Source of the DNA: Chthonomonadales bacterium
GTDB lineage: Bacteria; Armatimonadota; Chthonomonadetes; Chthonomonadales; CAJBBX01
Length of the DNA: 64,000 bases
Direction of reading: 5' to 3'
NCBI GenBank assembly: GCA_037443035.1
Contig: JBBIPC010000001.1
Location: 192,001 to 256,000 of the forward strand
Part shown: positions 1-64,000 of the stretch, in pieces
Layout: each line of letters opens with the position of its first letter
Numbering within the stretch: position 1 is the stretch's first letter
Made by a program: the position numbers and the translations under genes
The notes under the pieces: generated by a model
Seen by the model: the letters and a program-made list of their open reading frames with translations, nothing else
The model's database searches: none
Told to the model about the DNA's origin: nothing

Positions 1-2
1 GT

Positions 3-554
3 ATTCGGACCATCTTCAATCTGCTAGGGCCGTTAGTCAACCCTGCAAGGGTCACGTATCAGGTCATGGGCGTCTACGATGAGACCCTGTGCCCCAAGGT
101 CGCTGAAGTGCTTGGAATGCTCGGCTGCGAGAGAGCAATGGTCGTCCATGGTCAGGACGGTTTGGACGAGATCTCGACCGTGGGGCCGACCTACATTAGC
201 ATCCTCCAGCACGGACGCGTTTCGACTGAGGTACGCATACCAGCCGAGTTTTTCCTGGTCCCATCTAGACTCGAGCATCTCGCCGGTGGGGCTACTCCAG
301 AAGAAAGTGCTGGCATATTGCGGTCGGTTCTGTCGGGCGAGCGAGGACCTCGACGGGACATCGTCACCGTCAACGCTGCGGCCGCCATGATCGTTGCCGG
401 GATCGCAGATACGTGGCGGGATGGTATCGGTCTAGCGCAGAGAATGATCGACTCTAAGCGAGCGCTCCGCGTACTGGAAGAGTTCGTAGAGTTCACACGG
501 GACTTGGCAACACATGAGTGTTCTGTCGGAGATACTGGCCAACAAGCGTCATGA
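3..554 (+). CDS. trpD: anthranilate phosphoribosyltransferase, C-terminal part (5' truncated by window edge)
   Basis: Frame open from the window start: IRTIFNLLGPLVNPA...VVHGQDGLDEIS...NAAAA; directly upstream of trpC. Confidence 0.95.
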   Translation: MRTIFNLLGPLVNPARVTYQVMGVYDETLCPKVAEVLGMLGCERAMVVHGQDGLDEISTVGPTYISILQHGRVSTEVRIPAEFFLVPSRLEHLAGGATPEESAGILRSVLSGERGPRRDIVTVNAAAAMIVAGIADTWRDGIGLAQRMIDSKRALRVLEEFVEFTRDLATHECSVGDTGQQAS

Positions 555-1302
555 ACTGGAGGTTGCGCGACGGCGGGTGCCGCTGGGCGAGCTGAAGCGT
601 CGGCTGCAAGACACTCCTCCGCCACGCGCTTTCGTTCGGGCCATCGAGATGAGCGAGCCGCCGGCCCTCATTGCTGAAGTCAAGCGGGCGTCGCCGTCTG
701 GTGGAGTACTGCGGCAGGATTTCGCTCCACAGGCTCTGGCCCGCGCTTTCGAGGCGAACGGTGCCGCTTGCATTTCGGTCCTCACGGATGAGCGGTACTT
801 TCAGGGCAGTCTTGACCATCTGATGGCCGTCCGGTCCGTGGTGAGCCTGCCGGTGATGCGAAAGGACTTCCTGATTGACGAGTACCAGTTGTACGAGAGC
901 CGTATTGCCGGGGCGGATGCCGTTCTCTTGATCGCCGCTGCGCTTCCGCCTGAGGAGTTGTCCTATCTGCTTTCGGTCGCATGGGGGCTAGGGATGGCCG
1001 CGTTCGTGGAAGTCCACGACCGGGACGAGCTTGCGGAGGCATTACAGACGAGGGCCAAGCTCATAGGCATCAACAACCGCGACTTGCATGTGTTCCGTAC
1101 GGACATCAGCACCACCTTGAGACTGATCGAGGAAGTGCCGCGCGATCGCTTGGTCATCAGCGAGTCGGGAATCCGGTGCCGCCGAGATGTGCTGACACTA
1201 AGAGACGCCGGTGTCCGGGGAATCCTCGTTGGGGAGTGCCTCATGCGCGAGGCGGATGTGGGCGCCAAGGTCCGCGAGTTGTTGGGCCTTGCAGCCTCGT
1301 GA
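514..1302 (+). CDS. trpC: indole-3-glycerol phosphate synthase
   Basis: LIAEVKRASPSGG, ISVLTDERYFQGS, RKDF, GINNRDL, SESGI motifs. Confidence 0.97.
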   Translation: MSVLSEILANKRHELEVARRRVPLGELKRRLQDTPPPRAFVRAIEMSEPPALIAEVKRASPSGGVLRQDFAPQALARAFEANGAACISVLTDERYFQGSLDHLMAVRSVVSLPVMRKDFLIDEYQLYESRIAGADAVLLIAAALPPEELSYLLSVAWGLGMAAFVEVHDRDELAEALQTRAKLIGINNRDLHVFRTDISTTLRLIEEVPRDRLVISESGIRCRRDVLTLRDAGVRGILVGECLMREADVGAKVRELLGLAAS

Positions 1303-2000
1303 CACATCCTGATATGGCCACGCCCGCGTTACGACCGTCCGCACAGAGGCGGACGCGCGTCAAGATCTGCGGTGTTATGCGGGTCGAGGACGCATTAGCG
1401 GCGGTGGAGGCAGGAGCTGACGCCATCGGCATCATTCTGGTGCCCGACACGCCGCGGTACATGGGTGGCCAGCCGGTGGAAGTGGAACGCATCGCATCAT
1501 CTCTTCCGCCCCTGGTCGCGCTGGTAGCTGTCGTCCGGAAGGTGCGCGACTTACCGGAACGCGTTCGGCCTCTCTTCCATGCCGTACAATACTATGCCGG
1601 TACGGCCGACAATAGCAGAAGCTCCAGGATGCAGCGTATCCGGGTGATCCGGAGTGCGGCGGACGCAACGCCCGAAGTGCTAAGCAGTTGCGATGCAGTA
1701 CTGCTGGATGCCCACGACCCGGACAGACTTGGTGGCATAGGGAAGCAAGCCGACTGGGAGTTCGCGCGGGAGCTTGTCACTGCAGGTAACAAGCCGGTGA
1801 TTCTAGCAGGTGGCCTGAATCCACTGAACGTGGGCGAGGCGGTGCGACAGGTTCGACCGTTCGCCGTCGACACTTCCTCGGGTGTCGAAGCCCGACCCGG
1901 TGTCAAGGACCCAGAGAAGCTCCGGCGTTTCATTGCCGCCGTACAGGAAGCCGATTTGGGCCTCTCCTGCACGCAACCCGAGGAAGGACACGGGCAATGA
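1299..2000 (+). CDS. trpF: phosphoribosylanthranilate isomerase (start GTG 1299 or ATG 1314)
   Basis: RVKICG, LLDA, GGIGKQADW, ILAGGLNP, VDTSSGVE; GTGA overlap with the trpC stop. Confidence 0.95.
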   Translation: MTHPDMATPALRPSAQRRTRVKICGVMRVEDALAAVEAGADAIGIILVPDTPRYMGGQPVEVERIASSLPPLVALVAVVRKVRDLPERVRPLFHAVQYYAGTADNSRSSRMQRIRVIRSAADATPEVLSSCDAVLLDAHDPDRLGGIGKQADWEFARELVTAGNKPVILAGGLNPLNVGEAVRQVRPFAVDTSSGVEARPGVKDPEKLRRFIAAVQEADLGLSCTQPEEGHGQ

Positions 2001-2485
2001 CGACGCGTGGCCAGACCCTACTAGGCGGAGCGCTGGTGCTCGTGGGTGTCGGCATCCACGTTGCTCGACTCGCGGTGCCACCCAGCGAGTTGGCGCGGAA
2101 GGGAGCGCAGTCCGTGGGCCAAGTCCTGTTCAAGGATAGCCGGCCGGACAGCGAAGGGCGATTCGTGTATACGGTCACCTTCGTGTTCCCAGACGCTAGT
2201 CAGCGCAATTACCAGGTGGAGCGCGTCGTGCCCGACAAGGGCGTCTGGGACCGACTGAAGACGGGTGCGGAGGTCAAGGTGCGCTACATGCCAGGCCGGC
2301 CAGAAGAGGCGTCCATCGAGGGAGCAGAGGGCCTCGCGCGTCCGAGGGATGCGGCCTACGCCTATCTTGCGTGGAGTGCCATATTGGCGGGTGTGGTGGT
2401 TCTTGCCATGGCGCTACGACGCGGCAGCACGGGACCGTCTGACGTGACCAAACACCCGCCGCGGGTGGTACGTGGAGGCAGGTAA
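1997..2485 (+). CDS. two-TM membrane protein, DUF3592-like
   Basis: Hydrophobic helices at both ends around a beta domain ending [23 protein letters not shown] overlap with trpF. Confidence 0.65.
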
Positions 2486-2489
2486 GACA

Positions 2490-3695
2490 ATGGGATATCG
2501 CAAGTCGGCTCGTGGCGGTCCGGACTCGAGGGGCCACTTCGGACCATTTGGCGGGCGGTTCGCACCCGAGACGCTCATGCCGGCTTTGCTGGAACTGGAG
2601 GCAGCGTACCGGGCGGCGCTCCATGACCGGCAGTTTCAGGCACAGCTCGGTGGCCTGCTCGCCGACTACGTCGGCCGACCCACCCCCCTGTACCGTGCAG
2701 ATCGCCTCTCCGAAGCCACCGGCGTTCGCGTGTACCTAAAGCGTGAAGACCTATGTCATACCGGGGCACACAAGATCAACAACGCGCTGGGGCAGGTGAT
2801 GTTGGCGAAGCGGATGGGCAAGTCGCGGGTCATTGCCGAGACCGGCGCCGGGCAACACGGCGTTGCGACTGCGACGGCATGCGCTCTCCTAGGAGTCGAG
2901 TGCTGCATCTTCATGGGGTTGGAGGACATGCGGCGGCAGGCGCTCAATGTGGAGCGCATGCGACTGCTTGGCGCCGAGGTGGTAGCGGTGGCCTCTGGCA
3001 CGATGACCCTGAAGGACGCCACGAACGAAGCGTTGCGGGATTGGGTCGCGTCTGTGACTACAACCCACTACGTGATCGGCTCGGTGGTCGGACCACATCC
3101 GTTCCCTATGATCGTCAGAGACTTCCAGAGCATCATTGGCCGGGAGGCAAGGAGGCAAGTCCGGCAAGCCGAGGGTCGGCTTCCAGACGTGGCGCTGGCG
3201 TGCGTCGGGGGAGGCTCGAATGCCTTAGGTCTTTTCATGGCGTTCCTGGAGGATCCTGTTCGGCTCATTGGGGTCGAAGCAGCAGGACGTGGACTTCGCG
3301 CAGGCGAGCATTGCGCTACGCTGACACTCGGCAAGCCCGGGGTGCTGCATGGTAGCCGTAGCTATCTCCTGCAAGACAACGATGGACAGGTGAGTGCCAC
3401 CCACTCGGTATCGGCAGGACTGGATTACCCAGGGGTTGGCCCGCAGCACGCATTCTTGAAAGAAACGGGCCGGGCTACCTATGTGTCCGTGACGGACGAC
3501 GAAGCTCTCTCCGCCGCGGAGCTGCTGGCGCGGACGGAGGGGATCATCCCGGCCCTCGAGTCTGCCCATGCGGTTGCGTACTTGCCGACACTGGGGAAGT
3601 CCAATCCTGGCAGCGTCGTGCTCGTCAATCTCTCCGGTCGCGGCGACAAAGACATGGAAACAATCGCGCGATGGATGCGGGAGCGCAACAAGTGA
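2490..3695 (+). CDS. trpB: tryptophan synthase beta chain
   Basis: [16 protein letters not shown] (PLP lysine), [25 protein letters not shown]. Confidence 0.98.
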
Positions 3696-4498
3696 AACGA
3701 CTGGCTGCGCGGTTCGCGGCGACTCGAGCGGGGAACCGAGCTGCTCTCATATGCTATGTGACAGCAGGCGACCCCTCCCTCAAGATCACGAGAGACCTTG
3801 TGGTGCGGTTGGCCGAGTCCGGCGCCGATATCGTCGAACTGGGCATCCCGTTCAGCGATCCTATGGCGGATGGACCGACGATCCAGCAGTCATCCGAGCG
3901 AGCACTGGCGGCTGGTGCCACCCTGGAACGGGTCCTCGCTTGCGTTGAAGGCATCCGCCGCCGCTCGGACGTGCCACTCGTGGCTATGACGTACTGCAAT
4001 CCGGTCGAGCGCTATGGCATGGAGCACTTCGCGCGAGATGCTAGGTCGGCGGGCTTCGACGGCGTGATCCTGACGGACATGCCGCCGGAGGAGGCTGGAG
4101 CCTGGCGAACCCTCGCCCGTGCCCACGACTTGGACACGGTGTTCCTGGCGGCCCCGACCAGTACTGCGGAACGACTGCGCGCGGCAACTAGGGCATCGTC
4201 CGGGTTCCTGTACTGCGTTTCCAGGCTGGGGGTGACTGGCGTCAGAAAAGAGCTACCTGTAGAGCTTGCCGACCTCATCGAGCGGGCTCGTGCCGTGGCG
4301 AGATGTCCCGTGTGCGTGGGATTCGGCATCTCGACTCCAGACCACGTACGCGCTGTGGCAAGATTGGCCGACGGAGTTATCGTCGGCAGCGCCTTGGTGA
4401 ACATCATCGCTCAAGGCGGCGGCTCCAGCCAGATGATCGCACAGGCGACCGGCCTTGTACGGGATCTAGCCTCGGCAACATGGCGGAGTACTGAATAG
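3692..4498 (+). CDS. trpA: tryptophan synthase alpha chain
   Basis: [41 protein letters not shown] overlap with trpB. Confidence 0.98.
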
Positions 4499-4499
4499 G

Positions 4500-5321
4500 A
4501 TGGAACCCTTCAAGGTTCTGGCTCTCGTACTGCGGCATCGGGACCTCGGCGAGGCGGACCGCGTCTTGACACTCTTGACTAGGGAGCGCGGGAAGCTCTC
4601 CGCAGTTGTCCGCGGGTGCCGGAAGCCCGGAGCGAGGAACGCTGGGATAACGGAGCCATTCACCCACATGCGCGTCATGCTGGCGCCGGGCCGCAGCCTC
4701 TACACGCTCACCCAATGGGAGTTCCTGGATGGCTATTGGGGCCTTCGTCAGACCCTGGAGATGCTGATGCGCGCAACGTATGTCTGCGATCTAGTTGGAG
4801 AGCTGACCGTCGAGCACGAACCGTGCCCGGACGTGTTCGACCTGACGCTGCAGACTCTCGACTTGCTGCAAGCACCGGCTGCGCCGGGGGACAGCGACCG
4901 AGCCGACCGCGTTCTCAGCGCTTTCGAACTGCAATTGCTGAAGGACCGAGGATACGGTCTGAGTCTCGATCAGTGTGCCCACTGCGGTCGCCACATGCAG
5001 CGAAGCACCACCGATAACTGCTGGAGCTTCAGCGCAGCCGCTGGAGGCGTCTTGTGCCAGAAATGTCGGTACAGGTTGAGAGACAGCTTTCCGGTGAGTG
5101 GAGAGGCCGTGGACGCCTTGCGACGGCTCGCCGATCTGCCGATCACCGAGGCTGGAGACCTGTCACTTGCATCAGACGACGAACGAAAGATTCGTCAGTG
5201 CCTCGAGTGGTCCATCCGGTATCGTTGCGAGAAGGCGCTAGATTCGCTGGGCATGCTCCACGCGGTGCTCGACATGCGGCACCATCGTCGGGCTGCGGCG
5301 TCGGCGAGGGCTGGCGACTAG
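4500..5321 (+). CDS. recO: DNA repair protein RecO
   Basis: VLRHRDLGEADRVLTLLTRERGK N-terminus; CAHC...CQKC zinc site. Confidence 0.95.
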   Translation: MEPFKVLALVLRHRDLGEADRVLTLLTRERGKLSAVVRGCRKPGARNAGITEPFTHMRVMLAPGRSLYTLTQWEFLDGYWGLRQTLEMLMRATYVCDLVGELTVEHEPCPDVFDLTLQTLDLLQAPAAPGDSDRADRVLSAFELQLLKDRGYGLSLDQCAHCGRHMQRSTTDNCWSFSAAAGGVLCQKCRYRLRDSFPVSGEAVDALRRLADLPITEAGDLSLASDDERKIRQCLEWSIRYRCEKALDSLGMLHAVLDMRHHRRAAASARAGD

Positions 5322-5382
5322 TCCAGATGGCGTGCGGCGGTGACGCTCGGCTGGCGGTGGCGACGGATCCTGAGAACCGCTG

Positions 5383-6279
5383 ATGGATCCTCCGCGCATC
5401 AGCCTTTTCTCCATCCCCCTCGTCACCACATGGGTATTCGACGACACGCATCGGATACTCTTCGATGCAGGCGATGGGGTGACGGCTATGCTGGATGCGC
5501 GCATCCATCGCATCCGGCTAGTCGCGCTCACGCACGCCCACAGAGACCACTGCTCTGGTCTGGGACAGTTGCTCAATCTGACGGGCGGAACAGGCGAACA
5601 GACCGTCGTCTACCCACAGGCGAGCGGGGCCCTTCGCGCGCTGGCTACCTTCCTGACCGCGTTCGACGCGCGTACTACCGGCAAAGTCCTCTGGCGGCCC
5701 GTGGACGAAAGCGACGCAATTGACATCGAGCCGGCACGACATTACCTGCGGCCCTTTGTGACAGATCATTACCCCCCGACGGACCCACGGCGCAAACTGA
5801 GCCTTGGGTACCAGATCGTCCGCTATGTGGATCGCCTTCGACCAGAGTTCGCGACACTATCGCAGGAAGCGTTGGATGCCTTGCGACGCGAACGTGGCCG
5901 GGAGTACATCACACACACCGTGGAGGACCGTCTTCTCAGCATCACGGGGGACACGATGCCCCTCGACCCTTCCGTCGTCGCTGGGAGCCGCGTTCTCCTA
6001 CACGAATGCACGTTCCTCGACCCAGAGGAAGAGGCGGAGATGGCCGAGCGAGGTCACCGGCATTCGTCGCTGGACGAAGCGCTGCGCACGGCCCAGGCGG
6101 CCGGCGTCGAATACCTTGGTCTCTACCATGTTTCGAGGAGGTACGACGATGCGACCATCCTGCGGCGGGTTCGGGAGCGCTGTGCGGAAATGGAACTAGA
6201 GTGCAAGGTCAGTGTTGCCCTTCCCGGCAAGTTCTACGACGACTTGTTCGCACAGCGCGTATGGGATGGACGCGAATGA
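5383..6279 (+). CDS. rnz: tRNase Z, Thermotoga (TM)-type metallo-beta-lactamase fold
   Basis: RILFDAGDGV, THAHRDH, short flexible arm LRPEFATLSQE...RGREYIT, ITGDT, HECTF, LYHVSRRY; resembles T. maritima tRNase Z as recalled, not searched. Confidence 0.8.
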   Translation: MDPPRISLFSIPLVTTWVFDDTHRILFDAGDGVTAMLDARIHRIRLVALTHAHRDHCSGLGQLLNLTGGTGEQTVVYPQASGALRALATFLTAFDARTTGKVLWRPVDESDAIDIEPARHYLRPFVTDHYPPTDPRRKLSLGYQIVRYVDRLRPEFATLSQEALDALRRERGREYITHTVEDRLLSITGDTMPLDPSVVAGSRVLLHECTFLDPEEEAEMAERGHRHSSLDEALRTAQAAGVEYLGLYHVSRRYDDATILRRVRERCAEMELECKVSVALPGKFYDDLFAQRVWDGRE

Positions 6280-6866
6280 TTCCAGATCGCAGCCGAAGTC
6301 TACCGGACGCGTTCTACTGCGCTGACGCCGACGAGGTTGCCCCGAGGCTCATCGGCTGCCGCCTGCTCAGCACGATCGGCGGCGAACTGACCGGAGGGAC
6401 GATCGTGGAAGCGGAAGCCTACCGTCAACACGATCCGGCCAGCCACTCGTATCGTGGCCCCACGGAGCGCAACAAGGCCATGTTCGGACCGCCCGGACAT
6501 GCCTACGTGTACAAGATCTACGGTATGCACTATTGCCTCAACGTCGTCACTGCCGAGGAGGGAAGGGGGGAGGCTGTTCTGTTGCGGGCCATCGAACCTG
6601 AGATCGGCGTCGAGACCATGCGACGACGGCGTGGCGTTGACAAGCTGACGCACTTGTGCAGCGGTCCTGCCAGGCTCTGCGAGGCTCTCGGGATCACGCG
6701 AGCGATGGACGGTCATCCCCTCAACGCTGCTCCGCTCTGGCTGGAGACCGGGGACAGCGCATGCCGCCGCGTGGTATCCTCGTGTAGAATCGGCATCGCG
6801 CTCGGAAAGGAGCTGCCGTGGCGCTTTCTCGACCCTGAGAGTCCCCATGTTTCACGGCGCGCGTGA
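6276..6866 (+). CDS. mpg: DNA-3-methyladenine glycosylase (MPG/AAG family)
   Basis: IVEAEAY, DPASHS, MFGPPGHAYVYKIYGMHYCLNVV, GPARLCEALGI, RIGI...PWRF. Confidence 0.93.
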   Translation: MIPDRSRSLPDAFYCADADEVAPRLIGCRLLSTIGGELTGGTIVEAEAYRQHDPASHSYRGPTERNKAMFGPPGHAYVYKIYGMHYCLNVVTAEEGRGEAVLLRAIEPEIGVETMRRRRGVDKLTHLCSGPARLCEALGITRAMDGHPLNAAPLWLETGDSACRRVVSSCRIGIALGKELPWRFLDPESPHVSRRA

Positions 6867-6869
6867 CCC

Positions 6870-7727
6870 ATGCCTGTATCATTGCTGTCTGTCCTCCTAG
6901 GTGCTATAGCGGCCGGAGCGGTTGCGTGGTTGGCGTCTCGTTTGAGGCTCCTCGATACTTCCGGCTCGCTTGCTGCACTTATAGTGGGGACGATTGTGTT
7001 CGGTGTAGGCGGCTTACCGTTCAGCGTGCCGTTATTGGTCTTCTTCGGGTCGTCGAGCGTTCTGACGCGTGCTGGCATCCGCCGGAAGGAGAGCGCGAAT
7101 CGGCGTACCGACAAGCCAGGTCCTCGTGACGCGTGGCAGGTACTGGCGAACGGCGGAGTGGCAACTGTCATTGTGGTGCTTGCGGCCATCCTCCCCGCCA
7201 GTGCCACCCCTAGCTCGCGAGACTGGTACCTGCTCTATCTGAGTGCTCTGGCTGCTGTGAACGCGGATACGTGGGCCACCGAGATCGGTAGCCTGTCGCG
7301 TAACCGACCTCGACTCATTACGACGCTCCGGCCGGTACCTGTGGGTACGAGCGGCGGCATATCGTTCGCCGGGACTGCTGGAGCGCTCATCGGTGCAGCA
7401 GTCATCGTTATGGCCGCTGCCATCGCGTGGCCAACACAATCCGAGTATCTCTTGTGGCGAATCGATCTTGCTGAAGCTCTGGCCGTCACATGGGCTGGAT
7501 TCATGGCGTCCCTGGTAGACAGTCTGCTCGGAGCCACCCTCCAAGGCCAGTATCACTGCCCGCGATGCAGCATAATAACGGAGACCCGCATGCATTGTGG
7601 CGCGGAGACCGTGGCAGCGCGAGGTTGGCCGTGGGTCAACAACGACGTTGTGAATGCTGCTGCGAGTCTAGCGGGCGTAGTGCTCGGCTGGTATCTACTT
7701 GTGGGTTTCGCGTGGCCGTTGGAATGA
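6870..7727 (+). CDS. DUF92/TMEM19 family membrane protein
   Basis: RDAWQVLANGG, ADTWATEIG, GTSGGIS, DSLLGATLQ, NNDVVN. Confidence 0.9.
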   Translation: MPVSLLSVLLGAIAAGAVAWLASRLRLLDTSGSLAALIVGTIVFGVGGLPFSVPLLVFFGSSSVLTRAGIRRKESANRRTDKPGPRDAWQVLANGGVATVIVVLAAILPASATPSSRDWYLLYLSALAAVNADTWATEIGSLSRNRPRLITTLRPVPVGTSGGISFAGTAGALIGAAVIVMAAAIAWPTQSEYLLWRIDLAEALAVTWAGFMASLVDSLLGATLQGQYHCPRCSIITETRMHCGAETVAARGWPWVNNDVVNAAASLAGVVLGWYLLVGFAWPLE

Positions 7728-7772
7728 CGATGCCCTTGTGGTATTGTTAGCTACGCTAAGGTAACTGCACCC

Positions 7773-8396
7773 ATGCGATTTCGACGCCGTCCGCGAACCT
7801 ACCACGGAGAGCCAGGTCACTGCGTTCGCCGTCATCGCGGACTTGGTAGACCGGCTGGGGAGGCACGAGGAGGCAATAGCGATGCTACTCCGAGGCCTCG
7901 CGTTCTGCTAGTAGGAACGCCGAACGTCGGGAAGAGTGTCTTGTTCCATCGGCTCACAGGCGTCTACGTAACGGTCTCCAACTATCCGGGCACGACAGTG
8001 GAAGTAGCGCGTGGTTACATGCGTTGGGCGGGTCGGGAGATCGAGGTGGTGGACACGCCCGGCATGTACTCCCTGCGGCCCACGTCAGAGGAGGAGCGCG
8101 TTGCTCGGGACATGGTATTGCGCGAACCAGCAAGCGTGCTGGTCCACGTGCTGGACGTGAAGAACCTCGCTCGTATGCTGTGTCTCACATTCGAACTCCT
8201 GGAGACCGGCATTCCACTGATTGTCGCGGCGAACATGGTGGACGAGGCTGACCGATACGGCATTGTCGTGAAGAAGGAACTCATCGAGGAGCGGCTCGGC
8301 GTACCGGTTGTGCTGACCTCGGCCCCGGACGGGGAAGGGGTGGAAGAGCTTCGGACGCTTGTGGCATCAATGGTGGAGCCGGATGCCAAGAATTAG
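7773..8396 (+). CDS. feoB: FeoB small GTPase domain, stand-alone
   Basis: GTPNVGKS (G1), NYPGTTVE (G2), DTPG (G3), NMVD (G4), TSA (G5); TAG stop at 8394-8396. Confidence 0.9.
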   Translation: MRFRRRPRTYHGEPGHCVRRHRGLGRPAGEARGGNSDATPRPRVLLVGTPNVGKSVLFHRLTGVYVTVSNYPGTTVEVARGYMRWAGREIEVVDTPGMYSLRPTSEEERVARDMVLREPASVLVHVLDVKNLARMLCLTFELLETGIPLIVAANMVDEADRYGIVVKKELIEERLGVPVVLTSAPDGEGVEELRTLVASMVEPDAKN

Positions 8397-9828
8397 GGTT
8401 CGCTACAGTGCAGCCGTCGAGGATGCGATTCACGACATGACGCTGTTGCTACACGGTCCGTACCGGATAAGCCACCGAAGCCTCGCGCTCCTCTTGCTAC
8501 AGGGCGACGACGGCGCGTCGGAACTTGTTGTCGCCACGGAGGGTAAGCGCGCCGAGGCGATCCTCGGTCTGGCTGAGGAGCTTCGCGGTCGGCTTGGAGG
8601 CACTCTCGAGTCCGACCTCCAGAGGGCACGGCTCCATGCGGCTAGGGAGGTCGTGCGTGAAGCTCTCATTGAACGGCCCGGGAACCGCGAGACGCTTGCT
8701 GCACACATAGGCCAATGGTGCACCAGACCTCTCACCGGCATACCGATCCTTCTGCTTGTGATTGGTGTCGGTCTCTATTGGTTCGTGGGCGTCATTGGCG
8801 GAAGCGTGCTTGTCGAACTGCTCGAGGTGCGCCTCTTCGAGAACGTCATCAACGCCCGCGTCTCTGGCTGGGTGGATTCCCTCCAGGTCCCGTGGCTTTC
8901 GCGGCTGCTCGTAGGCGAGTACGGTGTCTGGACGCTTGGCGTCACGTATGCGTTCGGTCTTATACTACCGCTTGTCGGCACCTTCTTCCTGGCGTTTTCC
9001 TTGCTGGAAGACTCGGGATACCTTCCAAGGCTGGCGATGCTCGTGGATCGCATCTTCAAGTACCTCGGGCTCAATGGGCGCGCTGTCATCCCCATCGTCC
9101 TCGGCTTCGGGTGCGACACAATGGCGACCATCGTCACCCGCATACTGGAGACACGTCGCGAGCGCATCTTGGCCACTTTTCTGCTGTCGCTTGCGATCCC
9201 GTGCTCCGCTCAGCTCGGCGTGATGACGGGTCTGCTTTCCGGCAAGCCGTTGGCGTTCGCAATCTGGATGACCATCATGACACTGACCTTCCTGCTCGTC
9301 GGCTATCTGGCTGCGAAGATACTTCCCGGCGAGAAGCCGCCGTTCGTGCTGGAGCTGCCTCCCATGCGCTGGCCAGCGATAGGAAACGTTCTTGCCAAGA
9401 CACTCGCCAGGATGCACTGGTACTTCCTCGAAGTCGTGCCGCTCTTTCTCCTGGCAAGTGTGATCCTCTGGGTTGCCGACATGACGGGCGCACTCCGGCT
9501 CGCGCTGCGAGGAATCGAGCCGATCGTGCTCTTCCTTGGCTTGCCGGCCAAGGCCAGCGAGGCGTTTCTGTTCGGTTTCTTCCGGAGAGACTACGGGGCA
9601 GCGGGACTGTACCGACTTCAGGAGCATCATGGACTCTCCGGCAACCAGCAGCTCGTCGCAGTGGTCACTTTGACGCTGTTTTTGCCGTGTGTTGCCCAGC
9701 TCCTTGTCATGCAGCGGGAGCGGGGCACGAAGGCGTCCCTGGCAATGCTTGCGTTCATCGTGCCGTTCGCACTTGGGGTTGGCGGTCTGCTAAACTGGAT
9801 TCTCAGCTCGCTAGGAGTCTCGCTATGA
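8383..9828 (+). CDS. feoB: FeoB helical and membrane (Gate) domains
   Basis: LEDSGYLPRLA, GFGC, IPCSAQ, FVLELP, PCVA; no G domain; different frame from the upstream GTPase ORF. Confidence 0.92.
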   Translation: MPRIRVRYSAAVEDAIHDMTLLLHGPYRISHRSLALLLLQGDDGASELVVATEGKRAEAILGLAEELRGRLGGTLESDLQRARLHAAREVVREALIERPGNRETLAAHIGQWCTRPLTGIPILLLVIGVGLYWFVGVIGGSVLVELLEVRLFENVINARVSGWVDSLQVPWLSRLLVGEYGVWTLGVTYAFGLILPLVGTFFLAFSLLEDSGYLPRLAMLVDRIFKYLGLNGRAVIPIVLGFGCDTMATIVTRILETRRERILATFLLSLAIPCSAQLGVMTGLLSGKPLAFAIWMTIMTLTFLLVGYLAAKILPGEKPPFVLELPPMRWPAIGNVLAKTLARMHWYFLEVVPLFLLASVILWVADMTGALRLALRGIEPIVLFLGLPAKASEAFLFGFFRRDYGAAGLYRLQEHHGLSGNQQLVAVVTLTLFLPCVAQLLVMQRERGTKASLAMLAFIVPFALGVGGLLNWILSSLGVSL

Positions 9829-10028
9829 GACAGGCCGACGCGCCAGCAGTCGAGATCTGTCCGGCATGCCGCAACGTAATAGAACCGGGTTGCGAAGACA
9901 AAGTGTGTCGTTCGTGCTCGCTATTCAGTGGCTGCCGCAAGGTTCGCTGCCCTCGCTGCGGCTATGAGTGGCCAAGAGAGCCTCGCTTCGTGCGTTGGCT
10001 GCGCGAGCATCTGACGCGCAATCGGTAG
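9825..10028 (+). CDS. small 8-cysteine protein in the feo locus (67 aa)
   Basis: MRQADAPAVEICPAC...CEDKVCRSCSLFSGCRKVRCPRCGYEW; ATGA overlap with the feoB stop. Confidence 0.75.
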   Translation: MRQADAPAVEICPACRNVIEPGCEDKVCRSCSLFSGCRKVRCPRCGYEWPREPRFVRWLREHLTRNR

Positions 10029-10067
10029 AACGGAACGCTCAGGGAAAGGATACGTGTTAGCTAGCAT

Positions 10068-10313
10068 ATGTCCATCGCGGACTTGGAGGTCGGTCAGACT
10101 GCAGTCGTGGATTCGCTCGAACGTACCGGGAGTACGACACGCCGCAGGCTTCTGGCGCTTGGTCTGGTACCCGGCGAACGCGTAGTGCTCGAGCAGCGTT
10201 TTCCTGCATACGTCGTGCGCGTGGGGTGGACCCAGGTAGCTCTCGACCACGACACCGCAACCATGATCACGGTCCGCCCTGAGCCTGCAGCGCCGTCGTC
10301 TGCTCTCGATTAG
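10068..10313 (+). CDS. feoA: ferrous iron transport protein A
   Basis: IADLEVGQTAVV, RRLLALGLVPG, QVAL: FeoA SH3-like pattern. Confidence 0.9.
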   Translation: MSIADLEVGQTAVVDSLERTGSTTRRRLLALGLVPGERVVLEQRFPAYVVRVGWTQVALDHDTATMITVRPEPAAPSSALD

Positions 10314-10314
10314 C

Positions 10315-11109
10315 ATGTGTGCATGTCCGGCCGGGCGGCCGTCGAGCTTCGTTTCCATCGCGCCATACTACGACATCTTGATGCGGGACATCCCGTACGC
10401 CTCCTGGAAGCGGTACGTGTACGAGCTCGTAGCTGCCGAAGGAAAGCGCGAGATACTCGCGCCGAATGCTCGGATCCTCGACTTAGCGTGCGGTACCGGC
10501 ACGTTGGCGCTTATGGTTGCCGCAGACGGCTACAATGTCACGGGTGTGGACATAAGCGCGGAGATGATAGAGGAAGCACGGCGGAAGTTGTCGGCGACCG
10601 AACTGCCGGCTGAGTTCGTCGTACAGGATGCTGCAAGCCTGGACGTAGGAGAGCAGGTGTATGCCCTTTGCTTCAGCCTCTTCGACAGTCTCAATTACGT
10701 GACGGATCCGGAGGACCTCCAGGAGGCTTTCCGTCGTGTGCACAAGGCGCTGGTCGGCAACGGGCTGTTCGTTTTCGACCTCAATACACCTTTCGCGTTA
10801 CGTGCGCGCATGTTCGACCAACATGAGCTGGGGAAAGACGCACCTATCCGCTACGTGTGGACTAGCAGCTTCGACGAAGCTACCTCCCTGTGCACAGTAA
10901 GGATGGACTTCTGGGTGGACCGCGCAGACGGGGAGGTAGAGCATATCAGTGAAACGCATGTGCAGCGTGCCTATGAGGACGAGGACATAACCTCCATGTT
11001 GGCTGAAGCTGGTTTCGCGCGGATCAGTGCGTATCACGCCTACACCTTCGCCAAGCCAACGCCGAGGACGGATCGAGTGTTCTACGCTGCTCACCCGGAG
11101 GCGTCATGA
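10315..11109 (+). CDS. class I SAM-dependent methyltransferase
   Basis: ILDLACGTG, GVDISAEM, DSLNY, GLFVFDLNT. Confidence 0.9.
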   Translation: MCACPAGRPSSFVSIAPYYDILMRDIPYASWKRYVYELVAAEGKREILAPNARILDLACGTGTLALMVAADGYNVTGVDISAEMIEEARRKLSATELPAEFVVQDAASLDVGEQVYALCFSLFDSLNYVTDPEDLQEAFRRVHKALVGNGLFVFDLNTPFALRARMFDQHELGKDAPIRYVWTSSFDEATSLCTVRMDFWVDRADGEVEHISETHVQRAYEDEDITSMLAEAGFARISAYHAYTFAKPTPRTDRVFYAAHPEAS

Positions 11110-11789
11110 TCATCGCCATAGACGGTCCCGCTGGCGCGGGCAAGACTACGGTCGCCCGATCGTTGGCCCGTTCTCTCCGCTTGACGCACATTGACACCGG
11201 CGCCATGTACAGGGCCATCGCGCTTTACGCCCTTCGTAATGGGGTCGGACCTGAAGATGAACCCGCACTCGCAACTTTGGCACGTCAGGCCCAGATCTCC
11301 TTTCAGCCAGGAGATCGTGCGCCGAGTTCGGCCAGTGAGACCGGCCAGCGGGTACTTCTCGATGGAGAGGACGTCACACTGGCAATCCGGGAGCCTGCAG
11401 TAACCCGGCTGGCGTCTCCGATCTCAGCGATATCGTCCGTGCGTCGTGCACTCGTCATGCAGCAAAGGGCGATGGCCAGTGCAGGCGATGTGGTGATGGA
11501 GGGGCGCGATATCGGTACCGTGGTGTTGCCCCATGCGGATGTCAAAGTGTTCCTGACAGCGTCTCCCGAGGTGCGCGCCCAGCGCCGACTGCTGGAGTTG
11601 AGAGCCCGTGGCGTCACGACGGACTTCCCCACAGTACTTCGGGAGATACAGGAGCGCGACGCCCGGGACAGCACGCGGGCGGATTCGCCCATGGTTCCGG
11701 CGCCTGACGCCGTCGTGTTGGACACAGACAACCTGACGGTAGAACAGGTAACCGCACGCATTGCCGAGCTCGCAGGACTCGGGCCATGA
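11106..11789 (+). CDS. cmk: cytidylate kinase
   Basis: IAIDGPAGAGKT, IDTGAMYR, MEGRDIGTVV. Confidence 0.97.
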   Translation: MIIAIDGPAGAGKTTVARSLARSLRLTHIDTGAMYRAIALYALRNGVGPEDEPALATLARQAQISFQPGDRAPSSASETGQRVLLDGEDVTLAIREPAVTRLASPISAISSVRRALVMQQRAMASAGDVVMEGRDIGTVVLPHADVKVFLTASPEVRAQRRLLELRARGVTTDFPTVLREIQERDARDSTRADSPMVPAPDAVVLDTDNLTVEQVTARIAELAGLGP

Positions 11790-12427
11790 CTTTACTCTAC
11801 CGCGTGGCGCGCTCTGCCGCCTGGATGGCGTTCAAGGCTCTCGGACGAACACGCATCATAGGACACGAGCATATTCCGGACGATGGAGGGGTGATCGTCG
11901 CATGTAACCACGTGTCCTATCTCGATCCGCCTCTGGTCGGCAGCAGCATCCATCGGGAGTGCGCGTTCATGGCGCGACATGATCTCTGGAAGTCGAAGCT
12001 GCTGGGCAAGCTCATCTCACGCCTCAACGCCTTTCCTGTACACCGCGATACAGCCGACCGCAAGGCCCTTCGCACTGCGGTCGAATCGCTCGAAAAAGGC
12101 TTAGTACTCGTCTTGTTTCCGGAAGGCACGCGGAGCAAGGATGGACGGCTACAGGAAGCTCAAGCTGGTGTCGCACTCATCATACAGCTCTCGCAAGCGC
12201 CAGTAGTCCCCTGCATCGTCGTGGGACCGGAAGTCATGCTGCCGGTGCATGCCAAAGTGCCTCGCCCGACGCAGCTTACCGTGGTCTTCGGCAATCCGAT
12301 ATTCTTCACGCCGGACTCGTCACGCGATGAGGTCCTGCGAACCGTCATGGGATCCATCGCAGGATTGCTTACCAGGTACCGGCCCAATCTGCCGGCGGGG
12401 GATCTCTACCAACCCATCGCCCCTTGA
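11786..12427 (+). CDS. plsC: 1-acyl-sn-glycerol-3-phosphate acyltransferase
   Basis: NHVSYLD and FPEGTRS motifs; follows cmk. Confidence 0.93.
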   Translation: MTLLYRVARSAAWMAFKALGRTRIIGHEHIPDDGGVIVACNHVSYLDPPLVGSSIHRECAFMARHDLWKSKLLGKLISRLNAFPVHRDTADRKALRTAVESLEKGLVLVLFPEGTRSKDGRLQEAQAGVALIIQLSQAPVVPCIVVGPEVMLPVHAKVPRPTQLTVVFGNPIFFTPDSSRDEVLRTVMGSIAGLLTRYRPNLPAGDLYQPIAP

Positions 12428-12468
12428 TGAGCCTAGCTGGACGAGGGCGTCAGCTCGAGCGCCGGCAG

Positions 12469-13431
12469 TCATGTGTTCGACAGGAACGCCTCCACCTCGG
12501 CCCTGTAGGGTAGGGATGGCTGAGCGCCGCGCCTCGTGACGGACAGCGCCGCCGCTGCGGACGCAAAGCGCAGAGCACTCTGCAGTGCTCGCGAGTCCAG
12601 ATCCTCCAAGCTCGAACCGCATTGTTCGGCGATGGCACAGGCCAGCGCGGCAGTGAAGCAGTCACCAGCCGCCGTAGCATCTACCGCGCGCACGTTGAAC
12701 GGAGCGACGGAGATCAGAGTCGGCTCGGCGGCCTGCGACATACCAGCAAGCGCGCCCCTCGCGCCGAGCGTTAGCACGACGAGCTTCACGCCTGCGTTCA
12801 CCAGCGATCGTAGAATGGCCTCTTCGTCGTTCGGCTCCACCGCACCCAGTACAGCGCGCGCTTCTGTTTCGTTTGGCGTCAGTACGCTTGCCAGACGGAG
12901 AAGCTCCATCGGCAATACCGTCGCAGGCGCGGGGTTGAGCATGACGATCCTGTCTCTTGCCCGCGCACTCTTCGCAGCATGCAGCACTGTGGGTAGCGGG
13001 ATCTCGCACTGGAGCAACACGATATCCGCCTGTGCGATGGCGGGTTCCGCTTCATCGATTAGGTCGGGAGTTACACGCATGTTCGCGCCCGGTGCGACTA
13101 CGATGGCATTCTGACCTGCATTGTCCACCGCGATCAACGCGACGCCGGATGGAATCTCCGGCACTTCCCTGCAATGGGTGACGTCGATGCCCTGAGCCTT
13201 TAGACCGTCCAGCGAATTGCGCCCGAAGGAGTCCTGACCGACACAGCCGACGAAAGTAACCTCCGCCCCGAGGCGGGCGGCGGCAACCGCCTGATTGGCG
13301 CCCTTACCGCCAGGCACGATGGCCAAATCGCCACCCAGCACGGTCTCCCCGGCCGCAGGAATGCGAGGCACGTGAACTACCATATCTGTGTTGCTGCTAC
13401 CGATGACGACAATGCGCGCTCGCCGACGCAT
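12469..13431 (-). CDS. rbsK: ribokinase
   Basis: GSSNTD, GGKGANQAVAAARLG, NPAP, TPNETE, DATAAGDCF. Confidence 0.93.
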   Translation of the reverse strand: MRRRARIVVIGSSNTDMVVHVPRIPAAGETVLGGDLAIVPGGKGANQAVAAARLGAEVTFVGCVGQDSFGRNSLDGLKAQGIDVTHCREVPEIPSGVALIAVDNAGQNAIVVAPGANMRVTPDLIDEAEPAIAQADIVLLQCEIPLPTVLHAAKSARARDRIVMLNPAPATVLPMELLRLASVLTPNETEARAVLGAVEPNDEEAILRSLVNAGVKLVVLTLGARGALAGMSQAAEPTLISVAPFNVRAVDATAAGDCFTAALACAIAEQCGSSLEDLDSRALQSALRFASAAAALSVTRRGAQPSLPYRAEVEAFLSNT

Positions 13432-13440
13432 ATGTACCTC

Positions 13441-15420
13441 CTATTGCCAGAACTGGTACGTAGGAACCCCCATGGCGATACCGTAGATGTTCCAGAGGCT
13501 TCCGACGACGAACTGGCCCAAAATGAGCCCGAGAAAGAACGGAACGCTGCGCTGAAACCCGGTGCGGCCGCCGTACCGGAGAATGGCGACTTTCAGGACC
13601 CAGGCTATGAAGAGAGGCATCCATACGAGGTTGATTTCCCAGCTAGCCGTCACCGCATATCCCAGCGGATGGAATGGCCACCATGTAAAGCGAACTCGCA
13701 TGAACTGCAGGATGAGCGCCGTGAACAGACCCACGAAGATAGCCAGCGCTGCCGGTATGCTCTCACGTTCTGGCGTCTTGAGCCACGTCTCCAACCGGCT
13801 ATAGGACTCACCGCCGAAGCTGATCGTGGACTTCGCCCTTGCCCCGTAATCGTACATGAGATGCAACATGGCCCAGAAGGCCACCACGGCGGCGACAGCC
13901 CCGAGTATGGCTAGTCCCCAGAACCACCGCCTGTAGTCGGCGCGCGACTGCTCCGCTAGTTTGAACGACTCCAGTTGATGGGGCATGGGATGGGACCTGT
14001 AGGCACGGTTGAACCACCAGAAAAGGGCGAAGATCGTCAACTGACCTGGTGTGAAGGAGCGGGCCCCGAAGACTTCGGTGAGTATGGAGTCGGGGCCGGT
14101 GAAGTGCAGATCGTGCACAGGGGTGCCCATCTCGGCTCTCATGCGTGTGATGGCAACGGCAAGAGCGAAGTAGATGGCAAAGACCGCGATAGGTAGCCAT
14201 GGCCCCATGCCCATGGCACTGGTCATCCACACAAGTACAGCCATGCCTGCGAGGATACCGAGGAGCGCGAAGCGATAGGAAATGGGCTCCATGCGATCGT
14301 CGAGGGTCGACGATCGGCCCAGTGCCCGACGAAGGACCTGCGATAGGTAACCACGACTAAGCCAGATGGATGTCAGACAGAACGCCATATAGGCACCAAA
14401 GGCCTGGTTGTGGGTGTAGGGAAAACGCGGATCCTGATCCCAGGCCATGGCTGAGGCGAGAACAAGTTGTCCCTTCCAAAACAAGTAGAAGAACCACGCC
14501 GAGAAGAGGAAGTCCAGCGGCATCAGGATGCCCAACCCAATCATGAATGGATAGAAGGATATGGGTGTCCAGCCGATGGCATTCCAAGGCTTCTGCGTGA
14601 CCCATTGGGCGAGATCGAAGAAGCTCTGGCCGCGGCCAGGCGTGAAGATTGTGGGGATGCCGGGGTAATAGACATTCAGGCTGTTCACGGTATCGATAAG
14701 CGCGGCAACCGCGAACCCAGCCCAGAGGAGACGGTTCCTGAAGATGCCCGTGCGTGGAGCGAAGGACTGATCACTGGATACCTGCAAGGGAAGCTGGATG
14801 ATGGGATAGGTGAGGCGTTCGTTCTCAGTCCACTGCTTCCTGAGAATAACGTTCAGGCACTGCATGACGAAGAGGAGAGACGCCACGAACGCAGTCCAGA
14901 AGAGCACAACTGGGGCCCATGCGTGGATGTACTCCCACCGATAGAGAGTGTCGTTGCCGAGGTAGTACCCCTTGATGACCTTCTCATTGCCCATCATGGC
15001 GAACGAGGGAAGGAGCTTGTCGATGAAGAGGTTGTGCCAGTTGTTTCCGGCGTCTGCGAAATAGTAGGGCCAGGAGAGAGTCGGCACAAGGACCTGGAAC
15101 ATGTCATGGCCCGCCAGACACGAGCCGATCGCCAGCACCGAGTAGACGAAAAGCAGCTCGGCCCGGGTGAGGGCAAAGCGTGGAATACGCCGTACCAACG
15201 CACGGTTGACGAGAGTCAGAGCGAGCAGGATGAAGATAAGGTTGAAGAATAGCGAGATGGTTGTGGGGTGCGCGGAGTAACGGACGACCTCCATCTGCAC
15301 TAGCCAGTAGGCATTGATTGGCAACAGGATCAGGCTGACAAGAACGGACCTCACCGTAACCGCTTGGATGCGACTCGGCACCTGCTCGGCCTTGGCCAGC
15401 GGAGATGCCGGCGGAGTCAC
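13441..15420 (-). CDS. large polytopic membrane protein, DUF6785/DUF6784-like (OPT-like putative transporter)
   Basis: 659 aa with many TM segments; LRKQWTENERLTYP, RMRAEMG, WWPFHPLGY, FFLGLILG; family assignment from memory. Confidence 0.7.
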   Translation of the reverse strand: MTPPASPLAKAEQVPSRIQAVTVRSVLVSLILLPINAYWLVQMEVVRYSAHPTTISLFFNLIFILLALTLVNRALVRRIPRFALTRAELLFVYSVLAIGSCLAGHDMFQVLVPTLSWPYYFADAGNNWHNLFIDKLLPSFAMMGNEKVIKGYYLGNDTLYRWEYIHAWAPVVLFWTAFVASLLFVMQCLNVILRKQWTENERLTYPIIQLPLQVSSDQSFAPRTGIFRNRLLWAGFAVAALIDTVNSLNVYYPGIPTIFTPGRGQSFFDLAQWVTQKPWNAIGWTPISFYPFMIGLGILMPLDFLFSAWFFYLFWKGQLVLASAMAWDQDPRFPYTHNQAFGAYMAFCLTSIWLSRGYLSQVLRRALGRSSTLDDRMEPISYRFALLGILAGMAVLVWMTSAMGMGPWLPIAVFAIYFALAVAITRMRAEMGTPVHDLHFTGPDSILTEVFGARSFTPGQLTIFALFWWFNRAYRSHPMPHQLESFKLAEQSRADYRRWFWGLAILGAVAAVVAFWAMLHLMYDYGARAKSTISFGGESYSRLETWLKTPERESIPAALAIFVGLFTALILQFMRVRFTWWPFHPLGYAVTASWEINLVWMPLFIAWVLKVAILRYGGRTGFQRSVPFFLGLILGQFVVGSLWNIYGIAMGVPTYQFWQ

Positions 15421-16301
15421 TGCTCCCGCTCCACAATGAACCGTGCAATGGAGCGGAGAGGTTCTGCCAGCACGCCGAGAGATTCTATCGCAGCAACCGC
15501 GTTCTCGACCTCCTCCTTGGCCATGGCGATGCTCTGATCGAGTCCATACAGTTTCGGATAGGTTGCCTTGTCCTGACGCAAGTCAGAGCCCACCGGCTTG
15601 CCGATCTTCGACACATCACCCACCACGTCTAGAATATCATCCGTTATCTGGAAGGCCAGGCCTATGTGATGCCCATACTCTTGCAGGCAGAGCAGCTGTG
15701 ACTCGGACGCGTTGCTCAGCATGGCACCGAGGCATGCCGACGCGGTAAGGAGAGCCCCCGTCTTGCGTGCGTGGATGAAGCGAAGCGTATCGGCGTCTAC
15801 TTCGGTGCCCTCTGATTGCATGTCCGCTACTTGGCCACCAACCATGCCCCACGTGCCAGATGCTCTTGCCACCATGCGCGTGGCCTGGATAACCCGCTGC
15901 GGGGAGACACTCTCCGAATGCATGGAGAGCAGCTCGAATGCCAACGCCAAGAGGGCATCACCAGCCAGTAGTGCCATTGCCTCGCCGAACACCACGTGAT
16001 TCGTGGGGCGGCCGCGTCGCAGATCGTCGTTGTCCATGCAAGGAAGGTCATCGTGGATGAGGGAGAATGCATGAATGCACTCGATGGCGCACGCAGCGGG
16101 AAGTACGCTTTCTATGTCTCCGCCAACCGCCTCTGCCGATGCGAGCACCAAGATAGGGCGGAGTCGTTTGCCCGGGGCCAAGACGCTGTACCGCATTGCC
16201 TCGTGGAGCTTGGCCGGCGGTTGGTCGGGACGGGGTAGGTACTTGTCGAGAGCTGCTTCTACACATGCTCGACGCTGATCCATGTAGGCCTCGAAGTGCA
16301 T
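15417..16301 (-). CDS. ispA: polyprenyl (geranyl/farnesyl) diphosphate synthase
   Basis: GKRLRP, SLIHDDLPCMDNDDLRRG, FQITDDILD; GGAGG SD. Confidence 0.95.
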   Translation of the reverse strand: MHFEAYMDQRRACVEAALDKYLPRPDQPPAKLHEAMRYSVLAPGKRLRPILVLASAEAVGGDIESVLPAACAIECIHAFSLIHDDLPCMDNDDLRRGRPTNHVVFGEAMALLAGDALLALAFELLSMHSESVSPQRVIQATRMVARASGTWGMVGGQVADMQSEGTEVDADTLRFIHARKTGALLTASACLGAMLSNASESQLLCLQEYGHHIGLAFQITDDILDVVGDVSKIGKPVGSDLRQDKATYPKLYGLDQSIAMAKEEVENAVAAIESLGVLAEPLRSIARFIVEREQ

Positions 16302-16527
16302 AGAACCTCCCTGGTTGGCAAACGGGACTATCGTTATTGTAGCCCGGAGTAGCGGCTGTCGTCATCAGCCGCGACGTATCGGGGTTATCGAGTCGATCGT
16401 GCGGCCGTGCCGCATTGCCCGCGAGAAGGCGTTGGTGCGGTAAACTGGAACGGCCTGGCTGATGAGCAGGCTTGCCGTAATCGTTCTAGGGTGGGCAGGC
16501 GATTCGGCTGTCGGCATCGCTCTGGAC

Positions 16528-16557
16528 TTGAAAGGTCCGAGGAATAAGGGGTAGAAT
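16528..16557 (+). promoter_or_regulatory. sigma70-type promoter of tRNA-Ala
   Basis: TTGAAA-18 nt-TAGAAT, 14 nt upstream of the tRNA. Confidence 0.65.
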
Positions 16558-16571
16558 GAGAACTGTCTCGT

Positions 16572-16645
<74 letters not shown>

Positions 16646-16701
16646 ATCACTTCACTTACCGCATACTACCGCACGGTGTTCGTGCTGCCTCATGTCTGGC
16701 A

Positions 16702-17388
16702 TTGCTACTCGGGAGCGCGAGCTGCCCGTCAGCCCAGCAACTATCGAATCGTCCGGCGGCACTTGTACTTGTGCAGCCCGCCAATGATGTGACGATGCTT
16801 GTCGTTACGTTCTCGGATCGGCAACCGCATGCGCGGGCCCAGCAGGTTGTCCGCGATATCGCCCGACGCTGCGGGGCGAAGGTCGCAGCATTGTCCGTTC
16901 ACGAGGCATCTCTGGACGGTAATCCGCGCAGCGCACATGCGAAAGAGGTCCAGACGGCAGCGGAGGCTACGCTTGCGGGTGCGTCACTGGTGCTCGATGA
17001 TGCCTTCTTGCTTCAGCCCATCGTCGAAGCGCTGAAGGATACAGGACGGTTCGATGTACTGTTCATGTCCGCTCCGCCGCGCGAGTTCAAGGGGCTGCGT
17101 GCGTTCCAGGGCGACGGTGTTAGCATCCGCCTGACCCAAGAGGGTCCGCCGTTCCGTTACAGTGTGACGGTCGCAGACCGTACCGTCGCCATCCCGACAT
17201 TACCGTTGCGCGAGTTTCCGACACAAGCGGTGCAGATCAATCAGGCCCATACGACGCCACAGCAACCGTGGGGCGCCGTTGTAGTTATCTCGATAGCTGC
17301 AGGAGTCGGCGTGGTGGTATTCGTAGTTATGCGGAGGCGGGCCGCGATCCGTGCATCCGGATCGGCGGCTCACATGGGTTCGCGTTGA
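16702..17388 (+). CDS. hypothetical protein with C-terminal TM anchor (start uncertain)
   Basis: Long open frame; C-terminal GAVVVISIAAGVGVVVFVVM followed by RRR. Confidence 0.55.
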   Translation: MLLGSASCPSAQQLSNRPAALVLVQPANDVTMLVVTFSDRQPHARAQQVVRDIARRCGAKVAALSVHEASLDGNPRSAHAKEVQTAAEATLAGASLVLDDAFLLQPIVEALKDTGRFDVLFMSAPPREFKGLRAFQGDGVSIRLTQEGPPFRYSVTVADRTVAIPTLPLREFPTQAVQINQAHTTPQQPWGAVVVISIAAGVGVVVFVVMRRRAAIRASGSAAHMGSR

Positions 17389-17430
17389 GGACCAGGGCTT
17401 TCCTGAGAAGGGTTACGAAAGGGTACGGCT

Positions 17431-18498
17431 TTGATCACGCTTGATGAGCTACTGCACTACGCCGAGGAGCGGGAGGCATCGGACCTCTTCATCCGCGCCA
17501 ACGCGCGCCCCGCACTTCGGGTCCATGGAAGGATCGTGGATACGGACTTCCCGGTGCTCTCTCCTGACGAGACGCGAGCGCTGGCCTACAGCAAGATGAC
17601 CGGTCGTCAGATAGAAGAGTTCGACCGTCACCATGAGATGGACCTAGCGTTCGACTTGGGTGAGACCTCCAGAATTCGGTGCAGCGTGTACAAGCAGAGA
17701 GGTACTGTGGCTCTGGCGAATCGCCTGATCCCGATGCGCATACGGAGCCTCGAGGAACTCGGTATGCCGCCGACGTTGGCCGAGTTCACGAAGAGCCGCA
17801 ACGGTCTTGTGCTCGTGACAGGTCCTACGGGATCCGGCAAGTCCACCACGCTGGCGGCCATGATAGATCTCATCAACAGCAGCCGCCGGGTGAACATTGT
17901 CTCCATCGAGGATCCCATCGAGTACGTGCACAAGGACAAGATGGCCATCATCAGCCAACGCGAGGTAGGTATAGACACCGACTCCTTCCAGGAGGCTCTG
18001 AAGCGCGTCTTGCGCCAGGCTCCGGACGTGATCCTCATCGGCGAAATGCGGGACATCGAGACGATGAACGTTGCCCTGCAAGCGGCGGAAACCGGACATC
18101 TCGTATTTGCAACGGTCCACACGGCTAGCGCAGCAGAGACCCTCGACCGTCTCTCCAACATGTTCGCTCCCCACGAGCGCCCCATGCTCTGGCTGCGTCT
18201 GTCAATCTCGCTGCGCGGTGTCGTGTCGCAGAAGCTATTGCCAAGGGCAGACGGTACGGGTCGGGTAGCCGCTGTGGAGGTCATGGTGGTGACCCCGACG
18301 ATTGTCAAGATGTTGGAGGAAGGGAAGAGCGAAGACATCTACGCGCAGATACGGCAGGCGGGTCAGGAGACCTACTGGGGCATGCAGACCATGAATCAGT
18401 GCCTTCTGCGATTCGTGAAGGCCGGCGTCATTACGGCCGAGGAGGCACTGGCCGCGGCAGGTAACTACACAGAAATGCGGCAGATGCTCCGCCGGTAG
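17431..18498 (+). CDS. pilT: PilT/PilU family type IV pilus retraction ATPase 1
   Basis: GPTGSGKST, EDPIEY, LRQAPDVILIGEMRD, TVHT, GMQTM. Confidence 0.92.
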   Translation: MITLDELLHYAEEREASDLFIRANARPALRVHGRIVDTDFPVLSPDETRALAYSKMTGRQIEEFDRHHEMDLAFDLGETSRIRCSVYKQRGTVALANRLIPMRIRSLEELGMPPTLAEFTKSRNGLVLVTGPTGSGKSTTLAAMIDLINSSRRVNIVSIEDPIEYVHKDKMAIISQREVGIDTDSFQEALKRVLRQAPDVILIGEMRDIETMNVALQAAETGHLVFATVHTASAAETLDRLSNMFAPHERPMLWLRLSISLRGVVSQKLLPRADGTGRVAAVEVMVVTPTIVKMLEEGKSEDIYAQIRQAGQETYWGMQTMNQCLLRFVKAGVITAEEALAAAGNYTEMRQMLRR

Positions 18499-18580
18499 GG
18501 TACCTGAGCGTGCCAACGGACAAGACCCCCCACATGCTCGGAGCTGGCACCTCAGCGCATAAGGTTGCGTAAGCGGAACC

Positions 18581-19681
18581 ATGATCCATATTGACGATCT
18601 GTTGCGCATGCTGGTGGAGAGCGAGGCCTCGGACCTTCATCTGAGGGTGGGTGAACCCCCCGTGATGCGTATCCACGGCCTTTTGAAACGGGTGCCCAAT
18701 ATGCCTCGACTGACGGACCGGGACATGTACGACATGATCTACGTGCTCCTCAACGAGGACAGGCGGTCGCGATTCGAGCAGAACATGGAATTGGACATGT
18801 CCTACGCGGTGCCAGGGCTGGCGCGCTTCCGCGTGAATCTCTTCCGGCAACAGGGCCACATCGGTGCGGTCATGAGGGTCATTCCGTATGTCATCCGAAC
18901 CATTGACGAGTTGATGATCCCTCCCATCGTGAAGGATCTCTGCATGCTGCCGCGCGGGCTCGTACTGGTGACGGGACCCACCGGATCGGGCAAGTCCACA
19001 ACTCTGGCAGCCATGATCCACCATATCAATGAGCGGAAGCCGAAGGCCATCATAACCATCGAGGACCCGATCGAGTACCTCCACACGGACAAGATGGCCT
19101 CGATCAACCAGCGGGAGATCGGCGTCGATACACATAGCTTCGCGGCGGCGCTGAAACACGTCATGCGGCAGAACCCGGACATCATCCTCGTGGGCGAGAT
19201 GCGCGACCTGGAGACGATCCATCTGGCCATTACTGCCGCTGAGACGGGACACCTCGTTTTCGCAACCCTCCACACCACGGATGCGCCGCAGACCATTGAC
19301 CGTATCGTGGATGTGTTCGAACCGGAACGACAACAGCAGATCCGAACCCAGCTTGCTGTGACCCTACAGGCCGTCATCTCGCAGACTCTGCTGCCGCGAG
19401 CCGACATGCCGGGTCGCATTGCGGCGTTCGAGATCATGGTGTGTACTCCAGCGATCCGGACCCTGATTCGGGAGAACAAGACATACCAGATGTACACGGA
19501 CATCCAGACCGGAAGCCAGTATGGTATGCAGACCCTGGACACGCACCTGCTGCAGCACGTTCTCAATGGCTACGTCCTGTTCGAGGATGCCCAGGCTAAG
19601 TCATCCAATCCCTATGAGTTCGAGGCACGCTACAAGAAGGCATTGGAGCGTCGGAGCGCAGGCGAGACACAGGTAGCTTAG
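18581..19681 (+). CDS. pilT: PilT family ATPase 2
   Basis: GPTGSGKST, GEMRD, TLHT, AIRTLIRE. Confidence 0.93.
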   Translation: MIHIDDLLRMLVESEASDLHLRVGEPPVMRIHGLLKRVPNMPRLTDRDMYDMIYVLLNEDRRSRFEQNMELDMSYAVPGLARFRVNLFRQQGHIGAVMRVIPYVIRTIDELMIPPIVKDLCMLPRGLVLVTGPTGSGKSTTLAAMIHHINERKPKAIITIEDPIEYLHTDKMASINQREIGVDTHSFAAALKHVMRQNPDIILVGEMRDLETIHLAITAAETGHLVFATLHTTDAPQTIDRIVDVFEPERQQQIRTQLAVTLQAVISQTLLPRADMPGRIAAFEIMVCTPAIRTLIRENKTYQMYTDIQTGSQYGMQTLDTHLLQHVLNGYVLFEDAQAKSSNPYEFEARYKKALERRSAGETQVA

Positions 19682-19686
19682 GCACC

Positions 19687-20769
19687 ATGGTCACCATAGA
19701 CCAGCTTCTGTATACGACAGTGCATCATCAAGGCTCGGACCTGCACATCAAGGCCGACAGCCCTCCTCTTGTCCGGATTCATGGCGACCTGGTTCAGCTC
19801 GAGATGGACCCGCTTACGCCGGAGGAGACGAAGGCACTGTCCTTCAGCGTGCTCAACGAGGCGCAACGGGCACGGTTCGAAGATGAGCTGGAGCTCGACT
19901 TCGCTTACGAGATACCGGGGTTGGCTCGGTTCAGGGGGAATATCTACCAGCAGAAGGGAGCGGTGCAGTCGGCTTTCCGCGTGATCCCGCTCCGAATACA
20001 GACGATGGAAGAGCTGGGGTTGCCCGCCGTGTGCCAGTACTTTGCCGAGAGGCCGCGCGGGCTGGTGCTCGTCACTGGCCCGGCCGGCTCAGGTAAGTCA
20101 ACAACGCAGGCGGCGATGATTGACTATATCAACAACAACTATCCAGTTCATGTCGTGACGGTCGAAGATCCCATCGAGTTCATTCACGAAGACCGCCAAG
20201 CGCTCATCAACCAGCGGGAACTGGACACGGACACGCTCTCGTTCGCGAATGCGCTGAAGTTCGTCCTGCGGCAGGATCCCGATGTTATCCTCATCGGCGA
20301 GATGCGAGACCTCGAGACCATCCATCTCGCCATCACTGCGGCAGAGACAGGGCACCTGGTCTTCGGCACCCTACATACAACCGACGCCGTCCAGACAGTC
20401 GACAGGGTCATCGATGTGTTTCCCACGTACCAGCAGCAACAGGTCCGTATGCAGCTTGCGGTGAACCTGATAGGGGTCATTTCACAGACTCTGATCAAGA
20501 GGGCAGACGGACAGGGGCGTGTGGCGGCCTTCGAGACTCTGGTCGCCATTTCGGCGGTGCGGAATCTCATACGCGAGAACAAGACATATCAGATAGGCTC
20601 GCTCATCCAGACGGGCCAGCGTCATGGCATGATGTCGCTGGACCAGTCGCTGGCGGACCTAGTTCATCGGCGCCTCGTAACGTACCAGGATGCCCTGGAG
20701 AAGGCGTCCAACCCCAAGGAGTTCAAGGCGCTGGTGGGTGTCGAGGAAGAACCCGAAGCAACCAGCTAG
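19687..20769 (+). CDS. pilT: PilT family ATPase 3
   Basis: GPAGSGKST, LRQDPD, TLHT, AVRNLIRE. Confidence 0.93.
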   Translation: MVTIDQLLYTTVHHQGSDLHIKADSPPLVRIHGDLVQLEMDPLTPEETKALSFSVLNEAQRARFEDELELDFAYEIPGLARFRGNIYQQKGAVQSAFRVIPLRIQTMEELGLPAVCQYFAERPRGLVLVTGPAGSGKSTTQAAMIDYINNNYPVHVVTVEDPIEFIHEDRQALINQRELDTDTLSFANALKFVLRQDPDVILIGEMRDLETIHLAITAAETGHLVFGTLHTTDAVQTVDRVIDVFPTYQQQQVRMQLAVNLIGVISQTLIKRADGQGRVAAFETLVAISAVRNLIRENKTYQIGSLIQTGQRHGMMSLDQSLADLVHRRLVTYQDALEKASNPKEFKALVGVEEEPEATS

Positions 20770-21524
20770 CGGCAACACGAGGAGCAGGGCGGCAGGTCTC
20801 CTGCTTCGAGTGCCGCCGTGAGGATTGCGTCTCGGTTCTCGACGAGAAAACGAGACATGATCTCGCTCACGCGCCCATGCTGAGGCTCATCCCTCGAGAG
20901 ACCTGTGCCGAGATTGGTGACGCATGCGAGCGCAGCGTAGCATAAGCCGCTCTGGCGCGCAGCAACCACCTCGCTCACGCCCGTCATGCCAACGATGTCA
21001 GCTCCCCATTGCCGATAGAGCCGTACTTCAGCCGGTGTCTCATAGCGCGGTCCTGCGGCCTGAAGATATATGCCCGCAGTGTACACGCACGGCCCAGGCG
21101 CGAACTTCGATACCAGGATACGGCGGACCTGAGGACAGTACGCCTCGGCAAAGCTCTGGTGAACCGGGCCATGGGCGGTGCGCCTGTATCCGTCCACAGA
21201 CGGGAGCTCTCGCGCACCAACGAAGTCATCCGGAATGACTGTAGCTGCAACCGGTAAGTCCGCCCTCAACGCGCCCACTGCTGACAGCCCGACAATAGCT
21301 GTCACACCCAGGGAACGGAGCGCCTCCATGTGAGACCCGTGCCCGATCTCATGGGGTGCGCAGGCATGGGTCGGTCCATGCCGTGGGAGCACCAGGACGC
21401 TTCGGCGCTCATAGTGGACCCTGTAGAGGCCGACAGGATGCGTTGACGTACGGATACGAAGCTCTTCGCGCACGAGACCTCGTAAGAATCCGCGGAAACC
21501 CGTGCCGACTATGACTGCCGTCAT
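20766..21524 (-). CDS. MTAP-family purine nucleoside phosphorylase
   Basis: IVGTG, LPRHG..H..PH, GPRYETPAE, DIVGMT, VTN. Confidence 0.85.
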   Translation of the reverse strand: MTAVIVGTGFRGFLRGLVREELRIRTSTHPVGLYRVHYERRSVLVLPRHGPTHACAPHEIGHGSHMEALRSLGVTAIVGLSAVGALRADLPVAATVIPDDFVGARELPSVDGYRRTAHGPVHQSFAEAYCPQVRRILVSKFAPGPCVYTAGIYLQAAGPRYETPAEVRLYRQWGADIVGMTGVSEVVAARQSGLCYAALACVTNLGTGLSRDEPQHGRVSEIMSRFLVENRDAILTAALEAGDLPPCSSCCR

Positions 21525-21558
21525 GCTTCCCACAACCCAATCTGCTATTCTGGGGCAT

Positions 21559-23700
21559 ATGAGCATGATCCTGCAACAACGGTGGCACCGAGGTCGGGTG
21601 CTTGGCATGGCGGCGGGCCTCGTTTTCGCATTGGCCGCGACATGGCCGCTGGCGCTTCGGGGAGGCGCTCTCTATTGGGGCGACGTTCTGCTGTACTTCT
21701 TGCCGATGCTGGAGTACGTCCAGAACGAGATAAGGGCCGGGCGCATACCCCTGTGGAACCCGTATGTCTTGAACGGTCAGCCGCTCGTGGGGAATCCTCA
21801 GGTGGCTCTTTTCTACCCGACGACGTTGGCGCTACGCCTGTTGGACGTTGACACGTTCCTCTCATTCACGGCGGTCTTTCACGTGTGGCTCGCCTGGGTC
21901 GGCACTTATCGCTATCTGAGGCTTCTTCGCCTCACTCGTGTCAGCAGCGTCCTCGGTGCTTGCACTTTCGCTGGCAGCAGCGCCTTCCTAGCGCGTATGC
22001 AATTCCCGACCATGATTCAAACAATGGCGTGGTTGCCGTGGGTGCTCTGGGCCGCGAGGCGGGTTGCTGGAAGGCCGGATGGAAGGCGGTTGTGCGCTCT
22101 CGGTGTCGTAGTAAGTCTGGCTGTGCTCGCTGGTCATCCCCAGATGGCGTATGTCGCGCTGATCCTGGCAATGGCTACAGCACTTGCGCACGCCCACCGC
22201 CGCTTAGCACCTCTGGAGTACAAGCTCAGGGTGACCTATGCAATCAGTACAAGTCTAGTGCTGGGGGCGGCGTTGTCCTGTGTCTTCTGGCTGCCGGTGG
22301 CAGAAACGGTGAGGATGTCATCACGGCAGTCTCTTTCCCTTGACATGGCGGACCGCTTCGTGCTGAGGCCAGAGCATCTATTATCGCTCGTGTGGCCGGG
22401 GTACTTCGGAGATCCTGCCAGGGGAACCTACTGGACGCAAGGCAACATGTGGGAACCGGCTCTCTATCTCGGCCTGCCGCAACTAGCTCTGGCGTTTCTG
22501 GCCATGCGACGGTGGCGGACCGACCCACGCGTTGTGTACCACTGCCTTGTGGCTGGCCTGAGTCTCTGGCTAGCATTAGGAGCTCGCGGCGGCCTCTACG
22601 CTCTAGCGTACTACGTCATACCGGGTATGTCCGGTTTCCACGATCCGGCCCGCTTCTGCGTACCGGCTTCGCTTGCCGTCGCCTGTCTCTCGGCCCTCGG
22701 ATTGGAGCACGCCTCAGTACGCTGGCCACGCATGAGAGCGTGGGGAGCTGTGGCGTTCTGTGTGGTTGTTGCTCTTCTCTGGACTTCCCGCCTGACACCC
22801 GTCATCGCCGCATCGGAGTTGAGGTACCGCGCGCGACTGGCCGCCATTGGAGAAGGGCACCGTGTGTACTCGCCCATGCGGCAAGAGCAGTGGTACCGGT
22901 ACGTGAACTACGCCGACTACGGTGCTGGTACAGGGCGGTACGTTCACGAGCTGACAGACACGGTGTCGCCGAACATCGGCATGCGATACGATATCGTGGA
23001 AGCAGGTGGCTACGAACCAGTTCCCATCGCTCTTGCGACGGAGCTCGAAGGGACCGTGCGAACCGCGTTGAGGTCCAAGACGCCACTCCTGGAACCACTC
23101 CTGAGCCTTGTAGACGCGAGGCTCGTACTCGTTCCGAATGGCTATCGTTACGTATACCCTTGTCTGACGCCGGTCCCGATACTTGGCAACCGGGTGTACC
23201 GGACTCGGACAGCCATCTCTCGAGCTTGGTTCGTCGAGGGTGTCAGACATATCCCCGATACGTCACGAGCGCTCGTAGCCATGTCTCGAGCAGGATTCAG
23301 CGAGCGCAGAGAAGCGATCGTACACACCAGGTCTGACTTCGTGTTCGAGCGAAGTCCGCGAGGGATGCCAGAACGCGTCACGGTCACGCTGTCGCCTGGT
23401 ACCATGACACTTCGGTTCGCGCCTGAACCGCTTCCACGCTTTCTCGTCGTGTCCTCTACATGGATGCCAGGCTGGCGTGGGACGGCAAGAGGCCGGTCTC
23501 TTCGCGTGGAGCGGTGCAACGTGTCTCTCATGGGTGTCGTGGTACCACGTGATGTGGGCCAAGTTAGGCTGGCTTACCGGCCTGCGGTCTTCCTGGTTGG
23601 ATTGTACGTCACCATGTGCACCCTCATGTGCCTGCTCGTGGCAGCGTTCAGCCGTATCCTCCTCGCTGTCCGCACGCAGCCAACTTGCGGGGTAAACTAG
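21559..23700 (+). CDS. YfhO-family (GT-C-like) membrane protein (start uncertain)
   Basis: PLWNPYVLNGQPLVGNPQ...FYP, LAGHPQ, YLGL, PARF, PGWR...RLAYRP. Confidence 0.8.
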   Translation: MSMILQQRWHRGRVLGMAAGLVFALAATWPLALRGGALYWGDVLLYFLPMLEYVQNEIRAGRIPLWNPYVLNGQPLVGNPQVALFYPTTLALRLLDVDTFLSFTAVFHVWLAWVGTYRYLRLLRLTRVSSVLGACTFAGSSAFLARMQFPTMIQTMAWLPWVLWAARRVAGRPDGRRLCALGVVVSLAVLAGHPQMAYVALILAMATALAHAHRRLAPLEYKLRVTYAISTSLVLGAALSCVFWLPVAETVRMSSRQSLSLDMADRFVLRPEHLLSLVWPGYFGDPARGTYWTQGNMWEPALYLGLPQLALAFLAMRRWRTDPRVVYHCLVAGLSLWLALGARGGLYALAYYVIPGMSGFHDPARFCVPASLAVACLSALGLEHASVRWPRMRAWGAVAFCVVVALLWTSRLTPVIAASELRYRARLAAIGEGHRVYSPMRQEQWYRYVNYADYGAGTGRYVHELTDTVSPNIGMRYDIVEAGGYEPVPIALATELEGTVRTALRSKTPLLEPLLSLVDARLVLVPNGYRYVYPCLTPVPILGNRVYRTRTAISRAWFVEGVRHIPDTSRALVAMSRAGFSERREAIVHTRSDFVFERSPRGMPERVTVTLSPGTMTLRFAPEPLPRFLVVSSTWMPGWRGTARGRSLRVERCNVSLMGVVVPRDVGQVRLAYRPAVFLVGLYVTMCTLMCLLVAAFSRILLAVRTQPTCGVN

Positions 23701-23733
23701 TGCCCATCAAGGGCGCACGGTCGAGCATCTCCA

Positions 23734-24150
23734 ATGCAAGTCGCTGAGTACCTTCGCGGTCATGTTGTAAGCGTGGAACAAGCCGCCTCGCTCGAGGAGG
23801 TAGCGCACATATTCGAGTTGTACCAGCAGCCTCTCGTGCCGCTGATTGACGACGGCGCACGATGCGTGGGCGCGATCTCGGCAAGGCGACTGGCCGCGGC
23901 CCTCGCGCGAGAGGTACCTGGACTCGAGCTGCTCGACAAGACAGTGCGATCGGTTGCCGATGACAAGACTGTCATGTGTGCTCCCGAGGACCAGGTTGTA
24001 GACGTAATGCGGAATATGCAGGCCGAGGACGTTCCTGCGGCGGTCGTGGTTCGGGATGGACTTGTAGTCGGTCTTCTGGGCTGGCCAGAGGTGGTAGCTG
24101 CGCTGGCGGAATCTTGCCGTGGCGTGGCGCCGTCTGCTGCCATGCCGTAG
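23734..24150 (+). CDS. CBS domain protein
   Basis: Two CBS-like units (VPLIDDGARCVGAIS; VVVRDGLVVGLL). Confidence 0.75.
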   Translation: MQVAEYLRGHVVSVEQAASLEEVAHIFELYQQPLVPLIDDGARCVGAISARRLAAALAREVPGLELLDKTVRSVADDKTVMCAPEDQVVDVMRNMQAEDVPAAVVVRDGLVVGLLGWPEVVAALAESCRGVAPSAAMP

Positions 24151-24174
24151 TGGCACGTCACTTCATAACGGAGG

Positions 24175-25371
24175 ATGGTCCCTGCAATGAATTCCAAGCG
24201 CTTGACGCGCGTTTCTGGAGTGGCACTTGCTATCGTCGCTTGTACGCTCGTTGGATGCAAGTCCGTGAAAAGTGGTGCGACAGCGAAACCGTCGGAGATC
24301 GTGGTGGGCGAGTACGCGTCTTTGACTGGCACGACTGCCACATTCGGCACGTCGACTCATCGCGGTGTACAGATGGCTATTGACGACGCCAACGCAGCAG
24401 GCGGAGTGAATGGCGTGCCTCTACGGCTTGTGACCGAAGACGATGCGAGCAAGCCGGACGTAGCGAGAACAGTGGTTACCAGGCTCATCACTCAGGACAA
24501 GGTCATCGCCGTGCTTGGCGAGGTTGCCAGCACGCGGTCCATGGCAGCAGCGCCTGTGTGCGAGCAATATAAGGTCCCCATGATAACCCCGTCCTCGACG
24601 AATCCAGAGGTGACGCGCAAGGGGGAGTACATTTTCCGCGTGTGCTTCACGGACGACTTTCAGGCCGCGGTTGTGGCGCATTTCGCCGCGGATCAGGGAT
24701 ACAAGCGGGCGGCCATTTTCAAGGACATCAAGAACGACTACAGCGTAGCCTTCGCCGCGAACTTCGCCGCCGAACTGAAGAAGCTGGGAGGCCAGATCGT
24801 GGCTGAGCAGGTGTTTCAAGAAGGGGACACGGATTTCAAGGCCCAACTCACAAGTCTGAAGGCTGCGAATCCTGACGCCGTCTTGGTGCCGGGTTACTAC
24901 AGTGAGGTAGGCACGATCGCCCGGCAGGCACGCGAAGTCGGATTGACGGTTCCCCTTCTTGGAGGCGACGGTTGGGATTCGCCGCGCCTCATTCCTGGCG
25001 CAGGAGGGCCGGGTGGTGCGCTGGAGGGTTGCTTCTTCAGCAATCACTACTTCTCCACCGAACTCAAGGAGAAGGCGACTCAGGACTTTATCGCTGCCTT
25101 CCGGAAGAGATACAGCACCTCGCCCGACGCTCTAGCTGCCCTGGGATACGACGCAGCGCGGCTACTCGTCGATGCGATGAAGCGATGTCCCAAGCTGGAT
25201 GCGAAGTCGCTTCGTGACGCCATTGCTTCCACCAAGGACTTTCCTGGTGTGACAGGCAAGATCACGCTGGACATGAACCGGAATGCTCGCAAGGCTGCTC
25301 TCATCCTACAGGTCAAGGGAGACCGTTTCACGGTCTTCAGGTCCTATACACCGGAGCAGATCGGGCAATAA
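24175..25371 (+). CDS. livK: branched-chain amino acid ABC transporter substrate-binding lipoprotein
   Basis: Lipobox LVGC; GEYASLTG, GEVAS, FRVCFTD, GGDGWD, FPGVTG. Confidence 0.85.
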   Translation: MVPAMNSKRLTRVSGVALAIVACTLVGCKSVKSGATAKPSEIVVGEYASLTGTTATFGTSTHRGVQMAIDDANAAGGVNGVPLRLVTEDDASKPDVARTVVTRLITQDKVIAVLGEVASTRSMAAAPVCEQYKVPMITPSSTNPEVTRKGEYIFRVCFTDDFQAAVVAHFAADQGYKRAAIFKDIKNDYSVAFAANFAAELKKLGGQIVAEQVFQEGDTDFKAQLTSLKAANPDAVLVPGYYSEVGTIARQAREVGLTVPLLGGDGWDSPRLIPGAGGPGGALEGCFFSNHYFSTELKEKATQDFIAAFRKRYSTSPDALAALGYDAARLLVDAMKRCPKLDAKSLRDAIASTKDFPGVTGKITLDMNRNARKAALILQVKGDRFTVFRSYTPEQIGQ

Positions 25372-25373
25372 GG

Positions 25374-26483
25374 GTGCAGGCGTTCCTCCAGCAGGTGATT
25401 TTCGGCATTCAGCTCGGCAGCTTGTATGCCCTCATCGCCCTGGGGTACACGCTGGTCTACGGAGTGCTGCGTCTCATCAACTTCGCGCATGGCGATGTGT
25501 TCATGGTGGGCGCCGTAGTCTGTTACTATGCCTGCACTCGCTGGCTACCGTTCCGCAACCTCGAGGCGTATCCTGACGCGGCACTTGCCAACGTCGGTCT
25601 CGCACTCGGCGTGCTACTCCTGGCCATGGCTGTGTGCGCAGTACTCGGCATGGCCATCGAGAGGTTCGCGTATCGGCCCCTACGGAATGGTCTGCAGACC
25701 GTAGATGCCCACTTCTGGGGCATGGTGGCGGCACTCCCTGTTGCTATCGGCGCGCCCTTGCCGGGTCTTCCGGTCCGTGCAGTGGTATGGCTTGCGCTTG
25801 GCGTCGTGTTCGGCTTTCTTCTTCGGCCCGTTGTCTCTCGGCTGGCCCGGCGGACGGTTCGGAGCTCATCTCGACTGAACGCTTTGATCACGGCCATCGG
25901 TGTGTCGTTCGTGCTGGAGTATGGGGGTCTGCTGGTGTTCGGTGCCGACCCGAACTTCGTTCCGACGGTTGTTCCGGAGCGCACATTCGAGATTCCAGGC
26001 GGCATACGAGTAGGAACACCGCAGATGGCGATTCTGTGCATTTCTCTCTTGCTGATGGCCATGTTGCGTTGGATCGTCCTGCACACGCGTCGTGGTAAGG
26101 CCATGCGCGCGATTGCGTTCGATATCGAAGCGGCGAAGCTCATGGGTATCAACACAGACAGCGTGATAGCCTTCACCTTCGCCCTCGGTGGAGCGCTCGC
26201 CGGTGCGGGCGGGGCCCTTGTGGCCGCGCTCACACACGTGAAGATCACCCCGTTGTTCGGCCTGCTGCCTGGGATCAAGGCGTTTGTGGCCGCGGTGCTT
26301 GGTGGACCCGGCTCCATCCCTGGCGCTGTCTTGGGAGGCCTTCTCATGGGCCTGGCTGAGGCATTCGTCGCAGGATCGCAGTTCTCAGCATACCGAGACG
26401 CGATCGCCTTCTGCATACTCATCATTTTGCTCCTGGCACGACCAACGGGCCTTCTTGGGCAGCCGGTGACCGAGAAGGTGTGA
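25374..26483 (+). CDS. livH: branched-chain amino acid ABC transporter permease
   Basis: LYALIALGYTLVYGVLRLINFAHG, GKAMRA, KAFVAAVLGG. Confidence 0.9.
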   Translation: MQAFLQQVIFGIQLGSLYALIALGYTLVYGVLRLINFAHGDVFMVGAVVCYYACTRWLPFRNLEAYPDAALANVGLALGVLLLAMAVCAVLGMAIERFAYRPLRNGLQTVDAHFWGMVAALPVAIGAPLPGLPVRAVVWLALGVVFGFLLRPVVSRLARRTVRSSSRLNALITAIGVSFVLEYGGLLVFGADPNFVPTVVPERTFEIPGGIRVGTPQMAILCISLLLMAMLRWIVLHTRRGKAMRAIAFDIEAAKLMGINTDSVIAFTFALGGALAGAGGALVAALTHVKITPLFGLLPGIKAFVAAVLGGPGSIPGAVLGGLLMGLAEAFVAGSQFSAYRDAIAFCILIILLLARPTGLLGQPVTEKV

Positions 26484-26486
26484 GCC

Positions 26487-27521
26487 ATGATCGGCTGGGC
26501 AGTCTCGCGGCTTGTGGGTGTCACGGTTCTCCTGACGGCGCTGGCGTTTCTGAGCAACGCCCTTACGGAGAGTCTGGAGACGTATTACTTCCTGATCATT
26601 ATCCAGTGCGGCATTGCGGCAACCCTCGCTGTCAGTCTGAACCTCATCAATGGCATAACCGGCCAGTTCTCCATAGGACACGCAGGCTTCTATGCTGTGG
26701 GCGCATACGTGGGAGCTGCGTGGACCATGCTGTGGCGCCCACGTCTGGAAAGTACGCTGCCAATCCTGAGCATTGGGAGCCCGACGGGAGATATCCTCAA
26801 CCTTCTCATAGCGCTGGCTCTCGGTTCTCTGGCTGCAGCCCTGACAGGAGTAGTTGTAGGCACACCGTCCTTGAGGCTCCGCGGCGACTATCTCGCCATA
26901 CTCACACTCGGTTTTGGTGAAGTGATCCGAGTTGTGCTGCTGAACATAGACGCTGTAGGTGGGGCTAGAGGACTGACCGGCATACCGACGCTGGTAAGCA
27001 CCGGCAACCTGGCGTTTTTCTGGGTCGCCCTTGTACTCATCGCCGTCACAGTGCTGACGCGTAACCTCATGCGGACGACGCGAGGTCTGACGTGGCTGGC
27101 AGTGCGGGAAGATGAAATGGCTGCGGATGCTATGGGCGTCAATACCACGCGGGTGAAGGTGACAGCCTTCGTCATCGGGTCCGGCTTCGCAGGGGCCGCC
27201 GGAGTCTTGTACGCGCACTTCTTCACCGGCATCAGCCCAGATATCTTCGGGATGGATGTCTCGATCATGATCACCACGATGGTGGTACTCGCCGGTACAG
27301 GCAGCGTCACGGGCGCCATTATCGCAGGCATCGTCTTAACCGCGTTGCCAGAGGCCTTCCGATTCCTGAAGGACTACCGGATGCTGATCTTCTCCACCAC
27401 GCTCATCATCATCATGCTGACCCGACCACAGGGAATCCTCGGTCACAGCGAGCTGGGCTTCGGTAGCTTCTTCCGTCTCTATCGCCGACTCTCGGGTCTG
27501 CGGAGAACATCATCGGCCTAA
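26487..27521 (+). CDS. livM: branched-chain amino acid ABC transporter permease
   Basis: GITGQFSIGHAGF, LRLRGDYLAILTLGFGE, AVREDE. Confidence 0.9.
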   Translation: MIGWAVSRLVGVTVLLTALAFLSNALTESLETYYFLIIIQCGIAATLAVSLNLINGITGQFSIGHAGFYAVGAYVGAAWTMLWRPRLESTLPILSIGSPTGDILNLLIALALGSLAAALTGVVVGTPSLRLRGDYLAILTLGFGEVIRVVLLNIDAVGGARGLTGIPTLVSTGNLAFFWVALVLIAVTVLTRNLMRTTRGLTWLAVREDEMAADAMGVNTTRVKVTAFVIGSGFAGAAGVLYAHFFTGISPDIFGMDVSIMITTMVVLAGTGSVTGAIIAGIVLTALPEAFRFLKDYRMLIFSTTLIIIMLTRPQGILGHSELGFGSFFRLYRRLSGLRRTSSA

Positions 27522-28291
27522 TGGAACCGCTTCTAGAGGTCAAGTCGGTCACCAAGTACTTCGGTGGTCTCGCGGCAGTCGCCAACATCGACCTCGCGAT
27601 CCGAGAAGGTGAGCTCGTAGGGCTCATTGGCCCGAATGGGGCCGGTAAGACCACCGTCTTCAACCTGCTCACAGGTGTCTACGTACCCAACGATGGCACC
27701 ATATGCTTCGCAGGACGCGTCATCAATGGTGCAAAGCCGCATCGTGTGGCGGCGCTCGGCATCGCCCGGACCTTCCAGAATATCCGCCTATTCAAGACCC
27801 TGTCGGTCCTCGAGAATGTGAAGGTGGCAGCCAACCTGCGGGCAAGCAGTTCCTTTCTCGCGTCGGTGTTCCTGCCACCGTCACAGCAGAGGGAAGACGC
27901 AGTCATCGAACGAGAGTGTATGGACTTGCTGGATCGTCTCGGGCTGAAGGACCTGGCAGATGCACCGTCGGTGTCCCTTCCGTACGGACTACAGCGACGG
28001 CTCGAGATCGCGAGGGCGCTGGCAACGAAGCCGAGATTACTCCTTCTCGATGAGCCTGGCGCCGGGATGAACCCACACGAGAAGACGGAACTCATGGACC
28101 TGATTCGGCAGATACGCCAGGACTTCGGCTTGACAGTGCTCCTGATTGAGCACGACATGAAACTCGTCATGGGCATCTGCGAGCGCGTCTACGTGCTGGA
28201 TTACGGCGAGATCATCGCTGAGGGTACGCCGGAGGAGATCAGTCGTGATCCGAAGGTTATCGCAGCCTACCTTGGGGTAGGGGACGAGTGA
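27521..28291 (+). CDS. livG: branched-chain amino acid ABC transporter ATPase
   Basis: GPNGAGKTT, GIARTFQNIRLF, LPYG..RRLEIARAL, IEHDM. Confidence 0.92.
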   Translation: MEPLLEVKSVTKYFGGLAAVANIDLAIREGELVGLIGPNGAGKTTVFNLLTGVYVPNDGTICFAGRVINGAKPHRVAALGIARTFQNIRLFKTLSVLENVKVAANLRASSSFLASVFLPPSQQREDAVIERECMDLLDRLGLKDLADAPSVSLPYGLQRRLEIARALATKPRLLLLDEPGAGMNPHEKTELMDLIRQIRQDFGLTVLLIEHDMKLVMGICERVYVLDYGEIIAEGTPEEISRDPKVIAAYLGVGDE

Positions 28292-28998
28292 TGCTCTGCC
28301 TCGAACGGCTGGAAGTCCGCTACGGTGCCATCAGGGCATTGCGGGGCATAGACCTGCAGGTGCGCGAAGGCGAGATCGTTACGCTCATCGGAGCCAACGG
28401 TGCCGGCAAGAGCACCGCAATCCGAGCAATCTCAGGACTCGTACCACCATATTCCGGACGCATTGTCTACCGCGGGACGGATATCGCAGGTCTGCCGGCG
28501 CATGCCATCGTGGGTCTGGGGGTCTGTCAGAGCCCCGAAGGACGGCGAATCTTCGGCAACTTGACGGTGCGTGAGAACCTCGAGATGGGGGCGTATCTGC
28601 ACCACGGGGATGCCAGTCATATCGGCCAGAGCATGGAACGCGTTTTCGATCACTTTCCCAGGCTCAAGGAGCGTGTCAACCAGTACGGGGGCACGCTTTC
28701 GGGAGGTGAACAGCAGATGCTGGCCATCGGACGAGCGTTGATGGCACAACCTCGCCTGCTGATGCTGGACGAGCCTTCCCTGGGTCTCGCCCCGTTCCTC
28801 GTACGGCAGATCTTCGACATCATCCGGAACATCAACGAGCAAGGCGTTACGATCCTCCTCGTGGAGCAGAATGCGTATCAGGCCCTGAAGATCGCCCATC
28901 GAGGCTACGTACTCGAGACGGGTGAGATCGCGATGGAGGGAACCGCAGATGAACTACTGTCCGACGATCGAGTCCGCAGGGCGTACCTCGGTCGGTAG
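28288..28998 (+). CDS. livF: branched-chain amino acid ABC transporter ATPase
   Basis: GANGAGKS, PEGRRIF, LSGGEQQMLAIGRALM, VEQNA. Confidence 0.92.
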   Translation: MMLCLERLEVRYGAIRALRGIDLQVREGEIVTLIGANGAGKSTAIRAISGLVPPYSGRIVYRGTDIAGLPAHAIVGLGVCQSPEGRRIFGNLTVRENLEMGAYLHHGDASHIGQSMERVFDHFPRLKERVNQYGGTLSGGEQQMLAIGRALMAQPRLLMLDEPSLGLAPFLVRQIFDIIRNINEQGVTILLVEQNAYQALKIAHRGYVLETGEIAMEGTADELLSDDRVRRAYLGR

Positions 28999-29001
28999 GT
29001 C

Positions 29002-29838
29002 ATGACAGGCGTTAGGCTGGAGGCCGATGCCAAGGATATCGTGATTGCCGTGGGAATCGCATGGCTTCTGGGTGGTGCTGTGACCGGACGAGCGCGCCAG
29101 GCGATGTGGAAGGTTGGAGCGACGCTCGTTCCCGGGAGCACCGTCACCACCCGGGTTACGTACGGGTGGCCGCTGGGAATACCACTCGGAGACACGTCCG
29201 CCGTCGAGGTTCGAACGGAGGGCGGGAGCTTGGCGGCGCTGGCGACGCTGCAGACCTCGAAGACGGCAGCCTTGCCGGCCCACGTTCGCGAGGTACGCGT
29301 TCGGGCACGCAATGTGCGCATCCTGGGTATGGACGGGTGCGACGCAGTCCTGGCCCTCGGAGGAGTAGTCCTCGACGGGTGGAGAATACTCCGAGACGCT
29401 GAATGCACGATGCTCCGATCTGGCAACGGTGAAGCCGTCGTTGTTGTGCCGGCGACGGCGGTGGCCCGATTCGCGCGAGAGAGATTGCCTGGCACTGAGG
29501 ACATTCAGGTAGGATTCAGCTCGGAAGGGTTCTCGGTTAGCGGATACAGCATCATGCCACCCGGTCGGTTCAGCGCAGTCGGTTCACTACAGGTCCGAAG
29601 CGGCCGAGAGGTCCACATCTCCTGTTCCAGAAGCTGGCTCAATGGAACGGAGGTTCCGCCATCGGCCGTGGCAGGCTTCCTGAACCGTCTCAACCCAGTT
29701 TTCACTCTCGACCAGGCGCCAGAGCTTGGGAAGCGTCTGGTACTCATGGAAGCGCGCCCAACAGAGGGAGCGGTTCGGCTCGTCCTGCGAATGCTTCCTG
29801 TTTCCCAGGCAGATCTGCCCGAAGGACACACTAAGTAA
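29002..29838 (+). CDS. hypothetical protein, weakly DUF2993/LmeA-like
   Basis: Fills the gap between livF and gcvT; beta-rich with an LNPV motif near the C-terminus. Confidence 0.5.
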   Translation: MTGVRLEADAKDIVIAVGIAWLLGGAVTGRARQAMWKVGATLVPGSTVTTRVTYGWPLGIPLGDTSAVEVRTEGGSLAALATLQTSKTAALPAHVREVRVRARNVRILGMDGCDAVLALGGVVLDGWRILRDAECTMLRSGNGEAVVVVPATAVARFARERLPGTEDIQVGFSSEGFSVSGYSIMPPGRFSAVGSLQVRSGREVHISCSRSWLNGTEVPPSAVAGFLNRLNPVFTLDQAPELGKRLVLMEARPTEGAVRLVLRMLPVSQADLPEGHTK

Positions 29839-29839
29839 G

Positions 29840-30940
29840 ATGACCACAGACACGAATCTCCTTCTCACGCCTCTTGCCGACGTCCACAAGGCGATGGGAG
29901 CACGCATGGTGCCATTCGCAGGATGGCTCATGCCGGTGCAATACGGCGGCGTGCTGGAGGAGACACGGGCGGTGCGTGAGCACGTTGGTGTCTTCGACAT
30001 CAGTCACATGGGCCGTTTTCGTGTGCGTGGCGAGGGCGCACTCGAACTGCTGCAGTACGCAACGACGAATGATGTGTCCGCATTGCGTGACGGCATGGCT
30101 CAATACACGCTGCTACTCGGCGATGATGGTGGCATCCTGGATGATCTCATCGTCTACCGCCTGAGCAGCACGGAATTTCTCGCTGTCGTGAATGCTTCGA
30201 ATGCGTCACGGGACTTCGACCTTCTGTCACGCCGGCTCGGTGCACGCACGGAACTAAGGGACGAGACACTGGATACGGCAATGTTGGCCATCCAAGGTCC
30301 CACGGTGGTTCAGCTCGTGAGCGCTCTGGCGGACCACGACTGCGCTCGGATTCCGCGTTTCGGCTTCAGCGCGTCGGAACTCGCCGGCACGAAGGGCACG
30401 ACCTGCCGGACTGGCTACACAGGTGAGGACGGCTTCGAGATCATTGTGTGTCGGGACGCCGCGGAACACGTGTGGCAGGCGGTCCTGGAGCTTGGCGCGG
30501 TGCCGTGCGGCCTGGGTGCACGCGACACACTGCGAGTGGAGGCGGGTTATCCTCTCTATGGGCATGAGATTCACGAAGGCACTACTCCCGTCGAGGCCGG
30601 TCTCATGTGGGCAGTCAAGTTGGACAAGGGGGACTTTCGCGGTAAGAGGGCAGTGCTTGAAGCCAAGCGAAACGGCGCCAAACGACGCCTCATGGGGCTG
30701 ATCATGGCAGGCCGCGCTATGCCGAGGCAGGGCTACCCTGTGCTGCACGGGTCAGCCAGGGCAGGGGAGGTTACTAGTGGGGCATTCTCTGTGACTCGCG
30801 AGGTCGCGGTCGGCATGGCTTACGTGGCAACGGGATCCGCCGATCCGGGGAGCCAGGTGCAGGTCCAGATCCGGGAACACCTCCATCCTGCCACCATCGT
30901 GCGGAAGAACGAGATTCTGCAGCGCAGCTCGCTGAAGTAG
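29840..30940 (+). CDS. gcvT: glycine cleavage system aminomethyltransferase T
   Basis: MVPFAGWLMPVQY, FDISHMG, RTGYTGEDGFE, GLGARDTLRVEAG. Confidence 0.97.
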   Translation: MTTDTNLLLTPLADVHKAMGARMVPFAGWLMPVQYGGVLEETRAVREHVGVFDISHMGRFRVRGEGALELLQYATTNDVSALRDGMAQYTLLLGDDGGILDDLIVYRLSSTEFLAVVNASNASRDFDLLSRRLGARTELRDETLDTAMLAIQGPTVVQLVSALADHDCARIPRFGFSASELAGTKGTTCRTGYTGEDGFEIIVCRDAAEHVWQAVLELGAVPCGLGARDTLRVEAGYPLYGHEIHEGTTPVEAGLMWAVKLDKGDFRGKRAVLEAKRNGAKRRLMGLIMAGRAMPRQGYPVLHGSARAGEVTSGAFSVTREVAVGMAYVATGSADPGSQVQVQIREHLHPATIVRKNEILQRSSLK

Positions 30941-30967
30941 CGCTCATAGAGACAAGGGGGTCCATCC

Positions 30968-31366
30968 ATGAACGATCCGAACATCCCGGAAGACTTGCTC
31001 TACACCGAGAGTCACGAGTGGGTACGAATCGATGGTGACGTGGCGACAGTCGGTATTACCGATCATGCACAGACAGAGCTTGGGGACGTAGTCTACCTCG
31101 ACATGCCAAAGGTGGGCACGAAACTGGAGTCCAAGGAAGTCTTCGGCACGGTCGAATCGGTCAAGACCGTCTCCGACCTGTACTCTCCTGTAAGTGGCGA
31201 GGTCATTGAAGTCAACACCGCACTGAACGAGCATAGCGAAGTAGTCAACACCGACCCCTATGGGGAAGGATGGATCATCCGTCTGAAGTTGGGGGGAGGA
31301 GCGTTGCCAGGTCACCTCCTCTCGGCGGAACAGTATCGCCGACACATCGAGGAGGGGGATCGGTGA
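30968..31366 (+). CDS. gcvH: glycine cleavage system H protein
   Basis: HEWV, GITDHAQ, ESVK (lipoyl-Lys), DPYGEGW. Confidence 0.97.
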   Translation: MNDPNIPEDLLYTESHEWVRIDGDVATVGITDHAQTELGDVVYLDMPKVGTKLESKEVFGTVESVKTVSDLYSPVSGEVIEVNTALNEHSEVVNTDPYGEGWIIRLKLGGGALPGHLLSAEQYRRHIEEGDR

Positions 31367-32721
31367 GCTACACGCCACATACTGAGCGCGATCGGACGGA
31401 GATGCTCCGAACCATCGGTGTGGAGACGTTGGAGGATCTCTTCGCCTCTGTACCGCCGAAGTTCCGTCTCGAGGCTCCACTGAACCTGCCGGAGCCCATG
31501 GACGAACTGACGCTCGTTCGTCACCTCGAGGAAGTGGCGGGGCTGAACAAGTCCACGTCGGACTGGTCGTGCTTCCTGGGGGCTGGTATCTACGATCATT
31601 TCGTGCCAGCGATCGTAGACGCTCTGGCTTCGCGCGGCGAGTTTGCCACAGCTTACACCCCGTATCAGCCGGAGCTCAGCCAGGGCATGCTACAGGCCAT
31701 GTACGAGTTTCAGACGCTTATCTGCATGCTGACGGGCATGGAAATGGCCAATGCGTCTATGTACGACGCGGCCACAGCCATGGCGGAGGCAGCTCTCATG
31801 CTGGTCGAAGTGAGCGGCAGACGACGAGTGGCCGTCTCGCGGGCAGTCCATCCGCATTACCGGCAGGTAGTTCGAACCTACCTCACGGCCTCGGACGTCG
31901 AGTACGTAGAGATCCCATGCGACGAGGGCGTCACAGATAACATCCGCCTGAAGGACGCCACTGAAACACCGGCCGCCTGCTTGGTCATCCAGCAACCGAA
32001 CTTCTTGGGCTGCGTCGAGGATGTGGACGCCATGCAGCGCATGTGTGAGTCGTCGGGTGCGAGGACCGTCGTATGCGCCGATCCAGTTAGCCTGGCGCTG
32101 CTGACTCCACCCGGCAAGTATGGAGTGGACGTCGTGGTGGGTGAGGGACAACCACTCGGATCGCCGCTGAGCTTCGGTGGACCATTGCTAGGGTTCTTCG
32201 CGTTCAAGAGCGAGTTCCTGCGGAAGTTCCCAGGCAGGATCGTGGGACGGACCCGCGATACGCAGGGCAGACGCGGTTTCACCATGACCCTGCGGACGCG
32301 CGAGCAGGATATCCGTCGCGAGAAAGCCACGTCCAACATCTGTACAAACGAGGCGCTCCTGGCTCTATCGGCAGCCATACATCTGGCCGCACTCGGACCG
32401 TCGGGCATGCGATCTGTTGCGGAGTTGTCACTGCAGAAGGCCCACTACGCTGCAAGGCACTTCTCCGAAGTTCCGGGCGTCCGAATGCTCTTCTCCAAGC
32501 CGTTCTTCAAGGAGTTCGCCCTGCGGCTCGACACACGCCGGTCGGTGCATGACGTCTGCCGGTATCTGGCAGACCATCACATCCTCGCGGGATATCCACT
32601 GGACACTGCGTATCCTGAGTGGCCGAACACGCTGCTCGTCTGCGTGACGGAGAAGCGCAGCAAGGCAGAGATAGATGACTATGCCCACTGCCTGCGAGCC
32701 GCGATGGAGGGGACGAAGTGA
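31363..32721 (+). CDS. gcvPA: glycine dehydrogenase subunit 1
   Basis: FLGAG, AYTPYQPELSQG, NASMYD, REQDIRREKATSNICTN. Confidence 0.96.
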   Translation: MSYTPHTERDRTEMLRTIGVETLEDLFASVPPKFRLEAPLNLPEPMDELTLVRHLEEVAGLNKSTSDWSCFLGAGIYDHFVPAIVDALASRGEFATAYTPYQPELSQGMLQAMYEFQTLICMLTGMEMANASMYDAATAMAEAALMLVEVSGRRRVAVSRAVHPHYRQVVRTYLTASDVEYVEIPCDEGVTDNIRLKDATETPAACLVIQQPNFLGCVEDVDAMQRMCESSGARTVVCADPVSLALLTPPGKYGVDVVVGEGQPLGSPLSFGGPLLGFFAFKSEFLRKFPGRIVGRTRDTQGRRGFTMTLRTREQDIRREKATSNICTNEALLALSAAIHLAALGPSGMRSVAELSLQKAHYAARHFSEVPGVRMLFSKPFFKEFALRLDTRRSVHDVCRYLADHHILAGYPLDTAYPEWPNTLLVCVTEKRSKAEIDDYAHCLRAAMEGTK

Positions 32722-34181
32722 TGAGCGAGCCCCTTCTGTTCGAAAAGAGCGTGCTGGGACGTACAGCTGTCCACCTACCGGCCTGCGACGTGCCAGAACT
32801 ACCCATAGACGAACTCCTTCCAGGCGTATCGCTGCGTCAAGAGCTTCCACTGCCAGAGCTATCGGAGCTCGACATCGTTCGGCACTACACGCGCCTGTCC
32901 CATCACAACTACGCCATAGACCTCGGTTTCTACCCGCTCGGCTCCTGCACGATGAAGTACAATCCGAAGCTGCACGAGAGGGCGGCGCGGCTTCCCGGCT
33001 TCGTGAACATACATCCCTTGCAGCCGGTAGAAACCGTCCAGGGAGCACTTGCTCTCATCCACGCCGTGGAAACGGCACTCGCCGAGATCGCAGGCATGGA
33101 CGCGGCGACGATCCAACCTGCAGCAGGCGCCCACGGCGAGCTTCTGAGCCTCATGATGATACGGAAGTATCATCGCAGCCGTGGGAGTTCTGACCGCACA
33201 ACGGTGCTGATTCCCGATTCGGCCCATGGCACCAATCCTGCAAGCGCGGCGCGGTGCGGCTTTCGCGTACGGAGCATCCCGACGGATTCACATGGCCTGA
33301 CGAACATCGGCGCTCTCAGAGATGCACTGGACGAGACCGTCGCCGCCCTCATGCTAACGAACCCCAGCACCCTCGGCCTCTTCGAGACGAACGTTGCCGA
33401 AATATGCGAACTGGTTCACGGCGCAGGCGGTCTGGTCTACTGCGATGGGGCGAATATGAATGCCATCGTCGGGATCGCGCGTCCAGGTGACATGGGTTTC
33501 GACGTGATGCATTTCAATCTCCACAAGACGTTCAGTACGCCCCACGGTGGAGGCGGGCCAGGTTGCGGGGCCATTGCTGTGAAGGAGTGTCTCGAGCCGT
33601 TTCTTCCAGCGCCTCGCGTGTGCAGGATAGCGGAAAGCCGGTTCGAGCTGGACACGGATAGACCAGGCTCAGTCGGCCGGATACATTCGTTCTACGGTGC
33701 CTTCCTGGTCGCGGTACGAGCCTATGCCTACATCCGAACCCTAGGCCCTGAAGGGTTACGCGACGTGGCCGAGCATGCGGTTCTCAACGCGAACTACGTC
33801 CGAGCTAGGCTACAAGCCTATTATGAGGTGCCATACCCCTCACTCTGTATGCACGAAGTCGTGCTCTCAGCATCGCGCCAGAAGCAGCGCTCGGGGGTAC
33901 GAGCGCTGGACATTAGCAAGCGTCTGATGGATTACGGCTTCCACCCGCCGACGAACTACTTCCCGCTCATCGTGCCGGAAGCTTTGATGATCGAACCTAC
34001 GGAGACGGAAAGCAAGGAGACACTGGACGCGTTTTGCGACGCGATGATCGCAATTGCCCACGAAGCCGAGACGGATCCAGATCTCGTCAAGAGCGCTCCT
34101 CATACGACCGTCATTTCGCGGCTGGACGAGACCGCAGCCGTCAAACAGCTCGACGTGCGCTGGGCGGATGCCTCGTCCTGA
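32718..34181 (+). CDS. gcvPB: glycine dehydrogenase subunit 2
   Basis: YPLGSCTMKYNP, SAHGTNPASA, NLHKTFSTPHGGGGPG, IEPTETE. Confidence 0.96.
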   Translation: MMSEPLLFEKSVLGRTAVHLPACDVPELPIDELLPGVSLRQELPLPELSELDIVRHYTRLSHHNYAIDLGFYPLGSCTMKYNPKLHERAARLPGFVNIHPLQPVETVQGALALIHAVETALAEIAGMDAATIQPAAGAHGELLSLMMIRKYHRSRGSSDRTTVLIPDSAHGTNPASAARCGFRVRSIPTDSHGLTNIGALRDALDETVAALMLTNPSTLGLFETNVAEICELVHGAGGLVYCDGANMNAIVGIARPGDMGFDVMHFNLHKTFSTPHGGGGPGCGAIAVKECLEPFLPAPRVCRIAESRFELDTDRPGSVGRIHSFYGAFLVAVRAYAYIRTLGPEGLRDVAEHAVLNANYVRARLQAYYEVPYPSLCMHEVVLSASRQKQRSGVRALDISKRLMDYGFHPPTNYFPLIVPEALMIEPTETESKETLDAFCDAMIAIAHEAETDPDLVKSAPHTTVISRLDETAAVKQLDVRWADASS

Positions 34182-34929
34182 ACTGAGACTTCTCTTGGAT
34201 CCGGCAGGGGAGGCGTCGCTCAACATGAGCCGCGACGCCGTGATGCTGGAACGCGCTAGCAGGCCGGCCATTCGCTTCTACGGTTGGTCAGAACCGAGTA
34301 TCTCGCTCGGCAAGCATCAGCAAGTATCCCGCGCGGTACATGCCGCGCGCTGCTGCGAACTCGGTGTGCGCATCGTCCGCCGCCCGACGGGCGGCAAGGC
34401 CGTCCTCCATGGCCATGACCTGACATTCAGTGTCGCACTGCCCCTGTCGCTGCTTCCTCGGGATCGAACCAGTGTTGGGGCGAGCCACTGCCTGATCATG
34501 GGCGCAGTAGCAACTGCTCTGAAACAGCTAGGCGTTACTGTGCGCCACGGTTTCGATGTGCCTTCTGTTCCGTCGCTATCGCCCGCTGATTGCTTTCTGC
34601 ATGTCAGCGAAGCTGACCTTGCGTACGAAGATGGCACGAAAGCAGCGGGTGGTGCCCAGGCGCGCTCGAGATCCGGGTTGCTGCAGCAAGTGTCGATACC
34701 TCTCGGTTCTCCTCGTGTGCCTCCGAACGAGGTCTTCGTCGGCCCAACGGCGCCTATCGGCAACCGGCTATCGGGACTCGACATCGAGGAGCTTCAGAGA
34801 TGCATTGCTGTCCATCTCGCGCGTGCCATCGGTGGTGAGATGGTCGAGGACGCCTGGTCCGACGATGAAGAGGCCGCGGCGCGCGAGCGCGCGGCCATGT
34901 TCGCCGTTGACACAACCGCGGCATTGTGA
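34168..34929 (+). CDS. lipoate-protein ligase / octanoyltransferase (LipM/LplA-like)
   Basis: NMSRD, RFYGW, VRRPTGGKAVLH, KAAGGAQ; adjacent to the gcv genes. Confidence 0.85.
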   Translation: MPRPELRLLLDPAGEASLNMSRDAVMLERASRPAIRFYGWSEPSISLGKHQQVSRAVHAARCCELGVRIVRRPTGGKAVLHGHDLTFSVALPLSLLPRDRTSVGASHCLIMGAVATALKQLGVTVRHGFDVPSVPSLSPADCFLHVSEADLAYEDGTKAAGGAQARSRSGLLQQVSIPLGSPRVPPNEVFVGPTAPIGNRLSGLDIEELQRCIAVHLARAIGGEMVEDAWSDDEEAAARERAAMFAVDTTAAL

Positions 34930-34935
34930 TATTAT
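34907..34935 (+). promoter_or_regulatory. sigma70-type promoter with extended -10, upstream of the response regulator
   Basis: TTGACA-17 nt-TATTAT, with TG one base before the -10. Confidence 0.7.
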
Positions 34936-35012
34936 CCTTCTCGATCTCGTGAGAGCTGCCTGTGAAAGGCAGACAAGTGTATGCTCATTCCACGAAAGGG
35001 GTCCACGTCGGC

Positions 35013-35426
35013 ATGGTGAGAAAGAAGAAAATCCTCGCGGTTGACGACGAGAAAGCCATAGTTCGCTTGGTGCAGGTGAATCTCGAGCGAGAGGGCTACG
35101 AGGTCGTCACTGCCTATGATGGACGGGAGGCCCTGGAGAAGGTCGCGAGTGAGCGGCCGGACCTCATCGTTCTCGATGTCATGATGCCGTACATGGACGG
35201 CTTCGAGGTACTTCAACAGCTCAAGAAGGACCCTGAGACCCGCGACATTCCGGTGATCATGCTGACAGCCAAGGCTCAAGACGCCGATGTCTTCCGTGGC
35301 TGGCAGTCCGGCGTGGATTGTTACCTGACGAAGCCCTTCAACCCGATGGAGCTCAAGGCCTTCGTGAAGCGCGTGTTCAAGTCCCTGGAAGACGAGGCCG
35401 AGGGTGAACGGCGTATACAGTTGTAA
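35013..35426 (+). CDS. single-domain response regulator (receiver only)
   Basis: ILAVDDE, LDVMMP, MLTA, YLTKPF; no output domain. Confidence 0.92.
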   Translation: MVRKKKILAVDDEKAIVRLVQVNLEREGYEVVTAYDGREALEKVASERPDLIVLDVMMPYMDGFEVLQQLKKDPETRDIPVIMLTAKAQDADVFRGWQSGVDCYLTKPFNPMELKAFVKRVFKSLEDEAEGERRIQL

Positions 35427-35482
35427 GAGCTGGTATCTGAGAGCTGCGGTGAATGAGCCAGCATGTGCACAGGATATGAAGA

Positions 35483-35704
35483 ATGTCTGACGCTGGACGG
35501 AAAACAACCCTGGTCGTGACGCTGATCTCGCTGGCGGCATCTATCGCCGTGGTCTCGAGCCTCTACTGGTGGCGAATGCGGCTGGCACGGCAGGATCGGC
35601 ATGCGCTACGCGGCGTGAGCGAGATCCTCTCGGAGTGCAACGCCCGCATGCGGGACATTCAGGCGCAGCTCCGCTCTGCGCCGGTCGGCGAGGGGCAGAC
35701 ATAA
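35483..35704 (+). CDS. small single-TM hypothetical protein
   Basis: N-terminal TM helix then a helical soluble tail; lies between the regulator and a terminator-like hairpin. Confidence 0.6.
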   Translation: MSDAGRKTTLVVTLISLAASIAVVSSLYWWRMRLARQDRHALRGVSEILSECNARMRDIQAQLRSAPVGEGQT

Positions 35705-35737
35705 CCTCGAGTGCTCGTCCGGGGGGAGTGGTCGGAA

Positions 35738-35762
35738 AGGGCTAGGGGTCGCTCCTAGCCCT
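35738..35762. terminator. stem-loop between convergent genes
   Basis: AGGGCTAGG-ggtcgct-CCTAGCCCT, perfect 9-bp stem. Confidence 0.6.
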
Positions 35763-35820
35763 CATTGTTACGACGGCACACAACGTCCGATAATCACTGT
35801 TATGTTACGTGAGAGCGATG

Positions 35821-36324
35821 CTATGAGTCCGTCTGTGGCTCAACGCTACGGAAGACGGACTCCGCGACATAGATCGGCGACTTGGTACGCACGGCGATAG
35901 CGATGGCGTCGGACGGGCGACAATCGATCTCGTACGTCTGGTCGTTCACCGTGAGGCACAGCTTGGCGTAGAACGTGTCCTGCCAGAGGTCATCCACGAT
36001 CACATGGTCCACCGTTGCGCCGATGCGGTCGAAAATGATGCGGATCAGGTCGTGCGTCATCGGCCGGTCCAGCCTCTCATCGTGCAGCGCGGTAGAGATG
36101 GCCAGAGCCTCGTACCGGCCGATCCAAATAGGCACCTTGCGCTCCCGCCGATCCTGAAGCAAGACGAAGGTCTGAGACGGGCCGCCGTGCTCCGTGAGGT
36201 CCCCGTGCTCGAAGACGCCAACGACAGAGACTTCTTTCTCGTCCAGACGCCGCTCCTCCGAGTCTTCTTCTGTGCGCTCTTCGTCGTCCCAGTCGTCGAA
36301 TAGCTCTTTGAAGTCTTCAGACAC
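35821..36324 (-). CDS. bifunctional nuclease family protein (DUF151)
   Basis: PIWIGRYEA, RPMTHDL, DCRPSDAIAIA. Confidence 0.92.
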   Translation of the reverse strand: MSEDFKELFDDWDDEERTEEDSEERRLDEKEVSVVGVFEHGDLTEHGGPSQTFVLLQDRRERKVPIWIGRYEALAISTALHDERLDRPMTHDLIRIIFDRIGATVDHVIVDDLWQDTFYAKLCLTVNDQTYEIDCRPSDAIAIAVRTKSPIYVAESVFRSVEPQTDS

Positions 36325-36351
36325 CGTCGTGCTCCAGTTCCAGCTTCCTGC

Positions 36352-37632
36352 TCAGTCCACGTCGGCGCTCTTCATGGAGCGCTCCACCACTTTCAAGAAC
36401 TCGGCGTTGCTTTTCGTATGCTTTAGACGATCGATGAGGAGTTCGGTTGCCTCCATGCCCGGAAGACCAGACAGCAGGCGTCGGAGCTGCGTTATCTTGC
36501 GTAGTGTATCCTCGTCATAGAGCAGTTCGTCATGCCTCGTGCCAGAGCGGAGGATGTCCACTGCCGGAAAGATTCGCCGGTCGGCAAGCCCGCGGTCCAG
36601 ATCCAGCTCCATGTTGCCCGTCCCCTTGAACTCCTCGAAGATGTGGTCGTCCATGCGGCTTCCCGTCTCGATGAGAGCCGTCGCCAGTATCGTAAGGCTG
36701 CCGCCGTTCTCAATGTTTCGGGCGGCACCGAAGAACCGCTTCGGACGGTAGAGCGCAGCGGGATCGAGACCACCGGAAAGCGTCCTTCCGCTGGGGTTGA
36801 CCGTGAGGTTCGATGCCCTTGTATATCGTGTCAGGCTATCCATGAGCACGATGACGTCCTTACCGGACTCGACAAGCCTCTTGGCCTGCTCCAACACGAT
36901 CTCGGCAACGCGCATGTGATTCTCGGGGGTCTCATCGAACGTGGAGCTGATGACTTCGCCTTTCACTGAACGTCGAATGTCGGTCACTTCTTCTGGACGC
37001 TCGTCAATGAGTAGTACCAGGAGCACCATCTCGGGATGATTAGCCGCCACGGCGTTGGCCACGGTCTTGAGCAAGGTCGTTTTCCCCGCCTTCGGCGGCG
37101 CCACGATCATCCCACGCTGTCCCTTGCCGATGGGCGCAATAATGTCGATCAGCCGCCCAGCGATCTCGCCTTGCGTGGTTTCCAGGACGATTCGCTCATT
37201 GGGGTAGATAGGAACCAGGTCGTCGAAGCTCGTTCTCCCGCGGGCGACTTCCGGATCGAGGTCATTGACCTGCTCCACGCGCAGAAGGCCGTAGTACTTC
37301 TCAGAGTCCTTGGGAGGGCGCGCCTGACCCGACACCTGGTCGCCCGTGCGCAGGCCGAATCTCTTGATCTGCGTCTGGGACACATAGATGTCGTCGGCTC
37401 GAGGCGTGAAATCGTTTCTCCTCAAGAAACCCCACCCCTCAGGCAGGATCTCGAGCACACCCTTCACGGACATCGCCTGACTGCGATCGCTCGCGTGGTC
37501 GCCTTGCTGGCGAGCTCCGTCGTCACGGTTCTGGCTTTCCGTTGTTACGGCCAGGTCGTCCACGGCGACAGGATCCGGTTGTGGAGGCACGGGAGCATGG
37601 TCGGCCTCCGGCTTGCGATTGCGAGAAGACAT
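36352..37632 (-). CDS. rho: transcription termination factor Rho
   Basis: [54 protein letters not shown]. Confidence 0.97.
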
Positions 37633-37697
37633 AGATGTGCGTGACCTCTGTGAGGCAGATTTCGATGACTGTCCTGCGCCCTGCGCGCGAATGCGTC

Positions 37698-38240
37698 TCA
37701 CGTGTTCACCACCCCGATGTATGGGAGATTGCGGTACAAGCCGCGATCGTCGAGGCCGTACCCTACTACGAACTGATCTTCCACTACGAACCCGCAATAC
37801 TCGACCGGCACTGCGTACCTCCGTCTGGACGGCTTGGACAGCAGCGCACACGTGGCTACGGTCGCGGCTCCGCGCTGCATCAGCAGAGAGCGGATCTCGC
37901 GCAATGTCAATCCCGTATCCACAATGTCTTCGACGATAAGCACGTGCCTGTCTTTCACGGATCGCTCTATGTCCAGCCGGATCTGGACATCTCCGCTCGA
38001 CGTGCGGCACATGCCGTAGGACTTCACAACCATGACATCCACTTCGACAGGCACGGTGATGTGCCGCACCAGATCGCTCACGAACGGCAAGGCGCCCAGC
38101 AATAGCCCCACAACCACCAGATCGCGCCCAGCGTAGTCTCGTGAGATGGCTTCCCCCAGCTCCCCTACCCTTTTCGAGATCGCCTCCGCCGTGATCAGGA
38201 GATCGGGAGTCTGGTTTCGGCCTGCGGTCAGATCGGTCAT
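37698..38240 (-). CDS. hpt: hypoxanthine phosphoribosyltransferase
   Basis: [36 protein letters not shown] overlap with guaA. Confidence 0.95.
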
Positions 38241-39778
38241 TCCCATTCGATGGTAGCTGGCGGCTTAGAGCTTATGTCATAGACAACACGGTTGACGCCG
38301 GGCACCTCGTTCGTGATGCGGTTGCTCACTCTCTGCAACAGATCGTATGGCAGCCTGGCCCAGTCCGCTGTCATGGCGTCTTCGCTGGTGACGGCCCGGA
38401 GAATGACCGGATGGGAGTAGGTCCGTGCGTCTCCCATGACCCCCACACTGCGTATGCCTGGCGCCAACGCGGCGAAGGCCTGCCACGTCTGCCGGTAAAG
38501 ACCGGCCAACTTCAGTTCCTCGACGAAGATCGCGTCGGCTCTACGCAGTGTCTCCAGCCGCTGTCGAGTCACTTCTCCCGTGATGCGAATGGCCAACCCC
38601 GGTCCAGGGAACGGATGGCGCCAGACGATATTCTCCGGCAGGCCAAGCTGTTCTGCCACATCGCGTACTTCGTCCTTGAAGAGGTACCTGAGTGGCTCGA
38701 TCACCTCGAGTCCCATCTTCTCCGGCAACCCGCCGACATTATGGTGGGTCTTGATCGTCGCAGCCACTCCACCGCCACTCTCTATAACGTCAGGGTACAA
38801 AGTTCCTTGCGCCAAGAAGGTTACGCCGGGAATGGACTTGGCATGCTCTTCGAACACACGGACGAACTGCTCGCCGATCCTCCTGCGCTTCTCCTCCGGA
38901 TCCACCACGCCCTCCAACTGCTGGAGGAAGCGTTGCGATGCGTCCACGTACACCAAACGTATTCCCAGGGCAGCCGCGAAATCCTGCCTCACTTCCTCAG
39001 CTTCGCCTTGTCGCAGCAGCCCATGGTCCACGAACACACAGGTCAGTCGGTCCCCGATAGCACGATGGACGAGGGCGGCCACGGTGCAGGAATCTACACC
39101 TCCCGATACCCCACATACGACGCCCTTATCGCCCACCGTGTTCCGTATCGCTGCGATAGCCTCGTCAACGAAGGAGGCCGCGGTCCACAGGCCATGGCAG
39201 CCGCACACATCCCGCACGAAGCGGCACAGCACGTCCTTTCCGAAGGGCGTGTGGGCAACCTCCGGATGGAACTGCACCCCGTACAGCTTTCGCTGAACGT
39301 CTGCCATCGCCGCAACAGGGGTCGCATCCGTTCTCGCGGTTACGACGAATCCAGGAGGTGGCGCCACCACGCTGTCTCCGTGACTCATCCAACAGTGCGC
39401 GCCATCCGCTACGCCTTCTAGCAACGGATCCCGATCATGGATCCTCAGCGTCGCCAGTCCATATTCCCGTGAGACGACTTTCTGGACGTCGCCACCGAGT
39501 TGCATGGCCATGAGCTGATGACCGTAGCATATGCCAAGCACGGGCACGCCCAGGGCATACACCCCGGGGTCCACCACCGGCGCTCCTTCTTCGTACACAC
39601 TCGCCGGGCCGCCCGAGAATACGAGCCCCATAGGCCGCCGTCGCGCGATGTCCTCCACGGGTGTATGGAATGGCAGGATCTCGCAGTACACACGGCATTC
39701 GCGAATTCGCCTGGCGATGAGCTGTGTGTACTGAGCGCCGAAGTCGAGAATGATGACGGTTTCGTCGGTCGGATTCAC
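38237..39778 (-). CDS. guaA: GMP synthase (glutamine-hydrolysing)
   Basis: [33 protein letters not shown]. Confidence 0.98.
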
Positions 39779-39866
39779 GCGCGAGGGATCCGAACTGGAA
39801 CGAACAAGCGCATAGGGATGGCCCAGGGTGAGAACGAAGGTGTTCGGTACGGCAACGTACGTCGCT

Positions 39867-39896
39867 AGTATATCGCAACCCCTATGAGACTGTCAA
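39867..39896 (-). promoter_or_regulatory. sigma70-type promoter upstream of guaA-hpt
   Basis: Minus strand TTGACA-18 nt-TATACT. Confidence 0.7.
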
Positions 39897-39925
39897 GCTT
39901 TGGTGGGAGAACGCACGAACAGCGC

Positions 39926-39955
39926 TTGACAAGTATCCGTCGGCCGTTCTAGAAT
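39926..39955 (+). promoter_or_regulatory. sigma70-type promoter of tRNA-Gly, back-to-back with the guaA promoter
   Basis: TTGACA-18 nt-TAGAAT, 10 nt upstream of the tRNA. Confidence 0.75.
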
Positions 39956-39965
39956 AGGAGTGTCT

Positions 39966-40037
39966 GCGGGAATAGCTCAGTGGTAGAGCATCTGCTTCCC
40001 AAGCAGAGGGTCGCGGGTTCGAGTCCCGTTTCCCGCT
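39966..40037 (+). tRNA. tRNA-Gly(CCC), CCA not encoded
   Basis: GCGGGAA/TTCCCGC acceptor, TCTGC-TTCCCAA-GCAGA, GGTTCGAGTCC. Confidence 0.96.
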
Positions 40038-40189
40038 CGCTTCAAGGCAGAGAGGACAGATTCTGAGCGTGTTCTGACCTTCTGGGTGCGCCAAGCGGCC
40101 CGTACCGGCGATCGGCATACAAGTAGGGCATGCGCTGGCCACTTGCCTCGTGCCTCTTGCCTATCCGCAACGCCGCTCTCTACCCTCGC

Positions 40190-40342
40190 TGCTGGCTTGT
40201 CGCCCTGGTCCGCTGCCTCGCGGTACCACTCCACCGCTTTCCTCGCGTCCTTCGCTACGCCGATGCCATGCCAATACCAATAGCCCAGGTTGTACTGCGC
40301 CTCGGCATGTCCCTGCTCGGACGCCTTGCGGTACCAGGTGAA
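40190..40342 (-). pseudogene. Sel1-like repeat gene fragment
   Basis: FTWYRKASEQGHAEAQYNLGYWYWHGIGVAKDARKAVEWYREAADQG with no plausible start of its own. Confidence 0.75.
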
Positions 40343-40585
40343 GAATCGCCAGCGCATCCACCAGACCCAGCCCGTACCTAAGTTCGAGCGGACCGATCTC
40401 GTCCACCACCAGCAAGTCGCAAGGCCCGGCATCCCGGAGAACGCGGTTCGCCCAGGCAGCCGTGCCGCAGTCGAACCACCAGCGACCGGAACGACCGACG
40501 GGGCGTCCCACGGGAGGCTCCAGATCCGCCAGTGGCCGTCGTTCAATGGATCGTAGGTCCAAGGCGAGAATCTGACGGCGCTCCC
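40343..40585 (-). pseudogene. NTPase (NTPase_1/DUF2478-like) internal fragment
   Basis: GRWWFD...WAN...CDLLVVDEIGPLE Walker B region present; Walker A absent. Confidence 0.6.
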
Positions 40586-41004
40586 CGACAGCAGGCCATG
40601 CGCCGCGCGCCGAAGTCGGCGACATCCTGAATCGTGGTCCGTCTCAGGAACCCGATGAGTTGGCTCTGGTGAGCCTTCCAGAACTCGTGAGTTGGACATG
40701 CCTGATCATCGGAACACAAGGTTCCGCCGAAAAGACAGAGAGGTTGTACGGCTGGATCGTCGAGCGCAACACACACCTCGTAGAGCGACACGTCCCTTGC
40801 AGGACGACGCAAGCGGCTGCCGCCGTGTCTCCCACGCTAAGCTGCAACGAGTCCGCGACGACCCAACACAGCCATGATCTTGCATAGGAACGGAGATGGC
40901 ACTTCGGCGAGAGCTGCAACCTGTCGTACGGGAAGGCTATGTCCAGGCCCGTTCGCCAGTACTGCCAGGGCACGTATCGCATATGTGGATGTCCGGCATA
41001 ACAC
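40543..41004 (-). pseudogene. Rrf2-family regulator interrupted by an in-frame TAG at 40837-40839
   Basis: YAIRAL...EVPSPFLCKIM...RRGLVAA*RGRHGGSRLRRPARDVSLYEV...CLFGGTLCSDDQACPTH; both halves in the same frame. Confidence 0.85.
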
Positions 41005-41207
41005 TGTACGGTGGACTATTCGCGGATATAAAACTCCAGAATGCATTCTGCCTTTGGATCGCCCTCGTGTCAACTTCAGAGGTGTCAGCGCGAGACCTGT
41101 GACGCGATGTCAGTGGTTCGCGGCCCCTGACAAGCGTGTGTTATACTCGCACCTAGGAGCTGGCTGGCGGAGAGTTGCAGGGTCCCCTACCAGCCGAATG
41201 GAGGAGT

Positions 41208-42473
41208 ATGAGCAACGAACGATTTCGTGACAATGTGAGCATCACCACGCTGGAGAACGGTCTGCGCGTGGTGTCGGAGTACGTTCCGAATGTGCAGACC
41301 GTTGCGCTCGGCATCTACGTTCGCGTTGGAGCACGCTTCGAGCGTGCCGATGAGGCCGGCCTCACGCATTTCGTGGAGCACATGCTCTTCAAAGGTACGG
41401 GTCGCCGATCCGCGCGCGACTTGGTTGCAGCGATAGAGTCGAGAGGGGGCAACATCAACGCCTTCACGGAGAAGGAGTACACATGCTACTACGTGCGGGC
41501 ATTGGCAGAGGACGTGCCGCTCGCAACCGATATCTTGGCTGACATGATCCGCGATCCGCGGCTTGCAGAGGAGGACATCAACCTCGAGAAGCAAGTCGTC
41601 CTCGAGGAGATCCGCCGTTCCAGGGATGATCCTGAGGACGCGGTTCACGAACTCCTGGACCGGACGTTCTGGCGCGGGCATCCCCTCAGCAGTCCGGTGC
41701 TCGGTACCCCGAGGACCATCGAGAGGCTTACCCGTGAGCAAATCCAGCGCTTCTTAGCCACCCACTATGAACCGACCAGCATCGTTCTATCGGCAGCGGG
41801 GCGTGTTCGTCATAGGGAACTCGTGCGCCTGGCGCGTCGTTACTTCGGAGACATGGTCCCCAGTGCTCGACGCGAGCGGCAGCGGTCTCCCAACTATCGT
41901 CGCGCCGTGGTTAAGCGTCACCGATCTTACGAACAGGTCCTCTTCTGCATAGGAATGCCGGCATACGCGTACCATGACGTGCGTAAGTATCCGATGACCA
42001 TTCTCGATATGGTACTGGGCGGCACGATGAGTTCGCGCCTATTCCAGGAGGTTCGTGAGAAGAGGGGGCTCGCCTACGACATCGGAACGCATGTGGACGG
42101 ATACCGGGATGGCGGGTTGTTCTCTATCAGTGGCGGGACAAGCCCGGCCACGTTCGGTGCGGTCGTGGATCTTATCCACGAGGAGATACGCAAGGTCGTG
42201 GTCCATGGCCTTACGCCGGATGAGCTCGAAGCGGCAAAGAGGCGTCTCAGGGGCCTCATCGTCTTCAGCCTCGAGAGCATGGTCCAGCGCATGATGGGCA
42301 TCGGTCGTTCTTTGCTGTTCCTCGATCGTGTCATCCCGTTGGCAGAGATCCTGCAGCGCGTCGAGGCAGTCACGAATGATGACATTGTAGCAGTAGCGTC
42401 CGATCTCTTCCAGGAAGATCACGAGGTCATCGTGGCTCTCGGACCATTCGGGATTAACGGAGGTCAGGCATGA
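41208..42473 (+). CDS. M16 (pitrilysin-like) zinc peptidase
   Basis: LENGLRVV, HFVEHMLFKG (HxxEH), NAFT, SSRLFQEVREKRGLAY; GGAGG SD. Confidence 0.93.
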   Translation: MSNERFRDNVSITTLENGLRVVSEYVPNVQTVALGIYVRVGARFERADEAGLTHFVEHMLFKGTGRRSARDLVAAIESRGGNINAFTEKEYTCYYVRALAEDVPLATDILADMIRDPRLAEEDINLEKQVVLEEIRRSRDDPEDAVHELLDRTFWRGHPLSSPVLGTPRTIERLTREQIQRFLATHYEPTSIVLSAAGRVRHRELVRLARRYFGDMVPSARRERQRSPNYRRAVVKRHRSYEQVLFCIGMPAYAYHDVRKYPMTILDMVLGGTMSSRLFQEVREKRGLAYDIGTHVDGYRDGGLFSISGGTSPATFGAVVDLIHEEIRKVVVHGLTPDELEAAKRRLRGLIVFSLESMVQRMMGIGRSLLFLDRVIPLAEILQRVEAVTNDDIVAVASDLFQEDHEVIVALGPFGINGGQA

Positions 42474-43261
42474 TCAGTGTCGCCGTAGCCGGCGCTGCCG
42501 GGCGAATGGGTCGTGAAGTGGTCCGCACCCTCCTTCAGCAGGCGGATATGCGACTTGCCGCCGCGTATGACGTCACGGAGCGAGGCTCCGACGCGGCTGT
42601 CCTGGCAGGTGGGACAGCCTGTGGCGTAACCGTGACCGAGCTGACTGGCGCGACCCTGGCGAGCAGTGGTTCGCAGGTCCTGGTGGACTTCACTACGGCA
42701 GAATCAGCGGCTGCGAATGCCCAGCTTGCCCTGTCCCAGAATGTCTCGCCGGTGATAGGTACGACGGGCATGGGCGAAGCGCAGTTGGACAAGCTTGCAT
42801 CTCTGGCCCGGTCAAAGGGCATCGGAGCCATCTACGCGCCCAATTTCTCGATTGGCGCTGTGCTGATGATGCACTTAGCTAAGGTAGCCGCCCGGTTCCT
42901 GGACCGTGCCGAGATAGTCGAGTTGCATCACGACGCGAAGAAGGACGCACCATCAGGTACGGCCAGGCTCACTGCTCAGCGGATCGCCAGCATCTGGCAG
43001 TCATCAGCATCCTCGGCGTCTGGCCCAAGCACCCCGGCCCGTGGCGAAACGGTCGAGGGCGTCCCCATCCACAGCGTTCGACTCCCGGGTCTGATAGCGC
43101 ACCAAGAGGTCATCTTTGGTGCACAAGGTCAGACGCTGACGATCCGACACGACAGCCTGGACCGTGTATCGTTCATGCCGGGCATATTGTTGGCTATCCG
43201 ACGTGTTCGCGACCTTCCTGGCCTCGTCGTCGGTCTCGATACGCTTCTCGGCCTCGAATAG
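42470..43261 (+). CDS. dapB: 4-hydroxy-tetrahydrodipicolinate reductase
   Basis: GAAGRMG, DFT, IGTTG, PNFSIG, ELHHDAKKDAPSGTA. Confidence 0.96.
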   Translation: MISVAVAGAAGRMGREVVRTLLQQADMRLAAAYDVTERGSDAAVLAGGTACGVTVTELTGATLASSGSQVLVDFTTAESAAANAQLALSQNVSPVIGTTGMGEAQLDKLASLARSKGIGAIYAPNFSIGAVLMMHLAKVAARFLDRAEIVELHHDAKKDAPSGTARLTAQRIASIWQSSASSASGPSTPARGETVEGVPIHSVRLPGLIAHQEVIFGAQGQTLTIRHDSLDRVSFMPGILLAIRRVRDLPGLVVGLDTLLGLE

Positions 43262-43291
43262 CACGCACGACCAGACTGCGCGAGGGGCGTC

Positions 43292-43840
43292 ATGCCCGCT
43301 GAGAACCCTACCACCGACGGCCTCCTGCCTGACATTCTTGCGCCAGGTCTGGATGTCATCTTCGTCGGCGCCGCGCCGAGCCCGGCCGCAGCCATGGCCG
43401 GTCACTACTATGCCGGTTCCCGCAACCGTTTCTGGGATCTACTCTACCGTGCCGGCTTCACACCAAAGCGTCTCGATGCAGAGCAGGACCATGAGGTGCT
43501 CTATTACGGAATCGGATTGACCGCGGTATATGTGGATCGCATTTCCGTCGCGAACCATCTCCTGCCGCCGCCTGATGAGAGCACGCTGGCGGCCCTCCAT
43601 CGGAAGCTCGAGCGTTTCTCCCCTCGAGTGGTGTGTTACAATGGAAAAGATGTGTGCCGTATGTGTACGGGCGAGGAAAACCCGCCCTGGGGAGAGATGC
43701 CGGAATACCTTGGCCGATCCATCCAGTTCGTCGCCCATAGCAGCAGTGGAAGGGCCGATCGTTGGGGTGTGGAACGGCTGGAACTGTACTGCCAGCTGCG
43801 GCAACTCGTGGAGGATCTGCGAACGGCTTCACGCCCCTAA
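43292..43840 (+). CDS. mug: G:T/U mismatch-specific DNA glycosylase
   Basis: LPDILAPGLDVIFVG, GHYYAGSRNRFW, YGIGLT, SSSG. Confidence 0.85.
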   Translation: MPAENPTTDGLLPDILAPGLDVIFVGAAPSPAAAMAGHYYAGSRNRFWDLLYRAGFTPKRLDAEQDHEVLYYGIGLTAVYVDRISVANHLLPPPDESTLAALHRKLERFSPRVVCYNGKDVCRMCTGEENPPWGEMPEYLGRSIQFVAHSSSGRADRWGVERLELYCQLRQLVEDLRTASRP

Positions 43841-43868
43841 CGGAACACATGGGCCGGTGGTATTCCGT

Positions 43869-44198
43869 ATGATCTATCGTAGCATGGGAGCGAGTCTGAG
43901 GGGACCAGCACGGCTGTCCGTCCTGCTTGCGGCGATCTGTACCTTTCTGATCGCTCTAGCAGGCAGTTTCGGACACACGCACCGTTCGGACGGCGGTGCA
44001 ACCTCGTCCGTACGGGCGGAGGGCCATGGCTGTGTGGCGTGTTCCCTCTTGGGCTTCGAAAGGCCGCCGATCGAAGATCGTCCCTCCTCTCAGGGACCAC
44101 TGATTTGGGCAGCGATAGATAGCCCCCTCCGCACCGACGCACCGACCCTCTCGGTCGCGCACCCTCCAACCCTCCGAGGCCCCCCTACCCTTTCGTAA
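43869..44198 (+). CDS. DUF2946-like leader peptide with HxH, CxxC and C-terminal RGPP (start ATG 43869 or 43884)
   Basis: RLSVLLAAICTFLIALAGSFG-HTH...GHGCVAC...Pro-rich linker...LRGPPTLS*. Confidence 0.75.
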   Translation: MIYRSMGASLRGPARLSVLLAAICTFLIALAGSFGHTHRSDGGATSSVRAEGHGCVACSLLGFERPPIEDRPSSQGPLIWAAIDSPLRTDAPTLSVAHPPTLRGPPTLS

Positions 44199-44300
44199 TG
44201 CAGTCCACCTGGTAGCCGGTTCACCTGGTTCCGGCCCAGCCTGATGGTGGAGCCACGCTAGCTGCACGCTAAGCACTTCGATCTGCTAAACGAAAGGGTA
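44186..44300 (+). promoter_or_regulatory. putative SD-sequestering RNA structure (translational attenuator)
   Basis: TACCCTTTCGT (44186-44196) is the exact reverse complement of ACGAAAGGGTA (44290-44300), which holds the SD for ATG 44309; nested stems TGCAG/CTGCA, TCCACC/GGTGGA, GCCGG/CCGGC. Confidence 0.7.
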
Positions 44301-44308
44301 CGAAACAC

Positions 44309-45598
44309 ATGTCTGCTTGTCTCCAGCGCATGGCGACTTGCGCCATGCTCCTGCTTGCGACATTCGTTCCAGTCAGAGCGGATGAAGAACAGGGCCTCGA
44401 GAAGGTGGTGGCCGACCTTCGGAAGGTAGTCGCAGAACAACAGAAACTCATCGCCGAGCTCCAAGACCGGGTTAGGCGCTTGGAGAGCACTAGAAATGGC
44501 GAAACCGAGGAGATCCCGATCCCGCCTGTCGAGATACCGGAGCAGACCCCCGCAACGGTCTCGAGACCAGCTCCCTCCAGCTTCATGCCGGACTTCGCCG
44601 TCATCGGCAACCACCGTGGGACATTCCTTGTCCCGAGGGGATATGACGCACGGAATAGGTTCCAGTTAAGCGAGCTGGAGCTCGCCCTACAGCAACCGAT
44701 CTACACCGGGATGAACTTCTATGCCACGATTGCCGGTGGTGCTGATGCCGGATTCGGTATGGCGGTGGAAGAAGGGTATGTGACGCTGTCACGTCCGTTC
44801 AAGCTGCCCGTGGATGCCGTTGTGGGTAAGCGGCGGATGCAGTTCGGCAAGACGAACCAGCTCCACCCGCACCAATGGCGCTTTGTCGATGCCCCAGCAC
44901 CAATCGCGGCGTTTCTCGGCGAAGAAGGTCTGTTCGGCAACGGCGCATCCGTGAATTACACTCTTCCCAGCCGGAATACGTTCGTGAATCTGGAACTGGG
45001 TCTGTGGGGAGCGTCGAGCGCTCATCCCCACGAACACAGCGACACTGCGGACACCCATGCATACGAGCTTGGCGCGGGATTCGCGGGAGACATGCCCGTG
45101 GGGCGCCTATGGGTGTCACGATCCCTCTCGCCCGCGTCGGAGGTCGAGCTCGGAGCTAGTCACGCCCTAGGCAAGGGTGAAAACGGCGATCCCATTCGCC
45201 TAACAGGGCTGGACCTAACCTATCGAGGATTCCCCGGGACTTTCAGCCGGTATCAAGCACAGGGTGAGATCTTCTGGCACGCCCGAAACGACCGTACCGG
45301 TGGCACGGGTACTCACACTCGGTCTGGCCACTTCGCACTTCTAACTTACTCTCCAAACCAGTACTTCGAATATGGCCTGCGGTACGACAACACCCGGTAC
45401 CCCTGGCCCATCGAGGGAAGGGATCAGAGCCTCTCGCTCATCCTCACCAATCGCTTGAGCGAGGCTACGCTCGTACGGCTCCAGTACAAGTTCGGTGACC
45501 GCACCAGCGACGTTTTCTTGCCGGCAAGACGCGGCTACAGCGAGGTCTTCCTCCAGTTCATCTGGGGAGCCGGCTCCCACACACACCCGCTCCAATGA
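44309..45598 (+). CDS. putative outer-membrane beta-barrel metal porin with N-terminal coiled coil
   Basis: Signal peptide, coiled coil, alternating beta strands, NQLHPHQW, His-rich loop HPHEHSDTADTH, C-terminal FLQFIWGAGSHTHPLQ. Confidence 0.75.
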   Translation: MSACLQRMATCAMLLLATFVPVRADEEQGLEKVVADLRKVVAEQQKLIAELQDRVRRLESTRNGETEEIPIPPVEIPEQTPATVSRPAPSSFMPDFAVIGNHRGTFLVPRGYDARNRFQLSELELALQQPIYTGMNFYATIAGGADAGFGMAVEEGYVTLSRPFKLPVDAVVGKRRMQFGKTNQLHPHQWRFVDAPAPIAAFLGEEGLFGNGASVNYTLPSRNTFVNLELGLWGASSAHPHEHSDTADTHAYELGAGFAGDMPVGRLWVSRSLSPASEVELGASHALGKGENGDPIRLTGLDLTYRGFPGTFSRYQAQGEIFWHARNDRTGGTGTHTRSGHFALLTYSPNQYFEYGLRYDNTRYPWPIEGRDQSLSLILTNRLSEATLVRLQYKFGDRTSDVFLPARRGYSEVFLQFIWGAGSHTHPLQ

Positions 45599-45614
45599 AA
45601 GGAAGTACGAACGG

Positions 45615-46529
45615 ATGAAACACTTGTATCACATCCTTACCCTCGGTGCACTCGCTGTCTTGGGGGCCGCTGCTGCCGCCGCACCGTTAAAGGTTGTTAC
45701 CACGGACACGAATCTGGCTGATATTGCCTCGAAGGTGGGGGGCGACCGTGTTCGAGTGGAGTCTTTGAGTCGCGGCACGGACGACCCGCATCAGGTCGAA
45801 CCGCGTCCTTCTATGGTTGTGAAGCTCGCGTCCGCGGATGTCTTTGCGCGCATCGGCATGGATCTTGACCTTTGGGCCGATGGCATTCTCGAACGATGCG
45901 GCAACCGAAAAGTGCAGAAGGGCGGCCCCGGATATGCCGACTGTTCAGCGAACATCCGCGTGCTGGAAGTCCCAACCACACGGCTCGACCCATCCATGGG
46001 CGACATTCACGTCTATGGCAATCCTCATTATCTGCTCGACCCCGCCAACGGTATCGTAGCTGCCGGTAACATCGCAGCTGCTCTGATACGCGTGGATCCT
46101 GCCGGACAGGCGTACTACCGCAAGCGGTTCCTGGATTTTGGCGAGGCCATGAAACAGCATCTCGAAAAATGGCAGAAGGCCCTCGCAGGATTGAAGGGCC
46201 AGTCCATTGTCGTCTACCACCGCAATTGGATCTACTTCACCAAGCGCTTCGGTCTTGTGGAGTTTAGCGCTATCGAACCTAAGCCTGGGGTGCCGCCGTC
46301 ACCCGGGTACGTACAGGGCCTGATCCGATTGATGAAGGCGCATACCGTCAGGATCGTCCTTTGCGAGACCTTCCGGAGCCACCAATATCCTGACATGATC
46401 GCCGCCCAGACAGGTGCTCGCGCTGTGTTCGTCCCACTTGCGGTCGGCGGCGAGGCAGCAGCAACGGACTACTTCGCACTGTTCGACGTCATCACGTCGA
46501 GACTCGCATCTGGCGCCAGGCAGCCGTGA
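45615..46529 (+). CDS. metal ABC transporter substrate-binding protein (ZnuA/cluster A-I)
   Basis: Signal peptide; DPHQVE, GDIHVYGNPHYLLDP, YH, EPKPGVPPS. Confidence 0.88.
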   Translation: MKHLYHILTLGALAVLGAAAAAAPLKVVTTDTNLADIASKVGGDRVRVESLSRGTDDPHQVEPRPSMVVKLASADVFARIGMDLDLWADGILERCGNRKVQKGGPGYADCSANIRVLEVPTTRLDPSMGDIHVYGNPHYLLDPANGIVAAGNIAAALIRVDPAGQAYYRKRFLDFGEAMKQHLEKWQKALAGLKGQSIVVYHRNWIYFTKRFGLVEFSAIEPKPGVPPSPGYVQGLIRLMKAHTVRIVLCETFRSHQYPDMIAAQTGARAVFVPLAVGGEAAATDYFALFDVITSRLASGARQP

Positions 46530-47290
46530 ACGCACTGATTTCCTTCGAGCACGCTCGTCTTGGATATCGCGAGCCCGTACTGGACGATGTCTGTCTGGAT
46601 GTGTTTCCGGGAGACTACCTCGGCATCGTTGGACCGAACGGCGCTGGCAAGACGACACTCTTGAGAGCCATCCTGGGACTGATCCGGCCACTGGCCGGGT
46701 CAGTCCGAAGCCCGGGTCCGGAACACCGCATTGGTTACGTGCCCCAGCGAGACACGCTCGACTCTCTCTTTCCTCTTAGTGTGCTCGACATTGTGCTCAT
46801 GGGCCTCTATCACACTTTGGGTCCAGTCCGTCGCCCAGGACCCAAGGAGCGCCGTTCAGCCATGGATGTTCTCGAGGATCTCGGTATAGGCGATCTGGCC
46901 AGTCGGAGCTACCGGAGCCTCTCTGGGGGCCAGAAACAGCGATGCATCATTGCCAGAGCGTTGATATCGAAGCCGGAGGTCCTCGTACTCGATGAGCCTA
47001 CGAATGGGATGGACTTGCCGGCCGAGCATGGCATCGTGAGTCTCATAGACCACCTCCACGCAGAGCACTCGCTGACTGTCCTCTTCGTCAGTCACATGCT
47101 GCATGTGGTTCTGAACCACGCCAGTCGCCTGGCCATCGTCGGGGACGGCAGGGTTGTTACGCTGGATGCAAGCACGGATTCGCTAGGGGATCAGTTGGCG
47201 GCCGTCTACGGAATGCCTGTGGACGTGCATGATGTACGGGGCAGCGTCGTCGTGCTGGCTCGGCAACAGCCGGATGGGGGTTCGACATGA
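46526..47290 (+). CDS. metal ABC transporter ATPase (ZnuC-like)
   Basis: GPNGAGKTT, IGYVPQ, LSGGQKQR, LDEPT, VSH. Confidence 0.9.
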   Translation: MNALISFEHARLGYREPVLDDVCLDVFPGDYLGIVGPNGAGKTTLLRAILGLIRPLAGSVRSPGPEHRIGYVPQRDTLDSLFPLSVLDIVLMGLYHTLGPVRRPGPKERRSAMDVLEDLGIGDLASRSYRSLSGGQKQRCIIARALISKPEVLVLDEPTNGMDLPAEHGIVSLIDHLHAEHSLTVLFVSHMLHVVLNHASRLAIVGDGRVVTLDASTDSLGDQLAAVYGMPVDVHDVRGSVVVLARQQPDGGST

Positions 47291-48186
47291 GTTGGCAGGA
47301 TGTCTGGGCAGGTCTGCATCTGAACTCGACGGGCGTGATGGCCGCGGTGCTAGTGGGGTTGGTGTGCGCGTATCTCGGCGTCTTCGTGGTCCTGAAGCGC
47401 GTTGTGTTCGTCGGTCTGACGCTCGCGCAACTGTCTGGAGCGGGCATCGGGCTTGCCTTTCTGCTCGGGCCTGTTCTGGGAGCCCTTGGTCATCGCTATG
47501 CCCACTCGGTCTGGCCCGTGGGCCAAGTGGGTACTAGCCTCGAGTGGATTGCGGCAAGACCTCTATGCATCTCGCTCGTGGTCACACTGCTGGGGATCTG
47601 GCTTCTTGCCAGGCACTCCTGGTCTCACGTGGTCCCACGCGACAGTATCGTCGGAGCTGCTTACGTGGCGGCGTATGGCATGACCCTGCTGTTCATCCTT
47701 CGTAGCCCCAAAGGCATGGAAGACGTGCGGGAATTGCTCGATGGCAGCGTCATTGCGACGTCTCCGGCAGATCTGATGATGCTAGCCTTGGTCCTCGGCA
47801 CGGTGCTCGTTATTCATGCGTTGTTCTACAAGCAGCATCTGTTTGTCGCCTTCGACCCGGAGGCTGCAGCCGCCCAGTCGTACCATGTCGCGGGATGGGA
47901 AGCCCTGTTCTATGTGACGCTAGGAGTCGCCATAACAGTCGCCATGCGCCAGGCAGGGATCCTGCTCGTATTCGCTTATCTGGTGGTCCCACCCATCGTG
48001 GGACTGGTCGCTGCCAGACGTATGGGCAGTGTGCTCGGCATTGCGCTTCTGAGCGCAGGTCTCTCGGCTATCCTTGGCTTCGTCTTAGCGCTGAAATGGG
48101 ATCTCCCGCTGAGCCCACCGACAATCGGCGTGGGCCTCGGCCTGTTAGCGGTAGCTGCCCTGGCGAGACGTCGCTCGCCTGCGTGA
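47287..48186 (+). CDS. metal ABC transporter permease (ZnuB/ABC-3)
   Basis: YLGVFVVLKR, FDPE, GILLV; multiple TM helices. Confidence 0.88.
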   Translation: MSWQDVWAGLHLNSTGVMAAVLVGLVCAYLGVFVVLKRVVFVGLTLAQLSGAGIGLAFLLGPVLGALGHRYAHSVWPVGQVGTSLEWIAARPLCISLVVTLLGIWLLARHSWSHVVPRDSIVGAAYVAAYGMTLLFILRSPKGMEDVRELLDGSVIATSPADLMMLALVLGTVLVIHALFYKQHLFVAFDPEAAAAQSYHVAGWEALFYVTLGVAITVAMRQAGILLVFAYLVVPPIVGLVAARRMGSVLGIALLSAGLSAILGFVLALKWDLPLSPPTIGVGLGLLAVAALARRRSPA

Positions 48187-48216
48187 GAGGGTGACCATGA
48201 CCAGCTTCCGCTCGCC

Positions 48217-48495
48217 TCAGGTGAACAGCGTAGCGATTACGTAGCCGAGGAGGAACAACAGCAGTGGTATGGCAATGGCCGCGAGGATCACCAGACCTCG
48301 CTTGCCCGAGACGTTGAATGGGGCCATCTCACCACAGAAAGGACAGCGTGACCATCGCCGGCCGATCATGCGACCGCACGCGGGGCACGGAGCCATACGA
48401 GAGTGAGAACGATGCCTTCGGCTGTGGCGATGCTTGCGCGCCGTCTCAGGCTGCGCTGACCCGGTTTCCCCGGAGGTTGCCTCGGGCTCTGCCAT
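48217..48495 (-). CDS. small zinc-ribbon membrane protein with His/Arg-rich segment
   Basis: KHRHSRRHRSH, CPAC...CPFC, C-terminal TM helix; GAGG SD. Confidence 0.65.
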   Translation of the reverse strand: MAEPEATSGETGSAQPETARKHRHSRRHRSHSRMAPCPACGRMIGRRWSRCPFCGEMAPFNVSGKRGLVILAAIAIPLLLFLLGYVIATLFT

Positions 48496-48589
48496 TCCTC
48501 TTACTACCAACTTCCACTACTCGTCCACGCAACACGACGGCACGCAGCGACGCGTCCTCCCGAGAGCGAAGGTCGTTCCGCGTAGTTGC

Positions 48590-48664
48590 TGGTGGGCGAT
48601 ACAAGATTTGAACTTGTGACCTCCTCGGTGTCAACGAGGCGCTCTCCCCCTGAGCTAACCGCCC
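48590..48664 (-). tRNA. tRNA-Val(GAC), CCA encoded
   Basis: GGGCGGT/ATCGCCC acceptor, CCTCG-TTGACAC-CGAGG, TTCAAAT loop, ACCA end. Confidence 0.95.
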
Positions 48665-48732
48665 ACGAACGAGTACTATATAGCGCATAAGCGCTACCCA
48701 ATGCAAGTGCATGGGACGGCTCTACGGAAAGC

Positions 48733-51201
48733 ATGCGCCACGTGGCACACTTGGATACCACCACATATGTAGCAGACGTTGCAGTCCTGGATGCAGGTTC
48801 CGCGCCTGACCTTCTTACTTATGCTGTGCCTGCCTCGATTGCCGACGACGCCACACCTGGGCTGCCTGTCCAGGTTTCTGTCCGTGGCAGACTGAAGCTT
48901 GGATACATCGTACGTCTGTATCACCTGCCGACCAGCGATCCCTTGTCTTCGAGGGTCATTCCATGTCAGAGCGCTCCACCCGGAGCCGCGCCCCTAAGCG
49001 TAGAGGAACTGTCGCTAGCCGGGTGGCTTGCCGACTACTGCATAACGGGACTCGGCGATGCCATCCGTGCCGTCCGGCCCGCGGCTCTCCAGATCTCCGT
49101 CCGCCGCACCGTTCGGCTCACCACCCTCGGTCTGGCAGCGTTACGGGGCGACGATCCAGGAGTACGCCGCTCGCCAAGCCGACTGCTAGTCATGGAAACA
49201 CTGCGTGCCCGCGGTGGAAGCTGTCCCTACAGCAAGCTCGTCCAGATCGCTGGAAGCGCCGCGGCGGACTCCATCCGACTACTAGCGTCCCAGGGTCTCC
49301 TGGAGGAGGTCGTCGAGACAGTCGCTGCCACTCGCTCTCGCGAGGTTGCCGCCGTCTCCCTTGAAGAGGCGGATGTTGACGCTGCCTCGCTTACTGCTGC
49401 GCAGAAGCGCGTTGTCGAAACGCTGCGGCATGAGGCAGATGCTTGCCCTGTGGCTACCCTCATGAAAGCCGCCGCAGTCACGCGGGGAGTCATAGACGGG
49501 CTGGTGACAAAGGGCGTGCTCATCCGCACCACCGCTCGTGTTCGGCGAGCGCCCTCAGTTACTGCCCAAGCTGGAGTGGCACCCATCGCCCACACCGACG
49601 AGCAGGCTGCGGCGATCAGCGAGATTCTGGCTGACCTCCACCGGCCGCCCGAGTCCAAGCGCCCCATATTGGTGCACGGCGTAACCGCCAGCGGCAAGAC
49701 CGAGGTCTACCTGGAGGCCATTCGTTCAGTCCGTGCCACCGGCCGTGGTGCTATTGTCCTTGTGCCCGAGATCGCTCTGGCATCACAGGTCGTGGATCTC
49801 ATTGCCGCCCGATTTGGAGACGATGTCGCGGTGCTGCACAGCCGGTTGGCCAACGGGGAGAGGTGCGACGAATGGCAACGTGTTGCCGCAGGCGAAGCAG
49901 GTATCGCGGTAGGAGCTAGATCGGCAGTCTTCGCTCCAGTCAAAGACATCGGTCTGATCGTCATAGACGAGGAGCACGAAGCAGCATACAAGCAGGAGTC
50001 CGCACCGCGGTACCACGCCCGGGACGTGGCTTACAAGCGTGCACGCGATTCAGGTGCTACCGTCGTTCTCGGAAGTGCTACTCCCTCTCTCGAAAGCTAC
50101 CACGCTGCCTTGGCAGGGCAATCCACTCTCGTGACACTGGAAAAACGAGCGACCGGTGCCGCGCTTCCACAGGTCGAGATCGTGGACATGCGGCAAGAGT
50201 TCAGGACCGGCGCCGTCATGTTCAGCGCCGTACTGTTGGACGCAATGCGACAGAGGCTCGATCGCGGCGAGCAGATGCTGCTGTTCCTCAATCGGCGCGG
50301 CTACGCGGCTTTCGTTCTGTGCCGGGACTGCGGTTATGTCGCCAAGTGTCCTCAGTGCTCCGTGTCCCTCACCTACCATGCGGCGGCCAACGTGCTCCGG
50401 TGCCACCATTGCGGCCACGCACAGGCCCCTCCATTGACATGCCCGGACTGCGAGGGCGCCCGGCTGCGTGGATTCGGATTGGGCACGGAGCGGATCCAAG
50501 AGGAGCTCGCCCGGCTGCTTCCTGAGGCGCGTGTGATTCGCATGGACCGCGATACCACCGCTCGCAAGGACGCCCATGGCCGTCTGATTCGTGCGTTCCG
50601 TAACGGCGAAGCCGACATCCTTATCGGAACACAGATGGTTGCTAAGGGGCTGGACTTCCCGCGAGTGACGCTCGTAGGCGTCGTGAGTGCGGACGTAGGA
50701 CTTCACATCCCCGACTTTCGTGCTGCCGAAAGGAGCTTTCAGCTCCTGGCCCAGGTGGCAGGACGCGCAGGTCGGGCGGACGTGCCGGGACAGGTGCTCA
50801 TTCAGACCTTCACGCCAGAGCACTACGCAATCCAGTGCGCAGCTCGACAGGACTATCGCGCGTTCTACACCCACGAGATCGCCCAGCGGAGGGAACTCCG
50901 GTATCCACCGTTCGTCCACCTAGCCAACATCGTGGCGGCCGCTCCTAGCCACGAGGCAGCGCGAGACGCCCTAGACGTCGTCAAGGCGGCCATTCGATCC
51001 TGTACCGAACCATCCTGCACGGTGACAGGACCTGCCCCTGCCCCTCTCGAACGATTGAAAGGAGACTTCCGCTGGCATCTCCTACTCCGTTCCGTGCATC
51101 GCCAAGCACTGAACGAGACCATAAGGACAGCGTTGAAGGAAGTTCGCTCGAGCGTTCGCCAGTTACTGACCGTTGACTTGGATCCCATGTCGCTAGCTTG
51201 A
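48733..51201 (+). CDS. priA: primosomal protein N' (replication restart helicase)
   Basis: GVTASGKT, LVPEI, DEEH, SATPS, CxxC zinc region, GTQMVAKGLDFP, QVAGRAGR. Confidence 0.97.
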   Translation: MRHVAHLDTTTYVADVAVLDAGSAPDLLTYAVPASIADDATPGLPVQVSVRGRLKLGYIVRLYHLPTSDPLSSRVIPCQSAPPGAAPLSVEELSLAGWLADYCITGLGDAIRAVRPAALQISVRRTVRLTTLGLAALRGDDPGVRRSPSRLLVMETLRARGGSCPYSKLVQIAGSAAADSIRLLASQGLLEEVVETVAATRSREVAAVSLEEADVDAASLTAAQKRVVETLRHEADACPVATLMKAAAVTRGVIDGLVTKGVLIRTTARVRRAPSVTAQAGVAPIAHTDEQAAAISEILADLHRPPESKRPILVHGVTASGKTEVYLEAIRSVRATGRGAIVLVPEIALASQVVDLIAARFGDDVAVLHSRLANGERCDEWQRVAAGEAGIAVGARSAVFAPVKDIGLIVIDEEHEAAYKQESAPRYHARDVAYKRARDSGATVVLGSATPSLESYHAALAGQSTLVTLEKRATGAALPQVEIVDMRQEFRTGAVMFSAVLLDAMRQRLDRGEQMLLFLNRRGYAAFVLCRDCGYVAKCPQCSVSLTYHAAANVLRCHHCGHAQAPPLTCPDCEGARLRGFGLGTERIQEELARLLPEARVIRMDRDTTARKDAHGRLIRAFRNGEADILIGTQMVAKGLDFPRVTLVGVVSADVGLHIPDFRAAERSFQLLAQVAGRAGRADVPGQVLIQTFTPEHYAIQCAARQDYRAFYTHEIAQRRELRYPPFVHLANIVAAAPSHEAARDALDVVKAAIRSCTEPSCTVTGPAPAPLERLKGDFRWHLLLRSVHRQALNETIRTALKEVRSSVRQLLTVDLDPMSLA

Positions 51202-51226
51202 TTACGGTACTAGGAAGGACGAGAGG

Positions 51227-52318
51227 ATGACCAGACCGATACTGCAGACCGCTGTGAAACCCGATTGGGAGGCTCTGCTCCGGTGCATCCATCGCGAGGG
51301 AACGCCGTCTCGCGTCCACAACATCGAGCTGTTTCTCGACCCAGAAGTGAATGACGCAGTGGCGGATCGCTTCGACCTGACGTCGAGCCTCGACCGGAAC
51401 GCGGACGACTTCGCTTACCGACGCTATGTGGCGGTGCAAAGGTTCCTCGGGTACGACTACGTTCGTTTCGGTGTCGAGAACATGGACTGGCCCATGCATC
51501 GTGGGATCACCGAAGACACGGCGCCGCTAACCCGTCAGACGGGTCGGAGTTACATTGACGAGCACCGAGGACCCATCACGACCTGGGACGAGTTCGAAGC
51601 TTACCCGTGGCCGGATCCGAGCAAGGCTACGACCCGAGGGCTCGAATGGTGCGAGAAACACCTGCCCGACGACATGTGCGTCATAGCCGGAGGCGGCTTC
51701 GGCCATATCGCTGAGCACCTGATCTGGCTCATGGGCTACGAGACTATCTGCTACGCACTGTACGACAACAGGGATCTTGTGAAGGCCATTAGCGACCGCG
51801 TAACGGAGATCTTCGTCGAAGTCATGCGCATCGTTCTGCAGTTCCCCCGGGTCAAGGCGACATGGGGCAGCGACGACATGGGCCACCGGTCCGGCACCCT
51901 GCTCAGCCCCCGTGACACGCGGGAGTTCATACTGCCGGGCCACAAGAAGCTTGCGCGAATGAGCCATGCCGCTGGCCGACCGTATCTGCTCCATTCCTGT
52001 GGCAACTTGCGCTCGATCATGGATGACCTCATCAGCGACGTACAGATCGACGCAAAGCACTCGTTCGAGGACACGATCGAGACTGTCACAGAGGCGAAGC
52101 GAACATACGGTCAGCGAATCGCCCTGCTCGGTGGCATTGATGTGGATTTCCTCTGTGTGGCCGAAGAGGAGGCGATCCGCGAGCGTGTCCGCGATACGCT
52201 GAGTCAGTGCATGCCAGGCGGTGGCTATTGTCTGGGCACGGGGAACAGCGTGACGAACTACATCCCGTTGGACAACTATCTCGTCATGCTCGACGAGGGG
52301 CGCCGCTGGCAAGGTTGA
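51227..52318 (+). CDS. uroporphyrinogen decarboxylase / MtaA-CmuA-like family protein
   Basis: YPWPDP, LMGYE, SDDMG, LLHSCG, LLGGIDV, GGYCLGTGNS. Confidence 0.8.
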   Translation: MTRPILQTAVKPDWEALLRCIHREGTPSRVHNIELFLDPEVNDAVADRFDLTSSLDRNADDFAYRRYVAVQRFLGYDYVRFGVENMDWPMHRGITEDTAPLTRQTGRSYIDEHRGPITTWDEFEAYPWPDPSKATTRGLEWCEKHLPDDMCVIAGGGFGHIAEHLIWLMGYETICYALYDNRDLVKAISDRVTEIFVEVMRIVLQFPRVKATWGSDDMGHRSGTLLSPRDTREFILPGHKKLARMSHAAGRPYLLHSCGNLRSIMDDLISDVQIDAKHSFEDTIETVTEAKRTYGQRIALLGGIDVDFLCVAEEEAIRERVRDTLSQCMPGGGYCLGTGNSVTNYIPLDNYLVMLDEGRRWQG

Positions 52319-52322
52319 CCCC

Positions 52323-52349
52323 AGAGGAGGGGCTGGATGCCTCTCCTCT
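52323..52349. terminator. stem-loop after the UroD-family gene
   Basis: AGAGGAGGGGC-tggat-GCCTCTCCTCT. Confidence 0.55.
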
Positions 52350-52489
52350 TGTGGCCCACGCTCGCGCACCCGCGCTGTTGTCCTTGAGGCTCGGGGCTGC
52401 GTCTCGATGGATGAGTGCCAACCGCCATGGTGGACGCCAGGTCGTGCGCAGGGAGACCAGGCCGGCCTCCCTGCAAGCGATACCGTCTG

Positions 52490-53197
52490 CTACCGTGCCT
52501 CAGCCTCGATGGCCCGAGGAAACAGCACATTGTTTTCCTTATGGATGTGAATGTGTAGGTCCACTTCCAGCTTGCCCATCTCCTCGAGCATGGCCGCATA
52601 GGTCGGGCAGCCGTCAGGCGGGAGAGTGTAATCGGCAGTGAGCTTCCGCAAAGCGGCCAAGGCGTTGCCCGCGTGCTCATGTTCCATGACCATGACCCGG
52701 ATTGGGTTCGCCACGCTGCCGAAATGTGGGTCCGTAGCGTTCGCCCGCTCGAGGTCCCGGCAAGCCGGAAACAGAATGTTCTCCTCTTTCCACATGTGGG
52801 AGTCCAGCTCAGCTCGCAAGTCGCTGAAGACCCTCTGTACCTCGCCCAACTCAGGATGCCGCTGAACGTGCGCAGCAACCGCCTGCTCGATGAGTTGCGT
52901 GATCCGAGGCAGCACACCGCGAAGATACTGATGATGCGTCTCCTCGATATGGTCGCAGAGCTCGGCGATAGTCATTCTCGCCACATCCACTTCTGAGGAG
53001 TTGTGATCGGTGCTGTCGGACTGCTCGATCCTGGCAAGAACGGATTCGACGTTCAGCCCTCGCTCAGCGCATGCCTGTGTAAGCGTGGACTGACCCCCGC
53101 AGCAGTAATCGAGGCCAAGTTCTTCGAAGATGCGGGCTCGTGTCGGCCTTTCCAGAACGAGCTGGCCAAGTGTCTTGTCCTGTTGTCGATCGGACAT
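52490..53197 (-). CDS. ric: iron-sulfur cluster repair di-iron protein (RIC/YtfE/ScdA)
   Basis: GLDYCCGG, HHQYLR, HMWKEENILFP, MEHEHAG, HIHKENNVLFP. Confidence 0.95.
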   Translation of the reverse strand: MSDRQQDKTLGQLVLERPTRARIFEELGLDYCCGGQSTLTQACAERGLNVESVLARIEQSDSTDHNSSEVDVARMTIAELCDHIEETHHQYLRGVLPRITQLIEQAVAAHVQRHPELGEVQRVFSDLRAELDSHMWKEENILFPACRDLERANATDPHFGSVANPIRVMVMEHEHAGNALAALRKLTADYTLPPDGCPTYAAMLEEMGKLEVDLHIHIHKENNVLFPRAIEAEAR

Positions 53198-53237
53198 CGT
53201 TTCCTCCGCGTTGGTATTCGCGCGTGTCTGCCTGACC

Positions 53238-53561
53238 CTACTTGGCGGCCTTGACCATGTAGAGCAGCATAACGGTCCTTGATCGGGCAAGGATCGAGTG
53301 CGGCATGTGCGCAGGCATCAACGCCCAGAAGCCGGCGTGCGCTTCGACCTTCCGATCACCGATGATAACGTCGGAGTCGCCAGCCAAGAGGTGGATCGTC
53401 GCCGGCACGGATGCCGTATGCTCGGACAGCTCCTGCCCAGCGTCGAAACCAAAGAGAACGACCTTCAGGTGCTCGTCGCTGTGGAGGGTCCTACTGATGA
53501 TGCCGTTTTCAGGTACCACGACTTCGCTGCTGAGATCCGCAAGTATTCGACTCTCGCTCAT
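53238..53561 (-). CDS. cupin domain protein
   Basis: IISRTL, LFGFDAGQELSEHTA, MPAHMPHS. Confidence 0.88.
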   Translation of the reverse strand: MSESRILADLSSEVVVPENGIISRTLHSDEHLKVVLFGFDAGQELSEHTASVPATIHLLAGDSDVIIGDRKVEAHAGFWALMPAHMPHSILARSRTVMLLYMVKAAK

Positions 53562-53656
53562 TTCATACTCCTGAGTTGGTTGCTCGGCTGTACGTGTCTG
53601 CCATGTTATATACGGACGTGCGAGTCCATTTATCACCCACTATCTCCAAACCGAGG

Positions 53657-53686
53657 TTGACACGAAGCAGACCTGTGCCGTATACT
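53657..53686 (+). promoter_or_regulatory. sigma70-type promoter of the tRNA cluster
   Basis: TTGACA-18 nt-TATACT. Confidence 0.75.
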
Positions 53687-53719
53687 GCTCCTGTGCGAAC
53701 CGCTATTGTGGCGGTGTAG

Positions 53720-53792
53720 GCGCTCGTAGCTCAGCGGATAGAGCGGCAGGTTGCGGACCTGTAGGTCGGGGGTTCGATTCCCTCCGAGCGCG
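53720..53792 (+). tRNA. tRNA-Arg(GCG), CCA not encoded
   Basis: GCGCTCG/CGAGCGC acceptor, GGATA D loop, GCAGG-TTGCGGA-CCTGT anticodon arm. Confidence 0.93.
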
Positions 53793-53833
53793 CGGCGTAG
53801 CCCACCGGTCCGACACGATTCGTCGGTCATTGC

Positions 53834-53906
53834 GCCCTCGTAGCTCAGTGGATAGAGCTGGGGCGTCCTAAGCCCTGAGTCGGGGGTTCGATTCCCTCCG
53901 AGGGCG
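53834..53906 (+). tRNA. tRNA-Arg(CCT), CCA not encoded
   Basis: GCCCTCG/CGAGGGC acceptor, GGGGC-GTCCTAA-GCCCT anticodon arm. Confidence 0.92.
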
Positions 53907-53921
53907 TTCCTTTCTCCTAGC

Positions 53922-54009
53922 GGAGGGGTCGCATAGTGGACTAGTGCGCCCGCCTCGAAAGCGGGTAGGCCCTCAAGCCTCGCGGGTTCGAATCCCGCCC
54001 CCTCCGCCA
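53922..54009 (+). tRNA. tRNA-Ser(CGA), CCA encoded
   Basis: GGAGGGG/CCCCTCC acceptor, CCCGC-CTCGAAA-GCGGG, long variable arm, GCCA end. Confidence 0.95.
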
Positions 54010-54101
54010 GCTCCTCTGCCACACCTCCCCACCACAGGCCAGTTCGCCGAGTCGAGACGTGGACACCTGGAAACCCGCCAGGCACTTCCTACGTATCTAG
54101 A

Positions 54102-54131
54102 CTTGACATCAACGCACTAAAATCGAATAAT
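54102..54131 (+). promoter_or_regulatory. dnaK promoter overlapped by a HAIR-like (HspR) operator
   Basis: TTGACA-17 nt-AATAAT; CTTGACA-N7-ACTAAAA resembles HAIR CTTGAGT-N7-ACTCAAG. Confidence 0.65.
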
Positions 54132-54183
54132 AGAAACGCGCTAATGAGGGTGCGCATGTTACGCGCCCACATCGTGGAGGTAG

Positions 54184-56010
<1,827 letters not shown>

Positions 56011-56017
56011 CGTCGCG

Positions 56018-56067
56018 TGGCCGCGCGGGTTCGATTGCTGTCCGCATGAGCAACCCGCCGGCGGCCA
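56018..56067 (+). other. intergenic stem-loop between dnaK and dnaJ
   Basis: TGGCCGC-GCGGGTT ... AACCCGC-cg-GCGGCCA. Confidence 0.5.
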
Positions 56068-56090
56068 TGTTGTAGCTGGGGTGAGGCGAA

Positions 56091-57104
56091 GTGGCGACGC
56101 CTGCGTACAAAGACTACTATCAGATACTCGGTGTCAAGCGGGGAGCTGACGAGAAGGAGATCAAGGCGGCCTACCGTCGGCTCGCCCGGAAGTATCACCC
56201 GGATGTGAATCCTAACGATCCTAGCGCCGAGGAACGCTTCAAAGAGATTAGCGAGGCGTATGAGGTTCTCAGCGACCCTCATAAGCGTGCCCAGTACGAT
56301 AGCTTCGGAGATCAGTGGCGACGGGCCAGTCAGGCGGGTGCTCGTCCAGGCGGGAGCCCGTTCGGGACCGGCACACCCGACATCGAGTTCAGCTTCGGCG
56401 GTACGGATCTTCACGACTTCTTCGAGACTATCTTCGGAGGACGGCCGACACGGTCGCGCCGTGCCGCGACTCGCGGCGAGGACGTCGAGTTCGGCATAGA
56501 TGTGAGCCTCGAAGAGGTCATGCAAGGCACCGTCAAGTCTCACACGGTGAACATCGAAGATGTATGCTCGTCGTGCGGGGGTGCCGGAACGCTCGGTCCC
56601 CGGCGGGGCGCCTTCGATCTCAGCGCCTCGCCATGTCCAGACTGCCGCGGCAGAGGGCGTTCGACAAGAAGCCAGCGGATCAAGGTCAAGATACCTCCGG
56701 GGGTCGAGGATGGCAGGCGGTTGTGTCTCCGCGGACAGGGCGCGGCAGGTCCCGACGGAACGAAAGGTGACCTGTATCTTGTCGTGCGCGTTCGAGCGCA
56801 CCCAGACTTTCAGCTACAGGAGCGAGACCTCCATACTGACGTCGAGATACCCTACACAGTCGCTGCTCTTGGAGGCGAGGTCCAAGTGAAAACTCCGCTC
56901 GGTTCCCGCACTCTAACGGTACCACCGGGCGTCCAAAGCGGCCAGCGAATCCGCGTAAGCGGTCAGGGACTGCCCAATCCTGGCGGCAAGGCTGGTGACT
57001 TGTACGCACGCGTGCGCGTCACCGTGCCAAAGGACATCAGCCCGCGGGAGCGTGAGTTGCTCAGCGAGCTCGCCAGACTGCGCGGCGACCGTGTAAGACT
57101 ATGA
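56091..57104 (+). CDS. dnaJ: DnaJ/CbpA-type co-chaperone
   Basis: KDYY..LGV, HPD, G/F region, two CxxCxGxG motifs, C-terminal GDLY repeats. Confidence 0.9.
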
Positions 57105-57445
57105 ACTTTGGGGGCAACGAGCCTATGCCACGCGCCGACCAGGAACCGCTCTACCTGATCAGCGTCGCTGCCCAACTGACTGGTCTGCATCCGCAGACTG
57201 TTCGCCTGTACGAGCGGCTGGGTCTCGTGTCGCCTGTCCGAGTCAGCAACAAGAACCGCTTGTTTTCGGATGCCGACATAGAGCGACTGCGTCAGATCCG
57301 CCGCTTCACGCAGGATATGGGGGTGAACCTCGCGGGTGTCGAGATCATCCTGGATCTGCTTAGGAAAATGGAGGCACTGCAGGCTGAGCTCGACGCCCTG
57401 CGAGAACGTCTCCGCAGCATGGGCGTTTCCGACGCTGACATGTAG
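57101..57445 (+). CDS. hspR: MerR-family heat-shock repressor HspR
   Basis: [50 protein letters not shown] overlap with dnaJ. Confidence 0.88.
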
Positions 57446-57454
57446 ATGCGTCTC

Positions 57455-57498
57455 CAGACCCCGCACCTCATCTGCGCGCGCAGGAGGTGCGGGGTCTG
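57455..57498. terminator. long hairpin between convergent hspR and purH
   Basis: CAGACCCCGCACCTC...GAGGTGCGGGGTCTG, 15-bp perfect stem. Confidence 0.75.
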
Positions 57499-57505
57499 TT
57501 GCGCA

Positions 57506-59086
57506 TCAGTGCCGGAAATGACGGACGCCCGTGAAGACCATTGCCACGCCCCGCTCGTTGCATAGGGCTATAGTATCGCTATCGCGCCTAGACCCGCCCG
57601 GCTGGATAATGGCAGTCACGCCAGCATCAGCCGCAACCGTGGGACCGTCGGCAAATGGGAAAAACGCGTCCGATGCAAGGACGCTTCCGGCTGCCTTCTC
57701 CCCAGCCTGTGCCACCGCCAGCCGGACAGATTGGACACGATTCATCTGACCAGCACCGACCCCAACGATTCGGTGTTCCTTCGTCAGCACAATGGCGTTG
57801 GACTTGACATGCTTCACCGCGCGCCACGCAAACAGCAGCTCTTGCAGCTCATCCTCTGTCGGTCGGCGCTCGGTCACAACAGTGATCTCGTCACGGGTGA
57901 GCAACTTCAGGTCCCTATCCTGTACAAGTAGCCCACCGACCAGTTGCTTCACCTGCCAACCCCGCGCACGAGAGCGCCAGCTCTCGAGGGAGCCAACTTC
58001 CAGCAACCGAACGTTTTCGCCCCACTTCCGTCGGCTCTTCAGCAATTCGAGCGCCTCCGCATCGTAGCCTGGTGCTATGATCACCTCGAAGAATGTTCCG
58101 GGCTCGGTCATGGCCCGTGCTGTCTCCCGGTCCACCACCTGGCTCAGTGCAACGATGCCGCCGAAGGCCGACACCGGATCTCCTTCCAGCGCCCCTCGGA
58201 ATGCGGCGTCTAGGGTCGGAGCCTGGGCCAGACCGCACGGGTTCGTATGCTTCACGATGACACATGCCGGAGCTTCGGAGAAGTCCTTGATAGTCTCGAG
58301 CGCCGCATCGGCATCGCAGAGGTTGTTGAACGATAGCGGCTTGCCATGGATCACCTTCGCCAGGCCAATGCACGGTTCCGTGGTGGTGTCCTGGACGTAG
58401 AACGCCGCCTTCTGATGCGGATTCTCCCCGTACCTACAGGGATACGCCAATGTCGCTCCAATCACGAGCGTCTGCGGGTGCTCATCGCCTGGTGCAAGCG
58501 TGGTGCGCATCCACTCCGCAATGCGTGCATCGTAGGCGGCGACGTGCGCGAACGCCTTGGCCGCCAAGCGACGGCGCGTTGCCAGAGGCACGGCGCCCTG
58601 CTGCGTGCGCAACTCCTCCAACACACCTGCGTAGTCAGAAGGGTCCACAAGAACCACCACGTGCTCGTGGTTCTTGGCCGCAGACCGCACCATGGAAGGT
58701 CCGCCGATGTCTATGTTTTCGATACATTCTTGTACAGGCTTTCCTGATCGTACCGTCTCGGCGAAGGGATACAGGTTGACGCAGACAATGTCGATCGGGG
58801 AGATTCCATGTTCCGTGACCGCGCGCTGATGCTCCTCGAGCTCCCTCCGGAACAGGATGCCGCCGTGGACCGCCGGGTGCAACGTCTTGACACGACCGTC
58901 CAGCATTTCCGGGAAGCCAGTCAACTCCTCGATCCCGCGAACGGGGAGGCCAGCCGAGCGAAGCTCGTTAGCTGTCCCCCCGGTGGACACCAGCTCTACC
59001 CCAAGATCTGCAAGGCCTGTTGCGAACTCCAGGATTCCTGACTTGTCGGACACGCTCAACAGGGCGCGCCGGACACGATGAACCAT
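57506..59086 (-). CDS. purH: bifunctional AICAR transformylase / IMP cyclohydrolase
   Basis: RALLSVSDK, STGGT, GRVKTLHP, RYGENPHQ, KHTNPCG, ASDAFFPF, RHFRH. Confidence 0.98.
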   Translation of the reverse strand: MVHRVRRALLSVSDKSGILEFATGLADLGVELVSTGGTANELRSAGLPVRGIEELTGFPEMLDGRVKTLHPAVHGGILFRRELEEHQRAVTEHGISPIDIVCVNLYPFAETVRSGKPVQECIENIDIGGPSMVRSAAKNHEHVVVLVDPSDYAGVLEELRTQQGAVPLATRRRLAAKAFAHVAAYDARIAEWMRTTLAPGDEHPQTLVIGATLAYPCRYGENPHQKAAFYVQDTTTEPCIGLAKVIHGKPLSFNNLCDADAALETIKDFSEAPACVIVKHTNPCGLAQAPTLDAAFRGALEGDPVSAFGGIVALSQVVDRETARAMTEPGTFFEVIIAPGYDAEALELLKSRRKWGENVRLLEVGSLESWRSRARGWQVKQLVGGLLVQDRDLKLLTRDEITVVTERRPTEDELQELLFAWRAVKHVKSNAIVLTKEHRIVGVGAGQMNRVQSVRLAVAQAGEKAAGSVLASDAFFPFADGPTVAADAGVTAIIQPGGSRRDSDTIALCNERGVAMVFTGVRHFRH

Positions 59087-59190
59087 GGCAACCTCCACGT
59101 TCTATTTGGCTGGGAGCATGGCCCGATCCGTGTAGTGTGGACCGAGCCTACACCTGAGTGTTGTCGCTGATGCAGGAGACAGTGCTTCCG

Positions 59191-60189
59191 TCACTCTATC
59201 GGTGTCGTCTTCGCGATCAGCGGAGCGAGCGCTGCATCCAACGTCGCTTCAGTGGGACCTGCATCTACGCCCGAGAAGAGAAACCAGCGCTCGACATGCT
59301 CGACCGAGCCACCCGGCTCGAGTTTCGTCAGCGGACCCACCGTCTCCACTTCCATGAACGTACCTTTCGTGAAGGTCTCGCAGTTGCACCCGTCATCGGG
59401 ATAGGTTGCACCCTTGACATAGGCAAATCGCTTGACAAACAAGGTGCCTGCATTCAGGTAAGCCATCCACCCCTGCTTGTTGGCGACACCGACCTTTTGT
59501 GCGAAGTTCAGCGACGCTTCTGTCCGCAACCGCAGGTACTTCTTGCCGATCGTCCAGCGCGGGTCTGTGAGATCCGTGTAATGCCACAGTACCATAGGCC
59601 GTGCTGGAAGCACGTAGTCGTCATGGGAGATGTAGGGTTCCTGAGGAATGATGGTGGTTCCTCCTCCAGCCACGATCGTCAACGCCCACGGGGCCGCCTC
59701 CACGGCCCAGACTCCCCGGTTCGTGAGACGGTGTACAACTTTGACACCAGAACCTTCTACATCTAGCGTGACTGTGATTTCCTTTTGCATGCCAGTGTGT
59801 GGCTCGACCTCCTGCGTAAGCCGTATCGTTCCATCGGCTTCCACCTTCACCGCAACTGGATCATTGTCAGGCGCGTAGCTGCGTGGTTTGACCTCTGGCG
59901 CGTGCCAGAATCGGTGACCGCCGTACGGCTTCCAATCGCCCCATTCCGTCTTGACGACATCGTCGGGCATTTCTGCGAAGACGTTCGACTTTCCGACAAA
60001 GCCGTAACGTATCACTCTAGGACCGATATCCGTCGTGACGATCACTTCCACCGTACCGTTAGTCAGCTTGTAACAGTTTGGCTTGCCGAAGTAGGACAGC
60101 TTCTCCACTTTCACTTCCCCTTTCGCAGGTGCCAAGATCGTCCACCAGAGCATTGAGGCTGCGGCACCTGCCAATAGCGTCTGTCGCAT
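59191..60189 (-). CDS. secreted hypothetical protein (galactose-mutarotase-like beta fold suspected)
   Basis: Signal peptide; GPRVIRY, YGGHRFWHAPE, EVETVGP, HVERW. Confidence 0.7.
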   Translation of the reverse strand: MRQTLLAGAAASMLWWTILAPAKGEVKVEKLSYFGKPNCYKLTNGTVEVIVTTDIGPRVIRYGFVGKSNVFAEMPDDVVKTEWGDWKPYGGHRFWHAPEVKPRSYAPDNDPVAVKVEADGTIRLTQEVEPHTGMQKEITVTLDVEGSGVKVVHRLTNRGVWAVEAAPWALTIVAGGGTTIIPQEPYISHDDYVLPARPMVLWHYTDLTDPRWTIGKKYLRLRTEASLNFAQKVGVANKQGWMAYLNAGTLFVKRFAYVKGATYPDDGCNCETFTKGTFMEVETVGPLTKLEPGGSVEHVERWFLFSGVDAGPTEATLDAALAPLIAKTTPIE

Positions 60190-60202
60190 ATTGTGTACCC
60201 TC

Positions 60203-60859
60203 CTAGTCCCGTATTTCATCCAACACCACTTGTCCATTCTCGACCCGCAGCCGCCCGCTAGCGAAAAGAGCAACCGCTCTGACATAGGTCCGGTGCTCCT
60301 CGGGAAGGATACGTGCCGCGAGCGTCTGTGGGGTATCGCCAGGCATTACTGGCACCCGGGTCTGCAAGATGATCGGCCCATGGTCGTATTGATCATCCAC
60401 GAAGTGCACTGTGCAGCCAGACTCGGTCTCGCCTGCCGCGAGGACCGCCTCATGCACGCGCTCTCCGTACATACCTCGCCCACCGAACTTGGGCAATAGG
60501 GCCGGGTGGATATTCAGGATCCTCCACCGATAAGCCTCTACCACCGGCTTGGGCAGTAGACGCATGTAGCCCGCGAGGCACACCAGGTCCACACGGTATC
60601 GCCTGAGTAGGTCGAGTAGCTTGTACGCATACGATTCGTCGTCGCAGGTTGGCCGTACAACCTGCGTCGGAACGCCAGCATTAGCGGCCCTCTCCAATGC
60701 GGGTGCGCCCGTCCTAGCCCCGATAACGAGCACCACCTGACCCCGGATTCGTCCATCGCGGCAGCCGTCAATAAGCGCCTGCATGTTCGAGCCCCGACCG
60801 TGGCCGCTGACCAATACGGCTATGCGAATACCCGAGCTCGATGCGTCGTTACCTCTCAC
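60203..60859 (-). CDS. purN: phosphoribosylglycinamide formyltransferase
   Basis: IAVLVSG..RGSNMQAL, LAGYMR, NIHPALLP, GCTVHFVD..YDHGPI. Confidence 0.96.
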   Translation of the reverse strand: MRGNDASSSGIRIAVLVSGHGRGSNMQALIDGCRDGRIRGQVVLVIGARTGAPALERAANAGVPTQVVRPTCDDESYAYKLLDLLRRYRVDLVCLAGYMRLLPKPVVEAYRWRILNIHPALLPKFGGRGMYGERVHEAVLAAGETESGCTVHFVDDQYDHGPIILQTRVPVMPGDTPQTLAARILPEEHRTYVRAVALFASGRLRVENGQVVLDEIRD

Positions 60860-61042
60860 CTCTCCCAAACCTCCGGCGGTGTTCAACAGCAGCCTCCTGC
60901 GCACGCGATTCGTTATATGCGCGCGGATTCCTGCAACAAACGAGCTTCTGTGGTGTCCCACTGCACAGGAAGCAATCTTACTCCGAGGCTCACAGCCATG
61001 CATTCACAGACAGCCAACAACCAACCAACTCAGGAGGTTACG

Positions 61043-62023
61043 ATGATGCAGTGCGAGAAGGTGTGGGATCTCCTCTCGGTCTATGCCGACGGTGAGGCGA
61101 CCCCCCAGGAAGCGGCAATCGTGGAAACCCACATTGCCACCTGCCAAGACTGTGCCCGCGATCTTGCATTCATGCGCGGCACCCATGATGTCCTCCAGGA
61201 TGTGCCGGAGGTGGAGCCACCTGCGACGCTGCGTTCGGCCATCCTTGCCGCGACTGTCAACCGGCCCAGCCTGCCTCAGCGGCTTGCCCTCGGTGTGCGC
61301 AAGACCCTGGCACCCGCTCCTGTCCGCTATGGTGCTCTGGCGGCCGCCGGCGCCGCGGCAGCTTTGACGGCAGTCATCCTCACAGAGAGCAGTGGTCCGG
61401 TGCTTCAGACGCCGTCCAACCCGCCCATCGTTGCTGCTTCTCCGGTTCAGCCACACACTCAGCCGTCCGTTACGCCAGAGCGGCCAGAGGTCGATCTGCT
61501 CGACGTCTACGAGCCGCCGGCAGCAACAACTCGCGTAGCTGCTAATGTGGAGCGACGTACTTCCCGACGGACGCTGCGCATGGCCCAGCAGCCAGTCCGA
61601 ACGGCGCTTCGCAGCACGTCAAAGCCGTCGTTCGTCCGGGCTGCATCGAAGGGCAATCCAACGGCAGCCACGGCTCCGGAAATTACCGCATCCGACGACT
61701 TGCACCAGCCCGCTGGTGGTGCTGCACTGACCAACGAGACGATCGCATCCGACCCGGAGCCCACCACGCGGATCATCGCTTCTTCGTCAGAGAATCCTTC
61801 CACGCCAGCCTCCTCCGCAAGTGGCGGTGCCGACATGAACCGTTCGGCCAGGATTGTGCTGACGGCGTCAGCTGTAGCGTTGGATCCCCAGCAGGTTGCC
61901 ACATTGGCTGATCTGCGGAGATCGCTGGCGCATGGCTCCAGCGAGGACCGAGTGCACTCAGGTCTGCCAACTCGCCCGCGAGACAAACAGATCCGCGTCG
62001 ACGTGCTCCGCAGCTCCTTCTAG
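61043..62023 (+). CDS. zf-HC2 (ZAS) anti-sigma-factor-like membrane protein
   Basis: MMQCEKVWDLLSVYADGE...HIATCQDC (C-x-HxxxCxxC), hydrophobic segment, long P/S/T/A-rich tail; GGAGG SD. Confidence 0.85.
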   Translation: MMQCEKVWDLLSVYADGEATPQEAAIVETHIATCQDCARDLAFMRGTHDVLQDVPEVEPPATLRSAILAATVNRPSLPQRLALGVRKTLAPAPVRYGALAAAGAAAALTAVILTESSGPVLQTPSNPPIVAASPVQPHTQPSVTPERPEVDLLDVYEPPAATTRVAANVERRTSRRTLRMAQQPVRTALRSTSKPSFVRAASKGNPTAATAPEITASDDLHQPAGGAALTNETIASDPEPTTRIIASSSENPSTPASSASGGADMNRSARIVLTASAVALDPQQVATLADLRRSLAHGSSEDRVHSGLPTRPRDKQIRVDVLRSSF

Positions 62024-62082
62024 TAGCGAAGAGGACGTGAACAACACTGCACTTCCATGAACACCCGCATGGAGGAACACAG

Positions 62083-64000
62083 ATGAACCGTACATACAGA
62101 CGAAAACTGCAGGCAGCCATTCTGGCGGCCGCCATCCTCATGGGCGTCCGCTTCGCGGCTTCTGCGCAGCAAGCAGCGCCCATCCCGCTCGACCTCACGG
62201 GAGTCAAGCCCCAGAGCGCTTTCGGCGGCGTGGAACTGCCGTACCTCGACAAGCATGGGTCAGCCACAGCGCCGACCGCTCGCTGCGTCGAGACGCTGCC
62301 TGGCAACGGCACACGGGCGGGCTATATGTTGTCGCACGGCGGCATCGTTCCTTCGTCTGTGCGTGTCTCCGTCGGTGCTCGATCCCTGCGTTCGGGTGTG
62401 GACTACGGGCTCGACTACGCTTCGGGAATGCTTGTGTTCACGGAAGCAGTACGCCGGTTCGAGACAATCACGATCAGCTACGACTATGTGCAACAGGCCG
62501 ATGCGGCGCGGTCCATGGTTCCGACCTCGGGTCTCGCCCTGAACTTTAGGGGCACGAGCTTGAACTTCGGGTATGGCGTCTCCTCGTTCAACGGCCTCGA
62601 CTTCAACAGCTACGGCTTGGCAATGAATAGCAAGCTCGGCAAGAGCGGTACATTGTCAGGTCTGGTCTACTTCAGCACACCATCGGCTAGCAACCTGAAC
62701 GTGGTCGGCAGAACGGACGCGACGCGGGCGTCCGCCGTCAAGCGCGATGCTCGTCAGGCTCGCAGCGACCATCTGGTGACCCAGGAACTCAACGCGAGGC
62801 TCGGTTCCGCAACTGTGCGCGCTAGCTACCAAGATGTGGGTGCCTCATTCGGCGGGTTCCAGGCCATGCGACAGGCCAACGCGAACAACGCCGAACTGAC
62901 CAACCAGATCAATACGCTCGAGAGGGAGCGTGGCATTCGTCGCCTTGGTTTCGGCACCGATCTTGTCGTAGGGAAAGACGGCAAGCTAGGGTTCGACTGG
63001 GGCAGAACATCCGACGGAAAAGGTGACATCTCTCGTCAGAGCCTGTCCCTGAGCACCAAAGCCCTATCCTTCAGCTATAGCGATCTGGACATTGGCCGGA
63101 CATTCGAAGGCTTCAAGCAGCTTCGCGAAGGAGCGGCACCGCAGTGGGCCCGCGAGAGGGGCATGCGCAGAACGGACATGGCACTCTCGCTCACCCCCGG
63201 CAAGGACAGTAAGTTCGACTTCGGTCAGACCTCGCTTCGCGATCCATCGGGCGTGCTCGCACGACAGTCGCTCACGCTCGGCACCAAGACCCTGGGGTTC
63301 ACCTACAGCCGACGCTCTGTAGATGCCACCTTCGGTCGGCTCAATGATCTGTCGGACGCCGAGAAGAACGAGCTGGCCCTGGAGATTCGCCGTCAGTTCA
63401 ATCCGAACGCCACAGCCGGCGAGGTCACTCCTCAGGAGAGACAACAGATCGCTGGAGAAGCGGGTATCGAGCGGGCGCGTCTTGGCTTCACTGCGAATCT
63501 TCGGCAAGCTGGTTCGTTCGCCCTCAATCAGTTCACTGTCAGCGACGGTTCCGGCACCATACGCCGCAACGCCTTGTCCCTCACAGGCCGGGGATACCAG
63601 CTCTCCTATATGGACCAGAGCATTGACAGGGACTTCAGTCGCCTAGGGAGTCTCAACCAGTTCGAACGTGCCCAGTACGGCAACGAACTGGGAGTGCGCC
63701 GGAACGCACTCGACTTCGCCATGGCTCTGAACAAGCACTCTAACCTTGCCTACAGCCAGTCCAGCATTCGGGATGACGCTGGCGGTATGACTCGGCAGAG
63801 CATCGGCTTCGCTGGCAAAGGCGTCAACGCGGTCTTGAACCTCGCCTCGACGGATTCTTCTTTCGCGCGCGCGCGCGACCTGGTCGGTCTCAACGATCAG
63901 CAGAAGGCTGCCATCGAAGCAGAGCGAGGCTTCCGTCGCATGGACTTCGCTGCCAACGTGACAGCGTTCAAGGGCCTGAGCCTGCAGACCTACACGTACA
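62083..64000 (+). CDS. large secreted beta-rich repeat protein (3' truncated; absent from the ORF track)
   Basis: GGAGG SD, ATG 62083, signal peptide MNRTYRRKLQAAILAAAILMGVRFAASAQ, no in-frame stop up to 64000 (about 639 codons). Confidence 0.88.
   Translation, partial: MNRTYRRKLQAAILAAAILMGVRFAASAQQAAPIPLDLTGVKPQSAFGGVELPYLDKHGSATAPTARCVETLPGNGTRAGYMLSHGGIVPSSVRVSVGARSLRSGVDYGLDYASGMLVFTEAVRRFETITISYDYVQQADAARSMVPTSGLALNFRGTSLNFGYGVSSFNGLDFNSYGLAMNSKLGKSGTLSGLVYFSTPSASNLNVVGRTDATRASAVKRDARQARSDHLVTQELNARLGSATVRASYQDVGASFGGFQAMRQANANNAELTNQINTLERERGIRRLGFGTDLVVGKDGKLGFDWGRTSDGKGDISRQSLSLSTKALSFSYSDLDIGRTFEGFKQLREGAAPQWARERGMRRTDMALSLTPGKDSKFDFGQTSLRDPSGVLARQSLTLGTKTLGFTYSRRSVDATFGRLNDLSDAEKNELALEIRRQFNPNATAGEVTPQERQQIAGEAGIERARLGFTANLRQAGSFALNQFTVSDGSGTIRRNALSLTGRGYQLSYMDQSIDRDFSRLGSLNQFERAQYGNELGVRRNALDFAMALNKHSNLAYSQSSIRDDAGGMTRQSIGFAGKGVNAVLNLASTDSSFARARDLVGLNDQQKAAIEAERGFRRMDFAANVTAFKGLSLQTYTY

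Follow-up and report, generated by a model that had tools for sequence, protein, structure and literature searches.

A candidate metal-sensing arrest leader with an anti-Shine-Dalgarno helix upstream of a porin and ZnuABC-type importer operon in Armatimonadota

In the genome of a Chthonomonadales bacterium, genes for an outer-membrane porin and a ZnuABC-type metal importer are preceded by a short reading frame that ends in LRGPPTLS. The locus raises the question of whether this frame controls the operon and, if so, what it senses and by which step. A sequence-only reading of the window (the whole stretch of DNA analysed, 64 000 nucleotides) had proposed that a ribosome stalled at RGPP would cover an anti-Shine-Dalgarno (anti-SD) sequence and free the porin start. 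On the evidence given below, we consider it probable that the leader acts in cis as a metal-sensing ribosome-arrest peptide and controls translation of the porin-ZnuA-ZnuC-ZnuB operon.

Leader, operon and conservation

The locus comprises the following features.

43869 to 44198, + strand: leader ORF, predicted CruR/CutF-like arrest peptide of 109 aa with C-terminal LRGPPTLS; stop codon at 44196 to 44198
43914 to 43964, + strand: hydrophobic signal/anchor segment, residues 16 to 32, mean hydropathy 2.5, preceded by basic residues
43974 to 43982, + strand: His36-Thr-His38, putative metal ligands; His36 invariant in 17/17 family loci
44031 to 44042, + strand: Cys55-x-x-Cys58, putative metal ligands, invariant in 17/17 family loci
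44043 to 44174, + strand: 44-residue linker of fixed length and variable sequence; 3' part C-rich, a possible Rho loading site
44175 to 44186, + strand: R103-G-P-P106, predicted RGPP arrest motif; stall predicted with codon 44181 to 44183 in the P site
44309 to 45598, + strand: outer-membrane porin with signal peptide, coiled coil, 16 predicted barrel strands and His-containing loops
45615 to 46529, + strand: ZnuA-family binding protein with His59, His138 and His202 and no acidic fourth ligand
46526 to 47290, + strand: ABC ATPase, AztA/ZnuC/MntA-like (Pfam/NCBIfam)
47287 to 48186, + strand: ABC-3 permease, ZnuB/AztB-like (Pfam/NCBIfam)

The reading frame, hydrophobic stretch, metal-type motifs and RGPP codons described in the sequence-only reading lie where it had placed them; its 'HTH' denotes His-Thr-His and not helix-turn-helix. 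A second possible start, the in-frame ATG at 43884, would give a leader of 104 aa, and three residues follow RGPP. The predicted P-site codon was transferred from the CruR toeprint, in which the codon in the P site is that of the first Pro (PMC12992588). The topology is predicted to be N-in, C-out; the hydropathy of the anchor is at least 1.6 in 70 of the 74 leaders compared, and positive charge is higher before the anchor than after it in 69.

These 74 loci consist of 17 from the home family and 57 from elsewhere in Armatimonadota. The family loci were obtained from 41 related genomes, 18 of which gave a porin match, after removal of one marginal match and four duplicate loci. A leader lies upstream of the porin in 17/17 of them; its only invariant residues are H, C, C, R, P and P at an overall identity of 17-29%, and the Cys-to-Arg distance is 44-46 in 17/17. 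The phylum survey covered 301 Armatimonadota genomes, 114 of which match the porin profile, and 81 loci outside the home family were examined, drawn from the stronger matches. A leader is present in 62 of these. The standard form with an assignable porin start accounts for 57 (porin starts were picked by best SD and signal-like N terminus); three further standard leaders were excluded (no start assigned; a long read-through tail; an intervening gene) and two carry RSPP or RDPP. Of the remainder, one is doubtful, two are cut by contig ends and 16 have no leader. The Cys-to-Arg distance is 43-46 in 57/57, the loci having been selected within 38-55. H-x-[H/C] occurs in 69/74 leaders and at least one His in 74/74. 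The regulatory leader is real and conserved across the family.

The RSPP and RDPP leaders retain all other features and are natural variants of the arrest motif. In another genome, which also holds a Fur-family ortholog, the leader frame extends far beyond RAPP; this leader is possibly decaying. A search with the leader profile returned 274 proteins at E <= 0.001. CxxC and R[AG]PP are 43-48 residues apart (Cys to Arg) in 143 of the best 150 of the 274 matches and 44-45 apart in 124, a spacing which the profile itself favours; every one of the 143 matches with both motifs falls within 43-48, and the His-to-Cys spacing varies widely in the same matches.

The leader shares the traits by which CruR/CutF-like peptides are described: fewer than 150 aa with an export signal/anchor, a Cys/His motif, a Pro-Pro motif in the last 15 residues, a spacing of about 45 residues (44 here) and a same-strand metal-homeostasis operon downstream. 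It is not a formal DUF2946 member. Pfam and NCBIfam gave no match for the window leader, and the DUF2946 (PF11162) search proposed in the sequence-only reading likewise returned none for it. Three of the 17 family members match this model weakly (best E 0.051, below the cutoff of 23.7 bits), and among the 79 scanned of 150 listed relatives 14 match at E <= 0.1, the best at 23.0 bits and none above the cutoff. The Atlas feature match of the leader to a 70% DUF2946 cluster is 0.95.

A -10-like hexamer lies 4-9 nt before the leader ATG in 11/74 loci, against 0/74 porin starts and 5/872 internal ATGs; an SD-like site is present at 21/74 leader starts, and 45/74 have neither. The idea that the window leader is read from a leaderless mRNA was set aside, TATGAT lying 10 nt before the ATG at 43884.

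The operon content is as the sequence-only reading had described it, with family matches for ZnuA, the ATPase and the ABC-3 permease and a fold match for the porin. The porin model (mean pLDDT 66) matches DcaP, MOMP, AlgE, OprP and Omp32 (E ~1e-8 to 1e-7); the porin has no Pfam or NCBIfam family match, and no relatives were found in viral contigs or plasmids. The 16 closest public loci are mostly from Chthonomonadales or Chthonomonas (Armatimonadota), with ZnuA as the next gene in 16/16. Two porin homologs carry an extra N-terminal carboxypeptidase-regulatory-like domain (PF13620). In one genome of the same genus (96% complete) neither porin nor leader was found and there are four Fur-family matches.

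Pairing of the arrest region with the porin Shine-Dalgarno sequence

Between the arrest motif and the porin start, three RNA features were delimited.

44186 to 44196, + strand: anti-SD arm, +6 to +16 from the P-site codon, beneath the predicted stalled ribosome
44199 to 44289, + strand: intergenic nested stems joining the two arms, unconserved in length and sequence
44290 to 44300, + strand: SD arm with GAAAGGG (44292 to 44298), 10 nt before the porin ATG

The two arms are exact reverse complements over 11 bp, as had been noted from the letters, and each of the 11 pairs has an ensemble probability of 0.93-1.0. GAAAGGG is able to pair with the 16S rRNA tail of the same genome, CCUCCUUUC. When the footprint of a stalled ribosome was masked in the folding model, opening the porin SD at the window locus cost 3.4 instead of 14.3 kcal/mol. 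Region 44150-44330 has an unexceptional fold (z -1.43; 15/200 shuffles equally good), and the porin helix is one of five perfect inverted repeats in the window with arms of at least 11 nt separated by 60-200 nt. Evidence for the helix beyond chance comes from homologs. No sigma-70-like promoter or + strand terminator was seen in the intergenic region by a consensus scan, which has little power here, and Rfam at gathering score gave only tRNAs in the window and no cis-regulatory RNA.

The sequence of the SD arm recurs elsewhere in the window, as had also been pointed out before: the 11-mer is found at 17415-17425, upstream of a pilT-like gene (name read from sequence) with a TTG start. The identity to the porin SD arm extends to a 13-mer (17415-17427) with only two copies genome-wide. 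It was treated as a shared SD, since no matching anti-SD arm was seen at the pilT-like gene.

The intergenic regions range from 29 to 376 nt across the loci and cannot be aligned, so the pairing was tested without alignment: the bases around the arrest codons of each locus were paired with the SD region of the same locus and with those of the other loci. The duplex energy over the 74 loci is -17.3 kcal/mol for own pairs and -11.7 kcal/mol for cross pairs. The family loci (-16.7 against -11.8 kcal/mol) and the 57 others (-17.5 against -11.8 kcal/mol) give the same picture, with 0/20000 permutations in either set. Own pairing beats composition shuffles at the 5% level in 52/74 loci (12/17 family, 40/57 other). 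Since kin are not independent, one locus per family was also drawn (18 families, 200 draws), and no draw was matched in 1000 permutations. With windows offset by -90, -60, -30 or +30 nt the own-cross difference is at most 0.75 kcal/mol, and when a profile is slid along the leader, pairing with the SD region peaks for windows that begin 0 to +7 nt from the P-site codon. The two Pro codons of R[AG]PP are CCT, which is anti-SD sequence in itself, in 41 and 36 of 74 loci; the corresponding counts in Pro-Pro pairs of the porins are 20 and 24 of 174.

With the footprint of a stalled ribosome simulated, the SD becomes cheaper to open by at least 2 kcal/mol in 54/74 loci; an upstream footprint has this effect in 1/74. 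Against a switch, 20/74 loci gain less than 2 kcal/mol and in 2/74 the best duplex lies entirely beyond +15. RNAalifold recovered the helix in one genus, with two-sided change in only 1/14 pairs, and alignment-based folding of four family loci gave no long helix, the arms being out of register; RNAalifold on MAFFT alignments is uninformative here because the intergenic regions do not align. A CutF-type output, a stem-loop over the SD that a stalled ribosome opens, was thus found in silico, and comparative support for an anti-SD switch is strong. The earlier interpretation that a stall opens the SD is supported in part, by the conserved motifs and spacing, the locus-matched pairing under the footprint, the porin fold and the ZnuABC-type importer, and the window sequence by itself is modest evidence for it; the conservation of the SD/anti-SD pair that it called for appears as stronger own pairs but as covariation in only one pair of one genus.

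Base composition bears on what the leader does to the operon. The linker is C-rich (C>G) in 71/74 loci and the intergenic region in 63/74, against 35/74 for the porin, and the GC skew is -0.53 at 44120-44197; this fits Rho control and also favours pairing with purine-rich SDs. The same arrest leader might therefore act mainly through Rho-dependent termination, as CruR does (PMC9426467), with the helix secondary, and a rho-like gene (read from sequence) is present in the window at 36352-38010. We hold this to be unlikely: complementarity is specific to each locus, exceeds both the cross-pair and the shuffle controls and is restricted to the footprint, whereas a Rho site need not match the SD flank of each locus. 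The two outputs can coexist. Under unregulated translational coupling, the helix would be opened by any ribosome passing or pausing at the leader end, and the peptide would have another function or no function. This agrees with the folding model, in which the SD is opened equally well by a ribosome at the leader stop codon and by one at RGPP (2.9 against 3.4 kcal/mol). Such coupling is nevertheless highly improbable given that proteomes show selection against R[AG]PP, a strong arrest motif (PMC12992588), and that the ligands and linker length are conserved and the linker sequence is not.

The metal probably sensed

For zinc as the metal, the gene content and alignments give fair support. We infer it from the three-His binding proteins, from the lack of a detectable Zur and from leaderless relatives that have a Fur-family repressor, a palindrome and ZIP/COG0523 genes. 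The site residues of the binding protein are conserved in 95, 94 and 93 of 95 homologous sequences (His59, His138 and His202, respectively), and Pro occupies the position of the fourth ligand in 90/95, where manganese and iron binders have an acidic ligand. A three-His site without an acidic fourth ligand marks zinc binders, and the pattern was seen when the binding protein was aligned with the zinc protein 2ov1 as against YfeA. A His2-Cys2 set, as in the leader, suits zinc. Related CxxC-R[AG]PP leaders in porin-lacking relatives (four loci, three genomes) head TolC-, ExbB/ExbD-, TonB-receptor- and DUF1559-like genes (names read from sequence), so zinc cannot be deduced from the peptide by itself.

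A search of the window genome (100% complete) for Zur, ZIP and CobW_C genes found none, and no match to DtxR/MntR passed the cutoff. Its only Fur-family gene is PerR-like and precedes a peroxiredoxin-like gene (contig C13, 90301-90642). Two Nramp genes are present, which could cover manganese uptake. A second ZnuA-ATPase-permease operon (contig C6, 179680-182400), with a short His-rich loop, yielded neither leader nor regulator.

In one other family, each of the seven leaderless porin loci comes from a genome that has a single Fur-family ortholog (61-100% to the query); in 6/7 this gene is located in the operon region beside ZIP, ZntA-like, COG0523 or MerC genes. Among the eight leader-bearing genomes of the same family, five have no Fur-family gene (63-93% complete), one has only a distant one and two have the ortholog elsewhere. 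A 16 bp palindrome precedes the porin, ZIP or repressor gene in 5/6 longer regions taken from this family, a count made in the same loci from which the pattern was derived; it was found upstream of the porin in 0/74 leader loci. The palindrome is similar to the Zur box of actinobacteria (PMC5472717), which is one base shorter, and NCBIfam does not class the Fur-family substitute as Zur. Five leaderless operons combine the Fur-family gene, the palindrome and ZIP, COG0523, MerC or ZntA-like genes, and such operons probably form a Zur-like regulon with an even-symmetry box. The swap of leader and repressor was probably one event or two. In Vibrio parahaemolyticus a cluster of a 'zinc-regulated receptor', ZnuA and ZnuB is strongly induced by zinc starvation (PMC9817125). 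Counting against the proposed switch, a zrgD knockout of V. cholerae showed no growth effect under zinc chelation (PMC9820375).

The same translational switch could respond to manganese, cobalt, nickel, iron or copper. AztC and MntC models give the binding protein similar scores, YfeA and MntC are among its top solved relatives and it has no long His-rich loop; CruR and CutF sense copper; and the genome has no MntR/DtxR above cutoff and a second ZnuA-type operon without a leader. We nonetheless think another metal rather unlikely in view of the three-His site with no acidic fourth ligand, the ZIP, COG0523 and ZntA-like neighbours in leaderless relatives and the His2-Cys2 set. That the leader reports on secretion through a SecM-like pull, or on disulfide formation through Cys oxidation, and not on metal, would agree with the signal/anchor in nearly all leaders, with an exported outer-membrane protein as first downstream product and with RAPP leaders also preceding sec and Dsb genes (PMC12992588). 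The invariant His besides the Cys residues, the fixed CruR-like spacing, the metal-importer context and the replacement by a Fur-family repressor make it improbable, and the genes downstream are a porin and a metal ABC importer, not sec or yidC as for a Sec/YidC monitor.

Proposed mechanism and relation to known systems

Arrest at RAPP/RGPP, the stall position and metal sensing by CxxC are carried over from the published relatives. In the mechanism that we propose for the metal-sensing arrest leader, the anchor would bring the nascent chain to the translocon, the ribosome would stall at RGPP and the fixed 44-residue linker would position His-x-His and CxxC just outside the tunnel and membrane. 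When metal is scarce the stall would persist, with the ribosome covering the anti-SD, the porin SD free and the importer made; expression in metal shortage is expected because the target is an importer. Binding of metal, most likely zinc, would fold the site, and the resulting pull would release the stall, so that termination would follow four codons later and the helix would close over the SD. Rho may additionally end transcription after release.

More tentatively, in much of Armatimonadota zinc uptake may be controlled not by Zur but by a nascent-peptide His2Cys2/HisCys3 zinc site at the translocon exit, with zinc-driven folding ending the arrest and reclosing an anti-SD helix to which the Pro-Pro codons contribute part of the sequence, and with the leader evolutionarily interchangeable with a Fur-family repressor and its operator. 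If true, this would be the first zinc-sensing arrest peptide, and it would sense periplasmic rather than cytoplasmic zinc. As leader and Fur-family repressor appear to replace one another, lineages without Zur may be able to control zinc import through the ribosome. With four candidate ligands, a fixed linker and an 11 bp helix, the system is a compact test case for how metal binding alters arrest.

No demonstrated zinc-sensing arrest peptide and no account of this Armatimonadota system were found in the literature searched, mostly outside subscription journals; the searched supplements of PMC9973294 and PMC9426467 mention neither Armatimonadota nor ZnuA, and other supplements of these papers may list the family. 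The novelty claimed by the sequence-only reading was overstated in two respects: a metal leader whose stall opens an SD has been published in CutF (PMC9973294), and DUF2946/CutF-like and RAPP/RGPP leaders outside Proteobacteria have also been reported (PMC9426467, PMC9973294, PMC12992588).

Such leaders before zinc importers are already present in published tables (PMC12992588). The source data of that paper contain nine rows in which a 'zinc-regulated' receptor of 400-500 aa follows a RAPP leader, His and CxxC being present in several, and show DUF2796/ZrgA to be 269-fold enriched after RAPP leaders (137 against 2 controls). One leader that ends in RAPP is Vibrio ZrgD (DUF2607), encoded by the first gene of the zinc importer operon zrgABCDE, to which no function had been assigned (PMC12992588; PMC9817125; PMC9820375). 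These leaders belong to the same class as the present one by size, signal and motif; two ZrgD-type leaders among the rows listed have no CxxC or another spacing. The targets discussed in the accessible text of PMC12992588 are copper, TonB, Sec and Dsb, not zinc, and it contains no anti-SD analysis or metal test. SecM, ApdA, ApdP, MifM and VemP resemble the proposed leader in that force-released arrest near the C terminus unmasks a downstream SD (10.1101/2025.02.05.636593; PMC9973294), but their targets are sec/yidC genes and they lack a conserved metal site.

CruR (Bp2923) of Bordetella pertussis, a DUF2946/PF11162 protein, senses copper and controls a TonB receptor via Rho; its signal is dispensable, and metal relieves the arrest and turns uptake off (PMC9426467). 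Both CruR and the present leader are the first gene of a metal-uptake operon and have an export signal, CxxC, a C-terminal RAPP-type motif and a C-rich 3' region, with 45 residues between motifs in CruR and 44 here, and the same logic (stall on, metal off) is expected. The present leader differs in its target, a 16-strand porin and ZnuABC-type importer, in its additional conserved His-x-His/Cys and locus-matched anti-SD helix and in having no PF11162 match. In CutF of Rhodobacter capsulatus, which has CxxxC, the stalled ribosome melts a stem-loop over the SD of the next gene, and with copper the stall lasts longer and a detoxifying oxidase is switched on (PMC9973294; 10.1101/2025.02.05.636593). 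The likeness to CutF lies in an exported metal-binding leader (binding here being predicted), SD unmasking and 45 residues from metal site to stall motif; the difference lies in the helix, which spans ~110 nt here, and in the importer target, which leads us to expect the reverse polarity. CruR and CutF are the class members with a tested metal input in the covered literature, both for copper, and they differ in direction and output. By analogy with the two, the present system would unite the direction of CruR, in which metal ends the stall and uptake is turned off, with the SD unmasking of CutF, and should extend the class to zinc.
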